Positions 1 to 64,000 of a stretch of 64,000 nt of DNA are shown here, piece after piece. Location: the NCBI RefSeq assembly GCF_017348835.2, contig NZ_CP071375.1. The stretch is one strand, 5' to 3'. A model generated the notes under the pieces. It ran no database searches and was not told where the DNA came from. It was given only the letters and a program-made list of their open reading frames with translations. Numbering within the stretch: the stretch's first letter is position 1; each line of letters begins with the position of its first letter. The DNA is from Escherichia coli. GTDB taxonomy: Bacteria > Pseudomonadota > Gammaproteobacteria > Enterobacterales > Enterobacteriaceae. The translations under genes were made by a program, and so were the position numbers.

Positions 1-432
1 AGATGCCAGATAATCCACCAGTTGCTGCACGCTTTGCGGGTCGTGGCTGTTTAGCTCGAAAATCGGCTCTTCGAAGCCCGTCTCAAGCAATAACTTTCGC
101 GTTGCGGCGACGTCAGCATCTGGCATGTCCGTTTTACTGATGACGGCGATTTGCCGTTTGCTGACGCCAATATCCAGCAACCCGGCAGGCAACCGACTTT
201 CCGGGTCATTCGCGCCGTGGACATAGATCAGCATGTCCACATCCTGTAGCGTGGTAATTAAGGCGTGATACCAGCGGGGATGGCTAAAATATTCACCCGG
301 CGTATCAATATCGCCCTTATCATTAAATTCCACGGCCTGTGTTTTTCTGGCGAGGGTATAATTCCCCTGCAACGCATTAAATAACGTTGTTTTTCCTGCC
401 CCGACGGTACCCACAAACGCAATTCGTTTCAT
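1..432 (-). CDS. eutP: EutP ethanolamine-utilisation P-loop protein, N-terminal about 144 codons (3' end lies left of the window)
   Basis: Reverse-strand ATG at 430-432. Translation MKRIAFVGTVGAGKTTLFNALQG... has a Walker A motif and the frame stays open to position 1. It lies directly downstream of eutS as in the eut operon. Confidence 0.8.
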   Translation of the reverse strand, partial: MKRIAFVGTVGAGKTTLFNALQGNYTLARKTQAVEFNDKGDIDTPGEYFSHPRWYHALITTLQDVDMLIYVHGANDPESRLPAGLLDIGVSKRQIAVISKTDMPDADVAATRKLLLETGFEEPIFELNSHDPQSVQQLVDYLAS

Positions 433-444
433 GAATGCCTCGTA

Positions 445-780
445 TTAACTTTTGGTCATTTCACAAAGCGTATAATTTAATAAGCGACCTAAACCGCTGA
501 CGGTTTGTGATAACGCTTCTTCTACTGCGCCCACCGAGCCATAAATCACCAATGCACCACTGAAGCGGTCGAGAAAACCGATATGCACATCAGCGGCTTT
601 CAATGCTAAATCACCGGCGATCATCGCCGTTTCGCCAGGAGTTAGCGTCATAATGCCAATTGCGCCCGCATCCGGAACGCCGATTTTCTTCGCCAGTTCC
701 TCGCCGGGATGCGCGATGAGATGCGCCAGCGTGACCTGTTTGCCGGGCACAAATTCCTGAATGATGCGTTCTTTATCCAT
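445..780 (-). CDS. eutS: EutS bacterial microcompartment shell protein (111 aa from the internal Met of the 135-aa track ORF)
   Basis: The track ORF 445..852 contains [28 protein letters not shown]..., which I recognise as EutS. The start is placed at Met25 to give the known 111-aa length. Confidence 0.85.
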
Positions 781-1028
781 GAGTCGCCGCCTGTGAAAAA
801 CTTTCGTGTATCGTGACAATTTTTCGTCAGAGTAAATAACAAAATTCGGCAAGCGCGTTTAAAAGGTGAGGTAGATCACTAAGAATGGAGAGATATTCGC
901 TGTGGTGCATAAACTTTCATATACAACGCATGAATATAAATAAAATAATATCGAGATATTATATAGACTGCTTTTTTTATTATTCGCAAACTCAGTAATA
1001 AGCTTTACTAATATATTGCAGCCAAACC

Positions 1029-1054
1029 GCTTACCCTGAATATTCAGGGTAAGC
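1029..1054 (-). terminator. Perfect 26-bp palindrome immediately downstream of the maeB stop; probable maeB terminator hairpin
   Basis: GCTTACCCTGAAT/ATTCAGGGTAAGC is read directly, 19 nt after the maeB stop codon. The downstream T-run is weak. Confidence 0.5.
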
Positions 1055-1072
1055 GTGAGAGTTAAAAAAGAA

Positions 1073-3352
1073 TTACAGCGGTTGGGTTTGCGCTTCAACC
1101 ACGGCCAGCGCCACCATGTTGACGATACGACGCACCGATGCGATCGGCGTTAACACATGAACCGGTTTCGCCACGCCCATCAGCACCGGACCGACAGTCA
1201 CACCTTCCGAGCTGGAAACGCGCAGTAAGTTGTAACTAATGCGGGCAGCTTCCATGTTCGGCATCACCAGAATATTGGCAGAACCTTTCAAAGGGCTGTC
1301 CGGCATACGGTCGTTGCGAATCGCTTCCACCAGCGCTGCATCGCCGTGCATTTCACCATCAATCATCAGTTCTGGTGCACGTTCCCTGACCAGTTCCAGC
1401 GCCTGACGCATTTTGCTCGACGACGGGCAGTCAGAAGAACCAAAGTTGGAGTGCGACAACAAAGCAACGCGCGGCTCAATACCAAAACGACGGACAGTTT
1501 CTGCCGCCATCAAGGTGATCTCCGCCAGCTCTTCTGCGTCTGGTTCGTCATTGACGTAGGTATCGGCAATAAAGGTGTTACCACTCGGCAGCAGCAGCGC
1601 GTTCATTGCACCTGCGGTGTGAACGCCATCGTGATAACCAAAGACATTTTTCACCACGCTAAAATGTTCATGATAATCACCCACCGTACCGCAAATCATT
1701 GCATCGGCTTCGCCACGCTGAACCATGATCGCGCCGATCACTGTCGGGTTACTGATCAGCGCCCGCTGCGCCTGTTCCTGAGTGACGCCGCGACGCTTCA
1801 TGATCTGGAAGTATTCGGTCCAGTACTCTTTAAAGCGCGGATCGGATTCGTTATTGACGATCTCAAAATCAACGCCCGCTTTGATCTGCAAGCCCAGTTT
1901 CTGAATGCGCATTTCGATCACGTTCGGACGACCGATAAGGATCGGTTTCGCCAGTCCCAGCGTTACCAGTTCCTGAGTGGCATGCAGAACGCGCGCCTCT
2001 TCCCCTTCCGGCAGAACTACGCGCTTCGGCGCTTTGCGAGCCTGGGAGAAAATCGGCTTCATAAACAGGTTGGTTTTGTAAACGAACTCAGTCAGCTTGT
2101 CGATGTAGACGTCGAAATCAGCAATCGGACGCGTCGCCACGCCCGACTCCATCGCCGCTTTCGCGACCGCAGGAGCGATCTTAACGATCAAGCGCGGATC
2201 AAACGGTTTTGGAATGATGTATTCCGGACCAAAGCTCAGATCCTGATCGCCATACGCTGAAGCCACCACTTCGCTCTGTTCCGCATGGGCCAGTTCTGCA
2301 ATCGCGCGTACCGCCGCCAGTTTCATCTCTTCGTTGATGGCGGTTGCGCCAACGTCCAGCGCGCCACGGAAGATAAACGGGAAGCACAGGACGTTGTTCA
2401 CCTGGTTCGGGTAGTCGGAACGGCCGGTACAGATGATGGCATCCGGACGCACTTCTTTCGCCAGCGGCGGCAGAATTTCCGGTTCCGGGTTCGCCAGCGC
2501 CAGGATCATTGGTGCCCGAGCCATTTTCTTCACCATTTCCTGGGTCAGCACTTTCGGGCCGGAACAGCCGAGGAAAATATCCGCACCTTCAATCACATCA
2601 TCGAGGGTACGTTTGCCGTCATCCACCACCGCATATGCGGCTTTGGTTTCCGCCATGTTTGGCTCACGGCCCTGATAGATAACGCCTTTTGAATCGCAAA
2701 CCACGATGTTATGTTTTTGCAGACCCAACGCTACCAGCAGGTTCATACAGGCGATTGCTGCAGCACCCGCGCCGGAAACCACCATACGCACGTCAGAGAT
2801 GTTTTTCTCCACCACGCGCAAGCCGTTGAGGATGGCGGCAGTGCTGATGATTGCCGTGCCGTGCTGATCGTCGTGGAATACCGGAATATTCATCCGCTCG
2901 CGCAGTTTCTGTTCAATATAGAAACATTCTGGCGCTTTAATGTCTTCGAGGTTGATTCCGCCGAAGGTCGGTTCGAGCGCAGCGACGACTTCAATAAATT
3001 TGTCCGGGTCGAGTTCATCAACTTCAATGTCAAATACATCAATTCCGGCGAATTTCTTAAACAGAACGCCCTTGCCTTCCATCACCGGTTTGCCCGCCAG
3101 CGCGCCAATGTTGCCTAACCCCAGCACCGCCGTACCGTTAGAGATCACCGCCACCAGGTTACCGCGCGCGGTATATTTGTAGGCTTTTAACGGGTCTTTT
3201 TCGATTTCAAGACAAGGTGCGGCAACGCCTGGTGAGTAGGCCAGCGCCAGATCGCGCTGCGTTGCCAGAGGCTTGGTTGGAGAAACCTGGATTTTCCCTG
3301 GAACTGGAAATTCATGGAAATCAAGTGCACTTTGTTTTAACTGGTCATCCAT
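1073..3352 (-). CDS. maeB: NADP-dependent malic enzyme (malic-enzyme domain plus PTA-like C-terminal domain)
   Basis: 759-aa track ORF recognisable as MaeB, with K-12 length and synteny with talA-tktB. Confidence 0.96.
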
Positions 3353-3640
3353 TTGGTTGTTCCTTTCACGTAACGTTCACAAATAAAGTGTGTGGGCAAC
3401 AGCCCCTGCCCACAACGTGGCGCACATTATTACCCTGCCGGAGTCTACAGACTTTGAGCAAGTCCAAACTCTCACCATTAATATAATGTTTTGGTAATAA
3501 TCCTATAACACTGATGTTACCTGCTTAATCCAGCAATACCATGCCTGTCTGCTATGCTTTTTTGATGCGTTTAGCGAAATTTCTCAGAAGTGTGAATTAA
3601 CGCACTCATCTAACACTTTACTTTTCAAGGAGTATTTCCT

Positions 3641-4591
3641 ATGAACGAGTTAGACGGCATCAAACAGTTCACCACTGTCGTGGCAGACAGCGGCGATATT
3701 GAGTCCATTCGCCATTATCATCCCCAGGATGCCACCACCAATCCTTCGCTGTTGCTCAAGGCTGCCGGATTATCACAATATGAGCATTTAATAGACGATG
3801 CTATCGCCTGGGGTAAAAAAAATGGCAAGACCCAGGAACAACAGGTGGTCGCAGCGTGTGACAAACTGGCGGTCAATTTCGGTGCTGAAATCCTCAAAAT
3901 CGTACCCGGTCGCGTGTCAACAGAAGTTGATGCACGCCTCTCTTTTGATAAAGAAAAGAGTATTGAGAAGGCGCGCCATCTGGTGGACTTGTATCAGCAA
4001 CAAGGCGTTGAGAAATCACGCATTCTGATCAAACTGGCTTCGACCTGGGAAGGAATTCGCGCGGCAGAAGAGCTGGAAAAAGAAGGTATTAACTGCAACC
4101 TGACGCTGCTGTTTTCTTTTGCACAGGCGCGGGCCTGTGCAGAAGCGGGCGTTTTTCTGATTTCGCCGTTTGTCGGGCGTATTTATGACTGGTATCAGGC
4201 ACGCAAGCCGATGGACCCGTATGTGGTGGAAGAAGATCCAGGCGTTAAATCAGTACGCAATATCTACGACTACTATAAGCAACACCACTATGAAACCATT
4301 GTGATGGGCGCGAGCTTCCGTCGCACCGAACAAATCCTCGCCTTAACCGGCTGCGATCGACTGACTATCGCACCGAATTTGCTGAAGGAGCTGCAGGAAA
4401 AAGTTTCGCCAGTGGTACGTAAATTAATCCCACCTTCTCAGACGTTCCCACGCCCAGCTCCCATGAGCGAAGCGGAGTTCCGTTGGGAGCACAATCAGGA
4501 TGCGATGGCGGTAGAAAAACTGTCTGAAGGCATTCGTCTATTCGCCGTTGATCAACGCAAACTGGAAGATCTTCTTGCCGCCAAACTATAA
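3641..4591 (+). CDS. talA: Transaldolase A
   Basis: 316-aa ORF of the transaldolase family ([23 protein letters not shown]...), followed by tktB as in K-12. Confidence 0.96.
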
Positions 4592-4610
4592 ACCAGCCAC
4601 GGAGTGTTAT

Positions 4611-6614
4611 ATGTCCCGAAAAGACCTTGCCAATGCGATTCGCGCACTCAGTATGGATGCGGTACAAAAAGCCAATTCTGGTCATCCCGGCGCGCCGATG
4701 GGCATGGCTGATATTGCCGAAGTGCTGTGGAACGATTTTCTTAAACATAACCCTACCGACCCAACCTGGTATGATCGCGACCGCTTTATTCTTTCCAACG
4801 GTCACGCGTCGATGCTGCTCTACAGTTTGCTGCATCTGACCGGTTACGACCTGCCGCTGGAAGAGCTGAAGAACTTTCGTCAACTGCATTCGAAAACCCC
4901 TGGCCACCCGGAAATCGGCTATACGCCCGGAGTTGAAACCACCACCGGTCCTCTTGGACAAGGTTTGGCGAACGCCGTCGGGCTGGCGATAGCGGAACGT
5001 ACGCTGGCTGCACAGTTTAACCAGCCAGACCATGAGATCGTCGATCACTTCACCTATGTGTTTATGGGCGACGGCTGCCTGATGGAAGGTATTTCCCACG
5101 AAGTCTGTTCGCTGGCGGGCACGCTGGGACTGGGCAAGCTGATTGGTTTTTACGATCACAACGGTATTTCGATTGATGGAGAAACCGAAGGCTGGTTTAC
5201 CGACGATACGGCAAAACGTTTTGAAGCCTATCACTGGCATGTGATCCATGAAATCGACGGTCACGATCCGCAGGCGGTGAAGGAAGCGATCCTTGAAGCG
5301 CAAAGCGTGAAAGATAAGCCGTCGCTGATTATCTGTCGTACGGTGATTGGCTTTGGATCGCCGAATAAAGCAGGTAAGGAAGAGGCGCACGGCGCACCGC
5401 TGGGGGAAGAAGAAGTGGCGCTGGCACGGCAAAAACTGGGCTGGCACCATCCGCCATTTGAGATCCCTAAAGATATTTATCACGCCTGGGATGCCCGCGA
5501 AAAAGGCGAAAAAGCGCAGCAGAGCTGGAATGAGAAGTTTGCCGCCTATAAAAAGGCTCATCCGCAACTGGCAGAAGAGTTTACCCGTCGGATGAGCGGT
5601 GGTTTACCGAAGGACTGGGAGAAAACGACTCAGAAATATATCAATGAGTTACAGGCAAATCCGGCGAAAATCGCTACCCGTAAGGCTTCGCAAAATACGC
5701 TTAACGCTTACGGGCCGATGCTACCGGAGCTGCTCGGCGGTTCGGCGGATCTGGCTCCCAGCAACCTGACCATCTGGAAAGGTTCTGTTTCGCTGAAGGA
5801 AGATCCGGCGGGCAACTACATTCACTACGGGGTGCGTGAATTTGGCATGACCGCTATCGCCAACGGCATTGCGCACCACGGCGGCTTTGTGCCGTATACC
5901 GCAACGTTCCTGATGTTTGTTGAATACGCCCGTAACGCCGCGCGGATGGCGGCACTGATGAAAGCGCGGCAGATTATGGTTTATACCCACGACTCAATTG
6001 GTCTGGGCGAAGATGGTCCGACGCACCAGGCTGTTGAGCAACTGGCCAGTCTGCGCTTAACGCCAAATTTCAGCACCTGGCGACCGTGCGATCAGGTGGA
6101 AGCAGCGGTGGGCTGGAAGCTGGCGGTTGAGCGCCACAACGGACCGACGGCACTGATCCTCTCCAGGCAGAATCTGGCCCAGGTGGAACGTACGCCGGAT
6201 CAGGTTAAAGAGATTGCTCGTGGCGGTTATGTGCTGAAAGACAGCGGCGGTAAGCCAGATATTATTTTGATTGCTACCGGTTCAGAGATGGAAATCACCC
6301 TGCAAGCTGCGGAGAAATTAGCAGGAGAAGGTCGCAATGTTCGCGTGGTTTCCCTGCCCTCGACCGATATTTTCGACGCCCAGGATGAGGAATATCGGGA
6401 GTCGGTGTTGCCTTCTAACGTTGCGGCTCGCGTGGCGGTGGAAGCAGGTATTGCCGATTACTGGTACAAGTATGTTGGTCTGAAAGGGGCAATTGTCGGG
6501 ATGACGGGTTATGGGGAATCTGCTCCGGCGGATAAGCTGTTCCCGTTCTTTGGCTTTACCGCCGAGAATATTGTGGCAAAAGCGCATAAGGTGCTGGGAG
6601 TGAAAGGTGCCTGA
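4611..6614 (+). CDS. tktB: Transketolase 2
   Basis: The track ORF 4548..6614 is trimmed to the ATG at 4611 ([27 protein letters not shown]...). GGAG lies 7-10 nt upstream and the trimmed ORF is 667 aa as in K-12. Confidence 0.95.
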
Positions 6615-6618
6615 TGGT

Positions 6619-6705
6619 GATCGCCGGACGCTGATCGCCGGATGCTGATTGCCGGATGCGACGCTGACGCGTCTTATCCGGCCTACAGCGTCTTATCCGG
6701 TCTAC
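6619..6705. repeat. REP/BIME-type extragenic palindromes, preceded by three tandem 14-bp units GATYGCCGGAYGCK
   Basis: Read directly: GATCGCCGGACGCT GATCGCCGGATGCT GATTGCCGGATGCG, then GCCGGATGCGACGCTGACGCGTCTTATCCGGCCTAC and a second CGTCTTATCCGGTCTAC. Confidence 0.8.
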
Positions 6706-6723
6706 ATGTCCCCGCTATTTTGT

Positions 6724-7767
6724 TTAACGGGTGATCCACAACGTGGGCCAGGCGTCTGGCCCATGCCAGTTATCGCAGGTGGGTTCTGCGGCGTAACGCA
6801 CCAGGCGAAAACGCTGACCGTCAAAGCGCCAGCGCGCCTGAATGCCACAATCGCTTAATCCGCGCCCTTTCGCTAAGGTCACCAGCTCACGCGATTTCTC
6901 ATCAAATGTTGCGTTCATCAGTTCCAGTTCATTTGTCTCCTGCCCGTTGTTGAACGGCAAACGCAACCGAACCGGACGCGAGGCTAGTGGCTTTTTACGC
7001 GACACAATCCATGCCAAATCAATGGTGTTATAGGCCCCTGCCTCACAGCTAATCATCATCAGCGCTTTATCATCAGTCAGCGCAGTGACATTCACCTCAC
7101 GACGCAATGGATCAAGCGAGCAGCGCAGACCATTCATCCGCCAGTTTCCATAATCCAGCAAATCGTTGCGTTCTTCGAGTGAGAGTGGCGTCGGCGTTGG
7201 GTTAACCACCACGACCTCTTTCAGCGCAGGCGCGGGCGGTACGCTGAGCGGCGGTTCGTCCCCTTTCTTGATCCACGCGTTTTCACTGCCAACGCGCTTT
7301 TGCTGAGCATCAATAAACAACAACGCCGCTTTTAAGCCACTCAGAGAAATGGTCTGATTGCCGTCGCGTAAGGTGATCGCCTTCCCTTCCTGAATCATCT
7401 GCAAAAACGCGGTGATGGTTGCCGTATCATCGGTTACTAATAACCATGGTGAAATCCGCCACTTGTCACCACTTAACGCCAACGGCTCGCCATCTAACAG
7501 CAGCCGTGGCGCAATTTCCCCTTCAGACGCATCCGGCGACTTCAACCCGCCGCGCTCAATACGTAAAACGGCATCGGTATGCGCCCCGGCGCTGCGGCTC
7601 AGGGTCATCACCAGTCCATTATGATCGCCCGTATTACGCGCCACGCAGAAGTTTTGGTTATTACAGGTGACCTGCCAGTCGGAAAACGCCCGTTGCGCTG
7701 GTGCCGCCCACACCAAAGACGTCGGCAACAAAGCGAAAAAAAAGAGAAGGAAAATGCGATAGCGCAT
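6724..7767 (-). CDS. ypfG: DUF1176-family secreted protein YpfG
   Basis: 347-aa ORF with an N-terminal signal peptide (MRYRIFLLFFFALLPTSLVWA), at the K-12 length and position. Confidence 0.9.
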   Translation of the reverse strand: MRYRIFLLFFFALLPTSLVWAAPAQRAFSDWQVTCNNQNFCVARNTGDHNGLVMTLSRSAGAHTDAVLRIERGGLKSPDASEGEIAPRLLLDGEPLALSGDKWRISPWLLVTDDTATITAFLQMIQEGKAITLRDGNQTISLSGLKAALLFIDAQQKRVGSENAWIKKGDEPPLSVPPAPALKEVVVVNPTPTPLSLEERNDLLDYGNWRMNGLRCSLDPLRREVNVTALTDDKALMMISCEAGAYNTIDLAWIVSRKKPLASRPVRLRLPFNNGQETNELELMNATFDEKSRELVTLAKGRGLSDCGIQARWRFDGQRFRLVRYAAEPTCDNWHGPDAWPTLWITR

Positions 7768-7892
7768 GGACGGTACGACCCCAGAAGTTCAAACAAACAG
7801 CACAAGTCGTATCTTCGTTGCGCAGGTAGCGCGGCTCAATCGGATTTGTCGGATTGAGCCAACAATAAACAACGAAATATTATTGTTATTTT

Positions 7893-8468
7893 TCAGTCCA
7901 TTAAATGTGACGTTTGCAAATAGTTAAGCAATAACACCGTCTTACCGTCACGTATCTCGCCGGTTTTGATCATCTCCAGCGCCTGGCTGAACGGCAGCTC
8001 GAGCACTTCAATATCTTCATCTTCGACACCGCCACCGGCGTTAGCGCGCTGATTGTCACTGTATTCGGCGATAAAAAAGTGGATTAGCTCAGTCACACCG
8101 CCTGGCGACATATACAGTTCAAATAATTTGCGCACTTCACCCACTTCATAGCCCGTCTCTTCAATCGCTTCTTTGCGAATGCACACTTCCGGTTCGTCGT
8201 TATCCAGCAGCCCGGCGCAGGTTTCAATCAGCTGCCCGCTTTCATTGCCATTAACCCAGGTAGCGACACGGAACTGACGAATCAGAACCACGGTCTTTTT
8301 CTTCGCGTTGTACAGGAGGATCGTCGCACCATTACCGCGATCGTAAACTTCACGTTTATGGCGGATAACTTCGCCATCTTTGCGCGTGAGATCGTAAGTA
8401 ATGTTGTGCAGGGTGAAATAGTTATCGGAGAGAATTTTGTCTTTAATGAGGGTGATTTGTTGCGTCAT
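7893..8468 (-). CDS. nudK: GDP-mannose pyrophosphatase (Nudix hydrolase)
   Basis: The track ORF is trimmed to [18 protein letters not shown]... (191 aa). A Nudix box is present ([22 protein letters not shown]). Confidence 0.93.
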
Positions 8469-8535
8469 ACCGACTCCACAGCGCGAAATGAACAATTATC
8501 TTACGCTGTGAAGTCGGGTTTGTCTGCGCAGGCTA

Positions 8536-10515
8536 TCAGTGAGATTTGACTGATTTTACCCCCAGCCAGTCAATAATCCCCTGTGCCGCATGACGTCCTT
8601 CTGCCATTGCGGTAACCACCAGATCCGCACCACGCACGGCGTCACCACCAGCGAAGATTTTCGGATTGGTGGTCTGGTAACGGTACTGGCTTTCCACATC
8701 CGCGATGATGCGGCCCCATTTGTCTACCGTTACACCGTGCGACTCCAGCCACGGCATCCCATGCGGATTGAAGCCAAACGCCATAATCACCGCGTCGGCT
8801 GGCATGACAAATTCACTGCCTTCCACCGGTACTGGACGCCGACGCCCCTGGGCATCCGGCTCGCCAAGACGCGTGCGCAGGAAACGAATCCCGCAGACGT
8901 GACCTTGTTCATTCAGCTCAAGCGCCACCGGCTGGACGTTAAATTCGAAGTTGGCCCCCTCTTCGCGGGCGTTCTTCACCTCTTTCTTCGAGCCTGGCAT
9001 GTTAGCTTCATCACGACGATAAGCGCAGGTGACGTTACTCGCGCCGTGGCGCAGCGCAGTACGCACACAGTCCATCGCGGTGTCGCCGCCGCCCAGTACC
9101 ACGACGTTGAGTCCGGCGGTATTGATAAACGGCTCTTCCGGTAGCTCTTCGAGCCCCATCACCTGTTTAGTGTTGGCGATGAGGAACGGCAGCGCGTCAT
9201 AAACGCCCGGCGCATCTTCATTGGGTAAACCCGCTTTCATGGAACGGTAAGTGCCTACGCCAACGAAGACCGCGTCGTATTGTTCCAAAAGCGAATCCAA
9301 AGAGACATCTTTACCCACTTCACAATTGAGTTCGAAGTGAATCCCCATCGCGCTGAAGATTTCCCGACGACGTGCCAGCAGGGATTTATCCAGTTTGAAA
9401 GAAGGAATGCCGAAAGTGAGCAAGCCACCGATTTCTGGATGGCGATCGTACACCGTCACCGCCACGCCATTGCGGGTCAGAACATCCGCACAGGCCAGCC
9501 CTGCCGGACCTGCACCGATAATCGCCACCCGCTTGTCCACTTTGGTGACATGGCTTAAGTCAGGACGCCAACCTTTCGCCAACGCCTGATCTGAAATGTA
9601 GCGTTCAATGTTGCCGATAGTTACCGCACCGTGCTCATCGCGAATAGTACAGGCACCTTCACACAAACGGTCTTGCGGACAAACGCGTCCGGTAATTTCC
9701 GGCAGGGTGTTGGTCAGGTGAGAAAGCTCGACGGCGGCGTCGATGTTTCCGGCTTTCACCAGTTCAATCCACTGCGGTATATGGTTATGCAGCGGGCAGG
9801 TCCATTCACAAACGCTGTGCTCGCCGCATTTAAGGCAGCGCGAGGCTTCCCGTTGTGCCTGATCGGCACGGAATGGCAGATAAATTTCATCAAAACCGGT
9901 TTTGCGCGCTTCAATCGCCAGTTTATCCGGCTCGCCACGCGCGGGCGTTGCCTGCATTTGCTCGACTTTACTCATTACCGGCATTTCTTGCGCCGCGGTA
10001 CTGGCATGCCACGGTTGATGTTCCTGACGTGCGGTACGCAAGCGACGGGATTTCGCCATGCCTGAGAGTGCGGCGTCAGTGACCAGCTGCAGCGCGTCCG
10101 CCGGGCAATTCTCGACACAGGCAGGACCGTTTTCGCGCCCTGCACAAAGGTCGCATTTATGCGCCGTGGCTTTAACTTTGCCCGCTGCGACGGGTGTCAG
10201 GACGATTTGCATCGTACCAAACGGACAGGCCACCACGCAGGATTTACAGCCAATACACTTTTGCTGATTGACCTGAATGCTGTCATCAACGTGGCTGATT
10301 GCGCCATTAGGGCAGCTACGGGCGCAGGGCGCATCTTCACAATGGTGACAGGTCACTGCACTACGTTGCTGCTGATGTTTGATAACCGTAATTCGGGGAT
10401 GAAAATGATGTTGGCTCAGGACATGTTGCTCATCATTGTGAGCCATGACACAAGCGATTTCACAAGCATGACAACCCAGACATTGCTGACTGTTGGCCAT
10501 AATAAAACGATTCAT
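8536..10515 (-). CDS. aegA: Putative Fe-S / FAD-NAD(P)-binding oxidoreductase AegA (4Fe-4S ferredoxin N-domain plus GltD-like domain)
   Basis: 659-aa ORF with multiple CxxCxxCxxxC clusters and a GAGPAG dinucleotide-binding motif, in K-12 synteny. Confidence 0.93.
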   Translation of the reverse strand: MNRFIMANSQQCLGCHACEIACVMAHNDEQHVLSQHHFHPRITVIKHQQQRSAVTCHHCEDAPCARSCPNGAISHVDDSIQVNQQKCIGCKSCVVACPFGTMQIVLTPVAAGKVKATAHKCDLCAGRENGPACVENCPADALQLVTDAALSGMAKSRRLRTARQEHQPWHASTAAQEMPVMSKVEQMQATPARGEPDKLAIEARKTGFDEIYLPFRADQAQREASRCLKCGEHSVCEWTCPLHNHIPQWIELVKAGNIDAAVELSHLTNTLPEITGRVCPQDRLCEGACTIRDEHGAVTIGNIERYISDQALAKGWRPDLSHVTKVDKRVAIIGAGPAGLACADVLTRNGVAVTVYDRHPEIGGLLTFGIPSFKLDKSLLARRREIFSAMGIHFELNCEVGKDVSLDSLLEQYDAVFVGVGTYRSMKAGLPNEDAPGVYDALPFLIANTKQVMGLEELPEEPFINTAGLNVVVLGGGDTAMDCVRTALRHGASNVTCAYRRDEANMPGSKKEVKNAREEGANFEFNVQPVALELNEQGHVCGIRFLRTRLGEPDAQGRRRPVPVEGSEFVMPADAVIMAFGFNPHGMPWLESHGVTVDKWGRIIADVESQYRYQTTNPKIFAGGDAVRGADLVVTAMAEGRHAAQGIIDWLGVKSVKSH

Positions 10516-10720
10516 AACGACCTTCTTTTTTGGTTGTAAAAACCTTATTCTTTATATGAGTGTTGTTATTACCCGACTTACAGGGGAATCGGCAATGTTC
10601 ATGTGCCCAGAATAAGTAACTATTTCGCTATAAACTGTGGCAGATCAAATAATCCCATCACTGACTAAATTGCGTTTCAGCGAACTGGAACATTAATGAT
10701 TTTTTGTGGAGAAGACGCGT

Positions 10721-12421
10721 GTGATTGTTAAACGACCCGTCTCGGCCAGTCTGGCCCGGGCCTTTTTTTACATTGTGCTGCTGTCGATTCTTTCCACGGG
10801 TATCGCTCTGCTAACTCTGGCGAGCAGTTTGCGCGACGCTGAGGCTATCAATATTGCCGGATCGCTGCGTATGCAGAGTTACCGCCTGGGCTACGACTTG
10901 CAAAGTGGCAGTCCACAACTCAATGCACATCGCCAGTTATTTCAGCAGGCACTGCATTCACCGGTATTAACCAACCTCAACGTCTGGTATGTGCCAGAAG
11001 CAGTAAAAACTCGCTATGCGCATCTGAATGCAAACTGGCTGGAGATGAATAATCGGCTCAGCAAGGGCGATTTGCCGTGGTATCAGGCCAATATTAATAA
11101 TTATGTTAATCAGATAGACCTGTTCGTGCTGGCTTTACAGCACTACGCTGAACGCAAAATGCTGCTGGTGGTGGCGATTTCCCTGGCTGGCGGTATCGGT
11201 ATTTTCACGCTGGTCTTTTTTACTTTGCGCCGCATACGCCATCAGGTGGTTGCCCCGCTGAATCAGCTGGTTACCGCCAGTCAGCGTATTGAACACGGAC
11301 AGTTCGACTCGCCGCCGCTGGATACCAGTCTGCCGAATGAGCTTGGTCTGCTTGCAAAAACCTTTAACCAGATGTCGAGCGAGCTGCATAAATTGTACCT
11401 TTCGCTGGAGGCGTCAGTAGAAGAAAAGACCCGCGATCTCCACGAGGCCAAGCGTCGTCTGGAGGTGTTGTATCAGTGTTCGCAGGCGCTGAACACCAGC
11501 CAGATTGATGTGCATTGTTTCCGCCATATTTTGCAGATTGTTCGCGACAATGAAGCGGCTGAATATCTGGAGCTGAACGTTGGGGATAACTGGCGGATTA
11601 GCGAAGGGCAACCAAACCCGGAATTGCCGATGCAGATTTTACCGGTGACAATGCAAGAGACGGTTTACGGCGAACTGCACTGGCAAAATAGTCACGTTTC
11701 ATCATCAGAACCGCTGCTTAACAGCGTTTCGTCGATGCTGGGACGCGGTTTGTACTTTAATCAGGCGCAGAAGCATTTTCAGCAGTTATTGTTGATGGAA
11801 GAACGTGCGACCATCGCCCGCGAATTGCACGACTCGCTGGCTCAGGTGCTTTCTTACTTACGTATCCAGTTGACGTTACTTAAGCGTTCGATACCGGAAG
11901 ATAACGCCACCGCACAAAGTATCATGGCCGATTTTTCCCAGGCGTTGAATGATGCTTATCGGCAGTTACGCGAGCTGTTGACTACTTTCCGCCTGACGCT
12001 GCAGCAGGCGGATCTCCCCTCCGCGTTGAGGGAAATGCTGGATACGTTACAAAATCAAACCAGCGCCAAACTGACCCTCGACTGCCGTCTGCCAACCCTG
12101 GCACTGGATGCGCAAATGCAGGTGCATTTGTTGCAAATTATTCGCGAAGCGGTGCTGAATGCGATGAAGCACGCCAACGCCAGCGAAATCGCCGTCAGTT
12201 GCGTCACCGCGCCGGACGGCAATCACACGGTTTATATCCGTGATAACGGGATTGGTATCGGTGAACCGAAAGAGCCCGAAGGTCATTATGGACTGAATAT
12301 CATGCGCGAACGCGCGGAACGGCTGGGCGGGACGCTGACTTTTTCACAACCTTCCGGCGGCGGCACGTTAGTGAGTATTAGCTTTCGCTCCGCGGAGGGT
12401 GAGGAAAGTCAGCTGATGTAA
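10721..12421 (+). CDS. narQ: Nitrate/nitrite sensor histidine kinase NarQ
   Basis: The track ORF 10706..12421 is placed at the GTG at 10721 (MIVKRPVSASLARAFF...) to give 566 aa. It has an H-box (ELHDSLAQ) and a HATPase C-terminus. Confidence 0.93.
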   Translation: MIVKRPVSASLARAFFYIVLLSILSTGIALLTLASSLRDAEAINIAGSLRMQSYRLGYDLQSGSPQLNAHRQLFQQALHSPVLTNLNVWYVPEAVKTRYAHLNANWLEMNNRLSKGDLPWYQANINNYVNQIDLFVLALQHYAERKMLLVVAISLAGGIGIFTLVFFTLRRIRHQVVAPLNQLVTASQRIEHGQFDSPPLDTSLPNELGLLAKTFNQMSSELHKLYLSLEASVEEKTRDLHEAKRRLEVLYQCSQALNTSQIDVHCFRHILQIVRDNEAAEYLELNVGDNWRISEGQPNPELPMQILPVTMQETVYGELHWQNSHVSSSEPLLNSVSSMLGRGLYFNQAQKHFQQLLLMEERATIARELHDSLAQVLSYLRIQLTLLKRSIPEDNATAQSIMADFSQALNDAYRQLRELLTTFRLTLQQADLPSALREMLDTLQNQTSAKLTLDCRLPTLALDAQMQVHLLQIIREAVLNAMKHANASEIAVSCVTAPDGNHTVYIRDNGIGIGEPKEPEGHYGLNIMRERAERLGGTLTFSQPSGGGTLVSISFRSAEGEESQLM

Positions 12422-12584
12422 TGCCTCCTACTGACCAAAGAATACTTGCACTTAAGGTTCAGTATAAAAGGGCATGATAATTTACATTAACTCCTTTTTT
12501 TCTCCACGATTGGCTCGTACCTTGCCGCTACAGTGAAGCAAGTCAAGCCTACAACGATACGCAGAAACACGAGGTCCTCTTTTA

Positions 12585-15500
12585 ATGGCGAATTTCTTTA
12601 TTGATCGCCCCATTTTTGCCTGGGTGCTGGCAATCCTGTTGTGTCTGACAGGTACCCTGGCGATTTTTTCATTGCCCGTTGAACAATACCCCGATCTCGC
12701 GCCACCGAATGTGCGAGTGACCGCTAACTATCCCGGCGCATCGGCCCAGACGCTGGAAAACACCGTGACCCAGGTTATCGAGCAAAATATGACCGGCCTC
12801 GATAATCTCATGTATATGTCATCTCAGAGCAGTGGCACCGGTCAGGCATCTGTCACTTTAAGTTTTAAAGCAGGCACCGATCCGGACGAAGCCGTGCAGC
12901 AAGTACAAAACCAGCTGCAATCAGCCATGCGAAAGTTACCGCAGGCGGTGCAAAATCAGGGCGTGACGGTGCGTAAAACCGGCGATACCAATATTCTGAC
13001 CATTGCTTTCGTCTCTACCGATGGTTCGATGGATAAACAGGATATTGCTGATTATGTTGCCAGTAATATTCAGGATCCGTTAAGCCGCGTGAATGGCGTC
13101 GGGGATATCGATGCCTATGGTTCGCAATATTCCATGCGTATCTGGCTGGACCCGGCGAAACTCAACAGTTTCCAGATGACAGCTAAAGATGTCACTGATG
13201 CCATTGAGTCACAGAACGCGCAGATTGCGGTTGGGCAACTTGGGGGTACACCTTCCGTCGATAAGCAGGCGCTCAACGCCACCATTAACGCCCAGTCACT
13301 GCTGCAAACACCAGAACAGTTCCGCGATATCACCTTGCGGGTGAATCAGGACGGCTCAGAAGTAAGGCTGGGCGATGTCGCCACCGTCGAAATGGGGGCG
13401 GAGAAATACGATTATCTTAGCCGCTTCAATGGTAAGCCAGCCTCCGGGTTGGGGGTAAAACTGGCCTCCGGCGCAAACGAAATGGCGACAGCGGAGCTGG
13501 TGCTCAATCGTCTCAACGAGCTGGCGCAGTATTTCCCGCATGGACTGGAATACAAGGTGGCGTATGAAACCACCTCGTTTGTTAAAGCCTCCATTGAAGA
13601 CGTGGTGAAAACGCTGCTGGAAGCTATCGCTCTGGTTTTCCTCGTTATGTATCTGTTCCTGCAAAACTTCCGCGCCACGCTGATACCCACTATCGCCGTG
13701 CCGGTGGTGTTGATGGGAACCTTCTCCGTACTTTACGCCTTCGGTTACAGCGTCAACACCTTAACCATGTTCGCGATGGTGCTGGCGATCGGTCTGCTGG
13801 TGGATGACGCCATCGTGGTGGTGGAAAACGTCGAACGTATTATGAGTGAGGAAGGACTCACTCCTCGCGAAGCCACACGTAAATCGATGGGGCAGATCCA
13901 GGGGGCACTGGTCGGGATTGCGATGGTGCTTTCGGCGGTATTTGTACCAATGGCCTTCTTCGGCGGCACCACCGGTGCCATCTATCGCCAGTTCTCTATT
14001 ACCATTGTTGCGGCGATGGTGCTGTCAGTACTGGTAGCGATGATCCTCACTCCGGCTCTGTGTGCCACGCTACTTAAGCCACTGAAAAAAGGTGAGCATC
14101 ACGGGCAAAAAGGCTTTTTTGCCTGGTTTAACCAGATGTTTAACCGCAACGCCGAACGCTACGAAAAAGGGGTGGCGAAAATTCTCCACCGTAGCCTGCG
14201 CTGGATTGTGATTTATGTCCTGCTGCTTGGCGGCATGGTGTTCCTGTTCCTGCGTTTGCCGACGTCGTTCTTACCGCTGGAAGACCGGGGCATGTTTACT
14301 ACCTCGGTACAATTGCCCAGCGGTTCAACCCAACAACAGACCCTGAAAGTCGTTGAGCAAATCGAGAAATATTACTTCACCCATGAAAAAGACAACATCA
14401 TGTCGGTGTTTGCCACCGTTGGCTCTGGCCCTGGGGGCAACGGGCAAAACGTGGCGCGAATGTTTATCCGCCTGAAAGACTGGAGCGAACGCGACAGTAA
14501 GACCGGCACCTCATTTGCCATTATCGAGCGTGCAACGAAGGCGTTTAACAAGATTAAAGAAGCTCGCGTTATCGCCAGCAGCCCGCCAGCAATTAGCGGT
14601 CTTGGTAGTTCTGCGGGTTTTGATATGGAGTTGCAGGACCACGCTGGAGCAGGTCACGATGCGCTGATGGCAGCACGTAACCAGTTGCTGGCGCTGGCGG
14701 CGGAAAACCCGGAGCTAACCCGTGTGCGCCATAACGGCCTCGATGACAGTCCGCAGTTGCAGATTGATATCGACCAGCGTAAAGCTCAGGCGCTGGGCGT
14801 TGCTATCGACGATATTAACGACACACTGCAAACCGCCTGGGGTTCGAGCTATGTGAATGACTTTATGGATCGCGGTCGCGTGAAGAAAGTCTATGTGCAG
14901 GCAGCTGCGCCGTATCGCATGCTGCCAGATGACATCAATCTCTGGTATGTCCGAAATAAAGATGGCGGCATGGTGCCCTTCTCTGCTTTCGCGACCTCAC
15001 GCTGGGAGACAGGCTCGCCGCGTCTGGAACGCTATAACGGTTATTCTGCGGTTGAGATTGTTGGGGAAGCCGCACCGGGGGTCAGTACCGGTACGGCGAT
15101 GGATATTATGGAATCGTTAGTGAAGCAGTTGCCAAACGGCTTTGGTCTGGAGTGGACGGCGATGTCGTATCAGGAGCGGCTTTCCGGCGCGCAGGCTCCG
15201 GCGCTGTACGCTATTTCCTTGCTGGTGGTATTCCTGTGTCTGGCTGCATTGTATGAAAGCTGGTCGGTACCGTTCTCGGTAATGCTGGTCGTGCCGCTGG
15301 GGGTTATCGGCGCGCTGCTGGCAACCTGGATGCGGGGGCTGGAAAACGACGTTTACTTCCAGGTGGGCCTGTTAACGGTCATTGGTTTATCGGCGAAAAA
15401 CGCCATCCTGATCGTCGAGTTTGCTAACGAGATGAACCAAAAAGGCCACGACCTGTTTGAAGCGACGCTCCACGCCTGCCGTCAGCGTTTACGCCCGATT

Positions 15501-15698
15501 CTGATGACCTCGCTGGCATTTATCTTCGGCGTATTGCCAATGGCAACCAGCACGGGTGCCGGTTCCGGTGGTCAGCATGCGGTGGGTACTGGCGTAATGG
15601 GCGGGATGATTTCAGCTACTATTCTGGCTATTTACTTCGTGCCGCTGTTCTTTGTGCTGGTGCGCCGCCGCTTCCCGCTGAAGCCGCGCCCGGAATAA
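12585..15698 (+). CDS. acrD: RND-family aminoglycoside/multidrug efflux pump AcrD
   Basis: 1037-aa ORF with a typical AcrB/AcrD sequence ([21 protein letters not shown]...), in K-12 synteny. Confidence 0.96.
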
Positions 15699-15709
15699 GC
15701 AATAAAAAA

Positions 15710-15736
15710 GGCGACATGCCAATGTGTCGCCTTTTT
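15710..15736 (+). terminator. Rho-independent terminator of acrD
   Basis: GGCGACA / TGTCGCC stem with an 8-nt loop followed by TTTTT, 12 nt after the acrD stop. Confidence 0.8.
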
Positions 15737-15796
15737 CAACTTTCCGATTAAGAACTTGCTCAGCAGGTTCTTGCTGTTTGTACTTTGTCTCAGGAA

Positions 15797-15856
15797 TTAC
15801 TTACGAAGCATAACTTCAATAAAGTCTTTCCAGTTCCCCAGTTCACGTTCAATCAT
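15797..15856 (-). CDS. ypfM: Small stress-induced protein YpfM (19 aa)
   Basis: The reverse strand reads ATG ATT GAA CGT GAA CTG GGG AAC TGG AAA GAC TTT ATT GAA GTT ATG CTT CGT AAG TAA = MIERELGNWKDFIEVMLRK. This matches my recollection of K-12 YpfM, and it is too short for the ORF track. Confidence 0.6.
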   Translation of the reverse strand: MIERELGNWKDFIEVMLRK

Positions 15857-16218
15857 AACAACCTCTCTTATAATTATGGGTATTCTACGGAAACAATATA
15901 CCGTGGTGAAGCTAATTTACTCGATTGCTGCGATGACTACCTCCGGGGGACAAACCTTATGTAAATACTATGGTCCTGCGGTGATGATTTGTATGTGATA
16001 CACAGCAACATTTCGAGATATTCATACGGCATCTAATACTGATTTAATTCTGGTTAAAATACAGACAGATAACAAGATGAATATTCTTAATGTTTACGTT
16101 AAAAATGTTTAATATTATTTAATAGTTGTTAATTTGAATACTTCGATAATGTTATATTTCCTGATAATCATTTGCAGGCAAAATGTTTTCACCCTTAAAT
16201 GAGTATTTATTCTCATAA

Positions 16219-16593
<375 letters not shown>

Positions 16594-16596
16594 TCT

Positions 16597-17724
16597 ATGT
16601 CGTGCCCGGTTATTGAGCTGACACAACAGCTTATTCGCCGCCCTTCCCTGAGTCCTGATGACGCAGGATGCCAGGCTTTGTTGATTGAACGTTTGCAGGC
16701 GATCGGTTTTACCGTTGAACGCATGGACTTTGCCGATACGCAGAATTTTTGGGCATGGCGTGGGCAAGGTGAAACATTGGCCTTTGCCGGGCATACCGAC
16801 GTGGTGCCGCCTGGCGACGCCGATCGTTGGATCAATCCGCCGTTTGAACCAACCATTCGTGACGGCATGTTATTCGGGCGCGGTGCGGCAGATATGAAAG
16901 GCTCGCTGGCGGCGATGGTGGTAGCTGCAGAACGTTTTGTCGCACAACATCCCAACCATACGGGGCGACTGGCATTTCTGATCACCTCTGATGAAGAAGC
17001 CAGTGCACACAATGGTACGGTAAAAGTCGTCGAAGCGTTAATGGCACGTAATGAGCGTCTCGATTACTGCCTGGTCGGCGAACCGTCGAGTATCGAAGTG
17101 GTAGGTGATGTAGTGAAAAATGGTCGTCGCGGATCGTTAACCTGCAACCTAACCATTCATGGCGTTCAGGGGCATGTTGCCTACCCACATCTGGCTGACA
17201 ATCCGGTACATCGCGCAGCACCTTTCCTTAATGAATTAGTGGCTATTGAGTGGGATCAGGGCAATGAATTCTTCCCGGCGACCAGTATGCAGATTGCCAA
17301 TATTCAGGCGGGAACAGGCAGTAACAACGTTATTCCGGGTGAACTGTTTGTGCAGTTTAACTTCCGCTTCAGCACCGAACTGACTGATGAGATGATCAAA
17401 GCGCAGGTGCTTGCCCTGCTTGAAAAACATCAACTGCGCTATACGGTGGATTGGTGGCTTTCCGGGCAGCCATTTTTGACCGCGCGCGGTAAACTGGTGG
17501 ATGCGGTCGTTAACGCGGTTGAGCACTATAATGAAATTAAACCGCAGCTACTGACCACAGGCGGAACGTCCGACGGGCGCTTTATTGCCCGCATGGGGGC
17601 GCAGGTGGTGGAACTCGGGCCGGTCAATGCCACTATTCATAAAATTAATGAATGTGTGAACGCTGCCGACCTGCAGCTACTTGCCCGTATGTATCAACGT
17701 ATCATGGAACAGCTCGTCGCGTGA
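16597..17724 (+). CDS. dapE: Succinyl-diaminopimelate desuccinylase
   Basis: 375-aa M20-peptidase-family ORF recognisable as DapE. Confidence 0.96.
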
Positions 17725-17751
17725 TGAGTGGTTCTGCAAGAGGAAATAAGC

Positions 17752-17952
17752 ATGGACTGGCTGGCTAAATATTGGTGGATTCTGGTGATTGTCTTTTTGG
17801 TAGGCGTCCTGCTGAACGTGATTAAAGATCTCAAGCGCGTCGACCATAAGAAATTTCTCGCCAACAAGCCGGAGCTTCCCCCGCATCGTGATTTCAACGA
17901 TAAGTGGGACGATGACGACGACTGGCCGAAAAAGGATCAACCGAAGAAGTAA
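17752..17952 (+). CDS. ypfN: Small membrane protein YpfN (UPF0370)
   Basis: The track ORF is trimmed to [27 protein letters not shown]... (66 aa). It has a single TM helix and an acidic C-terminus. Confidence 0.85.
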
Positions 17953-17960
17953 GCTAAGTG

Positions 17961-18037
17961 GCCGGATAAGGCGTTAACGCCGCATCCGGCAATGGTGAAC
18001 GATGCCTGATACGACGCATCACGCGTCTTATCAGGCC
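17961..18037. repeat. REP/BIME element (two inverted REP units)
   Basis: GCCGGATAAGGCGTTAACGCCGCATCCGGC and GCCTGATACGACGCATCACGCGTCTTATCAGGCC are read directly between ypfN and ypfH. Confidence 0.85.
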
Positions 18038-18051
18038 TGGTAATCTGTCTT

Positions 18052-18750
18052 TTACATCATTTCAATCACATCATCATCGCCAGGCTTACCGCCACTTAGC
18101 GCTTCGTCGAAATAATGTTTCGGAATGGTATAACGCAAGTGATCCAGGGCAAATTGCATACTGCGATTGTCGATCGCATGGCCTAAATCCTCCACGATAT
18201 CCAGCGTCACGTCACCACCGGCACTGATTAACGCTTCCTGCGCCGCAACCGCATGCGCCAGATCGATAACCGGATCTTCACCGCCATGAATCAGGTGAAT
18301 TGTCGTTGCTGTAGACGCGGTTTCCGGCAGGCTCGCATAGCGTCCGTTAAAGGCAATGACGCGCGAAGCAAGGCCCGGTTCGGCTTTAATGCTCTCCAGC
18401 GCCATAATCGCGCCTTGTGAGAAACCAATTAGCGCCGTGGCGTTAGCCCCTACTCCGCTCTGTTTCTGCCAGTAGCGCACCGTCTCAATAAACGTCGGCA
18501 TGATGGCATCCACACGCGCCTGGCGATTATCTTCCGTAATACCCTGCACCGAAAACCACTGACGCCCCGCCGGATTACCGCTCGGCTCCGCGCCTCCGAC
18601 ACTCACCACCAGCGCATCCGGGAACAACGGTGCAAACCAACTGCCAATCTCCCCCATCGCTACTGGGTTATCACCGACGCCGTGAAAAAGCAGCAATAAC
18701 TGTTGCGCAGGTTTATCCGGGCTTTGAACAACAAAATGGTCATGTTTCAT
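18052..18750 (-). CDS. ypfH: Esterase/phospholipase-carboxylesterase family protein YpfH
   Basis: The track ORF is trimmed to MKHDHFVVQSPDKPAQQLLLLFHGVGDN... (232 aa). It has a GFSQG nucleophile-elbow motif. Confidence 0.9.
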   Translation of the reverse strand: MKHDHFVVQSPDKPAQQLLLLFHGVGDNPVAMGEIGSWFAPLFPDALVVSVGGAEPSGNPAGRQWFSVQGITEDNRQARVDAIMPTFIETVRYWQKQSGVGANATALIGFSQGAIMALESIKAEPGLASRVIAFNGRYASLPETASTATTIHLIHGGEDPVIDLAHAVAAQEALISAGGDVTLDIVEDLGHAIDNRSMQFALDHLRYTIPKHYFDEALSGGKPGDDDVIEMM

Positions 18751-18823
18751 GGCGAACTCCTTAACTGATGTCATTAATTTTACGCCGCTGACTCACAATG
18801 ACCATGGGAGAAAATTGAAGGAG

Positions 18824-20839
18824 TCAGTGAAAAAATTGCCATTGCGTTATGCGATCGCGCAGACGCTCAGTGCGAACCTCATTAAGTGCGAACAGCGCCT
18901 GTGCGGCCTCTTCCCGCTGACGGACCAGTAACATCTTGCGGCCTGAAAGTTTAAGTGTGGTACATAACTGCGCATCACTGGCGTTTTTCTGTAAACGCCC
19001 ACGCAGCGCCGGTAATGCCAGTTCACTGGTTTGTAGCAGACGCAATAAGCAACCTAACGACGTTAATAGCGGACGATGAGCGAAAGCAAAACCGGCCAGT
19101 TCAAGCCAGTCGTCGTCAGAAAGCACGATATCGTTTAGTGGATCAACAGGAAGCATTTCGCCATTCCACTGCGCGAGAGCTTGCGCATCGCGACGTAAAC
19201 GGTAATGCTCACGTTCAGCCAGCTGTTTACCCGCATCACTCATCGGTAACAGCGCCATCGCCGTATAGCAACCGCTGCTGGCTTCACGATGATTACCCAT
19301 TCGCACCAGCACAAAACCGCAGCGTTGCCAGAAACGCCATAACTCCCCGGTGTAACCAAAACTCACCGAAAGATAGTCGAGGCCAGGCCTATATTGCAAA
19401 GCGCTGGCAATGAGCTGTTGCCCAACGCCTTCGCGCTGACGCGCCGGATGGACTGCAATCCGGCTGACCCGCCGTCCACGCAATGTCGCCGCCAGTGGAT
19501 TGCTGCCGTGCGCCGCCAGCGACTGGGCCACCAGATTACCCCGCGGGCGACGAAAACCTGCCCATACCGCCTGACTGAGTTCTTGAGATAATCCACCCTC
19601 ATCCACCAGCCACAGCGCTCCGGCAATCTCGTTTTCGCCAGCCGCCTGTAAAAAATGTTGCCCTGGTGCATCCATCATCCGGCGTAAATCCAGCGGCGAA
19701 GTCCGGTAGTGCGCACCAGACAATAACTGATAAACCTTTAACGGCGTTTCTGGCTCGATTCGCCATAACGTCTGTTCAAATGCGGAAATGACAATATTGC
19801 CTTGTGGTGTATGGGTGAAGTTTTCATCGTCAAAAACCAGTGCATTACTAACCATTTTTTCCAGCGGGCATCCCTGTGCCCAGCGGATCGGCTGTTGTAG
19901 TTCAAAACGGTGTAAATGCGGAAAGCGAGCGCAAAATTTCAGCAAAAAACCACGTCCGGTGCCTTCGTAGCCCTGCACCGTAGTGGTTAACAACGTTCGA
20001 GGAAAACGCGATACCAGTTGATGCAACAACGGCGCAGGTATGGCTGCGGCTTCGTCGACCACCAGCCAGTCGGCTTGCTCATCGCTGGCTAACAAGGCAT
20101 CCGGCGCAATAAAGCGAAACTTCTCGCCCGCAAATTGTGCCAGTACATCCGTTGCCGCTTTTGCGGGCGCAGTGACAATCGCACTACCCGCAATACGAGA
20201 AATGAGTTGCCCTGCCAGCGCCGATTTACCGCGCCCACGCGCAGCAGTTACCGCTGCCACGCCCGACGGCATGGTCAGTAGCTGCTGTAAGAGTTGCTGT
20301 TGTTCTGGTTGTGGTGCGCCGGTCGCGGGGTGCCAGTCAGTACGGGGAGTAAAATGCGCCAACGAGAACGGCTGGTTTTGCCGCCAGAGGATAGCGTCGT
20401 TATCCGCCGTAAGTACGCGTTTGAAATGCTGGACAAAATGCGGCGTCGCAATAGGGTCAGGGCAATCACTCCAGCGCAGCGAGTCGGCATCAGGTTGGTT
20501 TTCCCACTCTTCCCATACAGGGAGTAACAAAACCAGCCAGCTTCCCGCTTTCAACGTTCCGCTAAGTGCGGCAAAGGCAGCGGCATCAAAGCCGTGGCGG
20601 GCGTCGAATACCGCATGCCGGAACTCGCGCCCAAGTAAAGTTTGTAGTGCCGAGGGAGAACAGTGGTTTTCAGCGACTGGCTGCGGCGAAATCCACAGCC
20701 AGTCGCCAGGTAAGGCATCACGCAACTTAAGCGCATGATCAAAACACCAACCCTCTTCCCCGCTCAACACCAGCAAGCGGCGGATCCCTTCACGTTTCAT
20801 TTGCGCTGTTAATGTGTGAAGCGCAGTCAGTTCAGCCAT
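18824..20839 (-). CDS. tmcA: tRNA(Met) cytidine acetyltransferase TmcA
   Basis: 671-aa ORF with a helicase-like P-loop (ARGRGKSA) and a C-terminal GNAT domain, at the K-12 ypfI/tmcA position. Confidence 0.93.
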   Translation of the reverse strand: MAELTALHTLTAQMKREGIRRLLVLSGEEGWCFDHALKLRDALPGDWLWISPQPVAENHCSPSALQTLLGREFRHAVFDARHGFDAAAFAALSGTLKAGSWLVLLLPVWEEWENQPDADSLRWSDCPDPIATPHFVQHFKRVLTADNDAILWRQNQPFSLAHFTPRTDWHPATGAPQPEQQQLLQQLLTMPSGVAAVTAARGRGKSALAGQLISRIAGSAIVTAPAKAATDVLAQFAGEKFRFIAPDALLASDEQADWLVVDEAAAIPAPLLHQLVSRFPRTLLTTTVQGYEGTGRGFLLKFCARFPHLHRFELQQPIRWAQGCPLEKMVSNALVFDDENFTHTPQGNIVISAFEQTLWRIEPETPLKVYQLLSGAHYRTSPLDLRRMMDAPGQHFLQAAGENEIAGALWLVDEGGLSQELSQAVWAGFRRPRGNLVAQSLAAHGSNPLAATLRGRRVSRIAVHPARQREGVGQQLIASALQYRPGLDYLSVSFGYTGELWRFWQRCGFVLVRMGNHREASSGCYTAMALLPMSDAGKQLAEREHYRLRRDAQALAQWNGEMLPVDPLNDIVLSDDDWLELAGFAFAHRPLLTSLGCLLRLLQTSELALPALRGRLQKNASDAQLCTTLKLSGRKMLLVRQREEAAQALFALNEVRTERLRDRITQWQFFH

Positions 20840-20853
20840 CCCTGCCCCGGAAG

Positions 20854-21717
20854 TTAAATGCTTTTACCAAAAGTATTGCATTGTGCCGGATCGCCGCTGT
20901 CGAAACCACGTTTAAACCAGCTGTAGCGTTGCTGAGAAGTGCCATGAGTGAAACTGTCTGGTACTACTCGCCCCTGACTTTGTTGTTGTAAACGGTCATC
21001 GCCGATGGCCTGCGCCGCGTTCAGCGCCTCTTCCAGATCGCCGGTTTCCAGAACGCCTTGCTGCTGCATACTATGCCCCCAGACACCGGCAAAACAGTCG
21101 GCCTGGAGTTCCATACGCACAGATAAGCGGTTCACTTCCGCCTGCGTCGCGTTTTGTTGCAGTTGACGAACTTTCGGCTCGATGCCTAACAGTTTCTGCA
21201 CATGATGACCGACTTCATGGGCGATAACGTACCCCTGGGCAAAATCGCCATCCGCGCCAAGTTTGTCTTTCATGTCATCATAGAAGGAGAGATCGATATA
21301 AACCGTGCCATCCGCCGGGCAATAGAACGGCCCCATTATGGACTGGCCCGCCCCGCATCCGGTACGCGTCATTCCACGGTACATGACCAGCTTCGGTTGC
21401 TGATAGGTCTTACCCATCTTCTCGAATTGTTGTCCCCAGGTGTCTTCCGTGGTTGCCAGAATCACCGAGGTGAATTTTGCGGCTTCGTCTTCATTTGGGC
21501 TAATTGACCGCGTTGATTGCTGTTGAGAAACCGGCTGCCCGGTCATCAACCCGGTTAAATCAACGCCATAGTAGCCTGCAACCAGCACGACTATCAGTAA
21601 AATCAGCCCGCCTTTACCGCTCGGCAGACGGAAACCGGGACCGCCCATTGACGGACCGCCGGAGCTATTGCGCCTGTCTTCAACATTGTCACTTTCACGT
21701 CGCCCTTGCCAACGCAT
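20854..21717 (-). CDS. ypfJ: Putative neutral zinc metallopeptidase YpfJ
   Basis: 287-aa ORF with an HEVGHH zinc motif and an N-terminal TM segment. Confidence 0.9.
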
Positions 21718-21842
21718 AGATACCTCAACAATATATTCATTATAGAAATGATCGTAGGTGGTTCAGAGGAAGATTACCACAGGAAAGCGGGATGAAATGG
21801 CGGAGGAATGAGCGTTCAATGCACATCTTACGAGAATGGTTG

Positions 21843-21869
21843 TCTTGCCGTGTCAGCAGCACGGCAAGA
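21843..21869 (-). terminator. Stem-loop just downstream of the purC stop (possible terminator; no clear U-run)
   Basis: TCTTGCCGTG / CACGGCAAGA 10-bp stem with a 7-nt loop, 16 nt after the purC stop codon. Confidence 0.4.
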
Positions 21870-21884
21870 TGATGAACAGAAAAA

Positions 21885-22598
21885 TCAGTCCAGCTGTACA
21901 CCCAGGCGGCGGGCGACGGCTTCATAGGCTTCGATCAGGCCACCGAGGCTCTGGCGGAAACGGTCTTTGTCCATTTTCTCCAGCGTTTCTTTGTCCCACA
22001 GGCGGCTACCGTCCGGGGAGAACTCATCACCCAGTACCACTTCGCCTTTGTACAGACCAAATTCCAGCTTGAAGTCGACCAGAATCAGACCAGCATCATC
22101 GAACAGTTTTTTCAGCACGTCGTTCGCTTTGTAGGTCAGCTCTTTCATACGCGCCAGATTCTCTTTGCTTACCCAGCCAAAGGTTTCGCAGTAAGATTCG
22201 TTGACCATCGGATCGTGCATGGCGTCGTTTTTCAGGAACAGATCGAACAGCGGCGGGTTCAGCTCAATACCTTCTTCGATTCCAAGACGTTTCACCAGAG
22301 AGCCCGCAGCACGGTTACGCACGACACACTCAACCGGCACCATATCCAGCTTTTTCACCAGACATTCGGTATCGGAGAGCAGACGCTCCATTTGAGTCGG
22401 GATACCCGCTTCAGCCAGTTTGCTCATAATGAAGTAGTTGAACTTGTTGTTCACCATACCTTTGCGATCAAACTGCTCAATGCGCGCGCCATCCCCTGCT
22501 GACGTATCATTGCGGAATTCGAGCACCAACAGGTCCGGGTTTTCCGTGCTGTATACGGTTTTCGCTTTACCACGATACAACTCAGCTTGCTTTTGCAT
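21885..22598 (-). CDS. purC: SAICAR synthetase
   Basis: The track ORF is trimmed to [28 protein letters not shown]... (237 aa). Confidence 0.96.
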
Positions 22599-22650
22599 CT
22601 TTATCACTCCTGGGTGTGAATTAACGTTTTAAAATCTTTTGCTGTCTGGT

Positions 22651-22704
<54 letters not shown>

Positions 22705-22751
22705 CAAACAAATTTCGTGCGAATTACCGCTAAAATCGCGTTTTCCTGCCG

Positions 22752-22767
22752 ACGCACACGTTTGCGT
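22752..22767 (-). promoter_or_regulatory. Candidate PurR operator (PUR box) upstream of purC
   Basis: ACGCACACGTTTGCGT is a near-perfect palindrome matching the PUR-box consensus ACGCAAACGTTTGCGT type. It lies about 155 nt upstream of the purC ATG. Confidence 0.55.
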
Positions 22768-22810
22768 ATCATATCAGAAAAAAGGGCCGGATGACTCCAG
22801 CCCTGTATTT

Positions 22811-23845
22811 TTACTTGCTAAACGCAGCCTGGAAGACAGCTACCAGCGCGTCGTTCTGACTCTGAGTCAGAGTATGACCTTTCGGATCGATGAACTGTAG
22901 GCTGCTGCGGTTATCTAAATCGCCAACCTGCAGTTTATAGTCACCGGATGCCAGACCTGGATCGCTCGCGCCCAGTTCCTGCCAGTCGCTGTCAGACAGC
23001 GGCTTATAAGTTACGGCCATGTTGCCCTGCGAACGGGTGCTGTCGGTCACTTTCATGCCCACTTTTTCCAGCGCCGCTGGCAGACGTTGCCAAACCACAT
23101 TGAACGGCCCGCGTACGACCAGCATTGGTAAACCGGTGTCATCAGCTGCACTTTGTACGTCCATAGTGGTGGAGGCACGATTTTGCGCAGCGTTCGCGGC
23201 GTCAGTGGCAGATTTATCCAGACCGGCGGAAATAACGTTCATCATCTCCGTGCTGTAACGCTGCATGGAAGCCGCGTCTGCAACCGGTTTGCCCGCCTGT
23301 TCCAGGTTCAGCAGTTTAACCGTAACCGCCTGCTGATAACCCTGCGGCTTAACAGAGATTTGATAACGACCACGATACTGCTCGTCTTCGTCCAGACGGT
23401 TCCATTGTACCCAATCGGTGGTCAGTGTCTGACCAGCATCATCACGTTGGGTGATGGTGTAGTTTTTCGCCTGCAGCACGCTAACCACCTGCGGCCACAG
23501 AGTATTGCCACGGCCATTTTCCACCAGCAATGAAGCGGTATCGCCCGTGAACTGGGTACGCGCGCCAGAAACCAGTGCCAGCGGCTGGGCTGGTGGACGA
23601 ATGTCCAGCGCCTTACCGACAGCACCACTACCGTTGGTCACCGGGATTGCATAATCACCGGAGGTCACCGGCAAAATCATTCCAGCCGGGGCATGAAGCT
23701 CCGCAAGCGGTGCCGCTTCCAGGTAGGCTTCATCACCACTGACCTGACGCTTATAGCGTGAGTCAGAACTACAGGCAGCGAGTAATAAAACAAGCGAAAC
23801 ACCCGCAACCTTTGCCAGGCGCGACTTTTGAACAGAGTAAGCCAT
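22811..23845 (-). CDS. bamC: Outer-membrane protein assembly lipoprotein BamC (NlpB)
   Basis: The track ORF starts at the second Met ([27 protein letters not shown]...), giving 344 aa with an LAAC lipobox. Confidence 0.94.
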
Positions 23846-23861
23846 CAAATCTCCCTAAACT

Positions 23862-24740
23862 TTACAGCAAACCGGCATGCTTAAGCGCCGCTCTGACCGT
23901 CTCACGACCACTGTCGGTGATTGGTGTCATTGGCAGGCGCAGCGTATCGGTCGCCACAAGACCCAGTTCCTTACATGCCCATTTCACCGGGATTGGATTG
24001 GGTTCGACAAATAGTTTGTTGTGTAATGGCATCAGACGCTGATTAATAACGCGTGCCTCGGCAAAATGCCCTTCTGCTGCCAGTTTGCACATCTGGGCCA
24101 TATCACGCGCTGCGACGTTAGCCGTAACGGAAATAACCCCATGACCGCCTAATTGCATGAAGTCCAGCGCGCTCGCATCATCGCCGCTCAGCAGAACAAA
24201 ATCATCTGAAACCAGCTCTTTGATCTGGTTTACACGCGTTAAGTTCCCTGTTGCCTCTTTGATTCCGATAATATTTTTTACTTTCGCCAGACGGCCCACC
24301 GTTTCCGGGAGCAGATCGCAGCCAGTACGGGACGGCACATTATACAGAATTTGCGGCAGGTCAGTATGCTCAGCGATGGCTTTGAAATGCTGATACAAAC
24401 CTTCTTGCGACGGACGATTGTAGTAAGGGGTTACCGTCAGGCAGCCGACGATACCACTGTCATTGAAGCGCTGCGTCAGGCTAATGGCTTCCGCAGTAGC
24501 GTTAGCACCAGTCCCGGCAATCACCGGAATGCGCCCGTCAGCCAGCTCCAGCGTCATCATCACCACATCAGCATGTTCGTCATGATTTAAGGTAGCGGAC
24601 TCGCCAGTGGTGCCAACAGAAACGATCGCCGAAGTACCGCTGGCGACATGATAATCAATCAGTTTTTTCAAGCTAGCCCGACAGACATTACCTTTTTCAT
24701 CCATCGGAGTAACAATCGCGACAATACTTCCCGTGAACAT
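23862..24740 (-). CDS. dapA: 4-hydroxy-tetrahydrodipicolinate synthase
   Basis: The track ORF is trimmed to [24 protein letters not shown]... (292 aa). Confidence 0.96.
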
Positions 24741-24885
24741 GGGCCATCCTCTGTGCAAACAAGTGTCTCAATGGTACGTTTGGTATGGCATTAAAAGCAA
24801 GCAGACAGAACCGTTCTGATTGTTGTATGCATGTTTTTTTTATGCTTTCCTTAAGAACAACTCACCCCTTAAAGGAATAACCAGT

Positions 24886-25458
24886 TTGACACTGTCATCG
24901 CAACATTATCTGGTGATCACTGCGTTGGGTGCCGATCGCCCTGGAATTGTGAACACCATCACCCGTCATGTCAGTAGTTGCGGCTGTAATATTGAAGACA
25001 GTCGCCTGGCGATGCTGGGAGAAGAGTTCACGTTTATCATGCTGCTTTCCGGTTCATGGAATGCCATCACTCTGATTGAATCAACGTTACCGTTGAAAGG
25101 TGCCGAACTGGATCTTTTAATCGTGATGAAGCGCACGACGGCGCGTCCGCGTCCGCCAATGCCAGCATCTGTCTGGGTTCAGGTCGATGTGGCAGACTCC
25201 CCGCATTTAATTGAACGCTTCACAGCACTTTTCGACGCGCATCATATGAACATTGCGGAGCTGGTGTCGCGCACGCAACCTGCTGAAAATGAACGGGCTG
25301 CGCAGTTGCATATTCAGATAACCGCCCACAGCCCCGCATCTGCGGACGCAGCAAATATTGAGCAAGCGTTCAAAGCCCTATGTACAGAACTCAATGCACA
25401 AGGCAGTATTAACGTCGTCAATTATTCCCAACATGATGAACAGGATGGAGTTAAGTAA
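24886..25458 (+). CDS. gcvR: Glycine-cleavage system transcriptional repressor GcvR (two ACT domains), TTG start
   Basis: The track ORF 24820..25458 contains (L)TLSSQHYLVITALGADRPGIVNTI.... A TTG at 24886 gives the 190-aa length I recall for K-12. Confidence 0.85.
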   Translation: MTLSSQHYLVITALGADRPGIVNTITRHVSSCGCNIEDSRLAMLGEEFTFIMLLSGSWNAITLIESTLPLKGAELDLLIVMKRTTARPRPPMPASVWVQVDVADSPHLIERFTALFDAHHMNIAELVSRTQPAENERAAQLHIQITAHSPASADAANIEQAFKALCTELNAQGSINVVNYSQHDEQDGVK

Positions 25459-25928
25459 TGAATCCACTGAAAGCCGGTGATATCGCACCGAAATTTAGCT
25501 TGCCGGATCAAGACGGAGAACAAGTTAATTTGACCGACTTCCAGGGACAGCGTGTTCTGGTTTATTTCTACCCGAAAGCCATGACCCCCGGCTGTACCGT
25601 ACAGGCCTGCGGCTTACGCGATAACATGGATGAGTTGAAAAAAGCGGGCGTTGATGTGCTGGGTATCAGCACCGATAAACCCGAAAAACTCTCCCGTTTT
25701 GCGGAAAAAGAGCTGCTTAACTTCACGCTCCTGTCTGATGAGGACCACCAGGTGTGCGAGCAATTCGGCGTCTGGGGGGAAAAGTCCTTCATGGGCAAAA
25801 CCTACGATGGTATTCATCGCATCAGCTTCCTGATTGACGCTGATGGCAAAATCGAACATGTCTTTGACGATTTCAAAACCAGCAATCACCACGACGTTGT
25901 GCTGAACTGGCTGAAAGAACACGCCTGA
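25458..25928 (+). CDS. bcp: Thiol peroxidase / bacterioferritin comigratory protein
   Basis: 156-aa peroxiredoxin ORF with a PGCT active-site motif. Its ATG overlaps the gcvR stop (TAATG). Confidence 0.95.
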   Translation: MNPLKAGDIAPKFSLPDQDGEQVNLTDFQGQRVLVYFYPKAMTPGCTVQACGLRDNMDELKKAGVDVLGISTDKPEKLSRFAEKELLNFTLLSDEDHQVCEQFGVWGEKSFMGKTYDGIHRISFLIDADGKIEHVFDDFKTSNHHDVVLNWLKEHA

Positions 25929-26014
25929 TTACTTTGCTCCATTCCGTGCTGGCTGCGCTTGTGGTCAGCACACCTCACTTCTCGTGACCAAGATCACATT
26001 CTCACTTTCCCCTG

Positions 26015-26028
26015 CGACACGGGTGTCG
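26015..26028. promoter_or_regulatory. Inverted repeat CGACAC-GG-GTGTCG, candidate upstream activator site for the hyf sigma54 promoter
   Basis: A perfect 6-2-6 palindrome is read directly about 100 bp upstream of the -24/-12 element, a position typical of sigma54 enhancer-binding-protein sites. Confidence 0.4.
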
Positions 26029-26123
26029 AATCCATTTTTTGCTGAACGTTAATGACCATCATTTTTGTACCGTTCAGAATCCAGTTAATTCATAACTTAT
26101 TGAATATATTAAATTAATAAGAC

Positions 26124-26139
26124 TGGCATCCTTTATGCA
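26124..26139 (+). promoter_or_regulatory. Sigma54 (-24/-12) promoter of the hyf operon
   Basis: TGGCATCCTTTATGCA fits TGGCAC-N5-TTGCA with correct GG/GC spacing, about 43 nt upstream of the hyfA ATG. The hyf operon is known to be sigma54-dependent. Confidence 0.7.
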
Positions 26140-26180
26140 ATATGAAATGTAATGTTTCATATCATTTTCAAGGAGCCGAC

Positions 26181-26798
26181 ATGAACCGCTTTGTGGTGGC
26201 CGAACCAATGTGGTGTACAGGATGTAATACCTGTCTCGCTGCCTGTTCGGACGTGCATAAAACGCAAGGTTTACAGCAACACCCGCGCCTGGCCCTGGCG
26301 AAGACGTCAACACTCACTGCCCCTGTCGTGTGTCATCACTGTGAGGAAGCCCCTTGCCTGCAGGTCTGCCCGGTCAATGCCATCTCCCAGAGGGATGATG
26401 CGATCCAACTCAACGAAAGCCTCTGTATTGGCTGCAAGCTTTGCGCCGTGGTCTGCCCATTTGGCGCAATCAGCGCTTCAGGAAGCCGTCCGGTGAATGC
26501 CCCTGCGCAATATGTTTTTCAGGCTGAAGGCTCACTCAAAGACGGCGAAGAAAACGCGCCAACACAACATGCTTTGCTGCGCTGGGAACCGGGTGTCCAG
26601 ACCGTCGCGGTGAAATGCGACCTGTGTGATTTCTTGCCAGAAGGTCCGGCCTGCGTTCGCGCTTGCCCGAATCAGGCGTTACGGCTGATCACCGACGATA
26701 GCCTGCAACGTCAGATGAAAGAAAAACAGCGCCTTGCCGCAAGCTGGTTTGCCAATGGCGGGGAGGATCCCCTTTCCCTCACTCAGGAGCAACGCTAA
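26181..26798 (+). CDS. hyfA: Hydrogenase-4 component A (4Fe-4S ferredoxin-type)
   Basis: The track ORF is trimmed to MNRFVVAEPMWCTGCNTCLAACS... (205 aa), with AAGGAG 7 nt upstream. Confidence 0.94.
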   Translation: MNRFVVAEPMWCTGCNTCLAACSDVHKTQGLQQHPRLALAKTSTLTAPVVCHHCEEAPCLQVCPVNAISQRDDAIQLNESLCIGCKLCAVVCPFGAISASGSRPVNAPAQYVFQAEGSLKDGEENAPTQHALLRWEPGVQTVAVKCDLCDFLPEGPACVRACPNQALRLITDDSLQRQMKEKQRLAASWFANGGEDPLSLTQEQR

Positions 26799-28816
26799 TG
26801 GATGCCCTGCAATTATTAACCTGGTCGCTGATCCTCTATCTGTTTGCCAGTCTGGCTTCGCTGTTTTTACTCGGTCTGGACAGACTGGCTATTAAGCTTT
26901 CCGGCATCACATCGCTGGTGGGCGGCGTGATTGGCATTATCAGCGGAATTACGCAATTACATGCAGGCGTAACTTTAGTCGCCCGTTTTGCCACCCCTTT
27001 TGACTTTGCCGATTTAACCCTGCGAATGGATAGCCTCTCGGCATTTATGGTGCTGGTTATCTCCTTGCTGGTGGTGGTTTGTTCGCTCTATTCATTGACT
27101 TACATGCGCGAATACGAGGGCAAAGGCGCGGCGGCGATGGGCTTCTTTATGAATATTTTCATCGCATCGATGGTTGCCCTGCTGGTGATGGACAACGCTT
27201 TTTGGTTCATCGTGCTGTTTGAAATGATGTCACTGTCTTCCTGGTTTCTGGTCATTGCCAGGCAGGATAAAACGTCGATCAACGCTGGCATGCTCTACTT
27301 TTTTATCGCCCACGCCGGATCGGTGCTGATTATGATCGCCTTCTTGCTGATGGGACGCGAAAGCGGCAGCCTCGATTTTGCCAGTTTCCGCACGCTTTCA
27401 CTTTCTCCGGGGCTGGCGTCGGCGGTGTTCCTGCTGGCCTTTTTCGGTTTTGGCGCGAAAGCCGGAATGATGCCGTTGCACAGCTGGTTGCCGCGCGCTC
27501 ACCCTGCCGCACCATCGCACGCTTCGGCGTTGATGTCTGGCGTAATGGTCAAAATCGGTATTTTCGGCATCCTGAAAGTAGCGATGGATCTGCTGGCGCA
27601 AACGGGTTTGCCGCTGTGGTGGGGCATTCTGGTGATGGCGATCGGCGCAATCTCCGCGCTCCTGGGCGTGCTATATGCGCTGGCGGAACAGGATATCAAA
27701 CGGCTGCTGGCCTGGAGTACCGTCGAAAACGTCGGCATTATTTTGCTGGCAGTCGGTGTGGCGATGGTCGGTCTGTCACTGCACGACCCGCTGCTCACCG
27801 TGGTTGGACTGCTCGGCGCACTGTTTCATCTGCTCAACCATGCGCTGTTCAAAGGGCTGCTATTTCTCGGCGCGGGTGCGATTATTTCGCGTTTGCATAC
27901 CCACGACATGGAAAAAATGGGGGCACTGGCAAAACGGATGCCGTGGACAGCCGCAGCATGCCTGATTGGTTGCCTCGCGATATCAGCCCTTCCTCCGCTG
28001 AATGGTTTTATCAGCGAATGGTACACCTGGCAGTCGCTGTTCTCACTAAGTCGTGTGGAAGCCGTAGCGCTACAACTTGCGGGTCCTATTGCTATGGTAA
28101 TGCTGGCAGTCACTGGTGGGCTGGCAGTAATGTGCTTCGTAAAAATGTACGGTATTACTTTCTGTGGTGCGCCGCGCAGTACACACGCTGAAGAGGCACA
28201 GGAAGTGCCAAATACGATGATCGTCGCCATGCTACTGCTCGCGGCACTCTGCGTATTAATTGCGCTTAGTGCCAGTTGGCTGGCACCGAAGATAATGCAT
28301 ATTGCCCATGCGTTTACCAATACCCCTCCCGTCACTGTCGCCAGCGGAATAGCACTTGTACCCGGCACGTTTCATACACAGGTCACCCCCTCATTACTGT
28401 TGCTGTTACTACTGGCGATGCCTTTGCTGCCTGGCCTTTACTGGCTGTGGTGTCGTTCGCGCCGCGCAGCGTTTCGTCGCACAGGAGATGCCTGGGCATG
28501 CGGCTACAGCTGGGAAAACGCGATGGCTCCGTCAGGCAATGGCGTGATGCAGCCGCTGCGTGTGGTCTTCTCTGCGTTATTTCGTCTACGACAACAGCTC
28601 GACCCTACGCTGAGGCTAAATAAAGGTCTTGCGCACGTCACCGCCAGGGCTCAGAGCACAGAACCCTTCTGGGATGAGCGGGTGATCCGCCCCATCGTGA
28701 GCGCCACCCAACGGCTGGCCAAAGAAATACAGCATCTGCAAAGCGGCGACTTTCGTCTCTATTGCCTGTATGTGGTCGCCGCACTGGTTGTGCTGCTAAT
28801 CGCTATTGCCGTCTAA
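26798..28816 (+). CDS. hyfB: Hydrogenase-4 component B (NuoL/MrpA-like antiporter subunit)
   Basis: 672-aa polytopic membrane ORF. Its start overlaps the hyfA stop (TAATG). Confidence 0.94.
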   Translation: MDALQLLTWSLILYLFASLASLFLLGLDRLAIKLSGITSLVGGVIGIISGITQLHAGVTLVARFATPFDFADLTLRMDSLSAFMVLVISLLVVVCSLYSLTYMREYEGKGAAAMGFFMNIFIASMVALLVMDNAFWFIVLFEMMSLSSWFLVIARQDKTSINAGMLYFFIAHAGSVLIMIAFLLMGRESGSLDFASFRTLSLSPGLASAVFLLAFFGFGAKAGMMPLHSWLPRAHPAAPSHASALMSGVMVKIGIFGILKVAMDLLAQTGLPLWWGILVMAIGAISALLGVLYALAEQDIKRLLAWSTVENVGIILLAVGVAMVGLSLHDPLLTVVGLLGALFHLLNHALFKGLLFLGAGAIISRLHTHDMEKMGALAKRMPWTAAACLIGCLAISALPPLNGFISEWYTWQSLFSLSRVEAVALQLAGPIAMVMLAVTGGLAVMCFVKMYGITFCGAPRSTHAEEAQEVPNTMIVAMLLLAALCVLIALSASWLAPKIMHIAHAFTNTPPVTVASGIALVPGTFHTQVTPSLLLLLLLAMPLLPGLYWLWCRSRRAAFRRTGDAWACGYSWENAMAPSGNGVMQPLRVVFSALFRLRQQLDPTLRLNKGLAHVTARAQSTEPFWDERVIRPIVSATQRLAKEIQHLQSGDFRLYCLYVVAALVVLLIAIAV

Positions 28817-28826
28817 GGAAATCACC

Positions 28827-29774
28827 ATGAGACAAACTCTTTGCGACGGATATCTGGTCATTTTTGCGTTAGCACAGGCCGTGATTCTGCTGATGCTAAC
28901 CCCACTTTTTACGGGTATTTCCCGGCAGATACGCGCGCGTATGCACTCCCGCCGCGGGCCTGGGATCTGGCAGGATTATCGCGATATCCACAAACTGTTT
29001 AAACGCCAGGAAGTTGCGCCGACATCTTCAGGTCTGATGTTCCGCCTGATGCCGTGGGTATTAATCAGCAGCATGCTGGTGCTGGCGATGGCCCTACCAC
29101 TATTTATTACCGTTTCCCCTTTTGCGGGCGGCGGCGATCTGATCACCCTTATCTATCTTCTTGCCCTGTTTCGTTTTTTCTTTGCTCTTTCAGGGCTGGA
29201 TACCGGAAGCCCGTTTGCGGGAGTCGGTGCCAGTCGCGAGTTGACGCTCGGCATTCTGGTCGAACCCATGCTCATTCTCTCACTGCTGGTATTGGCGCTG
29301 ATAGCGGATTCCACGCATATCGAGATGATCAGCAATACGCTGGCGATGGGCTGGAACTCGCCGCTAACCACCGTACTGGCGTTACTGGCCTGTGGTTTTG
29401 CCTGCTTCATTGAGATGGGAAAAATTCCCTTTGATGTTGCTGAAGCAGAACAGGAATTACAGGAAGGCCCGCTGACCGAATATTCCGGTGCCGGGCTGGC
29501 GCTGGCGAAATGGGGGCTGGGGCTGAAACAGGTCGTGATGGCAGCACTGTTTGTGGCCCTGTTTCTGCCCTTTGGGCGCGCGCAAGAACTTTCTCTCGCC
29601 TGCCTGCTGACTTCACTTGTCGTTACGCTGCTCAAGGTTTTGCTGATTTTTGTACTGGCCTCAATCGCAGAAAACACGCTGGCACGCGGGCGTTTTTTAC
29701 TCATTCACCATGTGACCTGGCTTGGCTTCAGCCTTGCTGCGCTTGCATGGGTCTTCTGGTTAACCGGTCTGTAA
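28827..29774 (+). CDS. hyfC: Hydrogenase-4 component C (NuoH-like membrane subunit)
   Basis: The track ORF is trimmed to MRQTLCDGYLVIFALAQAV... (315 aa). Confidence 0.93.
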   Translation: MRQTLCDGYLVIFALAQAVILLMLTPLFTGISRQIRARMHSRRGPGIWQDYRDIHKLFKRQEVAPTSSGLMFRLMPWVLISSMLVLAMALPLFITVSPFAGGGDLITLIYLLALFRFFFALSGLDTGSPFAGVGASRELTLGILVEPMLILSLLVLALIADSTHIEMISNTLAMGWNSPLTTVLALLACGFACFIEMGKIPFDVAEAEQELQEGPLTEYSGAGLALAKWGLGLKQVVMAALFVALFLPFGRAQELSLACLLTSLVVTLLKVLLIFVLASIAENTLARGRFLLIHHVTWLGFSLAALAWVFWLTGL

Positions 29775-29790
29775 GGAGCACTGACGGAAT

Positions 29791-31230
29791 ATGGAAAATC
29801 TTGCTCTGACGACGTTAATGCTGCCTTTTATCGGCGCACTGGTCGTTTCGTTTTCGCCACAACGTCGGGCCGCCGAATGGGGGGTTTTGTTCGCCGCGCT
29901 GACCACGCTGTGCATGTTGTCGCTGATCTCCGCGTTTTATCAGGCCGATAAAGTTGCCGTCACGTTGACGTTGGTCAACGTGGGGGATGTGGCATTGTTT
30001 GGCCTGCTCATTGATCGCGTGAGTACGCTGATTCTGTTTGTGGTGGTGTTTCTCGGTTTGCTGGTCACGATCTACTCCACGGGTTATCTGACGGATAAAA
30101 ATCGCGAACACCCGCATAACGGCACGAATCGTTATTACGCATTTTTGCTGGTGTTTATCGGCGCGATGGCGGGACTGGTACTCTCCTCGACGCTGCTCGG
30201 TCAGTTGTTGTTTTTTGAAATTACGGGCGGCTGCTCCTGGGCGTTGATCAGTTATTATCAGAGCGATAAAGCGCAGCGTTCAGCACTAAAAGCGTTGCTT
30301 ATCACCCATATCGGTTCGTTGGGGTTGTATCTTGCCGCCGCCACGCTGTTTTTGCAGACCGGAACGTTTGCGCTTAGCGCGATGAGCGAGTTACACGGCG
30401 ACGCACGTTATCTGGTTTATGGCGGCATCCTGTTTGCCGCGTGGGGGAAATCGGCCCAGCTACCGATGCAAGCGTGGCTACCGGACGCAATGGAAGCGCC
30501 AACACCGATCAGCGCCTATCTCCACGCCGCATCGATGGTGAAAGTGGGCGTTTACATTTTTGCCCGCGCCATTATCGACGGCGGCAATATCCCGCATGTG
30601 ATTGGCGGTGTTGGCATGGTCATGGCCCTGGTCACCATTCTTTATGGCTTCCTGATGTATTTGCCACAGCAGGATATGAAGCGGTTGCTGGCCTGGTCGA
30701 CCATCACTCAACTTGGCTGGATGTTCTTCGGCTTGTCGCTCTCCATCTTCGGCTCGCGGCTGGCGCTGGAGGGTAGCATCGCCTACATCGTCAACCACGC
30801 GTTCGCTAAAAGCCTGTTTTTCCTTGTAGCAGGTGCGCTGAGTTACAGCTGCGGCACGCGCTTGTTGCCGCGTCTGCGTGGCGTATTGCACACCCTGCCG
30901 TTGCCAGGCGTGGGTTTCTGCGTAGCAGCGCTGGCGATTACCGGTGTGCCGCCGTTCAACGGCTTCTTCAGTAAATTCCCGCTGTTTGCCGCCGGTTTTG
31001 CGTTGTCAGTGGAGTACTGGATCCTGCTGCCCGCCATGATTCTGCTGATGATTGAATCGGTCGCCAGTTTCGCCTGGTTTATTCGCTGGTTTGGTCGCGT
31101 CGTGCCGGGCAAACCGAGCGAGGCCGTCGCCGATGCCGCACCGCTGCCAGGGTCAATGCGCCTGGTGTTGATTGTACTGATTGTGATGTCGCTGATTTCC
31201 AGCGTAATCGCCGCGACCTGGTTGCAGTAA
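29791..31230 (+). CDS. hyfD: Hydrogenase-4 component D (NuoM/N-like antiporter subunit)
   Basis: 479-aa membrane ORF in hyf operon order. Confidence 0.93.
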   Translation: MENLALTTLMLPFIGALVVSFSPQRRAAEWGVLFAALTTLCMLSLISAFYQADKVAVTLTLVNVGDVALFGLLIDRVSTLILFVVVFLGLLVTIYSTGYLTDKNREHPHNGTNRYYAFLLVFIGAMAGLVLSSTLLGQLLFFEITGGCSWALISYYQSDKAQRSALKALLITHIGSLGLYLAAATLFLQTGTFALSAMSELHGDARYLVYGGILFAAWGKSAQLPMQAWLPDAMEAPTPISAYLHAASMVKVGVYIFARAIIDGGNIPHVIGGVGMVMALVTILYGFLMYLPQQDMKRLLAWSTITQLGWMFFGLSLSIFGSRLALEGSIAYIVNHAFAKSLFFLVAGALSYSCGTRLLPRLRGVLHTLPLPGVGFCVAALAITGVPPFNGFFSKFPLFAAGFALSVEYWILLPAMILLMIESVASFAWFIRWFGRVVPGKPSEAVADAAPLPGSMRLVLIVLIVMSLISSVIAATWLQ

Positions 31231-31241
31231 GGAGATGATGA

Positions 31242-31892
31242 ATGACCGGTTCTATGATCGTAAATAATCTGGCGGGACTGATGATGCTGACATCGCTGTT
31301 TGTGATTAGCGTCAAAAGCTATCGCCTGTCATGCGGATTTTACGCCTGCCAGTCGCTGGTGCTGGTGTCTATTTTCGCCACTCTCTCGTGCCTGTTCGCC
31401 GCAGAGCAACTGCTGATCTGGTCTGCCAGCGCCTTTATCACCAAAGTGCTGCTGGTACCGTTAATCATGACTTACGCTGCACGAAATATTCCCCAGAACA
31501 TCCCGGAAAAAGCGTTATTCGGTCCGGCAATGATGGCACTGCTCGCGGCGTTAATTGTCCTGCTTTGCGCATTTGTCGTTCAGCCCGTGAAGCTACCGAT
31601 GGCTACCGGGCTGAAACCGGCGCTGGCGGTAGCGTTAGGTCATTTTCTGCTTGGCCTGCTGTGCATTGTCAGCCAGCGCAATATCCTGCGGCAAATTTTT
31701 GGTTACTGCCTGATGGAAAACGGCTCCCATCTGGTGCTGGCGCTTCTTGCCTGGCGAGCACCGGAACTGGTGGAAATAGGTATCGCTACCGACGCCATCT
31801 TCGCCGTCATTGTGATGGTGTTACTGGCAAGAAAAACATGGCGTACCCACGGCACGCTGGACGTGAACAACTTGACCGCGCTGAAGGGATAA
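31242..31892 (+). CDS. hyfE: Hydrogenase-4 component E (membrane subunit)
   Basis: 216-aa membrane ORF in hyf operon order. Confidence 0.92.
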
Positions 31893-31896
31893 TGAG

Positions 31897-33477
31897 ATGA
31901 GTTATTCTGTGATGTTCGCTTTACTCCTGCTCACGCCGCTGCTTTTTTCGCTGCTCTGTTTTGCCTGCCGGAAACGGGGGCACTCTGCGACTCGCGCGGT
32001 GACAGTATTACATAGCTTAGGGATCACACTACTGCTGATTCTGGCACTCTGGGTGGTCCAAACCGCCGCTGATGCGGGAGAAATATTCGCTGCGGGACTG
32101 TGGCTTCATATTGATGGTCTGGGCGGTTTGTTCCTCGCCATTCTTGGTGTGATTGGCTTTCTTACCGGTGTTTACTCGATTGGCTACATGCGTCATGAAG
32201 TGGAGCACGGCGAGCTTTCACCCGTTACGCTGTGCGATTACTACGGTTTCTTCCATCTGTTTTTGTTCACCATGCTGCTGGTTGTTACCAGCAATAACCT
32301 GATTGTGATGTGGGCGGCGATCGAAGCCACCACCTTAAGCTCGGCGTTTCTGGTAGGCATTTACGGTCAGCGTTCATCGCTGGAAGCTGCATGGAAGTAC
32401 ATCATTATTTGTACTGTTGGTGTCGCTTTTGGTCTGTTCGGTACCGTGCTGGTATACGCCAACGCCGCCAGCGTTATGCCGCAGGCAGAAATGGCGATAT
32501 TCTGGAGCGAGGTTCTTAAGCAATCGTCCTTGCTTGATCCAACATTAATGCTGTTGGCCTTTGTGTTTGTGCTAATTGGCTTTGGTACCAAAACCGGGCT
32601 ATTTCCCATGCACGCCTGGCTGCCGGATGCTCACAGTGAAGCGCCGAGTCCGGTCAGCGCCCTACTCTCCGCCGTATTGCTGAACTGCGCGCTGTTGGTG
32701 CTGATTCGCTATTACATCATTATTTGCCAGGCCATCGGCAGCGATTTCCCCAACCGGTTGTTGCTCATCTTCGGCATGTTGTCGATTGCCGTGGCGGCAT
32801 TTTTCATTCTGGTACAGCGGGACATTAAGCGTCTGCTGGCGTACTCCAGCGTGGAGAACATGGGACTGGTCGCGGTGGCGCTAGGCATTGGCGGGCCGCT
32901 GGGAATTTTTGCCGCGCTGCTGCACACCTTAAACCACAGTCTAGCAAAAACGCTGCTGTTCTGCGGTTCCGGCAATGTACTGCTCAAGTACGGCACGCGC
33001 GATCTCAACGTCGTCTGTGGGATGCTCAAAATCATGCCATTTACCGCCGTGCTGTTTGGCGGCGGTGCGCTGGCGCTGGCAGGGATGCCGCCCTTCAACA
33101 TTTTTCTTAGCGAATTTATGACCGTTACCGCCGGACTGGCACGTAATCACCTGCTGATTATCGTCCTGCTGTTATTGCTGTTAACGCTGGTGCTGGCGGG
33201 CCTGGTACGGATGGCTGCGCGGGTGTTAATGGCGAAACCGCCGCAGGCCGTTAACCGGGGTGATCTCGGCTGGTTGACCACCTCGCCAATGGTGATTCTG
33301 CTGGTCATGATGCTGGCGATGGGAACGCATATTCCACAACCTGTCATCAGGATCCTGGCGGGCGCTTCCACTATAGTCCTCTCAGGGACGCACGACCTGC
33401 CTGCACAACGTAGTACCTGGCATGATTTTTTGCCTTCAGGCACCGCATCTGTTTCGGAGAAACACAGTGAACGTTAA
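31897..33477 (+). CDS. hyfF: Hydrogenase-4 component F (NuoN/M-like antiporter subunit)
   Basis: 526-aa membrane ORF in hyf operon order. Confidence 0.93.
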
Positions 33478-35182
33478 TTCATCGTCAAATCGTGGCGAAG
33501 CGATTCTCGCCGCCCTGAAAACGCAGTTCCCCGGCGCGGTGCTGGATGAAGAGCGACAAACGCCTGAACAGGTCACCATTACGGTGAAAATCAATCTGCT
33601 GCCTGACGTTGTGCATTATCTTTATTATCAACATGATGGCTGGCTTCCGGTCCTGTTTGGCAACGACGAGCGGACACTTAACGGTCATTACGCGGTTTAT
33701 TATGCCCTTTCTATGGAAGGGGCCGAAAAATGCTGGATCGTGGTGAAGGCACTGGTCGATGCCGACAGTCGGGAGTTTCCGTCAGTCACACCGCGCGTCC
33801 CTGCCGCGGTCTGGGGCGAGCGAGAAATTCGCGATATGTACGGGCTGATTCCGGTTGGCCTGCCGGATCAGCGTCGCCTGGTGTTGCCCGATGACTGGCC
33901 GGAAGATATGCATCCGCTACGCAAAGATGCGATGGATTATCGACTGCGCCCTGAACCGACGACTGATTCCGAAACGTATCCGTTTATCAATGAGGGCAAC
34001 AGCGATGCGCGGGTGATCCCTGTCGGCCCGCTGCATATCACCTCCGATGAACCGGGTCACTTCCGCTTGTTTGTGGATGGCGAGCAAATTGTCGATGCTG
34101 ATTACCGCCTGTTTTATGTCCATCGCGGCATGGAGAAACTGGCAGAAACGCGGATGGGCTACAACGAAGTGACTTTCTTATCGGACCGCGTGTGTGGGAT
34201 TTGCGGTTTTGCCCACAGTGTGGCCTATACCAACTCGGTTGAAAATGCACTGGGGATTGAGGTGCCGCAACGAGCGCATACCATTCGCTCGATTCTGCTG
34301 GAAGTCGAACGGCTACACAGTCATTTGCTCAACCTTGGCCTCTCCTGCCATTTTGTTGGATTTGATACCGGCTTTATGCAATTTTTCCGCGTGCGGGAAA
34401 AGTCAATGACAATGGCGGAATTGCTGACCGGGTCGCGTAAAACCTACGGTCTGAATCTGATTGGTGGTGTTCGCCGCGATATTCTCAAAGAGCAACGTCT
34501 GCAAACGCTGAAACTGGTGCGCGAGATGCGCGCCGACGTGTCGGAGCTGGTAGAAATGCTGCTTGCCACGCCGAATATGGAACAACGCACTCAGGGCATT
34601 GGCATTCTCGACCGACAAATCGCCCGTGATTATAGCCCTGTAGGGCCGCTGATCCGCGGCAGTGGTTTTGCCCGTGATTTGCGCTTTGATCACCCCTACG
34701 CCGACTACGGCAATATTCCAAAAACACTGTTTACCTTTACTGGCGGCGATGTCTTCTCCCGCGTGATGGTCCGTGTCAAAGAGACGTTTGATTCGCTGGC
34801 AATGCTGGAATTTGCCCTCGACAACATGCCGGATACCCCACTGCTGACCGAAGGCTTTAGCTATAAACCTCACGCATTCGCGCTGGGCTTTGTTGAAGCG
34901 CCACGCGGTGAAGACGTGCACTGGAGCATGCTCGGTGATAACCAAAAATTGTTCCGCTGGCGCTGTCGTGCCGCCACCTACGCCAACTGGCCGGTGCTGC
35001 GTTACATGCTACGCGGCAATACCGTTTCTGACGCACCGCTGATTATCGGTAGCCTTGATCCCTGCTACTCCTGTACCGACCGTGTGACGCTGGTAGATGT
35101 GCGCAAGCGCCAGTCAAAAACCGTGCCGTATAAAGAGATCGAACGCTACGGCATTGATCGTAACCGTTCGCCGCTGAAGTAA
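33467..35182 (+). CDS. hyfG: Hydrogenase-4 large subunit (NiFe; NuoC-NuoD-like fusion), GTG start
   Basis: The track ORF 33422..35182 is placed at a GTG at 33467 preceded by GGAGAA, giving (M)[16 protein letters not shown]... (571 aa). It has N-terminal RVCGICG and C-terminal DPCYSCTDR Ni-binding motifs. The exact start is uncertain. Confidence 0.9.
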
Positions 35183-35191
35183 GGACAGAAG

Positions 35192-35737
35192 ATGCTGAAG
35201 TTACTGAAAACTATTATGCGCGCCGGAACCGCGACGGTGAAATATCCCTTCGCGCCACTGGAGGTCAGCCCAGGCTTTCGCGGGAAACCGGACCTGATGC
35301 CCAGCCAATGTATTGCCTGCGGTGCCTGCGCCTGTGCTTGTCCGGCAAATGCGCTGACTATCCAGACCGACGACCAGCAAAATTCGCGCACCTGGCAGCT
35401 CTATCTGGGGCGTTGTATTTACTGCGGACGTTGTGAAGAAGTGTGCCCGACCAGAGCCATTCAGCTTACCGATAACTTTGAACTGACCGTCACCAATAAA
35501 GCCGATCTCTATACCCGCGCGACGTTCCATCTACAACGTTGCAACCGTTGCGAACGCCCGTTTGCCCCGCAAAAAACCGTCGCACTGGCTGCTGAATTGT
35601 TGGCACAGCAACAAAATGCGCCACAAAACCGCGAAATGTTGCGGGCGCAAGCGAGCGTCTGCCCGGAGTGCAAACAACGCGCGACGCTGATCAACGACGA
35701 TACAGATGTACCGCTGGTGGCTAAGGAGCAGCTATGA
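35192..35737 (+). CDS. hyfH: Hydrogenase-4 component H (2x4Fe-4S ferredoxin, NuoI-like)
   Basis: 181-aa ORF with [12 protein letters not shown] and [12 protein letters not shown] motifs. Confidence 0.94.
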
Positions 35738-36492
35738 GTCCAGTGCTTACACAACATGTCAGCCAGCCCATCACGCTGGACGAGCAAACGCAAAAGATGA
35801 AGCGGCATTTGCTACAGGATATCCGTCGCTCGGCTTACGTTTATCGCGTCGATTGCGGCGGCTGCAACGCCTGTGAAATCGAAATTTTTGCCGCCATCAC
35901 ACCCTTATTCGACGCAGAACGTTTTGGCATTAAGGTTGTTTCATCACCGCGTCACGCCGATATTTTGTTATTTACTGGCGCAGTCACCCGGGCGATGCGT
36001 ATGCCTGCACTTCGGGCGTATGAGTCTGCCCCCGATCATAAAATCTGTGTTTCCTACGGCGCGTGCGGTGTCGGCGGCGGTATTTTCCACGATCTCTACA
36101 GCGTCTGGGGCGGCAGCGACACCATTGTCCCCATTGATGTTTGGATCCCCGGCTGCCCGCCAACACCGGCCGCCACCATTCACGGTTTCGCCGTGGCGCT
36201 CGGTTTGCTGCAACAGAAGATTCACGCGGTGGATTATCGCGATCCCACCGGGGTGACTATGCAACCGTTGTGGCCGCAGATCCCGCCATCACAGCGTATC
36301 GCCATTGAGCGAGAAGCGCGGCGGCTGGCGGGCTATCGTCAGGGGCGAGAAATTTGCGATCGGCTCCTGCGCCATTTAAGCGACGATCCTACAGGAAATC
36401 GGGTTAACACCTGGTTGCGCGATGCCGACGATCCACGTCTCAATAGTATCGTTCAGCAACTCTTTCGCGTACTCCGGGGGTTACATGACTGA
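35734..36492 (+). CDS. hyfI: Hydrogenase-4 small subunit (NuoB-like)
   Basis: 252-aa ORF with CGGCNACE and GCPP motifs. It overlaps the hyfH stop. Confidence 0.94.
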
Positions 36493-36898
36493 AGAGTGCG
36501 GGGAAATTGTTTTCTGGACGCTGCGAAAAAAGTTTGTCGCCAGTAGCGACGAGATGCCGGAACACAGCTCTCAGGTAATGTATTACTCGCTAGCTATCGG
36601 CCATCACGTTGGCGTGATTGATTGTCTGAATGTCGCCTTCCGCTGCCCACTGACGGAATACGAAGATTGGCTTGCACTGGTCGAAGAGGAGCAAGCCCGA
36701 CGTAAGATGCTGGGGGTGATGACTTTTGGTGAGATTGTTATTGACACCAGCCACACCGCCCTGTTGACCCGGGCATTCGCGCCACTGGCGGATGACGCGA
36801 CGTCTGTGTGGCAGGCGCGTAGCATTCAATTCATTCATCTGTTGGATGAAATTGTGCAGGAACCGGCCATCTATCTGATGGCCAGAAAAATTGCGTGA
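36485..36898 (+). CDS. hyfJ: Hydrogenase-4 component J (HycH-like maturation/processing factor)
   Basis: The track ORF is trimmed to [27 protein letters not shown]... (137 aa). Confidence 0.9.
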
Positions 36899-36927
36899 GA
36901 AGGATTTCTCATTAATAAGGACTGTTG

Positions 36928-38939
36928 ATGGCTATGTCAGACGAGGCGATGTTTGCCCCGCCGCAAGGAATAACAATTGAAGCGGTAAACGGAATGCTCG
37001 CGGAGCGGTTAGCACAGAAACACAGCAAGGCGTCTTTATTACGCGCCTTCATCCCGCTGCCGCCGCCGTTCAGCCCGGTACAACTTATTGAGCTGCATGT
37101 TCTCAAAAGCAACTTCTATTACCGCTACCATGATGATGGCAGCGATGTGACGGCAACAACAGAGTATCAGGGCGAGATGGTCGATGATTCGCGCCACGCC
37201 GTCCTTCTCGGCAGTAGTGGAATGGCGGAGCTACGCTTTATTCGTACCCACGGCAGCCGTTTTACTCCCCAGGATTGCACACTGTTTAACTGGCTGGCGC
37301 GGATAATCACCCCGGTTCTGCAATCATGGCTCAATGATGAAGAACAGCAGGTGGCGCTGCGTTTGCTGGAGAAAGATCGCGATCATCATCGGGTACTGGT
37401 TGATATTACTAATGCAGTGCTGTCACATCTTGATCTCGACGATCTGATCGCTGACGTCGCCCGTGAGATCCATCATTTTTTCGGTCTGGCTTCAGTCAGT
37501 ATGGTACTGGGAGATCATCGAAAGAACGATAAGTTCAGCCTGTGGTGCAGCGATCTTTCTGCCTCACATTGTGCGTGTCTGCCACGCAATATGCCTGGCG
37601 ACAGTGTATTGCTGACACAAACGCTACAAACCCGACAACCGACCTTGACGCACCGTGCAGACGATCTGTTTCTCTGGCAACGCGACCCGTTATTACACTT
37701 ACTTGCATCTAACGGCTGCGAATCTGCGCTCCTGATACCGCTTACCTTTGGCAACCATACACCGGGTGCATTGTTGCTGGCGCATACCTCTTCCACTCTC
37801 TTTAGTGAGGAAAACTGCCAGCTACTACAACACATAGCCGATCGCATCGCTATTGCCGTTGGCAATGCCGATGCCTGGCGTAGCATGACCGATTTGCAGG
37901 AAAGTTTGCAGCAAGAAAACCACCAGCTTAGCGAGCAGCTCCTTTCGAATCTGGGCGTCGGTGACATTATCTATCAAAGCCAGGCAATGGAAGACCTGCT
38001 CCAGCAGGTAGATATTGTGGCGAAGAGCGACAGTACGGTGTTGATTTGTGGTGAAACCGGAACCGGCAAAGAGGTGATCGCCAGAGCGATCCATCAACTT
38101 AGCCCGCGACGCGACAAGCCGCTGGTCAAAATCAACTGCGCTGCCATCCCCGCCAGTCTTCTGGAAAGTGAGTTATTCGGTCATGACAAAGGGGCGTTTA
38201 CTGGTGCGATTAATACCCATCGTGGTCGTTTTGAAATTGCCGATGGCGGCACGTTGTTTCTCGATGAAATTGGCGATCTGCCGTTAGAACTTCAGCCTAA
38301 ATTGCTGCGCGTATTGCAGGAGCGGGAAATTGAGCGTCTCGGCGGGAGTAGAACGATCCCGGTGAATGTCAGAGTCATTGCCGCCACCAACCGTGATTTG
38401 TGGCAAATGGTTGAAGATCGCCAGTTTCGCAGCGATCTCTTTTATCGCCTGAATGTCTTCCCACTGGAATTGCCGCCGCTACGCGACCGTCCGGAAGATA
38501 TCCCTCTTTTAGCAAAACATTTCACGCAAAAAATGGCGCGCCATATGAATCGCGCAATTGACGCCATCCCGACCGAGGCACTACGCCAGTTGATGTCGTG
38601 GGATTGGCCGGGCAACGTGCGCGAGCTGGAAAACGTGATTGAGCGGGCGGTACTGTTGACTCGTGGTAACAGTCTGAATTTACATCTAAATGTCCGACAA
38701 AGCCGTTTACTGCCGACGCTAAATGAAGATTCAGCGCTTCGCAGTTCAATGGCGCAGTTGCTGCACCCGACGACGCCAGAGAATGACGAAGAAGAACGTC
38801 AGCGCATTGTTCAGGTATTGCGAGAAACCAATGGCATTGTTGCGGGCCCCGTGGCGCGGCGACACGATTAGGGATGAAGCGCACCACGCTGCTGTCACGA
38901 ATGCAGCGTCTGGGGATCTCGGTTCGCGAGGTGTTGTAA
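36928..38939 (+). pseudogene. hyfR: hyfR, sigma54-dependent activator (GAF + AAA+), frameshifted before the C-terminal HTH
   Basis: The main frame (MAMSDEAMFAPPQG... with GETGTGKE Walker A and GAFTGA motifs) ends ...NGIVAGPVARRHD* at 38871. The -1 frame reads GPRGAATRLGMKRTTLLSRMQRLGISVREVL* ending at 38939. The frames join at the C-run 38847-38850. Confidence 0.85.
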
Positions 38940-38960
38940 TCTGTTTTTGCAGGAGTATGC

Positions 38961-39809
38961 ATGAGAAATAAACTCTCTTTCGACTTGCAGTTGAGCGCCA
39001 GAAAAGCGGCAATCGCTGAACGGATTGCCGCCCATAAAATTGCCCGCAGTAAAGTGTCGGTCTTTTTAATGGCGATGTCCGCTGGCGTGTTTATGGCGAT
39101 CGGATTTACTTTTTACCTTTCCGTTATCGCCGATGCCCCGTCTTCACAGGCATTAACCCATCTGGTGGGCGGCCTTTGCTTTACACTCGGCTTTATTTTG
39201 CTGGCGGTTTGCGGCACCAGCCTGTTCACCTCGTCGGTAATGACGGTGATGGCAAAAAGTCGGGGCGTTATTAGTTGGCGAACTTGGCTGATTAACGCAC
39301 TTCTGGTGGCCTGCGGTAATCTGGCAGGTATTGCCTGTTTCAGTTTGTTAATCTGGTTTTCCGGGCTGGTAATGAGTGAAAACGCGATGTGGGGAGTCGC
39401 GGTTTTACACTGCGCCGAGGGCAAAATGCATCATACATTTACTGAATCTGTCAGCCTCGGCATTATGTGCAATCTGATGGTTTGCCTGGCGCTGTGGATG
39501 AGTTATTGCGGGCGTTCATTATGCGACAAAATCGTCGCCATGATTTTGCCCATCACCCTGTTTGTCGCCAGTGGCTTTGAGCACTGTATCGCCAATTTGT
39601 TTGTGATTCCGTTCGCCATTGCCATTCGCCATTTCGCCCCTACCTCCTTCTGGCAACTGGCGCACTGTAGCGCAGACAATTTTCCTGCACTGACGGTAAG
39701 CCATTTTATTACCGCCAATCTGCTCCCGGTGATGCTGGGTAATATTATCGGCGGTGCAGTGCTGGTGAGTATGTGTTATCGGGCTATTTATTTACGTCAG
39801 GAATCCTGA
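38961..39809 (+). CDS. focB: Formate/nitrite transporter-family channel FocB
   Basis: 282-aa FNT-family membrane ORF at the end of the hyf locus. Confidence 0.93.
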   Translation: MRNKLSFDLQLSARKAAIAERIAAHKIARSKVSVFLMAMSAGVFMAIGFTFYLSVIADAPSSQALTHLVGGLCFTLGFILLAVCGTSLFTSSVMTVMAKSRGVISWRTWLINALLVACGNLAGIACFSLLIWFSGLVMSENAMWGVAVLHCAEGKMHHTFTESVSLGIMCNLMVCLALWMSYCGRSLCDKIVAMILPITLFVASGFEHCIANLFVIPFAIAIRHFAPTSFWQLAHCSADNFPALTVSHFITANLLPVMLGNIIGGAVLVSMCYRAIYLRQES

Positions 39810-39814
39810 AAAAT

Positions 39815-39842
39815 CAGCCCGGCGAAACAGTTCGTCGGGCTG
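39815..39842. terminator. Bidirectional stem-loop between the convergent genes focB and perM
   Basis: CAGCCCGGCGAA / TTCGTCGGGCTG 12-bp stem (one G.T pair) with a 4-nt loop, read directly. Confidence 0.6.
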
Positions 39843-39846
39843 AAGA

Positions 39847-40908
39847 TTATTCTTGCGCTATTTGCCCATCGGGCCAGGCGTGGATCACGGCTTTGATCAG
39901 CGTCGCCAACGGAATGGCGAAGAATACGCCCCAGAATCCCCACAAACCACCGAAGATCACCACCGATAAAATAATCACCAGCGGATGCAGGTTAACCGCT
40001 TCGGAGAATAACACCGGTACTAACAGGTTGCCGTCCAGCGCCTGAATAATCAGATACACCGCGAAGCAGCTCCAGAATTCCGTGCCAGCACCAAACTGGA
40101 ATAGCGCCACGCCTATCACCGGAATGGTCACCACAAATGCGCCAATGTACGGAATAAGTACCGAGAAGCCGACCAGCACCGCCAGCAGCAGCGAATAGTT
40201 CAGCCCAAAGAGCAAGAACCCCAGCCAGGTGGCGATCCCCACCACGATCATCTCCAGCACTTTGCCGCGGATATAGTTGGTGATTTGTTGATTCATCTCC
40301 TTCCACACCTGTCCTGCCAGTCCACGGTTACGCGGCAGCACCCGGCGAACGGCATTCAGCATCTGCTCTTTGTCTTTCAGCAGGAAGAAGACCATCAATG
40401 GTACCAGCACCAGATAGACGGCAATGGTCAGCAAACCGACCAGCGAGGCGAGGGAAATTTTCACCACCGAATCGCCCATGGTCAGCATCCGACTGCGCAT
40501 ATTTTCGGCCATTGCATCAATAATGCCCGCATCCATTAACGCCGGATAGCGGCGCGGCAACGTGGCGGCAAAGTCAGAAAGCTTATTGAGCATCCCCGGC
40601 ATATCGCGGATTAAGTAGATGCCCTGCTGCCAGGCGATAGGCAGTACCACGAACGCCATCAGTAGCAATATACCGACGAAAACCACCAATACAATCGACG
40701 TCGCCCAGCGGCGGGAGCAGCCAATAGATTGCAGGCGCACGGTTGGCCATTCCAGCAAATAGGCCAGCACAATAGCCACCAGCAACGGAGCAAGCAGGCC
40801 ACTAAAGAAAAAGATAATGCCAAATCCGGCAACTAAAATAACCAGCAAGGCAATCGCTTCCGGGTCGCTAAAACGGCGGCGATACCATTGCATCAACATT
40901 TCGAGCAT
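39847..40908 (-). CDS. perM: AI-2E-family putative permease PerM (YfgO)
   Basis: 353-aa polytopic membrane ORF at the K-12 position and length. Confidence 0.92.
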   Translation of the reverse strand: MLEMLMQWYRRRFSDPEAIALLVILVAGFGIIFFFSGLLAPLLVAIVLAYLLEWPTVRLQSIGCSRRWATSIVLVVFVGILLLMAFVVLPIAWQQGIYLIRDMPGMLNKLSDFAATLPRRYPALMDAGIIDAMAENMRSRMLTMGDSVVKISLASLVGLLTIAVYLVLVPLMVFFLLKDKEQMLNAVRRVLPRNRGLAGQVWKEMNQQITNYIRGKVLEMIVVGIATWLGFLLFGLNYSLLLAVLVGFSVLIPYIGAFVVTIPVIGVALFQFGAGTEFWSCFAVYLIIQALDGNLLVPVLFSEAVNLHPLVIILSVVIFGGLWGFWGVFFAIPLATLIKAVIHAWPDGQIAQE

Positions 40909-41120
40909 AAAGACCTTCCCTGAACCTCAAGAGCGGGATTGCGATCCGCAATTGTATCGAAATGTCACAAAAAAGACTTCGCTTTTTATGACGGATTCAG
41001 GAAACTGAAAAGTCATTTGAGTGGGCTAATCTTCGCCGTTACACTCAAAGGCGGCGCGGTGGGAACGATATTTCACAGTATCGGTCAAATGACTATCTTC
41101 AGAAATACAGGATAGAGGTT

Positions 41121-42584
41121 ATGTTCAGGCAGTTGAAAAAAAACCTGGTTGCAACCCTCATTGCTGCTATGACCATTGGTCAGGTAGCCCCGGCGTTTGC
41201 CGACAGCGCAGACACCTTGCCGGATATGGGAACCTCCGCAGGAAGCACGCTTTCCATTGGTCAGGAAATGCAGATGGGCGACTATTATGTCCGCCAGCTA
41301 CGCGGCAGCGCGCCGTTAATTAATGACCCGCTGTTAACGCAATATATTAATTCGCTGGGGATGCGTCTGGTTTCGCATGCCAATTCGGTTAAGACACCGT
41401 TTCATTTCTTTCTGATCAACAACGACGAAATTAACGCCTTTGCTTTCTTTGGCGGCAACGTGGTGCTGCACTCTGCCCTGTTCCGTTATTCCGATAACGA
41501 AAGTCAACTGGCTTCAGTTATGGCGCACGAAATCTCCCACGTCACCCAACGTCACCTGGCGCGAGCGATGGAAGATCAGCAGCGCAGCGCGCCGCTGACC
41601 TGGGTCGGCGCGTTAGGTTCTATTTTACTGGCGATGGCCAGTCCGCAGGCGGGGATGGCGGCGCTGACCGGTACACTGGCGGGAACGCGTCAGGGGATGA
41701 TCAGTTTCACCCAGCAAAATGAACAGGAAGCGGACCGCATTGGTATTCAGGTGCTGCAACGCTCAGGATTCGATCCGCAGGCGATGCCGACCTTCCTCGA
41801 AAAATTGCTCGATCAGGCGCGTTACTCCTCGCGTCCGCCGGAAATTTTATTGACTCACCCGTTGCCGGAAAGTCGTCTGGCAGATGCCCGCAACCGTGCT
41901 AATCAGATGCGCCCGATGGTGGTGCAGTCGTCGGAAGATTTCTATCTGGCGAAAGCGCGCACACTGGGGATGTATAATTCCGGACGTAACCAGCTCACCA
42001 GTGATTTGCTGGATGAATGGGCGAAAGGAAACGTTCGTCAGCAACGAGCAGCACAATATGGTCGTGCTTTACAGGCGATGGAAGCCAATAAATACGACGA
42101 GGCGCGTAAAACGCTGCAACCGTTACTGGCGGCAGAACCTGGCAACGCATGGTATCTCGATCTGGCTACTGATATCGATCTTGGGCAAAACAAAGCCAAT
42201 GAGGCGATCAATCGTCTGAAAAATGCCCGCGATTTACGCACCAATCCGGTGTTGCAGCTCAACCTGGCGAACGCTTATCTGCAAGGCGGTCAACCACAAG
42301 AAGCGGCCAATATTCTTAATCGCTACACCTTTAATAATAAAGATGACAGTAACGGCTGGGATTTACTGGCACAGGCGGAAGCCGCGCTAAATAACCGCGA
42401 TCAGGAACTGGCTGCGCGAGCAGAAGGTTATGCGCTCGCCGGGCGACTCGATCAGGCTATTTCGCTGTTGAGTAGCGCCAGTTCGCAGGTGAAATTAGGC
42501 AGCCTGCAACAAGCGCGTTACGATGCGCGCATCGACCAGTTACGCCAGCTGCAGGAACGCTTTAAGCCTTATACCAAGATGTAA
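41121..42584 (+). CDS. bepA: Periplasmic beta-barrel assembly-enhancing protease BepA (M48 peptidase + TPR)
   Basis: 487-aa ORF with a signal peptide, an HEISH zinc motif and a TPR-like C-terminus. Confidence 0.94.
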
Positions 42585-42604
42585 TTCGCATTAAAGGAAG
42601 AACA

Positions 42605-42964
42605 ATGACCAAACAGGTAAAAATCTACCATAACCCACGCTGTTCAAAGAGCCGGGAAACGCTGAACCTGCTGAAAGAAAACGGCGTGGAGCCAGAAGTG
42701 GTGCTCTACCTTGAGACACCCGCCGATGCGGCAACGCTGCGCGATTTGCTGAAAATGCTGGGGATGAATAGCGCCCGTGAATTGATGCGCCAGAAAGAGA
42801 ATCTTTATAAAGAACTGAACCTGGCTGACAGTTCGCTTAGCGAAGAGGCGCTGATTCAGGCAATGGTGGATAATCCGAAGCTGATGGAGCGCCCGATTGT
42901 GGTCGCGAATGGCAAAGCGCGGATTGGTCGTCCACCGGAGCAGGTACTGGAAATCGTGGGTTAA
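42605..42964 (+). CDS. yfgD: ArsC-family arsenate-reductase-like protein YfgD
   Basis: 119-aa ORF (MTKQVKIYHNPRCSKSRETLNLL...). Confidence 0.92.
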   Translation: MTKQVKIYHNPRCSKSRETLNLLKENGVEPEVVLYLETPADAATLRDLLKMLGMNSARELMRQKENLYKELNLADSSLSEEALIQAMVDNPKLMERPIVVANGKARIGRPPEQVLEIVG

Positions 42965-42993
42965 GATGTGCTCCATCGCTAGTTGAAGCACAT

Positions 42994-43087
42994 TGCCGGA
43001 TGCGACGCTTGCCACGTCTTATCCGGCCTACGAATACTATGGATTAACTTCGCGTAGTTCGGATAAGGCGTTCGCGCCGCATCCGAC
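42994..43087. repeat. REP/BIME element (two inverted REP units)
   Basis: TGCCGGATGCGACGCTTGCCACGTCTTATCCGGCCTAC and GTTCGGATAAGGCGTTCGCGCCGCATCCGAC are read directly. Confidence 0.85.
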
Positions 43088-43101
43088 AATAAACACCTTA
43101 T

Positions 43102-43803
43102 CTACAACTTCAGAATTTCTTTCACAAACGGAATGGTCAGCTTACGTTGCGCGGTAATCGACGCACGATCCAACTGATCCAACGTCATAAATAGCGTGCG
43201 CATTTCTCTGTCGAGCCGCTTCAGCAAGAAACGCCCCACATCTTCCGGCAGTTCAAAACCACGCAAACGCGCGCGTAACTGTAGCGCCTGCAACTTATCT
43301 TCATCAGAAAGTGGCTGCAATTTGTAGATCTGCCCCCAGTCGAGTCGCGACGCGAGATCCGGTAATCCCAGATTCAACTGCCGCGGTGGACGATCGCCGG
43401 TGATCAACAACCGTGTTTTGCCCGATTCCAGAATTCGATTGTAGAGATCGAAAATCGCCATCTCCCACAACTCATCGCCTGCAATACACTCAATGTTGTC
43501 GATACAGACCAGCGACAAATGCTCCATACCGTCAAGCACTTCCGGAACAAACCAGGTGCGTTTATCCAGCGGGACATAGCCCACCGCATCGCCACGCTGC
43601 GACAATTCCGCGCAAGCCGCGTGCAGCAGATGGCTGCGCCCCGCGCCTTCGCGTGCCCAGAGATAGATGTAACCGCTATGTTCCTGACGCAGCACGTTTT
43701 GCAGCGCGGCCAGTAAAGAGGAGTTATCCCCCGGCCAGAAACTTGCAAAGGTTTCGTCGTCAGGAAGATAAAGTGGCAAAGAGAGCTGTGCCGGTGTGTT
43801 CAG
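43102..43803 (-). CDS. hda: DnaA-inactivating AAA+ protein Hda (RIDA), CTG start
   Basis: The track ORF 43102..43848 contains (L)[21 protein letters not shown].... Hda is known to initiate at a CUG, giving 233 aa, so the start is placed at the CTG at 43803. Confidence 0.88.
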
Positions 43804-43868
43804 AGATACCTCAACCAGGATTTCACAAAATCGCGAGAAGTTTACCACAGAATCCCATGATGTTTGAA

Positions 43869-43889
43869 CCGGGCAGCAACACTGCCCGG
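43869..43889 (-). terminator. Stem-loop after the uraA stop (possible terminator)
   Basis: CCGGGCAG / CTGCCCGG 8-bp stem with a 5-nt loop, 9 nt after the uraA stop. The U-run is weak. Confidence 0.45.
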
Positions 43890-43897
43890 TCGGTACA

Positions 43898-45187
43898 TTA
43901 TTTGTCTGTTATATCCGCGTCTTCTGCGTCCAGCACCACTTCTTCAGGGCGCAGCACACTGATCAGTTTGAAAATCAAACTTAAGCCGATACCGACGATG
44001 GTCGCCAGCGCCATACCTTTCAACTCCGCCGCGCCGATGTTTACCTTCGCGCCACTGACGCCGATGATCAAAATCACGGAAGTCAGGATCAGGTTCTGTG
44101 CTTTGTTGTAATCCACTTTCGATTCGATCAAAACACGAATACCGGAAGCACCGATGACACCATAAAGCAGCAGCGAAACGCCGCCCATCACCGGCAATGG
44201 GATCATCTGGATAGCGGCAGCCAGTTTACCGACGCAGGAAAGCAGGATAGCGAAAATCGCCGCCCCGCCGATAACCCAAGTACTGTAAACACGGGTGATC
44301 GCCATCACGCCAATGTTTTCTCCGTAAGTGGTATTTGGCGTAGAGCCAAAGAAGCCGGAGATCACGGTCGACAGGCCGTTAGCAAACATCGAACGGTGCA
44401 AACCTGGATCGCGCAGCAGATCTTTTTTGACGATATTAGCCGTTACTACCAGGTGCCCTACGTGTTCGGCAATAACCACTAACGCCGCTGGCAGAATAGT
44501 CAGAATGGCAAACCACTCGAAGCGCGGCGTATAGAGGGTTGGCAGCGCAAACCAGTGAGCATTAATAATCGGCGTGGTATCGACAATTCCCATTGCGAAA
44601 GAGAGCGCGTACCCCACCAGCACGCCAATTAAAATCGGGATAATTGCCAGGAAACCACGGAACAGCACGGAACCTAAAACCGTGACCGCCAGGGTGGTAA
44701 TAGAGATGATGATGGTTTTGGAGTCTGGCGTTTGCCCTTCAGCCGGGAGTAAACCCGCCATACCGGCAGCTACGCCCGCCAGCTCCAGACCGATGACGGC
44801 AACGATTGCGCCCATTGCCGCAGGTGGAAACAGCACGTCCAGCCAGCCGGTCCCCGCTTTCTTCACGATAAAAGAAACCAGGCAGAACAGCACGCCGCAC
44901 ATAATAAAGCCGCCCAGCGCGACTTCATACCCTAACGGCAACAGTAACAATACCGGTGAAATAAAGGCAAAGCTGGAACCAAGATAAGCCGGAATTTTCC
45001 CTTTACAGATGAAGAGATACAGCAGCGTTCCAATACCGTTAAATAACAGTACAGTCGCCGGGTTAATATGAAATAAGACGGGCACCAGGACGGTTGCACC
45101 AAACATGGCGAACAAATGTTGCAAACTAAGCGGGATTGTCTGTAAAAGTGGCGGTCTTTCACTCACCCCGATAGCACGGCGCGTCAT
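43898..45187 (-). CDS. uraA: Uracil:proton symporter
   Basis: The track ORF is trimmed to [33 protein letters not shown]... (429 aa). Confidence 0.95.
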
Positions 45188-45227
45188 AGTATTATCCTCT
45201 GTATTATGTGTTATAGGCGCTTTACTC

Positions 45228-45257
45228 AAAAAAAAGCCGACTCTTAAAGTCGGCTTT
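45228..45257 (-). terminator. Rho-independent terminator/attenuator between upp and uraA
   Basis: On the reverse strand an AGCCGACT / AGTCGGCT stem is followed by a run of 8 T, 16 nt after the upp stop. Confidence 0.8.
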
Positions 45258-45272
45258 AATTATTTTTATTCT

Positions 45273-45899
45273 TTATTTCGTACCAAAGATTTTGTCACCG
45301 GCATCGCCGAGGCCCGGAATAATGTATCCGTGCTCGTTCAGTCCCTGATCAATCGATGCGGTATACAGTTCGACGTCCGGGTGCGCTTTTTCCAGCGCAG
45401 CGATACCTTCTGGCGCAGCTACCAGCACCAGAACTTTGATGCTGCTGCAGCCCGCTTTTTTCAGCAGGTCGATGGTCGCGATAACGGAACCACCGGTTGC
45501 CAGCATTGGGTCAACGATCAGCGCCATACGCTCATCGATGTTAGAAACCAGTTTCTGGAAGTACGGTACCGGCTCCAGCGTTTCTTCATTACGGTACATA
45601 CCGACAACGCTGATGCGCGCGCTCGGAACGTTTTCCAGCACACCGTCCATCATACCAAGACCCGCACGCAGAATTGGCACAACGGTAATTTTCTTACCTT
45701 TGATCTGGTCGATTTCTACCGGGCCGTTCCAGCCTTCGATAGTTACTTTTTCCGTTTCGAGGTCGGCGGTCGCTTCGTAAGTCAGCAGGCTACCCACTTC
45801 GGAAGCGAGTTCGCGAAAGCGCTTGGTGCTGATATCTTGCTCACGCATCAGTCCCAACTTGTGTTTGACGAGTGGGTGTTTGACTTCCACGATCTTCAT
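45273..45899 (-). CDS. upp: Uracil phosphoribosyltransferase
   Basis: The track ORF is trimmed to [25 protein letters not shown]... (208 aa). Confidence 0.96.
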
Positions 45900-46144
45900 A
45901 CTCTTTCTCCTTTGAGGGGCAGCCACAAAAAAAATCGACGGATTATACCTCCTTTCTTCAAGGCGGCAATATTATTTTCGTTGACTTTAGTCAAAATGAT
46001 AACGGTTTGAGATAAAGTTATTTTATATTCAAATGGTTATGAAAGAAGATTATTCCATCCGAAAACTAACCTTTGCCCTGGCACAAGTCTTCTTTCGCCG
46101 CGCGCCTGGGGAAAAGACGTGCAAAAAGGTTGTGTAAAGCAGTC

Positions 46145-46160
46145 TCGCAAACGTTTGCTT
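46145..46160 (+). promoter_or_regulatory. PurR operator (PUR box) of purMN
   Basis: TCGCAAACGTTTGCTT contains the perfect palindrome GCAAACGTTTGC, matches the PUR-box consensus and lies about 65 nt upstream of the purM start. Confidence 0.75.
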
Positions 46161-46205
46161 TCCCTGTTAGAATTGCGCCGAATTTTATTTTTCTACCGCA
46201 AGTAA

Positions 46206-47260
<1,055 letters not shown>

Positions 47261-47261
<1 letters not shown>

Positions 47262-47899
47262 TGAATATTGTGGTGCTTATTTCCGGCAACGGAAGTAATT
47301 TACAGGCAATTATTGACGCCTGTAAAACCAACAAAATTAAAGGCACCGTACGGGCAGTTTTCAGCAATAAGGCCGACGCGTTCGGCCTTGAACGCGCCCG
47401 CCAGGCGGGTATTGCAACGCATACGCTCATCACCAGCGCGTTTGACAGTCGTGAAGCCTATGACCGGGAGTTGATTCATGAAATCGACATGTACGCACCC
47501 GATGTGGTCGTGCTGGCTGGTTTTATGCGCATTCTCAGCCCGGCGTTTGTCTCCCACTATGCCGGGCGTTTGCTGAACATTCACCCTTCTCTGCTGCCGA
47601 AATATCCCGGATTACACACCCATCGTCAGGCGCTGGAAAATGGCGATGAAGAGCACGGTACATCGGTGCATTTCGTCACCGATGAACTGGACGGTGGCCC
47701 GGTTATTTTACAGGCGAAAGTCCCGGTATTTGCTGGTGATACGGAAGATGACGTCACCGCCCGCGTGCAAACCCAGGAACACGCCATTTATCCACTGGTG
47801 ATTAGCTGGTTTGCCGATGGTCGTCTGAAAATGCACGAAAACGCCGCGTGGCTGGATGGTCAACGTCTGCCGCCGCGGGGCTACGCTGCCGACGAATAA
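47261..47899 (+). CDS. purN: GAR transformylase
   Basis: 212-aa ORF whose start overlaps the purM stop (TAATG). Confidence 0.96.
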
Positions 47900-47916
47900 T
47901 GCCCCCGTAGTTAAAG

Positions 47917-47941
47917 CGCCAGCTCTGCCGCTGGCGTTTTT
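47917..47941 (+). terminator. Rho-independent terminator of purMN
   Basis: CGCCAGC / GCTGGCG stem with a 6-nt loop followed by TTTTT. Confidence 0.75.
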
Positions 47942-48070
47942 CAATTCACCTGTAAATCGCAAGCTCCAGCAGTTTTTTTCCCCCTTTTCTGGCATAGTTG
48001 GACATCTGCCAATATTGCTCGCCATAATATCCAGGCAGTGTCCCGTGAATAAAACGGAGTAAAAGTGGTA

Positions 48071-51683
<3,613 letters not shown>

Positions 51684-51689
51684 TGCTTT

Positions 51690-51716
51690 GCGGGCCGACG
51701 AGAAATGTCGACCCGC
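51690..51716. terminator. Bidirectional stem-loop between the convergent genes ppx and pdeF
   Basis: GCGGGCCGAC / GTCGACCCGC (9 of 10 positions paired) with a 7-nt loop, read directly. Confidence 0.5.
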
Positions 51717-51721
51717 ATTAT

Positions 51722-53965
51722 TCAGGCACTTTCGCGAATGGGTTCGATTTCATTCAGCGTATCAATTAACGGTTGCGGCTTACCAATAAGATAACCCTGC
51801 ATATAATCGATCCCCAAAGAGAGCACTGCCTCGCGGATCTCTTCGTTTTCAACGTACTCTGCCACTACCAGCATTTTCTTCATTCGCGCCAGGTGGCAAA
51901 TCGATGCCACTATCTGATAATCCAGACTATTTGACACAATATTGCGGATAAAACTGCCGTCAATTTTAAGCAGATCGGCATTCACATTTTTAAGCCGCGC
52001 ATAGCTGGCGTAGCCGGTGCCGAAATCATCAATCGCAATCTGGCAGCCTAATTCCTGAAGATGCTGCAAGGTGATTTGCGCCTGCTTAACATTGGTCAGA
52101 GCATTACTTTCGGTGACTTCAAAAATAAGTTGCCACGCTTCAATCTGATATTTAGCCAGCAACTGACTGACTTCAACAGGAAAACGAGCCTGACATACCG
52201 AGGTTGGAGACAGATTAATAGCAAAACGGTGAGCGGGCATCTTCGCTCTGTTTTCAGCCATAAATTGCAGCGTATGCTCAATGACCCACATGTCGATACT
52301 CGACGATAAACCAAATTCGTGCGCGACCGGCAAGAAGCTATCGGGGCTGATCAGTTCATCATTCTCACCTTTCATGCGCAGAAGAATTTCATGGTAAACA
52401 TCACCACGCATACCGGTAATTGGCTGGGCCATCAGGAAAAAATGGTTGTGTTCCAGCGCCTGCTGTAGTCGATTCATCATCGCGACTTTATCTTTCAATT
52501 CGCGTTGCAAATACATTGCCCCGCGACGCTGCATATTTTCCGGGGCGTTGGTCACGATGGAAAGTTCGGCGACCGTATTTAGCTCTCCCAGCAGCAGGTA
52601 GATATAATTCACTGGCGAGCGCACATAGCAGTAACTGACGCCAATCTGCGGTTGCATCGGCATGCCATCCCAAAAGAAACGAAATTGCTTGAGATGGCTA
52701 TCCAGTGCGGTAATGCGCTCCTGGTGCGATTCTGTATTCAGTCGCAGCGCGAGATCGTTACCCGAAAGCTGATAAACATCTTCACCCGGTTCCAGCAATG
52801 GTGACAGCCAGTGAGAAAGTTTTTGCTTGTATTGAATCCGCAGCATGATGCCATAGTTTTTAACCAGCATTTCCATGCCAGGGATGCGTAAATAACAAAG
52901 CGCAGACCAGGGGGCATCACGCAACGCGCGATTCAGGGCGCGAACATTTGGCAGATGAACCACCGGGTCCACATACGCAAGCCGCTGAATGCGTCTGACT
53001 ACCGTTCTCTGACGGGTTGCCAGTACAGCCATATAATTGACAATAAAAGAGAATACCAGATAACTGGAGGAGGTTATGGTCAGCTGCGTGGTATAGCCGG
53101 GATAAATGGGAATGTAATTTTGATAGCTGTGGATGCTGATCATCAACACGACCGCCCAGAGCAGTGAAATCAGCTTATAACCATAGCGCATCGCTCCCCA
53201 CATCATCAGGGGCAGCAATAATGACAAGGTATAATTGGTGCTAAAAATTGTGCTTTTTTCATTTAACGGCATGCATAACAGCAACAGTAAAGCACCTAAT
53301 GCCAGTAGCCAGAGTGCGAACTCTTTTTTGGTGACTTTGACATCAACCTGCTGTTTTAATTGCGAATAATAACTACGTAAATAAAACGGATTTCGAACTA
53401 CCCGAATGATGAAGTAGCACAGCGGGACACCAATCAGATTGCCCACCAGTAAGGCCTGATAATTGATTAAAGTCCCGAGGTTAAAAGGCATGACACCGAC
53501 CAGATTTTCTCTGCTCGCCAGTAATCCTACAAATGCAGCAAACTGGAAAAGTATCAGAAACAGCGTTGCAGGAAACACAATCTGCCAGAATATACGCTGG
53601 GAAATTAAACGGGTATCACCATGTGAAACGTTGTTACGCCGGGGAGTAAAGACCCTGTAACCGCCCCAACAGAGAATGATAATGATGATAAAATTAGCCG
53701 TTAATGAGAGCGTTTCGTAAAAACCCAGCTCTGCATATTTGCGGACAAAAATCCCTAAGGCGATCCCTGGCAATGCCGCCCAGCTGAAAAACATCATCAT
53801 GCTGATCATCAGTGCCAAAGGCAGATAAAAGAGAAAAACCTCACCGGAAGAAATATGCGCGAAAGTATTAATGTGGGCGAAAATAGGCAAGATTAAAGAA
53901 GGCAGGAACAGCGGAAGCCCCCACCATTTATCACGTATTTTTATATAAGTTGCATTCAGTTTCAT
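51722..53965 (-). CDS. pdeF: c-di-GMP phosphodiesterase PdeF/YfgF (MASE1 membrane domain, degenerate GGDEF, EAL)
   Basis: 747-aa ORF with an N-terminal polytopic region and a C-terminal EAL domain (EVTES...DDFGTGYAS), at the K-12 position. Confidence 0.93.
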   Translation of the reverse strand: MKLNATYIKIRDKWWGLPLFLPSLILPIFAHINTFAHISSGEVFLFYLPLALMISMMMFFSWAALPGIALGIFVRKYAELGFYETLSLTANFIIIIILCWGGYRVFTPRRNNVSHGDTRLISQRIFWQIVFPATLFLILFQFAAFVGLLASRENLVGVMPFNLGTLINYQALLVGNLIGVPLCYFIIRVVRNPFYLRSYYSQLKQQVDVKVTKKEFALWLLALGALLLLLCMPLNEKSTIFSTNYTLSLLLPLMMWGAMRYGYKLISLLWAVVLMISIHSYQNYIPIYPGYTTQLTITSSSYLVFSFIVNYMAVLATRQRTVVRRIQRLAYVDPVVHLPNVRALNRALRDAPWSALCYLRIPGMEMLVKNYGIMLRIQYKQKLSHWLSPLLEPGEDVYQLSGNDLALRLNTESHQERITALDSHLKQFRFFWDGMPMQPQIGVSYCYVRSPVNYIYLLLGELNTVAELSIVTNAPENMQRRGAMYLQRELKDKVAMMNRLQQALEHNHFFLMAQPITGMRGDVYHEILLRMKGENDELISPDSFLPVAHEFGLSSSIDMWVIEHTLQFMAENRAKMPAHRFAINLSPTSVCQARFPVEVSQLLAKYQIEAWQLIFEVTESNALTNVKQAQITLQHLQELGCQIAIDDFGTGYASYARLKNVNADLLKIDGSFIRNIVSNSLDYQIVASICHLARMKKMLVVAEYVENEEIREAVLSLGIDYMQGYLIGKPQPLIDTLNEIEPIRESA

Positions 53966-54316
53966 AGATGCTCAGCAGAATCCCCCACATCCTGAAGGAG
54001 GTGTATTCAGACAGGCATCCCACCTGACTTCGAATGATGATTATTCATCACTATAGAGAGCATTGATTCTAAGTGTCATATGAAAGTTCCAATTGATATA
54101 TATCAAACAAAATAACCCTGATTAATGAATTATTACGTTTATCATGTTAATTCATCATTATTACATCATCATTGTAAATAATTAAATTAACTTCCATAAC
54201 ATTAAAATATGTATCCACTGACGCTTTTTTACATAACGAAGAATTGACCATTTTGTCCTGTTGTGCCTTAATGTAAGTACCGTCCACAGCGTGGGACATA
54301 CTTCAAGGAACCTTTT

Positions 54317-54508
54317 GTGAGTCAGGCAACCAGTATGCGAAAACGACACCGATTTAACAGTCGCATGACCCGTATCGTACTGCTCATCAGCTTTATCTTC
54401 TTCTTTGGCCGTTTTATCTACTCGTCCGTCGGTGCCTGGCAGCACCATCAGAGCAAAAAAGAAGCTCAGCAATCCACACTCTCCGTCGAATCACCGGTAC
54501 AACGTTAG
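54317..54508 (+). CDS. yfgG: Small membrane protein YfgG
   Basis: 63-aa ORF (MSQATSMRKRHRFNSRMTRIVLLISFIFFFGRF...) divergent from pdeF as in K-12. Confidence 0.8.
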   Translation: MSQATSMRKRHRFNSRMTRIVLLISFIFFFGRFIYSSVGAWQHHQSKKEAQQSTLSVESPVQR

Positions 54509-54601
54509 CGGTTACCTTCTCCACTTTCACAGAACATAACGGCACTTTGAACCGCCCCGGAAATCCTGGAGACTAAACTCCCTGAGAAAGAGGTAAACAG
54601 G

Positions 54602-54928
54602 ATGACTAAAAATACTCGTTTTTCCCCCGAAGTCCGTCAGCGGGCGATTCGTATGGTTCTGGAAAGTCAGGATGAATATGACTCACAGTGGGCGGCAATT
54701 TGTTCCATTGCCCCAAAGATTGGCTGTACGCCGGAGACTCTGCGTGTCTGGGTTCGCCAGCATGAGCGGGATACCGGGAGTGGTGATGGTGGACTCACCA
54801 CCGCTGAACGTCAGCGTCTGAAAGAGCTGGAACGTGAAAATCGTGAACTGCGCCGCAGTAACGATATCCTTCGCCAGGCTTCCGCTTATTTTGCGAAGGC
54901 GGAGTTCGACCGCCTCTGGAAAAAATAA
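54602..54928 (+). CDS. IS3-family transposase OrfA (HTH/leucine-zipper)
   Basis: 108-aa [26 protein letters not shown]... ending at an A6 run followed by TAA. Confidence 0.95.
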
Positions 54929-55815
54929 TGCCACTGCTGGATAAGCTGCGTGAGCAGTACGGGGTCGGACCGGTATGCAGCGAACTGCATATTGCCCCGT
55001 CAACGTATTACCATTGTCAGCAACAGCGACATCATCCGGATAAACGCAGTGCCCGTGCGCAGCACGATGACTGGCTGAAGAAAGAGATACAGCGCGTATA
55101 CGATGAAAATCACCAGGTATACGGTGTGCGTAAAGTCTGGCGTCAGTTGTTACGGGAAGGTATCAGAGTGGCCAGATGCACTGTGGCACGTCTCATGGCA
55201 GTTATGGGACTTGCCGGTGTTCTCCGGGGTAAAAAGGTCCGCACTACCGTCAGCCGGAAAGCCGTTGCCGCATGCGACCGCGTAAACCGTCAGTTCGTGG
55301 CAGAACGTCCAGACCAGTTGTGGGTGGCTGATTTTACCTGGGTAAGCACATGGCAGGGCTTCGTTTATGTGGCGTTCATCATTGATGTGTTCGCCGGATA
55401 CATCGTGGGATGGCAGGTCTCATCATCCATGGAAACAACATTCGTGCTGGATGCACTGGAGCAGGCGTTGTGGGCCCGTCGGCCGTCCGGCACAATCCAT
55501 CACAGTGATAAAGGTTCTCAGTATGTATCGCTGGCCTACACGCAGCGGCTTAAGGAAGCCGGATTACTGGCATCAACAGGGAGTACTGGCGACTCGTATG
55601 ACAACGCGATGGCTGAGAGCATCAATGGTCTTTACAAAGCGGAGGTAATACACCGTAAGAGCTGGAAAAACCGGACAGAAGTGGAACTGGCCACACTAAC
55701 GTGGGTGGACTGGTATAACAATCGACGATTGCTGGAAAGGCTGGGCCATATTCCTCCGGCAGAAGCAGAAAAAGCTTATTATGCTTCCATCGGAAATAAT
55801 GATCTGGCAGCCTGA
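54928..55815 (+). CDS. IS3-family transposase OrfB (DDE catalytic domain), in the -1 frame relative to OrfA
   Basis: 295-aa ORF with DDE residues in WVADFT, HHSDKGSQY and NAMAESIN. The -1 frame is open from 54862, so an OrfAB fusion by programmed frameshifting at the A6 run is possible. Confidence 0.95.
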   Translation: MPLLDKLREQYGVGPVCSELHIAPSTYYHCQQQRHHPDKRSARAQHDDWLKKEIQRVYDENHQVYGVRKVWRQLLREGIRVARCTVARLMAVMGLAGVLRGKKVRTTVSRKAVAACDRVNRQFVAERPDQLWVADFTWVSTWQGFVYVAFIIDVFAGYIVGWQVSSSMETTFVLDALEQALWARRPSGTIHHSDKGSQYVSLAYTQRLKEAGLLASTGSTGDSYDNAMAESINGLYKAEVIHRKSWKNRTEVELATLTWVDWYNNRRLLERLGHIPPAEAEKAYYASIGNNDLAA

Positions 55816-55857
55816 GTTCACAGATAAAACACTCTCCAGGAAACCCGGGGCGGTTCA

Positions 55858-55964
55858 AACTCGTACAGTGGCGTACCACTGGGGTCCATTCCTTCAAGTC
55901 TCAGGGAAGCCTCTGCTTTGCGGAAGCCCTCAATGCGTAACCGTGTATAGGGAGTCCTAGACAT
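55858..55964 (-). pseudogene. 5' fragment (35 codons) of a VbhA-like (Fic-associated) antitoxin gene, cut by the IS
   Basis: The reverse strand reads AAGGAAAAAC ATG TCT AGG ... = MSRTPYTRLRIEGFRKAEASLRLEGMDPSGTPLYE, running straight into the IS right end. The A.ASLRLEG..PS motif is typical of VbhA-family antitoxins. Confidence 0.55.
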
Positions 55965-56045
55965 GTTTTTCCTTTGAGTTGCAGGAGTGAGGTTCGCTCA
56001 GTGAAAGCGTCAGCTCACGCAACCTCGTTAACTGACGCGCGTGAT

Positions 56046-57446
56046 TCAAGATTTATTATTACCCGATAAGCTATCACCGGCAAAATCATCATGTTCGCGG
56101 TTATCCCGACGAGTAGCTGTTTGTTTACTTATCTGAGTCGCCAACTCCTCTCCAATAGTTTGTTGGGCACGAGAAGAACTGCTACTTCGCTTCATTCTCT
56201 GGTACTCAGCAGCTCCGTTAGCCATGCTGCTTCCCATATGGCTTGCCATGCGGCCAGCACGCGAGAATGAAGCAAACCCCTGACTTCCTCCACTGGCGCT
56301 ACCTGAACTGCTCCCTGCAGACGAACCACTGTAACCGCCTGAGGTTTGGCCTCCAGAAGTATCTACAGAACCGGTATCTTCCCCGCCGCCAAATCCTCCA
56401 CCGGAACCGCCTCCGCTGCCTGAACCAGATTCTTCGTCCATGGCAGCTTGCGCAGACTCGAATGCTGCCTTTAATGCTGAAGCTCCGCCGCTGACTTGAG
56501 CTGATGCCCCCATTGCCATTGCTCCAGCACCGCTGATGGCAGTAGCGGCTGCGCCGGTAATCATACCCGCCCCAAATCCACCAATCCCTTGTAAAGAAGC
56601 CCCTCCTACAACACCTGATAACAACAGTGGTAGCTTATTAGTTAATACTAACAGGATAATTGACGCCAGAAGCAAAACTATAAGACTATTAAGATCAGGA
56701 ACATCATCTTTAATAAGAGAAAAATATTGATCTATAAATGATTGTCCAATCCCAATAATTAATGTCATCGTGAATAATTGAATGCCAATCGATAAAACAG
56801 TTCGTAAGTAATTAATTGCTATATCAGAGGTCCATTTCGAACCACCAAACCCAAGCAATATAACTCCTGCATAACATAACACCCATGCAGAAACCAACAT
56901 GATTAGCATATTTATCGCTATAAGGGACATCACTACCAAAACGATTATCGCGACTGTTATCATAATGGTGGATATCATTGGCGACCAAATTGATGCGGCT
57001 GAACTGATCTTGGTTAATATCGCAAACGCCATATCAACTATGCTTGAGGGAGAAATACCAATACTTATTTCTAAAGCGTTTGCTGCAAGTTGTCTCATTG
57101 AATTAATTATGGATTGCGATATGGATGGACCGTTGATTAAAAGATAATAAAAAAAACCAATGACGGCAAAAAAGCGAACTATTTCAGCAAGTACCCCTGT
57201 CAACCCTTCCCCTTGCATCGCCATCATACCAAATGTCCAAACCATACTTATTAATACCAGCCCCCAGAAGAGCCAATTTGCATAGTCAGCAATTACTGCT
57301 GTCCATGTACTGGCTACTTGTTGAAACTTATCTAATAAAGTATCAAGTAGCCCGCTACTATCTAATTGACCAGCATAGGCATTAATAGAAAAGAAAAGTA
57401 TGATACCTAAAAAGGTGAGCTTACTTACTATTTTCATGATTACCAT
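56046..57446 (-). CDS. trbL: TrbL/VirB6-family type IV secretion membrane protein with a Gly/Ser-rich C-terminal tail
   Basis: 466-aa ORF with a signal peptide, multiple TM segments and trbJ-trbK-trbL synteny. The low-complexity tail reads GSGSGGGSGGGFGGGEDTGS.... Confidence 0.8.
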   Translation of the reverse strand: MVIMKIVSKLTFLGIILFFSINAYAGQLDSSGLLDTLLDKFQQVASTWTAVIADYANWLFWGLVLISMVWTFGMMAMQGEGLTGVLAEIVRFFAVIGFFYYLLINGPSISQSIINSMRQLAANALEISIGISPSSIVDMAFAILTKISSAASIWSPMISTIMITVAIIVLVVMSLIAINMLIMLVSAWVLCYAGVILLGFGGSKWTSDIAINYLRTVLSIGIQLFTMTLIIGIGQSFIDQYFSLIKDDVPDLNSLIVLLLASIILLVLTNKLPLLLSGVVGGASLQGIGGFGAGMITGAAATAISGAGAMAMGASAQVSGGASALKAAFESAQAAMDEESGSGSGGGSGGGFGGGEDTGSVDTSGGQTSGGYSGSSAGSSSGSASGGSQGFASFSRAGRMASHMGSSMANGAAEYQRMKRSSSSSRAQQTIGEELATQISKQTATRRDNREHDDFAGDSLSGNNKS

Positions 57447-57613
57447 TCTCGTTTAGGGCTTGGTTTATTATTACTCCGTAGAGCACATTTATCGTATTTA
57501 TGTTCATCAAATTTATTATCTGGCATCGATAAACAATCTTTATCATTTTTATCGCAAGAACATATGGCCAATAAACTGATCAGAATAAATACAATCAAAA
57601 AATTATCTTTCAT
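57440..57613 (-). CDS. Small lipoprotein in the TrbK (entry-exclusion) position
   Basis: The track ORF 57440..57631 is trimmed to an ATG at 57613 preceded by GGTGAGGAA, giving MKDNFLIVFILISLLAICSCDKND... with a signal peptide plus Cys. The TrbK assignment is positional only, because I see no sequence similarity to RP4 TrbK. Confidence 0.55.
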   Translation of the reverse strand: MKDNFLIVFILISLLAICSCDKNDKDCLSMPDNKFDEHKYDKCALRSNNKPSPKREW

Positions 57614-57624
57614 TCTGCGTTTCC

Positions 57625-58419
57625 TCACCAAATTCGCTTCGGGCTTGGTGTATTCTCTCCAGCTAACGCTTTTTCATCAGCGGCTATCTGTTGTGATTCT
57701 TTATCTGCCTGAGCCTGTGCCAGTGTTGCTGCAGCGTTTTGTTGGGCTACCAGAAGTGAGCGGATTTGCAGTAACTGATTTGTCTGTGCACTGGCAAGCT
57801 GGTTTGCCGCCTGAATAGCTTCCATTTGCCCTTGTGCGCCGCTTGCCTGAGTTTGTAATTCGGCAAGATTATCAGCATCGCTCTGCAGGGTGTTCTGCTG
57901 CTCGTCAATTACCTTAAATACTGCGTCATTGGCCTTTTTACGCGCCCCTGAGCTATTCTGTTCAGCTTCACGCAGTGCACTAATTTCAGACGCGGTACAT
58001 TCAACATTGCTGTTAAAGCAAGACGATGTCCTGTAGTAGTTAACATCCTGATAGCGTTTCAGGTACGCATCGAGACTCCCGGCCTGATTCTTGTAGTAAT
58101 TAAGGGTATCCTGCACCTGCAACAATTTATTAATTGTTGAATTTGCCTGGTCCCAGATATAGGCCGCAGGAGCTACGGTGTTCTGCAGCATGTTTTCATA
58201 CTGCTGCAGCTGCGTCTGGTACTGCTGGATTTGTTTAGTCACAGCCTGAACGTTGTTAACTGCGCTGATTGTGGTCTGAACCACATTAGTGCCATCAATA
58301 ACGGGAATTCCGGCCTTCACCGGTAATGCCATGACGGACGCCACGAAAGGAACTATTAAAGCTTTTTTAGCGGCTAAAATCCCTCTTTGTGATGAAACCA
58401 CTCGGAACTTTAAATTCAT
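57625..58419 (-). CDS. trbJ: TrbJ/VirB5-family type IV secretion protein
   Basis: 264-aa ORF with a strong RBS (AAGAGGTGA), a signal peptide and the coiled-coil-rich Q/N-rich sequence typical of P-type TrbJ. Confidence 0.8.
   Translation of the reverse strand: MNLKFRVVSSQRGILAAKKALIVPFVASVMALPVKAGIPVIDGTNVVQTTISAVNNVQAVTKQIQQYQTQLQQYENMLQNTVAPAAYIWDQANSTINKLLQVQDTLNYYKNQAGSLDAYLKRYQDVNYYRTSSCFNSNVECTASEISALREAEQNSSGARKKANDAVFKVIDEQQNTLQSDADNLAELQTQASGAQGQMEAIQAANQLASAQTNQLLQIRSLLVAQQNAAATLAQAQADKESQQIAADEKALAGENTPSPKRIW
58366..58378. promoter_or_regulatory. KorB-operator-like palindrome TTTAGCGGCTAAA inside the 5' end of trbJ
   Basis: An exact 13-mer matching the IncP O_B consensus TTTAGCSGCTAAA lies 41-53 nt downstream of the trbJ ATG. 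Confidence 0.6.
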
Positions 58420-58462
58420 TTGCTCACCTCTTTTTCAACAGATTAGTAATATTTAACACTCT

Positions 58463-58476
58463 GTCTGTTAACAGAC
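58463..58476. promoter_or_regulatory. Perfect 14-bp palindrome GTCTGTTAACAGAC between traJ-like and trbJ (candidate operator or promoter-overlapping site)
   Basis: Read directly. It lies 44-57 nt upstream of the trbJ ATG and contains a TTAACA -35-like hexamer. Confidence 0.3.
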
Positions 58477-58499
58477 GCAGGTATATAGGAAACCACACA

Positions 58500-58853
58500 T
58501 TATTTATCCAAGATTTTATCCATAATGTTCCTTAGTTCTTGCCGAGTTGATTCTATTTTCGCAAGCAAGGTTCTTATCAGTGTGGGTGAAAAATCAACTG
58601 TTCGAGGATCATTTGCGAGCCATAATTTAAGTAATCCGCCAAGTCTTCCAAGATCAGCATTTACTCGGCTAAGTTCATTAACCTGTTTTATATCTACGAT
58701 AGAATCAACCTGATAACCCATTGCAACTCTACGAACAAAACAGGCAACACTTAATCCAGATGCTTCTGCATTTTCTTGGATGAGAATTTTTTCTTCGGGT
58801 AAACAATAAACTTTTATTGGCGTACTATTTTTTCTAGTCTGAGTAACTTTCAT
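58500..58853 (-). CDS. traJ: TraJ-like oriT-binding relaxosome accessory protein (IncP TraJ / MobC-type RHH)
   Basis: The track ORF 58500..58865 is placed at an ATG at 58853 preceded by GGAGAG. TPIKVYCLPEEK...VNADLGRLGGLLKLWLANDPRT...LLAKIE is colinear with RP4 TraJ as I recall it (PPIKVYCLPDER...INGDLGRLGGLLKLWLTDDPRT...LLAKIE). Confidence 0.85.
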   Translation of the reverse strand: MKVTQTRKNSTPIKVYCLPEEKILIQENAEASGLSVACFVRRVAMGYQVDSIVDIKQVNELSRVNADLGRLGGLLKLWLANDPRTVDFSPTLIRTLLAKIESTRQELRNIMDKILDK

Positions 58854-58868
58854 ATAGCTCTCCATACA

Positions 58869-58984
58869 GGCGGTAGCCTGGCAGCCTCGCAGAGCAGGAC
58901 GCCCTTGAGCCGCGATGCGGCGAATAGGGAGTGGTAAAGTTGGAACACCGTAGCGGTGGGCCCACTTTACATGTCCTGCCCTGC
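58869..58984 (+). other. IncP-type origin of transfer (oriT); predicted nick between 58978 and 58979 on the + strand
   Basis: The sequence is colinear with the RP4/RK2 oriT as I recall it. It shares an identical 18-mer CAGCCTCGCAGAGCAGGA (58882-58899), GCGAATAGGGA, GGAACACC, the hairpin CACCG-TAG-CGGTG, GGTGGGCC and the nick core GTCCTG/CCC (RP4 ATCCTG/CCC). Its position upstream of traJ is the same as in RP4. Confidence 0.8.
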
Positions 58985-59246
58985 AGTTGCCGTTGTATAT
59001 CTGTGCACGACAATGTGTATTTCAGTGTACAGGATGTGTTTTCTTAGCGTATTAATATAGGATTACTGGAGTAAATTTCTGCAGCAAATGTGTTTTTTGC
59101 AAGGAAACTATATTTCTCCCTTTTGAAAATGACCTTTAGTAGTTATAAATGGACGTCCACCAACTGTATTTATGTTTCGATATATTGTAAGAAGTCTTTC
59201 ATTTTCCGATGCACTTTTTTACTTACCTTGTCAGAGCATGTGCATT

Positions 59247-59271
59247 GCAGATTTTAGCGGCTAAAATCTGC
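59247..59271. promoter_or_regulatory. KorB-operator-like site embedded in a 25-bp perfect palindrome GCAGATTTTAGC-G-GCTAAAATCTGC
   Basis: Read directly. The core TTTAGCGGCTAAA is at 59253-59265, in the non-coding region between oriT and the iterons. Confidence 0.65.
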
Positions 59272-59397
59272 CTCCCTATGCCTAAAGCTAGGGGCGTACC
59301 TCATATGTCATAAAATCTACCTCAAGTGTCAATATACCAAACGTGTAAGTAATCTCTTCTTCTGGCGTACAACCATCGGTCTTTGGCCGATTCTAGA

Positions 59398-59431
59398 TTT
59401 GAAAGCGCCTGCTCAGGCAGGTGATTTCAAA
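59398..59431. other. Imperfect 15-bp inverted repeat (hairpin) next to the iterons; candidate oriV structural element
   Basis: TTTGAAAGCGCCTGC-tcag-GCAGGTGATTTCAAA has 13 of 15 positions complementary. Confidence 0.35.
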
Positions 59432-59481
59432 GCCTGAATATACTGGTTGATCCTGAATAACCTGCAAAGGAGTTAAAAAAT

Positions 59482-59565
59482 CAGGCCTCTGTAGCACACT
59501 GGCGGGCCGTTACAGCACATCACCGGGCCGTAACGACACGTTACCGGGCCGTTGTAGCTCGTTTT
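59482..59565 (+). repeat. Iterons: three good and one degenerate 21-bp direct repeats (candidate IncQ-type oriV)
   Basis: The units start at 59503, 59524 and 59545: CGGGCCGTTACAGCACATCAC, CGGGCCGTAACGACACGTTAC, CGGGCCGTTGTAGCTCGTTTT, with exact 21-bp periodicity. A degenerate unit at 59482 matches 12 of 21. The last unit overlaps the repC-like stop codon. Confidence 0.7.
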
Positions 59566-60314
59566 ATCCTAGAATTTTGTATCTCAATGCCAATCGCTAG
59601 AAATTGTTTGCTATCTTCTTTTAATCTCCGCCGATAGTTACGTAATGTCATATTATTGGTACCTTCACCACTGACAGCTAAAATTAATGTATCAATATGC
59701 CAGCCGCCTTTAGGATCGTGCTTATGTGTTAATATATGACGTGCAACTGCTTGGCTAATACCATGCTGGAGACGAGCAATAGGACCTGGATCATGATGAA
59801 AATGCAAATCTCGCTTCAACAACATTACCAATGCAACACCCAAGCGTACTCTCCATAGGTTACGTTCACCACCAGTTAGAGGATTACGCCTAGTCATTGG
59901 TGAGGGTACGACATGGTCAATTAAACCGCCTAGAATGCAATAACCGTTTTTTTCTAAATCTGGCGTTACTATTTCAACAGTTGCCACACGTAGATCAACG
60001 AGTAGTTTTTTAATTCGATCATAACTGTATTGTGCATCGGATAGAGTTCGGCGTACTTTCGCTGGATCTACTAATAACTCGATTCCTCCATCAGAAATTT
60101 CTCGACGTTTCTCGGCCACATAGAGCATTGTTTCCACAATATCCGCATGACGTTGTCCTAGTCTTCCGGTAACTCGACAACGACCAAAACTAGTCTCCAT
60201 CCACTGCCCCTTCAGCGCCAAGGGACGTTGACTTGGTTGGTACAGAATGACTCTAGCCTGCAGAGCTGTGCTAGTAGGTGTAACTTTATTACCAGTTATC
60301 ATTTTCTGCACCAC
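59541..60314 (-). CDS. repC: IncQ RepC-like iteron-binding replication initiator
   Basis: 257-aa ORF directly downstream of the repA-like gene. The C-terminal half (...HILTHKHDPKGGWHIDTLILAVSG...RNYRRRLKED...) aligns by eye with RSF1010 RepC (...RLCGWIDPGKTGKASIDTLCGYVW...RKRRQRVREA...). The start is either GTG 60314 or ATG 60302. Confidence 0.7.
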   Translation of the reverse strand: MVQKMITGNKVTPTSTALQARVILYQPSQRPLALKGQWMETSFGRCRVTGRLGQRHADIVETMLYVAEKRREISDGGIELLVDPAKVRRTLSDAQYSYDRIKKLLVDLRVATVEIVTPDLEKNGYCILGGLIDHVVPSPMTRRNPLTGGERNLWRVRLGVALVMLLKRDLHFHHDPGPIARLQHGISQAVARHILTHKHDPKGGWHIDTLILAVSGEGTNNMTLRNYRRRLKEDSKQFLAIGIEIQNSRIKRATTAR

Positions 60315-60330
60315 TCAATGAAGACATACA

Positions 60331-61146
60331 TTATTTTGCTATTTGTTTTTTATTCTTCGATTTGAGTTGCGTTATCCTTAATACTCCTCCCTCATGTCTC
60401 TGTAACCAACGTTCTGGCGTACGTTCTCCATAATTTGCTTTATTTATTCCAAATCTAACAAATTGACCTCGAACATCATCAGAAATATCATACGTCTTCG
60501 CTTCTAAGGCGGTCATGCCCGCCAGATAAGATTGCCACCGTATATTATCAACCAGGACGCTACTACCCCTGCTTGCCTGCTGTATATCACCAACTCCCAT
60601 CGTGGCAGAGCCTTTGTTTGAATGGTGTAGAAATATAATCGAACACCCTGTATCAGCAGCAATACCTTCTAGCTTTCCAATGACTTTGGACATTGCTCCG
60701 CTATTATTTTCATCTTCCTGGTGGAAACGGCGAAGAGTATCCAAAATTATTAACCGTCTACTTTTTGAAATCTCATTAATCAAGTTGCTCCAACCTGGCG
60801 AGAAAATATTTGGACACTTCCCTACCAAAGGTTCGACAAGTAGCTTATCAGCAACAATCTGCTGCTGACGTGCTGTTAGATATTTTCCCAAAGCATATAG
60901 ACGATGGTGAATGATGGTTGCAGAGTCCTCCACAGGTAAATATGCCACTAACCCCGTTGGATATTCACCAAAGTTTAAAAGATCTACACCACAAGTAATC
61001 TGCACAGCCAGTTGCAATGCCAGCATTGACTTTCCAACGCCTCCCGGAGAAACAATCGCTCCGATAGTACCAATAGCCAAATTAGGCAAGACGTAATCAA
61101 TTGGTTGCGGCTTAGCTTCAAATGCTTCCATTATGTTCAATGACAT
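60331..61146 (-). CDS. repA: IncQ RepA-like hexameric replicative helicase (RecA/AAA fold)
   Basis: 271-aa ORF. IDYVLPNLAIGTIGAIVSPGGVGKSMLALQLA...LDTLRRFH...IAADTGCSIIFLHH..KG...QQASRGSSVLVDNIRWQSYL is near-colinear with RSF1010 RepA as I recall it. Walker A and B motifs are present. Confidence 0.85.
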   Translation of the reverse strand: MSLNIMEAFEAKPQPIDYVLPNLAIGTIGAIVSPGGVGKSMLALQLAVQITCGVDLLNFGEYPTGLVAYLPVEDSATIIHHRLYALGKYLTARQQQIVADKLLVEPLVGKCPNIFSPGWSNLINEISKSRRLIILDTLRRFHQEDENNSGAMSKVIGKLEGIAADTGCSIIFLHHSNKGSATMGVGDIQQASRGSSVLVDNIRWQSYLAGMTALEAKTYDISDDVRGQFVRFGINKANYGERTPERWLQRHEGGVLRITQLKSKNKKQIAK

Positions 61147-61151
61147 TGCTG

Positions 61152-61382
61152 TTACCTACCTAAAACAATACCGGGTCTGGCTGCTTTAAACATTGCTGAT
61201 TTACGATCCGCAATCCACTGTTCCACTTCGGATAACTGCCATGCAACATTTCGGCTCGTAAGTGCTATACGGCGAGGAAACTCGCCTCGCTGTTCAAGGT
61301 TATAAATAGTGCGGGCTGACAATGGGATCATTTCCAGAAGTGTTTTTCTGTTAATGAGCGTGCTATGTGCCTTTGTTTGCAT
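61152..61382 (-). CDS. alpA: AlpA-family (MerR-type HTH_17) regulator/excisionase
   Basis: The track ORF 61152..61403 is placed at an ATG at 61382 preceded by GGAGGAAGG, giving MQTKAHSTLINRKTLLEMIPLSARTIYNLEQRGEFPRRI.... This is the typical AlpA/Xis motif, located 5 nt upstream of repA. Confidence 0.8.
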   Translation of the reverse strand: MQTKAHSTLINRKTLLEMIPLSARTIYNLEQRGEFPRRIALTSRNVAWQLSEVEQWIADRKSAMFKAARPGIVLGR

Positions 61383-61459
61383 CTGCCTTCCTCCTGTTTC
61401 CAATCAGGCCTATACAATGCCAAGCATTACCACTTGCTAAAACCTATTCATTGGCTAAA

Positions 61460-62431
61460 ATGGTTGACATGAAAATTACTATCTGGGAAGGCTGTGACCT
61501 CACAGTTGCAGCTGCAATTAAATTATTTGTAGAGCGTAGTTCTCCGTACTCCATATTTTCACGGAGGTATCCAATACTGCGTCTCATACAGGAAGTTATT
61601 GATCCAGCAGTAGCTGATTATGTAAATTCCCTGCCACCAAGTCATAAAGACTACATTTCTGGAGTAAATCTAGGATTTAGTGAAGTACTTAAAAAATTGG
61701 GTTTAAACGTCGTAGTACAGGCACAAAGACTTCTTTTGCGTAATTTCGTTCTGACTTTAGATCAACAAACTTCTCTTGATAAATGCTTTACCGCTACGAT
61801 TGAGTCTCTTATTGAATTAGTCAGTGAATGCGCATCCAAGCGGCCGAAGAAATCCTCTCCTGCAAAAGGAGTAACTATAAATTCACAGCGTAAGCTCGGT
61901 TATTGCGAGTTCTGCGGTAATCTAACCGAATTTTCCAAGTTGATCAGTGAGATATCAGAATTTGTTGCTAACGATAATGAGTTCCCCGTTCATGAAAAAC
62001 AGGTCCTTAGTCATCGATATTGTTCTGACCATAGGCCCAAACTCACCAATGGTCTATGGAATCCCAAATACAGACAAGGAAAGCGGTCTCTCGAACAGTT
62101 CAATAAAGAATTAATAAGGCTTAGACGGCAATGCGCTAAACCTCATAAAGCTAACGCAAACACAGGGGATATATTGATTGATACATATTTTCATGAGTGG
62201 ATGCAGGGTCAAACTTTAACCCCAGCAGATCTAGATAAACTTAGGAATATCGCCAGACGAATGGTTGACTCCAAATTCACTGATACTAAGAAAAAAATAA
62301 TCATATTAAAACACCAAGGTTTTAACCAGTTTGAAACCGCACAGGTTTTAGAAAAAAATCACTACACAACTATGACAAAGCAGGCTGTGTCCAAGGCCTT
62401 AGCGTCTGTGAGGAAAGAATTTTATATTTAA
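61460..62431 (+). CDS. Hypothetical protein with a CxxC...CxxH motif and a C-terminal HTH-like (sigma70 region 4/LuxR-like) segment; divergent from alpA
   Basis: The long track ORF 61367..62431 has its first 31 codons overlapping alpA, so I place the start at 61460 or 61469. No good RBS is visible and the start is uncertain. Motifs are GYCEFCG...YCSDH and ...ILKHQGFNQFETAQVLEKNHYTTMTKQAVSKALASVRKEF. Confidence 0.55.
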   Translation: MVDMKITIWEGCDLTVAAAIKLFVERSSPYSIFSRRYPILRLIQEVIDPAVADYVNSLPPSHKDYISGVNLGFSEVLKKLGLNVVVQAQRLLLRNFVLTLDQQTSLDKCFTATIESLIELVSECASKRPKKSSPAKGVTINSQRKLGYCEFCGNLTEFSKLISEISEFVANDNEFPVHEKQVLSHRYCSDHRPKLTNGLWNPKYRQGKRSLEQFNKELIRLRRQCAKPHKANANTGDILIDTYFHEWMQGQTLTPADLDKLRNIARRMVDSKFTDTKKKIIILKHQGFNQFETAQVLEKNHYTTMTKQAVSKALASVRKEFYI

Positions 62432-62853
62432 AATAGTATATCCACGAGCTATTATGGTGGCAGTTTAAGTCTTAATACCATCCACTTTATTGAATTATAA
62501 CCAGCCACTTACGAAGGTTTTTCGCGATTACCCTGCTTCAAATTGATGATTTTGAAAATACAGTATTATAGTTTATTGTTTGTAGCGCAGCTGTAAGCGT
62601 TATGCAAAATGGATCACAGTGATACGACCTCACCAGTAAATCACTGAAGCCGATCTGTAATGACATAGAACGAATTGGTTTTATGGTTATGCAATGGCTC
62701 ATCCCCTTACTTGTCCCTGACCATAAAAAGCATTCGCTTTCCTGAAAGCAAGTCTAAGCCAAGGGGCGTTTACAGTTGTCTTATCTTGACTCATTAGGTA
62801 CTGGCTTAATGATTAGAATCATGTCGGTGGCATTTAGGTCCAAATATGCCCAA

Positions 62854-62872
62854 AATTTTAGCAGCTAAAATT
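62854..62872. promoter_or_regulatory. KorB-operator-like palindrome, variant centre (AATTTTAGC-A-GCTAAAATT)
   Basis: A 9-1-9 perfect palindrome is read directly with core TTTAGCAGCTAAA at 62857-62869, in a non-coding gap. Confidence 0.55.
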
Positions 62873-63008
62873 CGTCTTCTCATGTAGGGTCAAGAAGCTT
62901 ATGACTAAACCTATTGATTATGTGAATTACCTTGTGAGTAATACTCGTAGGATGGAATCTTCCAAAACTCTGACAATTCACTCTGAATGCATGGTAACAA
63001 AGAACAGT

Positions 63009-63638
63009 TTAAACCATGGTCTGTTCAGCGTTAAATTTCTCAAGATAGACTTCCATTTCGCGAGTCCACCTAGGGGTAGGTACCGAGGTGATCATTAGCC
63101 AAGGAAACCACCATACAAGCATGAAGAGTAACATAAGCGGTGCGATCATTTCGGCCGAAGAATGAGAAACTATATACATAATGAATAATATTAGTAGAAC
63201 TGTGTTTACAATCTGACCTACCAGAAAAAGACGCCAGCGAAAACAATGCCATTTCCTGTTGAACACAATCCGTCCATCCCGTTCTTCGAGCCAGTTACGC
63301 CACGGCTTGAGATAACCAGCCCGCAACCCATAACGATCACACATTATTACAGCCAAATCCTGCAGCCGATAATTATACAAGCCTGTGAGCCGATAAAGGC
63401 TGCGCTGACGAAGCTCACGCTTTGCCAGACGGACCGCATTTTTATTCAAATATGGCTGTGTCAGCATTTGCTCTAGCCGGCGCTTCCTAAGATTGAGTAG
63501 TCCACGAAATACACTTCCAGATTCAGCATTAATTACTCTGTGACGAACTACACCGAGTGCAATATAGATACACAGCAATAGCCAGCCGGTCTTAGGGTAT
63601 TGATTCATCCATTGTATAATTACAGACAACTCAGGCAC
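63009..63638 (-). CDS. Hypothetical membrane protein (one N-terminal and two C-terminal TM helices, basic central domain), GTG start
   Basis: 209-aa track ORF with hydrophobic segments TGWLLLCIYIALGVV, LFLVGQIVNTVLLILFIMYIV and MIAPLMLLFMLVWWFPWLMI. I recognise no family. Confidence 0.6.
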   Translation of the reverse strand: MPELSVIIQWMNQYPKTGWLLLCIYIALGVVRHRVINAESGSVFRGLLNLRKRRLEQMLTQPYLNKNAVRLAKRELRQRSLYRLTGLYNYRLQDLAVIMCDRYGLRAGYLKPWRNWLEERDGRIVFNRKWHCFRWRLFLVGQIVNTVLLILFIMYIVSHSSAEMIAPLMLLFMLVWWFPWLMITSVPTPRWTREMEVYLEKFNAEQTMV

Positions 63639-63689
63639 TTTTATTTTTCCTTTTTATGCAATCCAGATAAAACCAGTAAAGATTCAGTA

Positions 63690-63708
63690 AATTTTAGCGG
63701 CTAAAATT
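63690..63708. promoter_or_regulatory. KorB-operator-like palindrome AATTTTAGC-G-GCTAAAATT upstream of the membrane-protein gene
   Basis: A 9-1-9 perfect palindrome has its core TTTAGCGGCTAAA at 63693-63705. It lies 52-70 nt upstream of the GTG at 63638 and 54 nt downstream of the int stop. Confidence 0.65.
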
Positions 63709-63761
63709 GCTCTCCTGGCGTAGAAAAAAGAAGCACACCAACTTAACTTACTGATTATTAA

Positions 63762-64000
63762 CTACTTACTAGTCCATTCATCAATCATATTCGCCCAATC
63801 TTGTAGCATCTCAGCCCTCTGCTCACGATATTCTGCCTTGTTATAAACAGCTCGTACCCCTTTTTGTTCATGGGCAAGGCTCTTCTCAATCCAGTCAGTA
63901 TTGTACCCGGCCTCATGTAGCAAGGTGCTGGCTGTACGCCGTAAGTCATGGGGACCAAACTTAGGCAACAACTCCCCTTCTTTCTGAGCCAGGCGATACG
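63762..64000 (-). CDS. int: Tyrosine recombinase (P4-type integrase), C-terminal about 79 codons; the 5' part lies right of the window
   Basis: The frame is open to the window edge. It reads ...YRLAQKEGELLPKFGPHDLRRTASTLLHEAGYNTDWIEKSLAHEQKGVRAVYNKAEY..., containing the HxLRxT box, LAH and the catalytic-Tyr region. Confidence 0.85.
   Translation of the reverse strand, partial: YRLAQKEGELLPKFGPHDLRRTASTLLHEAGYNTDWIEKSLAHEQKGVRAVYNKAEYREQRAEMLQDWANMIDEWTSK

Follow-up and report, generated by a model that had tools for sequence, protein, structure and literature searches.

Direct repeats at the end of a putative initiator gene as the likely replication origin of a PIME1-type island in Escherichia coli

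On the chromosome of an E. coli strain, four direct repeats of 21 bp overlap the 3' end of a gene whose product is described in RefSeq as a hypothetical protein, which raises the question of what these repeats do. A sequence-only reading had taken them for the iterons of an IncQ-type oriV, bound by a RepC-like protein and allowing the excised island to replicate. In this work, the window (the whole stretch of 64,000 nucleotides that was analysed) was compared with related loci, and the repeats are very probably the oriV iterons of a small integrative mobilizable element of the PIME1 type inserted at guaA. According to the text of a preprint on this family, the presence of an IncP plasmid allows PIME1 elements to be excised, replicated, and mobilized, and a Morganella PIME1 carries four iterons downstream of repA. 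The cloned repA-oriV region rescued a temperature-sensitive vector, whereas repA or oriV mutants did not; furthermore, a PIME1 repA mutant was transferred poorly, and PIME-pB10 interference was reported (bioRxiv 10.64898/2026.01.12.698999). The preprint text gives no iteron sequence and makes no mention of the 257-aa gene considered here or of its fold, so we infer identity with its oriV from the anatomy of the locus.

The island at guaA

The window is 100% identical to E. coli strain PE164 over ppk and the rep region, and its genes follow the order purM, purN, ppk, ppx, pdeF, and yfgG, then an IS3-family element and the island up to guaA. Read along the minus strand, the island consists of int, a 209-aa ORF beside int with no family match, a divergent luxR-family gene, alpA, repA, the gene for a 257-aa protein, traJ, trbJ, an ORF in the trbK position encoding a small lipoprotein of 63 aa, and trbL. 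The integrase C-terminus is encoded at 63762->64000, and int adjoins guaA in the 100%-identical PE164 record. The divergent ORF (61367-62431, plus strand, 354 aa) has its RefSeq start at 61460 and is annotated as a LuxR family regulator. The traJ product was recognized as NikA-like/TraJ (NCBIfam 2.6e-47) and TrbL was identified, and the T4SS/TrbJ match was weak. The features needed for the argument are the following:

54600-55859 (2237-3680 in locus L099): IS3-family element with a transposase ORF at 54928-55815, abutting the island just beyond trbL
58934-58985: IncP-type oriT just upstream of traJ, with a 17-nt inverted repeat (58934-58950/58954-58970) followed by ATGTCCTGCCC
59541..60314, minus strand: gene for the 257-aa putative iteron-binding initiator, its last 7 codons (KRATTAR*) lying within iteron 1
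60331..61146, minus strand: repA, encoding an IncQ (RSF1010)-type hexameric helicase (Pfam AAA_25 9e-29; PDB 1g8y)
61152..61403, minus strand: alpA-family regulator gene, the first of the alpA-repA-initiator string (Pfam Phage_AlpA 7.5e-13; RefSeq)

The island shares with PIME1MmNCTC12028, as described in the preprint text (Perta et al., bioRxiv 2026), the guaA site, int, divergent alpA/luxR, repA, traJ, trbJ, trbL, and an IncP-like oriT. With these features and four iterons downstream of the rep genes, it is a PIME1-type integrative mobilizable element at guaA. Unlike PIME1MmNCTC12028, it is truncated by the IS3 element, has neither traI nor an accessory region, and yielded no DnaA box. The traJ-traK intergenic region of IncP plasmid pDS1, GIsul2, and a Morganella island could each be aligned with the oriT region, whose conserved nick region reads ...CTTyAC..TGTCCTGCCC; by analogy with RP4, the nick presumably falls after 58978.

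Matches to the IncP-1 KorB operator OB TTTAGCSGCTAAA were observed at 58366-58378, 59253-59265, 62857-62869, and 63693-63705, three of them exact and one with 1 mismatch. All four lie within the island, against 0.11 expected by chance, and one belongs to a perfect palindrome (59247-59271) about 230 bp from the iterons. The OB core TTTTAGCGGCTAAAA is the OB oligonucleotide used for RK2 KorB in the source consulted (PMC11790492). Exact OB sites were present in 55 of the 99 fetched loci, including the GIsul2, Morganella, P. aeruginosa, and Verticiella islands, and none were found in the non-PIME contexts L014, L015, and L017. KorB is not mentioned in the text of the PIME preprint (bioRxiv 10.64898/2026.01.12.698999), and a literature search found no paper linking KorB to these islands. 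The OB sites may serve the island for sensing of the helper, for silencing, or for hijacking of partition.

The window island is short, about 9-10 kb. Homology to the Dickeya, Phytobacter, and Shigella islands stops at 55859 beside the IS3 element, and the relatives continue past this point. In PE164, yfgG directly follows the IS, and none of the chromosomal genes that separate yfgG from guaA is annotated at this place; moreover, no second copy of the guaA 3' end (attR) was found in 15.5 kb. The IS3 truncation and the lack of a detectable attR make excision of this copy doubtful; the island has most likely lost its far end together with attR, so that normal excision is not possible. On the other hand, repA and the initiator gene are full-length and the origin sequences are intact. 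The island in the window is a truncated and probably immobile remnant, its origin probably stranded in the chromosome. The earlier expectation that the excised island replicates autonomously may not hold for the window copy, which is truncated, with no attR found; furthermore, the PIME1 relative in the preprint text needs an IncP helper and excision to replicate and so is not simply autonomous.

The repeat array and its neighbourhood

The array was recovered on the minus strand at 59479..59562 by TRF, a direct-repeat search, a self-match scan, and comparison with relatives. In the register of the family, on the minus strand, its units are:

59542-59562: iteron unit 1, ACGAGCTACAACGGCCCGGTA
59521-59541: iteron unit 2, ACGTGTCGTTACGGCCCGGTG
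59500-59520: iteron unit 3, ATGTGCTGTAACGGCCCGCCA
59479-59499: iteron unit 4, GTGTGCTACAGAGGCCTGATT

The phasing of the four units is exactly 21 bp, three being good and one degenerate. The units beginning with CGGGCCGT that had been placed at 59503, 59524, and 59545 were recovered by the direct-repeat search with a spacing of 21/21. The tandem-repeat search suggested earlier for 59.3-59.7 kb was run as TRF on 58-62 kb and returned a single array (59503-59553, period 21, 2.4 copies, 80% matches). The fourth unit, 59482-59502 in the earlier register, matches its neighbour at 12 of 21 positions and is taken as real because relatives hold a well-conserved unit at the same position. The repeat unit at that end does carry the last codons of the initiator gene, AAA CGA GCT ACA ACG GCC CGG TAA (KRATTAR and a stop), as the sequence-only reading had stated.

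The period-21 self-match score peaks at 31/42 positions at 59484-59503, against a window mean of 11.4 (sd 3.1), and all scores of at least 29 (of 42) in the 64-kb window fall within the array. In 100 simulated 64-kb sequences with pooled periods of 12-39, the maxima had a mean of 0.66 and a largest value of 0.77, compared with 0.69-0.74 of positions matching in the array; the simulated maxima bracket the observed score, so this control fails to tell the array from chance. The 8-mer CGGGCCGT is not significant by itself (5 copies in the window vs. 2.3 expected), and the signal of the array therefore lies in its phasing and, above all, in its conservation in relatives. No second repeat array was found in the island. 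Elsewhere in the window, at about 6618-6660, a period-14 self-match over 26/28 positions is the strongest short tandem signal outside the array. A promoter scan was uninformative (11 promoter-like sites vs. 8.7 expected), and the single terminator call was iteron 1 itself, on the plus strand and antisense to the initiator gene.

For the comparison with relatives, 8 genome loci, 6 loci of more distant homologs, and 80 metagenome loci were used, with 62-100% protein identity. TRF found an array with a 21-bp period at the 3' end of the initiator homolog in 70 of 74 distinct downstream regions. The four misses were L035 with three iterons, where the assigned stop codon lay too far downstream (such overshoot occurred in 3 loci), L094 with a degenerate four-unit array, and L040 and L050 with one iteron each. 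In these last two metagenome loci (at about 3244-3270), the initiator ORF reads through into the origin, and the single iteron could result from an inter-repeat deletion or from assembly collapse. An anchored scan of 64 distinct arrays gave 4 copies in 50, 5 in 6, 3 in 5, 2 in 1, and 1 in 2, with a spacing of 21 nt in 239 cases and 20 nt in 15. The family consensus on the gene-sense strand is GCGTGyCACAsCGGCCCGATA. Repeats have a median identity of 0.83 within an array and 0.72 between arrays; 93% of arrays are uniform at position 5 and 97% at position 13, and the base at both positions differs from array to array. Such concerted evolution is the pattern that would be expected for sites read by one protein. 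Furthermore, the arrays accompany the pair of RepA and 257-aa genes into non-PIME contexts without traJ, namely a Hahella chromosome, a resolvase-bearing metagenome contig, and a Salinimonas element adjoining a coupling protein gene (L014, L015, L017). The arrays are thus part of the replication module and not of the transfer module.

Beyond the iterons, the origin region contains the following elements:

59464..59478, minus strand: T-rich spacer TTTTTTAACTCCTTTG between the last iteron and the short repeats, from the alignment of relatives
59433..59464, minus strand: short direct repeats of 9-11 bp of the CAGGATAT type, here CAGGTTAT TCAGGATCAA CCAGTATAT TCAGG
59390..59439: imperfect hairpin in which an internal mismatch separates the lower stem from the upper one, with a loop of 4 nt, from folding and relatives
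59356..59392, minus strand: conserved block AATCGGCCAAAGaCCGATGGTTgtACGCCAGAAGAAG with a small stem-loop, common to GIsul2 and other PIMEs

The T-rich spacer occurs in most class-A relatives and is missing in others. In 46 aligned relatives, 2-3 nearly invariant copies of (T)CAGGATAT follow the iterons or the spacer with a period of 9-11 bp; the pattern is unique in the window, where 0.02 matches are expected, and the short repeats are a candidate unwinding or helicase-entry region. The hairpin noted to the left of the repeats was confirmed, with arms of 23 nt (59390-59412 / 59417-59439) that are 78% complementary. It was found in 37 distinct sequences among the 46 relatives with its shape kept (4-5-nt loop) and a median folding z of -2.8, as judged by per-sequence folds and z-scores against a control segment that also holds a hairpin and so is not clean; the window copy alone is unremarkable (z = -1.9). 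We regard the hairpin as a candidate priming signal. The "AT-rich tract" described at this side is present, but its richness is moderate, 57-67% over 59420-59480. Another interpretation was rejected, in which the hairpin at 59390-59439 and the GATCCTG after it would be the inverted repeat and nick site of the oriT: the IncP-homologous oriT is at 58934-58985, and the CCTGAAT motifs form part of the short-repeat block conserved in the origin.

The array directly adjoins the short-repeat and hairpin module in all contexts, the non-PIME ones included. The block AATCGGCCAwAGGCCGATGGTTtaACGCCAAGAAG is kept between PIME1 islands and GIsul2 (L001 4712-4760; L010 8905-8950) despite their differing initiators and iterons, and the conserved stem-loop block is absent from the non-PIME members of the replicon family. 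The same layout, with four iterons past the rep genes and a direct repeat and a pair of inverted repeats beyond them, is described for the oriV of PIME1MmNCTC12028 in the preprint text. Another Morganella morganii island of this type (L010) has an initiator 66% identical to that of the window, and behind the initiator gene lie four repeats of 21 bp, then CAGGAT as a direct repeat, and two hairpins; the island has no traI within its 16.8-kb locus and is therefore not PIME1MmNCTC12028 itself.

The putative initiator and the IncQ comparison

The RefSeq version of the 257-aa ORF is a hypothetical protein of 253 aa starting at M5. Searches of Pfam, NCBIfam, and PDB sequences with the protein and its profiles gave nothing meaningful, and the Pfam RepC family (PF06504) matched neither the protein nor any of 76 relatives. 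With RepC of GIsul2 as the IncQ-type reference, BLASTP gave a non-significant E of 0.64, and hhalign against the RepC profile gave a probability of 9-23%, with the C-terminal halves collinear over 131 columns (P=9e-4). The predicted fold is the dual winged-helix of iteron initiators, with RctB and Pi as the best matches, and the modelled RepC of GIsul2 has the same top structural neighbours. Thus, the earlier designation "RepC-like" is apt for function, position, and fold class, and does not extend to sequence identity as an IncQ RepC according to PF06504, NCBIfam, BLASTP, and hhalign. The protein resembles Pi (R6K), RepE (F), RepA (pPS10), and the RctB core in its predicted pair of winged helices (the WH1-WH2 fold of the Rep_3/Pi/RepE class at iteron-type theta origins), that is, in fold class only; it differs from them in having no sequence similarity, in being accompanied by its own helicase instead of relying on host DnaB, and in the absence of a DnaA box. 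The family comprises 445 clusters at 50% identity. Many public records, among them the homologs P0008, P0009, and P0011 and a protein of E. coli H29, carry the name "ABC transporter ATPase". We doubt this label because both fold and context point to a replication initiator, and it is probably a propagated misannotation.

Covariation between protein residues and iteron bases was examined in 61 distinct protein/array pairs, with statistics that ignore phylogeny. At residue 100 (start of helix 98-110), R accompanies G13 in 34 of 35 arrays, and Q, H, or G accompanies C13 in 26 of 26; sister sequences that differ at this residue read HDRILKL with G13 and HDHILKL with C13. In helix 221-233, residue 222 is K with C5 (20/20), M/Q/V/T with G5 (38/38), and S/Q with T5 (3/3). 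Residue 226 is D with G6 in 12/12, and residue 229 is R in 34 of the 38 G5 arrays and never in other arrays. The residue and base switches recur across interleaved clades, and both tracking regions are the predicted recognition helices of the protein. In the window protein, R100, M222, N226, and R229 fit the GTG and CGGCCCG parts kept in the units. There is thus good computational evidence that the 257-aa protein would read the iterons with one winged helix per half-site. Residue 253 also tracks position 6, but trivially so, since codon 253 belongs to iteron 1: the first iteron lies inside the last seven codons of the initiator gene, so the DNA site dictates the protein tail, and KRVT, KRAT, KRLT, or KRFT goes with GTC, GCC, CTC, or TTC.

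In IncQ replicons, a dedicated initiator whose gene lies just upstream binds 3-4 direct iterons of 20-22 bp, and an easily opened segment and a hairpin are found alongside. The locus in the window has four iterons of 21 bp, a flank with 57-67% AT, one structurally conserved hairpin, and a smaller stem-loop. Its RepA matches RSF1010 RepA (PDB 1g8y) over residues 3-266 with E=4.3e-110 and is 62% identical to RepA of GIsul2; in 79 of 79 loci, the gene immediately upstream of the initiator gene and on its strand encodes a RepA homolog. The locus in the window resembles the IncQ systems (RSF1010/R1162, pTF-FC2) in its RSF1010-type RepA and in its iterons with the initiator gene upstream and a hairpin alongside. 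Unlike them, it has no recognisable RepC. Family scans of the island ORFs other than the 63-aa one in the trbK position found no primase, and neither a GC-rich block nor an ssiA/ssiB pair of opposite-strand hairpins was evident beside the iterons. Over 58866-59600, there was no match to the DnaA box TTATCCACA with up to 2 mismatches and no IHF site was found. The analogy to an IncQ oriV drawn in the sequence-only reading consequently stands for the RSF1010-type RepA and the iterons, and falls short for a RepB-type primase gene, the GC-rich block, and the ssi pair. A further difference is that this replicon sits in an integrative element and, according to the preprint text, fires only after helper-induced excision.

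A closely related layout is that of GIsul2 (Nigro & Hall 2011; Harmer et al. 2017, both as cited in PMC5704250), which also has int-alpA-repA-initiator-...-trbJ-trbK-trbL at guaA and iterons that overlap the 3' end of the initiator gene, as well as the AATCGGCC..GCCGATGGTT..ACGCCA block, an IncP-type oriT, and a KorB operator. In contrast to the window island, the initiator of GIsul2 is a genuine IncQ-type RepC (PF06504, 293 aa), and its iterons are unrelated in sequence: in pAB3 (L001 4910-4978), they form 22-bp x 3.1 direct repeats with the consensus GGGGAACGTTACGACGGCAAAA, overlapping the repC 3' end. The island is also comparable to SGI1, which is described as an integrative mobilizable element with an iteron-type oriV firing after helper-induced excision, but whose initiator belongs to Rep_3, whose helper is IncC acting via AcaCD, and whose origin sequence is different (PMC7433901).

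Alternative readings, a possible mechanism, and meaning

The oriV reading of the repeats is supported by the conservation of the array, by the residue-base covariation, by the predicted fold of the initiator, and by the replication that the preprint text reports for the equivalent PIME1 locus. A related reading is that the array is the family oriV by descent but has become vestigial in this lineage or copy, with decayed iterons, no excision, and no firing. The mean pairwise identity of the window array (0.61) is indeed among the lowest of 61 arrays, and units 2 and 3 have lost the CACA box, reading CGTT and TGTA where A, C, and A occupy positions 8-10 in 92-97% of the family units (n=245); the end of the island at IS3 (55859), the genes between yfgG and guaA not annotated here, and the lack of a second guaA 3' end point the same way. 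However, the same degenerate array, with 98-100% protein identity, was found in Dickeya, Phytobacter, Citrobacter, and gut metagenomes, and this spread across genera indicates recent horizontal transfer of the lineage. Moreover, the array of one Morganella island is just as degenerate (0.60), and the preprint text reports replication for a Morganella PIME1, possibly a distinct element. The full-length repA and initiator genes and the match of R100, M222, N226, and R229 to the kept GTG and CGGCCCG parts also speak against decay, and we consider a vestigial origin somewhat unlikely. If the 257-aa protein were a divergent RepC, the locus would be a true IncQ-family replicon with ssi sites. The very close relation of RepA to RSF1010 RepA (E=4e-110), the PF06504 RepC in the same position and with the same iteron layout in the sister island GIsul2, the C-terminal collinearity in hhalign (131 columns, P=9e-4), and the shared structural neighbours of both models would agree with this. 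The 76 family members free of a Pfam RepC or NCBIfam match, the BLASTP (E=0.64) and hhalign (9-23%) results against RepC, and the absence of a RepB primase gene and of an evident pair of oppositely oriented ssi hairpins weigh against it, which leaves such a replicon improbable.

Iteron arrays outside origins serve as copy-control sites in other plasmids, and the repeats might likewise be initiator-bound control sites for copy control, handcuffing, or feedback on transcription or translation, with the true origin elsewhere. Protein bound to the first iteron, which reaches into the end of the coding sequence, could stop read-through. This possibility is very doubtful, as the array is the only one in the island and adjoins the conserved short-repeat/hairpin module in all contexts, and as the origin mutation at the equivalent locus abolishes replication in the preprint text. 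Hardly credible is a role of the repeats in transfer, in which TraJ or other relaxosome proteins would bind them as part of the oriT: they do share the 675-bp intergenic region between the 257-aa gene and traJ with the oriT, but the IncP-type oriT, with its inverted repeat (58934-58970) and nick region ATGTCCTGCCC, lies at a distance of about 500 bp, the arrays stay with the RepA/initiator pair in the traJ-less contexts L014, L015, and L017, and they co-vary with the initiator and not with TraJ.

We hypothesize that the repeats, as oriV iterons, function as follows. An IncP helper would induce excision, with expression of the alpA-repA-initiator string; induction and excision are known from the relative described in the preprint text. 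Monomers of the 257-aa dual winged-helix protein would then bind the four iterons, as fold and covariation suggest, and since a spacing of 21 bp corresponds to two helical turns, the bound proteins would all lie on one face of the DNA. On the same grounds, the C-terminal winged helix (helix 221-233) is predicted to read iteron positions 3-7, and the N-terminal one (helix 98-110) positions 11-14. The nucleoprotein complex may open the adjoining T-rich and CAGGATAT-repeat segment, at which the RSF1010-type RepA, whose identity as a helicase is shown by its matches, could be loaded. Priming might take place at or near the structurally conserved hairpin, which is the weakest step; the island itself encodes no primase, so a host or helper enzyme would have to supply this activity.

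The origin of this family is already described and tested in the preprint text, so the oriV reading is right but not new. What may be new beyond that text is the assignment of an initiator and of the code by which it recognizes its sites, together with the KorB operators. With slightly more doubt than confidence, we propose that the 257-aa protein defines a large unannotated family of dual winged-helix initiators, for which Pfam and NCBIfam have no model, strictly paired with an IncQ-type RepA and without a RepB primase, i.e., a "primase-less IncQ-like" replicon travelling in IMEs and ICEs. Under this tentative proposal, its specificity would be readable from sequence (residue 100 for position 13; residues 222, 226, and 229 for positions 5-6), and its first binding site would be written into its own last codons. 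In PIMEs, the origin would sit among operators for the KorB of the IncP helper, so the excised replicon might be silenced, sensed, or partitioned by helper KorB, which possibly underlies the PIME-pB10 interference.

For the window itself, the gain is mainly a correct annotation, with an origin, a likely initiator, and a helicase where RefSeq says "hypothetical protein". By replicating once excised, mobilizable islands are able to persist and to be transferred efficiently. With the candidate recognition code, it could become possible to sort roughly a thousand PIMEs into predicted groups of incompatibility or cross-talk, and the IncP KorB operators within the island are a possible route by which such elements sense the helper or hijack its partition.

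Follow-up and report, generated by a model that had tools for sequence, protein, structure and literature searches.

The PIME1 'luxR' gene of an IS3-truncated Escherichia coli island: protein architecture, a candidate operator, and neighbouring KorB operators

PIMEs are integrative mobilizable elements that carry int, alpA, a replicase gene, trbJ, and trbL, are mostly located at guaA, and depend upon IncP helper plasmids (Perta et al., 10.64898/2026.01.12.698999). The hallmark of PIME1 elements is the presence of "two divergently oriented transcriptional regulators", encoded by alpA and by a gene of the luxR family. With the IncP helper pB10 present, PIME1-MmNCTC12028 of M. morganii no longer excised, circularised, replicated, or transferred once luxR was deleted, and complementation in trans partly restored transfer. 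Excision is induced by the IncP plasmids pB10 and pKJK5, not by IncN, IncX, or IncL/M plasmids; spontaneous excision was not seen without a helper, and a reduced amplification of pB10 was reported. PIME1 elements were also described in P. rettgeri and in E. coli, the latter (PIME1-EcRHB23-C07) with a size of 22.2 kb. The mechanism of helper sensing was stated to be unknown by the authors of that work (Perta et al., 10.64898/2026.01.12.698999). In a comparable island, SGI1, excision is triggered by the IncC activator AcaCD, and the parABS system of the helper is hijacked (PMC10954446). In IncP-1 plasmids, KorB and its operator O_B form a regulon and a partition system (PMC11790492).

About 1,000 PIMEs are known across the Pseudomonadota, with defence systems and resistance genes, and GIsul2 is a relative of these islands. 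They are mobile only with an IncP plasmid, and the luxR-type regulator is one of the three genes needed for the switch. Here, we analyse one such regulator gene in a 64-kb stretch of E. coli chromosomal DNA (64,000 nucleotides; the window).

The regulator gene and its neighbourhood

Two divergent genes define the locus.

61152 to 61382, minus strand: alpA (Phage_AlpA HTH), first gene of the divergent operon comprising alpA, repA, and a 257-aa ORF.
61469 to 62431, plus strand: coding sequence of the PIME1 'LuxR-type' regulator, 320 aa from ATG 61469 (RefSeq start ATG 61460, 323 aa).

At the regulator locus, the window is 100% identical to E. coli PE164, in which the genes are arranged in the order ppk-ppx-pdeF-yfgG-IS3-[trbL trbJ traJ hyp repA alpA / regulator / hyp int]-guaA and the regulator is annotated as a 'LuxR family transcriptional regulator'. 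The G+C content of the island is 38-43% versus about 50% for the flanking chromosome. In E. coli RM10042, an intact element of about 22 kb is located between yfgI and guaA; the island of the window lacks yfgH, yfgI, and the accessory half of the element, which were lost to IS3. The element of the window is an IS3-truncated PIME1 inserted at the 3' end of guaA. Its regulator gene is intact, but normal excision of the island has probably been lost.

The gene is the 'luxR' that defines PIME1 elements, and every positional feature of that gene was found, including its divergence from alpA and the intervening regulatory region. It shares with the gene described by Perta et al. the position between alpA and int, the guaA site, and the public annotation; the core set int, alpA, repA, traJ, trbJ, and trbL is the same, and the intact E. 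coli version is also of about 22 kb. In contrast, the element of the window is truncated by IS3 and the tested allele originates from M. morganii. A Providencia rettgeri member of the family, which may or may not be the tested allele, is 45% identical to the regulator of the window over its full length. The deletion phenotype belongs to the homologue of the M. morganii element; that the allele of the window plays the same role is part of the explanation that we favour, and we hold it to be probable. The 2026 preprint had already reported this gene together with its genetic role. The preprint describes no domain architecture, zinc motif, promoter, KorB operators, or TrbB fusions. The leads that are new here are a GTTGAC candidate operator co-varying with the recognition helix, a KorB operator at the stop codon, and fusions to a TrbB domain.

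The minus strand carries every other gene of the island (trbL, trbJ, traJ, the 257-aa ORF, repA, alpA, a 209-aa ORF, and int), in agreement with the observation made in an earlier note on this DNA that the regulator ORF has the opposite orientation. The maximal ORF (61367 to 62431, plus strand) starts with GTG and encodes 354 aa. ATG 61460, used by RefSeq, is replaced by ATA in the aligned upstream regions of four related loci (L024 and L036-38), and ATG 61469 is kept in nearly all related loci, with GTG in one. On the basis of these alignments, the true start is ATG 61469 or ATG 61460, not GTG 61367. The overlap between the 5' region of the gene and the alpA start, which had been reported from the maximal ORF, is therefore an artefact of the GTG start: alpA starts at 61382, and the gap is 77 bp from 61460 or 86 bp from 61469. 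The exact protein corresponds to a RefSeq "MULTISPECIES [Enterobacteriaceae]" entry found on 279 contigs and named either "LuxR family transcriptional regulator" or "hypothetical protein".

The gene neighbourhood was surveyed in 72 loci from species-representative genomes. In all of these, the regulator gene heads a rightward unit that diverges from an operon composed of alpA or a small HTH gene followed by repA and repC. Two arrangements were found. In the first, present in most loci, trbL-trbJ-traJ...repC-repA-alpA are separated by 77 bp from the regulator gene, which is followed by a convergent int. In the second (about 14 loci, e.g. in Xanthomonas), repC-repA and a small HTH gene diverge from regulator-alpA, followed by int and guaA. 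The distance between the start codons of the regulator gene and of the divergent rep operon is about 86-90 nt in both arrangements. Divergence from the alpA/rep module in the 72 loci, together with the published deletion phenotype, supports the proposal that the gene encodes an island-specific regulator.

Protein architecture and conservation

Three regions were delineated in the protein, with residues numbered from ATG 61460.

61460 to 61834, plus strand: N-terminal all-helical domain (residues 1-125) with a PYSxxSRRYPILRLIxEVIDP block and an invariant C12.
61904 to 62032, plus strand: putative zinc module, C149-x2-C152, 35 variable residues, C188-x2-H191, with four invariant ligands.
62231 to 62428, plus strand: C-terminal helical DNA-binding domain (residues 258-323) of the sigma-70 region 4 / GerE type, with recognition helix TKQAVSKALASVRKEF.

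The AF2 model has a mean pLDDT of 78.9 and consists of the helical N-terminal domain (1-125), a low-confidence segment (128-183) holding the first Cys pair, a long helix (202-226), and a confident helical C-terminal part (258-316). C149, C152, C188, and H191 are invariant among 98 homologues displaying 49-86% identity, as are C12 and the block PYSxxSRRYP, and the Cys/His ligands are also kept in distant and TrbB-fused members of the family. Conservation peaks in the two Cys/His knuckles and is lowest in the 22-residue spacer that separates them. The model of this region is of low confidence at 128-145 and 165-183, and a weak Pfam match to Zn_ribbon_2 was obtained for 32 of the 98 homologues. 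We regard the CxxC...CxxH module, with its two knuckles and four invariant ligands, as a putative metal site. The motif had been read as GYCEFCG(34 aa)YCSDH; it is present, but with a spacing of 33 residues.

Searches of the regulator against Pfam, NCBIfam, and PHROGs returned nothing significant, and a profile search of PDB sequences returned nothing below an E value of 0.27. Foldseek comparison of the AF2 model with PDB and BFVD gave no match at E ≤ 0.001 and no match to the whole protein, and the N-terminal domain had no family or fold match. The C-terminal HTH that had been predicted from the sequence is folded by AF2 with a pLDDT of 90-95, and structural matches of this part are solely to HTH domains. 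The absence of a recognisable family therefore holds for about 80% of the protein, but not for its C-terminal HTH, which carries the public LuxR label. Weak, sub-threshold matches in the 98 homologues are scattered among GerE, Sigma70_r4, HTH_23, HTH_8, and others. GerE (PF00196) matches 14 of the 98, with a best E value of 9.2e-5, and does not match the protein of the window; neither this protein nor any of the 98 homologues exceeds the Pfam gathering score. No autoinducer-binding, receiver, or other known signal domain was detected in the regulator with Pfam, NCBIfam, PDB profiles, or Foldseek. Pfam scans of the regulator and its homologues showed no sigma region 2, region 4 being weakly matched in some homologues. 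The protein of the window contains no ParB/KorB or KORA (PF16509) domain; KORA matches (E 0.002-0.008) were obtained for two distant members, amid many generic HTH matches. The name "LuxR family" fits just the last 60 residues or so, at the level of the fold, and the transferred annotation thus covers only a fifth of the protein.

The family is spread across the Pseudomonadota, with about 300 clusters at 50% identity. A search of 5.8 billion proteins identified 373 homologues, and a profile search of 1.84 billion representatives identified 298 clusters at 50% identity, including 120 with E ≤ 1e-30. Comparison with alleles about 75% identical gave dN/dS ratios of 0.16-0.20 at dS values of about 0.8-0.9, and the reading frame remains open despite saturated synonymous sites. 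Purifying selection thus acts on a genuine gene, and the refuting condition set in the earlier note, a lack of codon-level conservation, does not apply. The gene is present in 33 of 5,426 complete E. coli genomes, each time on the chromosome; a plasmid origin was ruled out, only one of 72,556 plasmid records encoding a homologue.

Divergent control region and candidate operator

Promoter scanning and alignment of the upstream regions delineated the following elements.

61383 to 61459, no strand: divergent control region of alpA and the regulator gene (77 bp), with the conserved block TATACAATGCCAAGCATTACC and the alpA Shine-Dalgarno sequence.
61434 to 61461, plus strand: sigma-70-type promoter of the regulator gene, with -35 TTGCTA (61434-61439), a 16-nt spacer, and -10 TAAAAT (61456-61461).
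61462 to 61468, plus strand: GGTTGAC box between the -10 and the ATG, nearly invariant, present once per element, and co-varying with the recognition helix.

The consensus of 34 distinct upstream regions, representing all subfamilies, is cTTGatt-N16-tAaAAT-gGTTGAC-ATG, and the promoter scan also calls the site at 61434-61461 in the window. A GCTAAAAT half-site had been assigned to positions 61454-61461. The sequence is present there, but it belongs to the conserved promoter of the gene. The variants found at this place are TAAAAT, CATAAT, GATAAT, AATAAT, TATTAT, and TACATT; since A2 and T6 are conserved and the "GC" positions vary, GCTAAAAT behaves as a -10 hexamer rather than as a KorB half-site. 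Exactly 7 nt separate the end of the -10 from ATG 61469, no Shine-Dalgarno sequence precedes this codon, and ATG 61460 falls partly within the -10. Because of the 7-nt spacing, the mRNA of the regulator is probably leaderless and would start at A61469. One clade (L033, L034, and L041) has a short leader with AAGAGG instead. The GGTTGAC sequence is conserved as DNA and not as codons, since it is out of frame in these three loci.

Across loci, the recognition helix hardly departs from x(R/K)QAVSKAL, and the residue preceding the invariant Q varies with the box. In about 52 loci, this residue is R or K and the box is GTTGAC. P is associated with GTTGTT in L012-14, and L027, a sister of these loci with an otherwise identical promoter, combines R with GTTGAC. 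N is associated with GTTGGAT in L059-66. GTTGAC is likely to be the operator of the regulator, as it changes together with the residue that opens the recognition helix. The covariation, seen as independent changes in only two clades, is the pattern expected for direct readout. Alternatively, GGTTGAC could be so strictly conserved because the start site of a leaderless mRNA is under selection.

On the alpA side, the 77-bp spacer is gap-free in loci encoding proteins that are only about 50% identical. Neither a good sigma-70 nor a good sigma-54 alpA promoter could be defined within these 77 bp, and the alpA side has no recognisable -35. A sigma-54 promoter was rejected because the aligned loci have GG-N9-GC where the window has a fitting GG-N10-GC. 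The TTGACA sequence in the box was also considered as the -35 of a downstream promoter; no conserved -10 follows it. A direct repeat (CACTTGCTAAAA / CATTGGCTAAAA) corresponds simply to the -35 and -10 regions of the clade of the window and is not conserved.

The explanation that we consider probable is that the regulator is a positive transcription factor of the integrative mobilizable element at the guaA 3' end, acting in the following circuit. The conserved sigma-70 promoter would produce a probably leaderless mRNA, and the HTH of the regulator would read the GTTGAC box overlapping its own -10/+1 region; there may also be a TTGGC repeat 13 bp upstream. Occupancy of the site at its own -10/+1 would limit synthesis of the regulator. 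The protein would also activate a weak, divergent alpA promoter, switching on AlpA for excision and RepA/RepC for replication. We infer activation of alpA from the location of the centre of the box, which precedes a plausible alpA start by about 45-50 bp. The layout would be of the self-repressing and neighbour-activating type, with an alpA side devoid of a recognisable -35. Control of the alpA-repA-repC operon had been suggested in the earlier note: the role in regulating the excision/replication module stands, and activation of alpA is deduced from position and from the deletion phenotype of the homologue.

In an unlikely alternative, the protein would be directed to RNA polymerase, as a mimic or appropriator of sigma region 4 equipped with a zinc ribbon, and would have no classical operator. 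The C-terminal domain fits sigma region 4 as well as GerE and ends right after the recognition helix, the alpA side has no recognisable -35, and zinc-ribbon activators contacting the polymerase exist in phage satellites (P2 Ogr and P4 Delta). However, the protein has no sigma region 2, and the covariation between the recognition helix and GTTGAC points to direct readout of DNA.

Quite unlikely is a maintenance repressor of the cI type, made from a leaderless mRNA like lambda cI, which would hold alpA off in the integrated element. The divergent overlapping promoters, the likely operator over the gene's own -10/+1, and the leaderless layout would all suit such a protein. Deletion of a repressor should, however, lead to constitutive excision, whereas the reported deletion abolished excision and replication and was partly complemented in trans. 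In addition, no spontaneous excision is seen without a helper although the promoter of the regulator gene looks constitutive.

KorB operators, TrbB fusions, and related systems

Two palindromes are located downstream from the regulator gene.

62857 to 62869, no strand: KorB-operator-like palindrome TTTAGCAGCTAAA, with one mismatch, 426 bp past the stop codon of the regulator gene.
63693 to 63705, no strand: exact KorB operator TTTAGCGGCTAAA, between the 209-aa ORF and int.

Within the island, TTTAGCSGCTAAA is found as exact copies at 58366, 59253, and 63693 and as the one-mismatch copy at 62857; elsewhere in the 64-kb window, the only match, at 15386, has two mismatches. The TTTAGCSGCTAAA palindromes are identical to the KorB operator of RK2, TTTAGCGGCTAAA, including the flanks. 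No KorA operator (GTTTAGCTAAAC, O_A) was found in the island. The stop codon of the regulator gene has an exact KorB operator at -4 to +25 nt in 25 loci, and the operator sometimes provides the TAG itself; another 15 loci have it behind the next small gene, which is alpA in the second arrangement. In the clade of the window, the 209-aa ORF is inserted after the regulator gene, between two copies of the palindrome.

It had been proposed that the regulator reads these O_B-like palindromes, in which case it would act as a KorB mimic encoded by the island. In favour of this, helix and palindromes are both nearly invariant, and the palindrome is usually within 25 nt of the stop codon. We nevertheless consider this reading very unlikely. 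The palindromes match the RK2 KorB operator together with its flanks, and PIMEs depend on IncP helpers. GIsul2, which does not have the regulator gene, has the palindrome at the start of trbJ. Conversely, nine loci devoid of the palindrome (L027, L042, L043, L046-48, L051, L052, and L062) keep the same recognition helix and box. Finally, the regulator contains no ParB/KorB or KorA domain. The most economical reading is that the palindromes would serve the use of the KorB protein of the helper, in partition/incompatibility or in signalling. Such a use would have its analogue in SGI1, which hijacks the parABS system of IncC (PMC10954446), and it fits the reduced amplification of pB10 described in the preprint. 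Two other functions of the palindrome were discarded. An intrinsic terminator was rejected since the stem would be weak and AU-rich, closed by a loop of 3 nt, and the scan called none there; an antisense promoter over the palindrome (62883-62855) is present in the window and is not conserved in other loci.

An extra domain of about 100 aa resembling TrbB was found in 18 of the 150 best cluster representatives (about 12%) and in two further 90%-identity clusters closely related to P0141. This domain aligns with positions ~5-118 of TrbB, the P-type T4SS ATPase (NCBIfam TIGR02782), with E values of 1e-12 to 1e-16; genuine TrbB proteins were matched at E values of about 1e-10. The TrbB-like domain is N-terminal in the P0139 fusion. 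The genes encoding the P0141 and P0271 fusions are in the standard order alpA, regulator, int, guaA; the convergent stop codons are 18 bp apart, and this interval contains no KorB operator. A domain of this type hidden in the short form encoded by the window was rejected (hhalign probability of 0.2%). Since fusions to the N-terminal domain of TrbB are recurrent, contact with TrbB is proposed, and the fusions suggest that the regulator family communicates with the secretion ATPase of the helper.

For the positive transcription factor that we favour, these observations would provide two routes for the IncP helper signal, which probably enters from outside the HTH. The signal may be transmitted by loading of KorB at the operator adjoining the 3' end of the regulator gene, or by protein contact with the helper T4SS ATPase TrbB. 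Against the KorB route, KorB is known as a repressor and a partition protein, and elements without any KorB operator still keep the regulator. A bolder version, which we hold only tentatively and regard as doubtful, makes the regulator itself the helper sensor. It would belong to a new class of zinc-containing activators of the sigma-4 type, made from leaderless mRNAs, that detect IncP plasmids by contact with a plasmid protein (TrbB or KorB clamps) and fire the alpA-rep module. If true, sensing by contact with TrbB or KorB would answer the question raised in the preprint of how the helper is detected. An ordinary LuxR-family regulator of the quorum-sensing or two-component type, as the RefSeq name and the weak GerE matches would have it, is highly improbable given that the protein of the window has no GerE match, that no member is above the Pfam threshold, that there is no autoinducer-binding or receiver domain, and that the N-terminal 250 residues match nothing.

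Compared with GerE/LuxR HTH domains and sigma-70 region 4, the C-terminus of the regulator has a GerE-like helical HTH fold, but many members have a 6-residue insertion before the recognition helix, no fourth (dimerisation) helix is apparent, the matches are below the Pfam thresholds, and the receiver, autoinducer, or sigma-2 domains are missing. In lambda, cI and P_RM form a divergent switch with a leaderless regulator mRNA. The PIME1 regulator gene likewise starts at or beside its predicted transcription start in a compact divergent region; in contrast, PIME1 genetics point to an activator of excision rather than a maintenance repressor, and there is no kinship in sequence or fold.

IncP plasmids are not known to encode regulators other than the repressors KorA, KorB, and TrbA. 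The island shares exact O_B sites with the KorB/O_B system of IncP-1 plasmids (PMC11790492), and one of these sites normally adjoins the regulator gene, but the island encodes no KorB, its regulator is unrelated to KorB and KorA, and it has no O_A. SGI1, like PIME1, is silent until a specific helper enters, then excises and replicates, and it carries centromere/operator sites of its helper (PMC10954446). The trigger of SGI1 is an activator encoded by the helper, whereas PIME1 needs a regulator of its own.

KorB operators around the LuxR-type regulator gene

The island in the window, which carries the LuxR-type regulator gene of the integrative mobilizable element PIME1, contains exact matches to the IncP KorB operator TTTAGCSGCTAAA and one closely related palindrome. 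These sites and the neighboring open reading frame (ORF) are as follows.

58366-58378: KorB operator, exact match
59253-59265: KorB operator, exact match
62857-62869: KorB-operator-like palindrome, 1 mismatch
63009-63638 (-): 209-aa predicted membrane protein
63693-63705: KorB operator, exact match

In 25 related loci (among L011-L073), a KorB operator was located -4 to +25 nt from the stop codon of the regulator gene, and in 15 further loci from the same set it followed the next small gene downstream. Neither KorB nor its operators are mentioned in the PIME preprint (bioRxiv 10.64898/2026.01.12.698999). A traJ-II RNA motif (58883-58981, -; Rfam, 86.9 bits, E 2.8e-16) was also detected upstream of traJ.

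No convincing ORF was found in the 425 bp located 3' of the regulator gene (62432-62856). A promoter-like site containing TG-TAAAAT (62883-62855, -) overlaps the palindrome at 62857 and is directed back to the 3' end of the regulator gene; other clades do not conserve this site. The 209-aa ORF, for which no family match was found, is cargo present only in the enterobacterial clade and is bordered on either side by KorB-operator copies.

Truncation of PIME1 and mosaicism of the regulator

Comparison of region 54600-56050 with the corresponding locus of E. coli RM10042 (L074, 1-16055) revealed that the PIME1 copy of the window is truncated. An IS3 element occupies the place of yfgH, yfgI, and the island's accessory half, which in RM10042 comprises ABC-3C defence genes, Fic/DOC, and HigA. 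The window is thus expected to lack the far attachment site. In the same window, pdeF (51722-53965, -) is a pseudogene with an internal stop according to the annotation of the identical strain PE164.

Comparison of the regulator gene (61460-62431) with P0004-type alleles, together with loci L007, L008, and L010, indicated that its alleles are mosaic. Identity to a sister allele was 97-100% over alpA, the intergenic region, and regulator codons 1-146, but only 64-84% over the remainder of the gene, a pattern that implies a breakpoint of recombination close to the first Cys pair. Some copies have decayed, with a stop at codon 9 in Serratia (L009, 8001-8030), where repA and the trb genes have also been lost, and a frameshift in Phytobacter (L006, 8001-8837).

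Alternative gene arrangement and TrbB fusions

A second arrangement occurs in loci L015, L016, L018, L021-23 (including the ORFs of L023, 7632-9316), L026, L028, L030, L032, L045, L056, L058, and L069. Here, alpA is located downstream of the regulator gene and shares its strand, and the position of alpA as first gene of the divergent repA-repC operon is taken by another HTH gene (78-84 aa).

In about 12% of the regulator-family clusters (18 of the 150 best representatives), the regulator carries the N-terminal domain of TrbB, the T4SS ATPase, as a fusion (P0139, P0141, P0152, P0166-70, P0176, P0179, P0182, P0184, P0193, P0203, P0214, P0219, P0245, and P0256). No KorB operator was present beside the fused genes of loci L075-L078, L080, and L081, and these genes share the PIME1 gene context of the unfused regulators.
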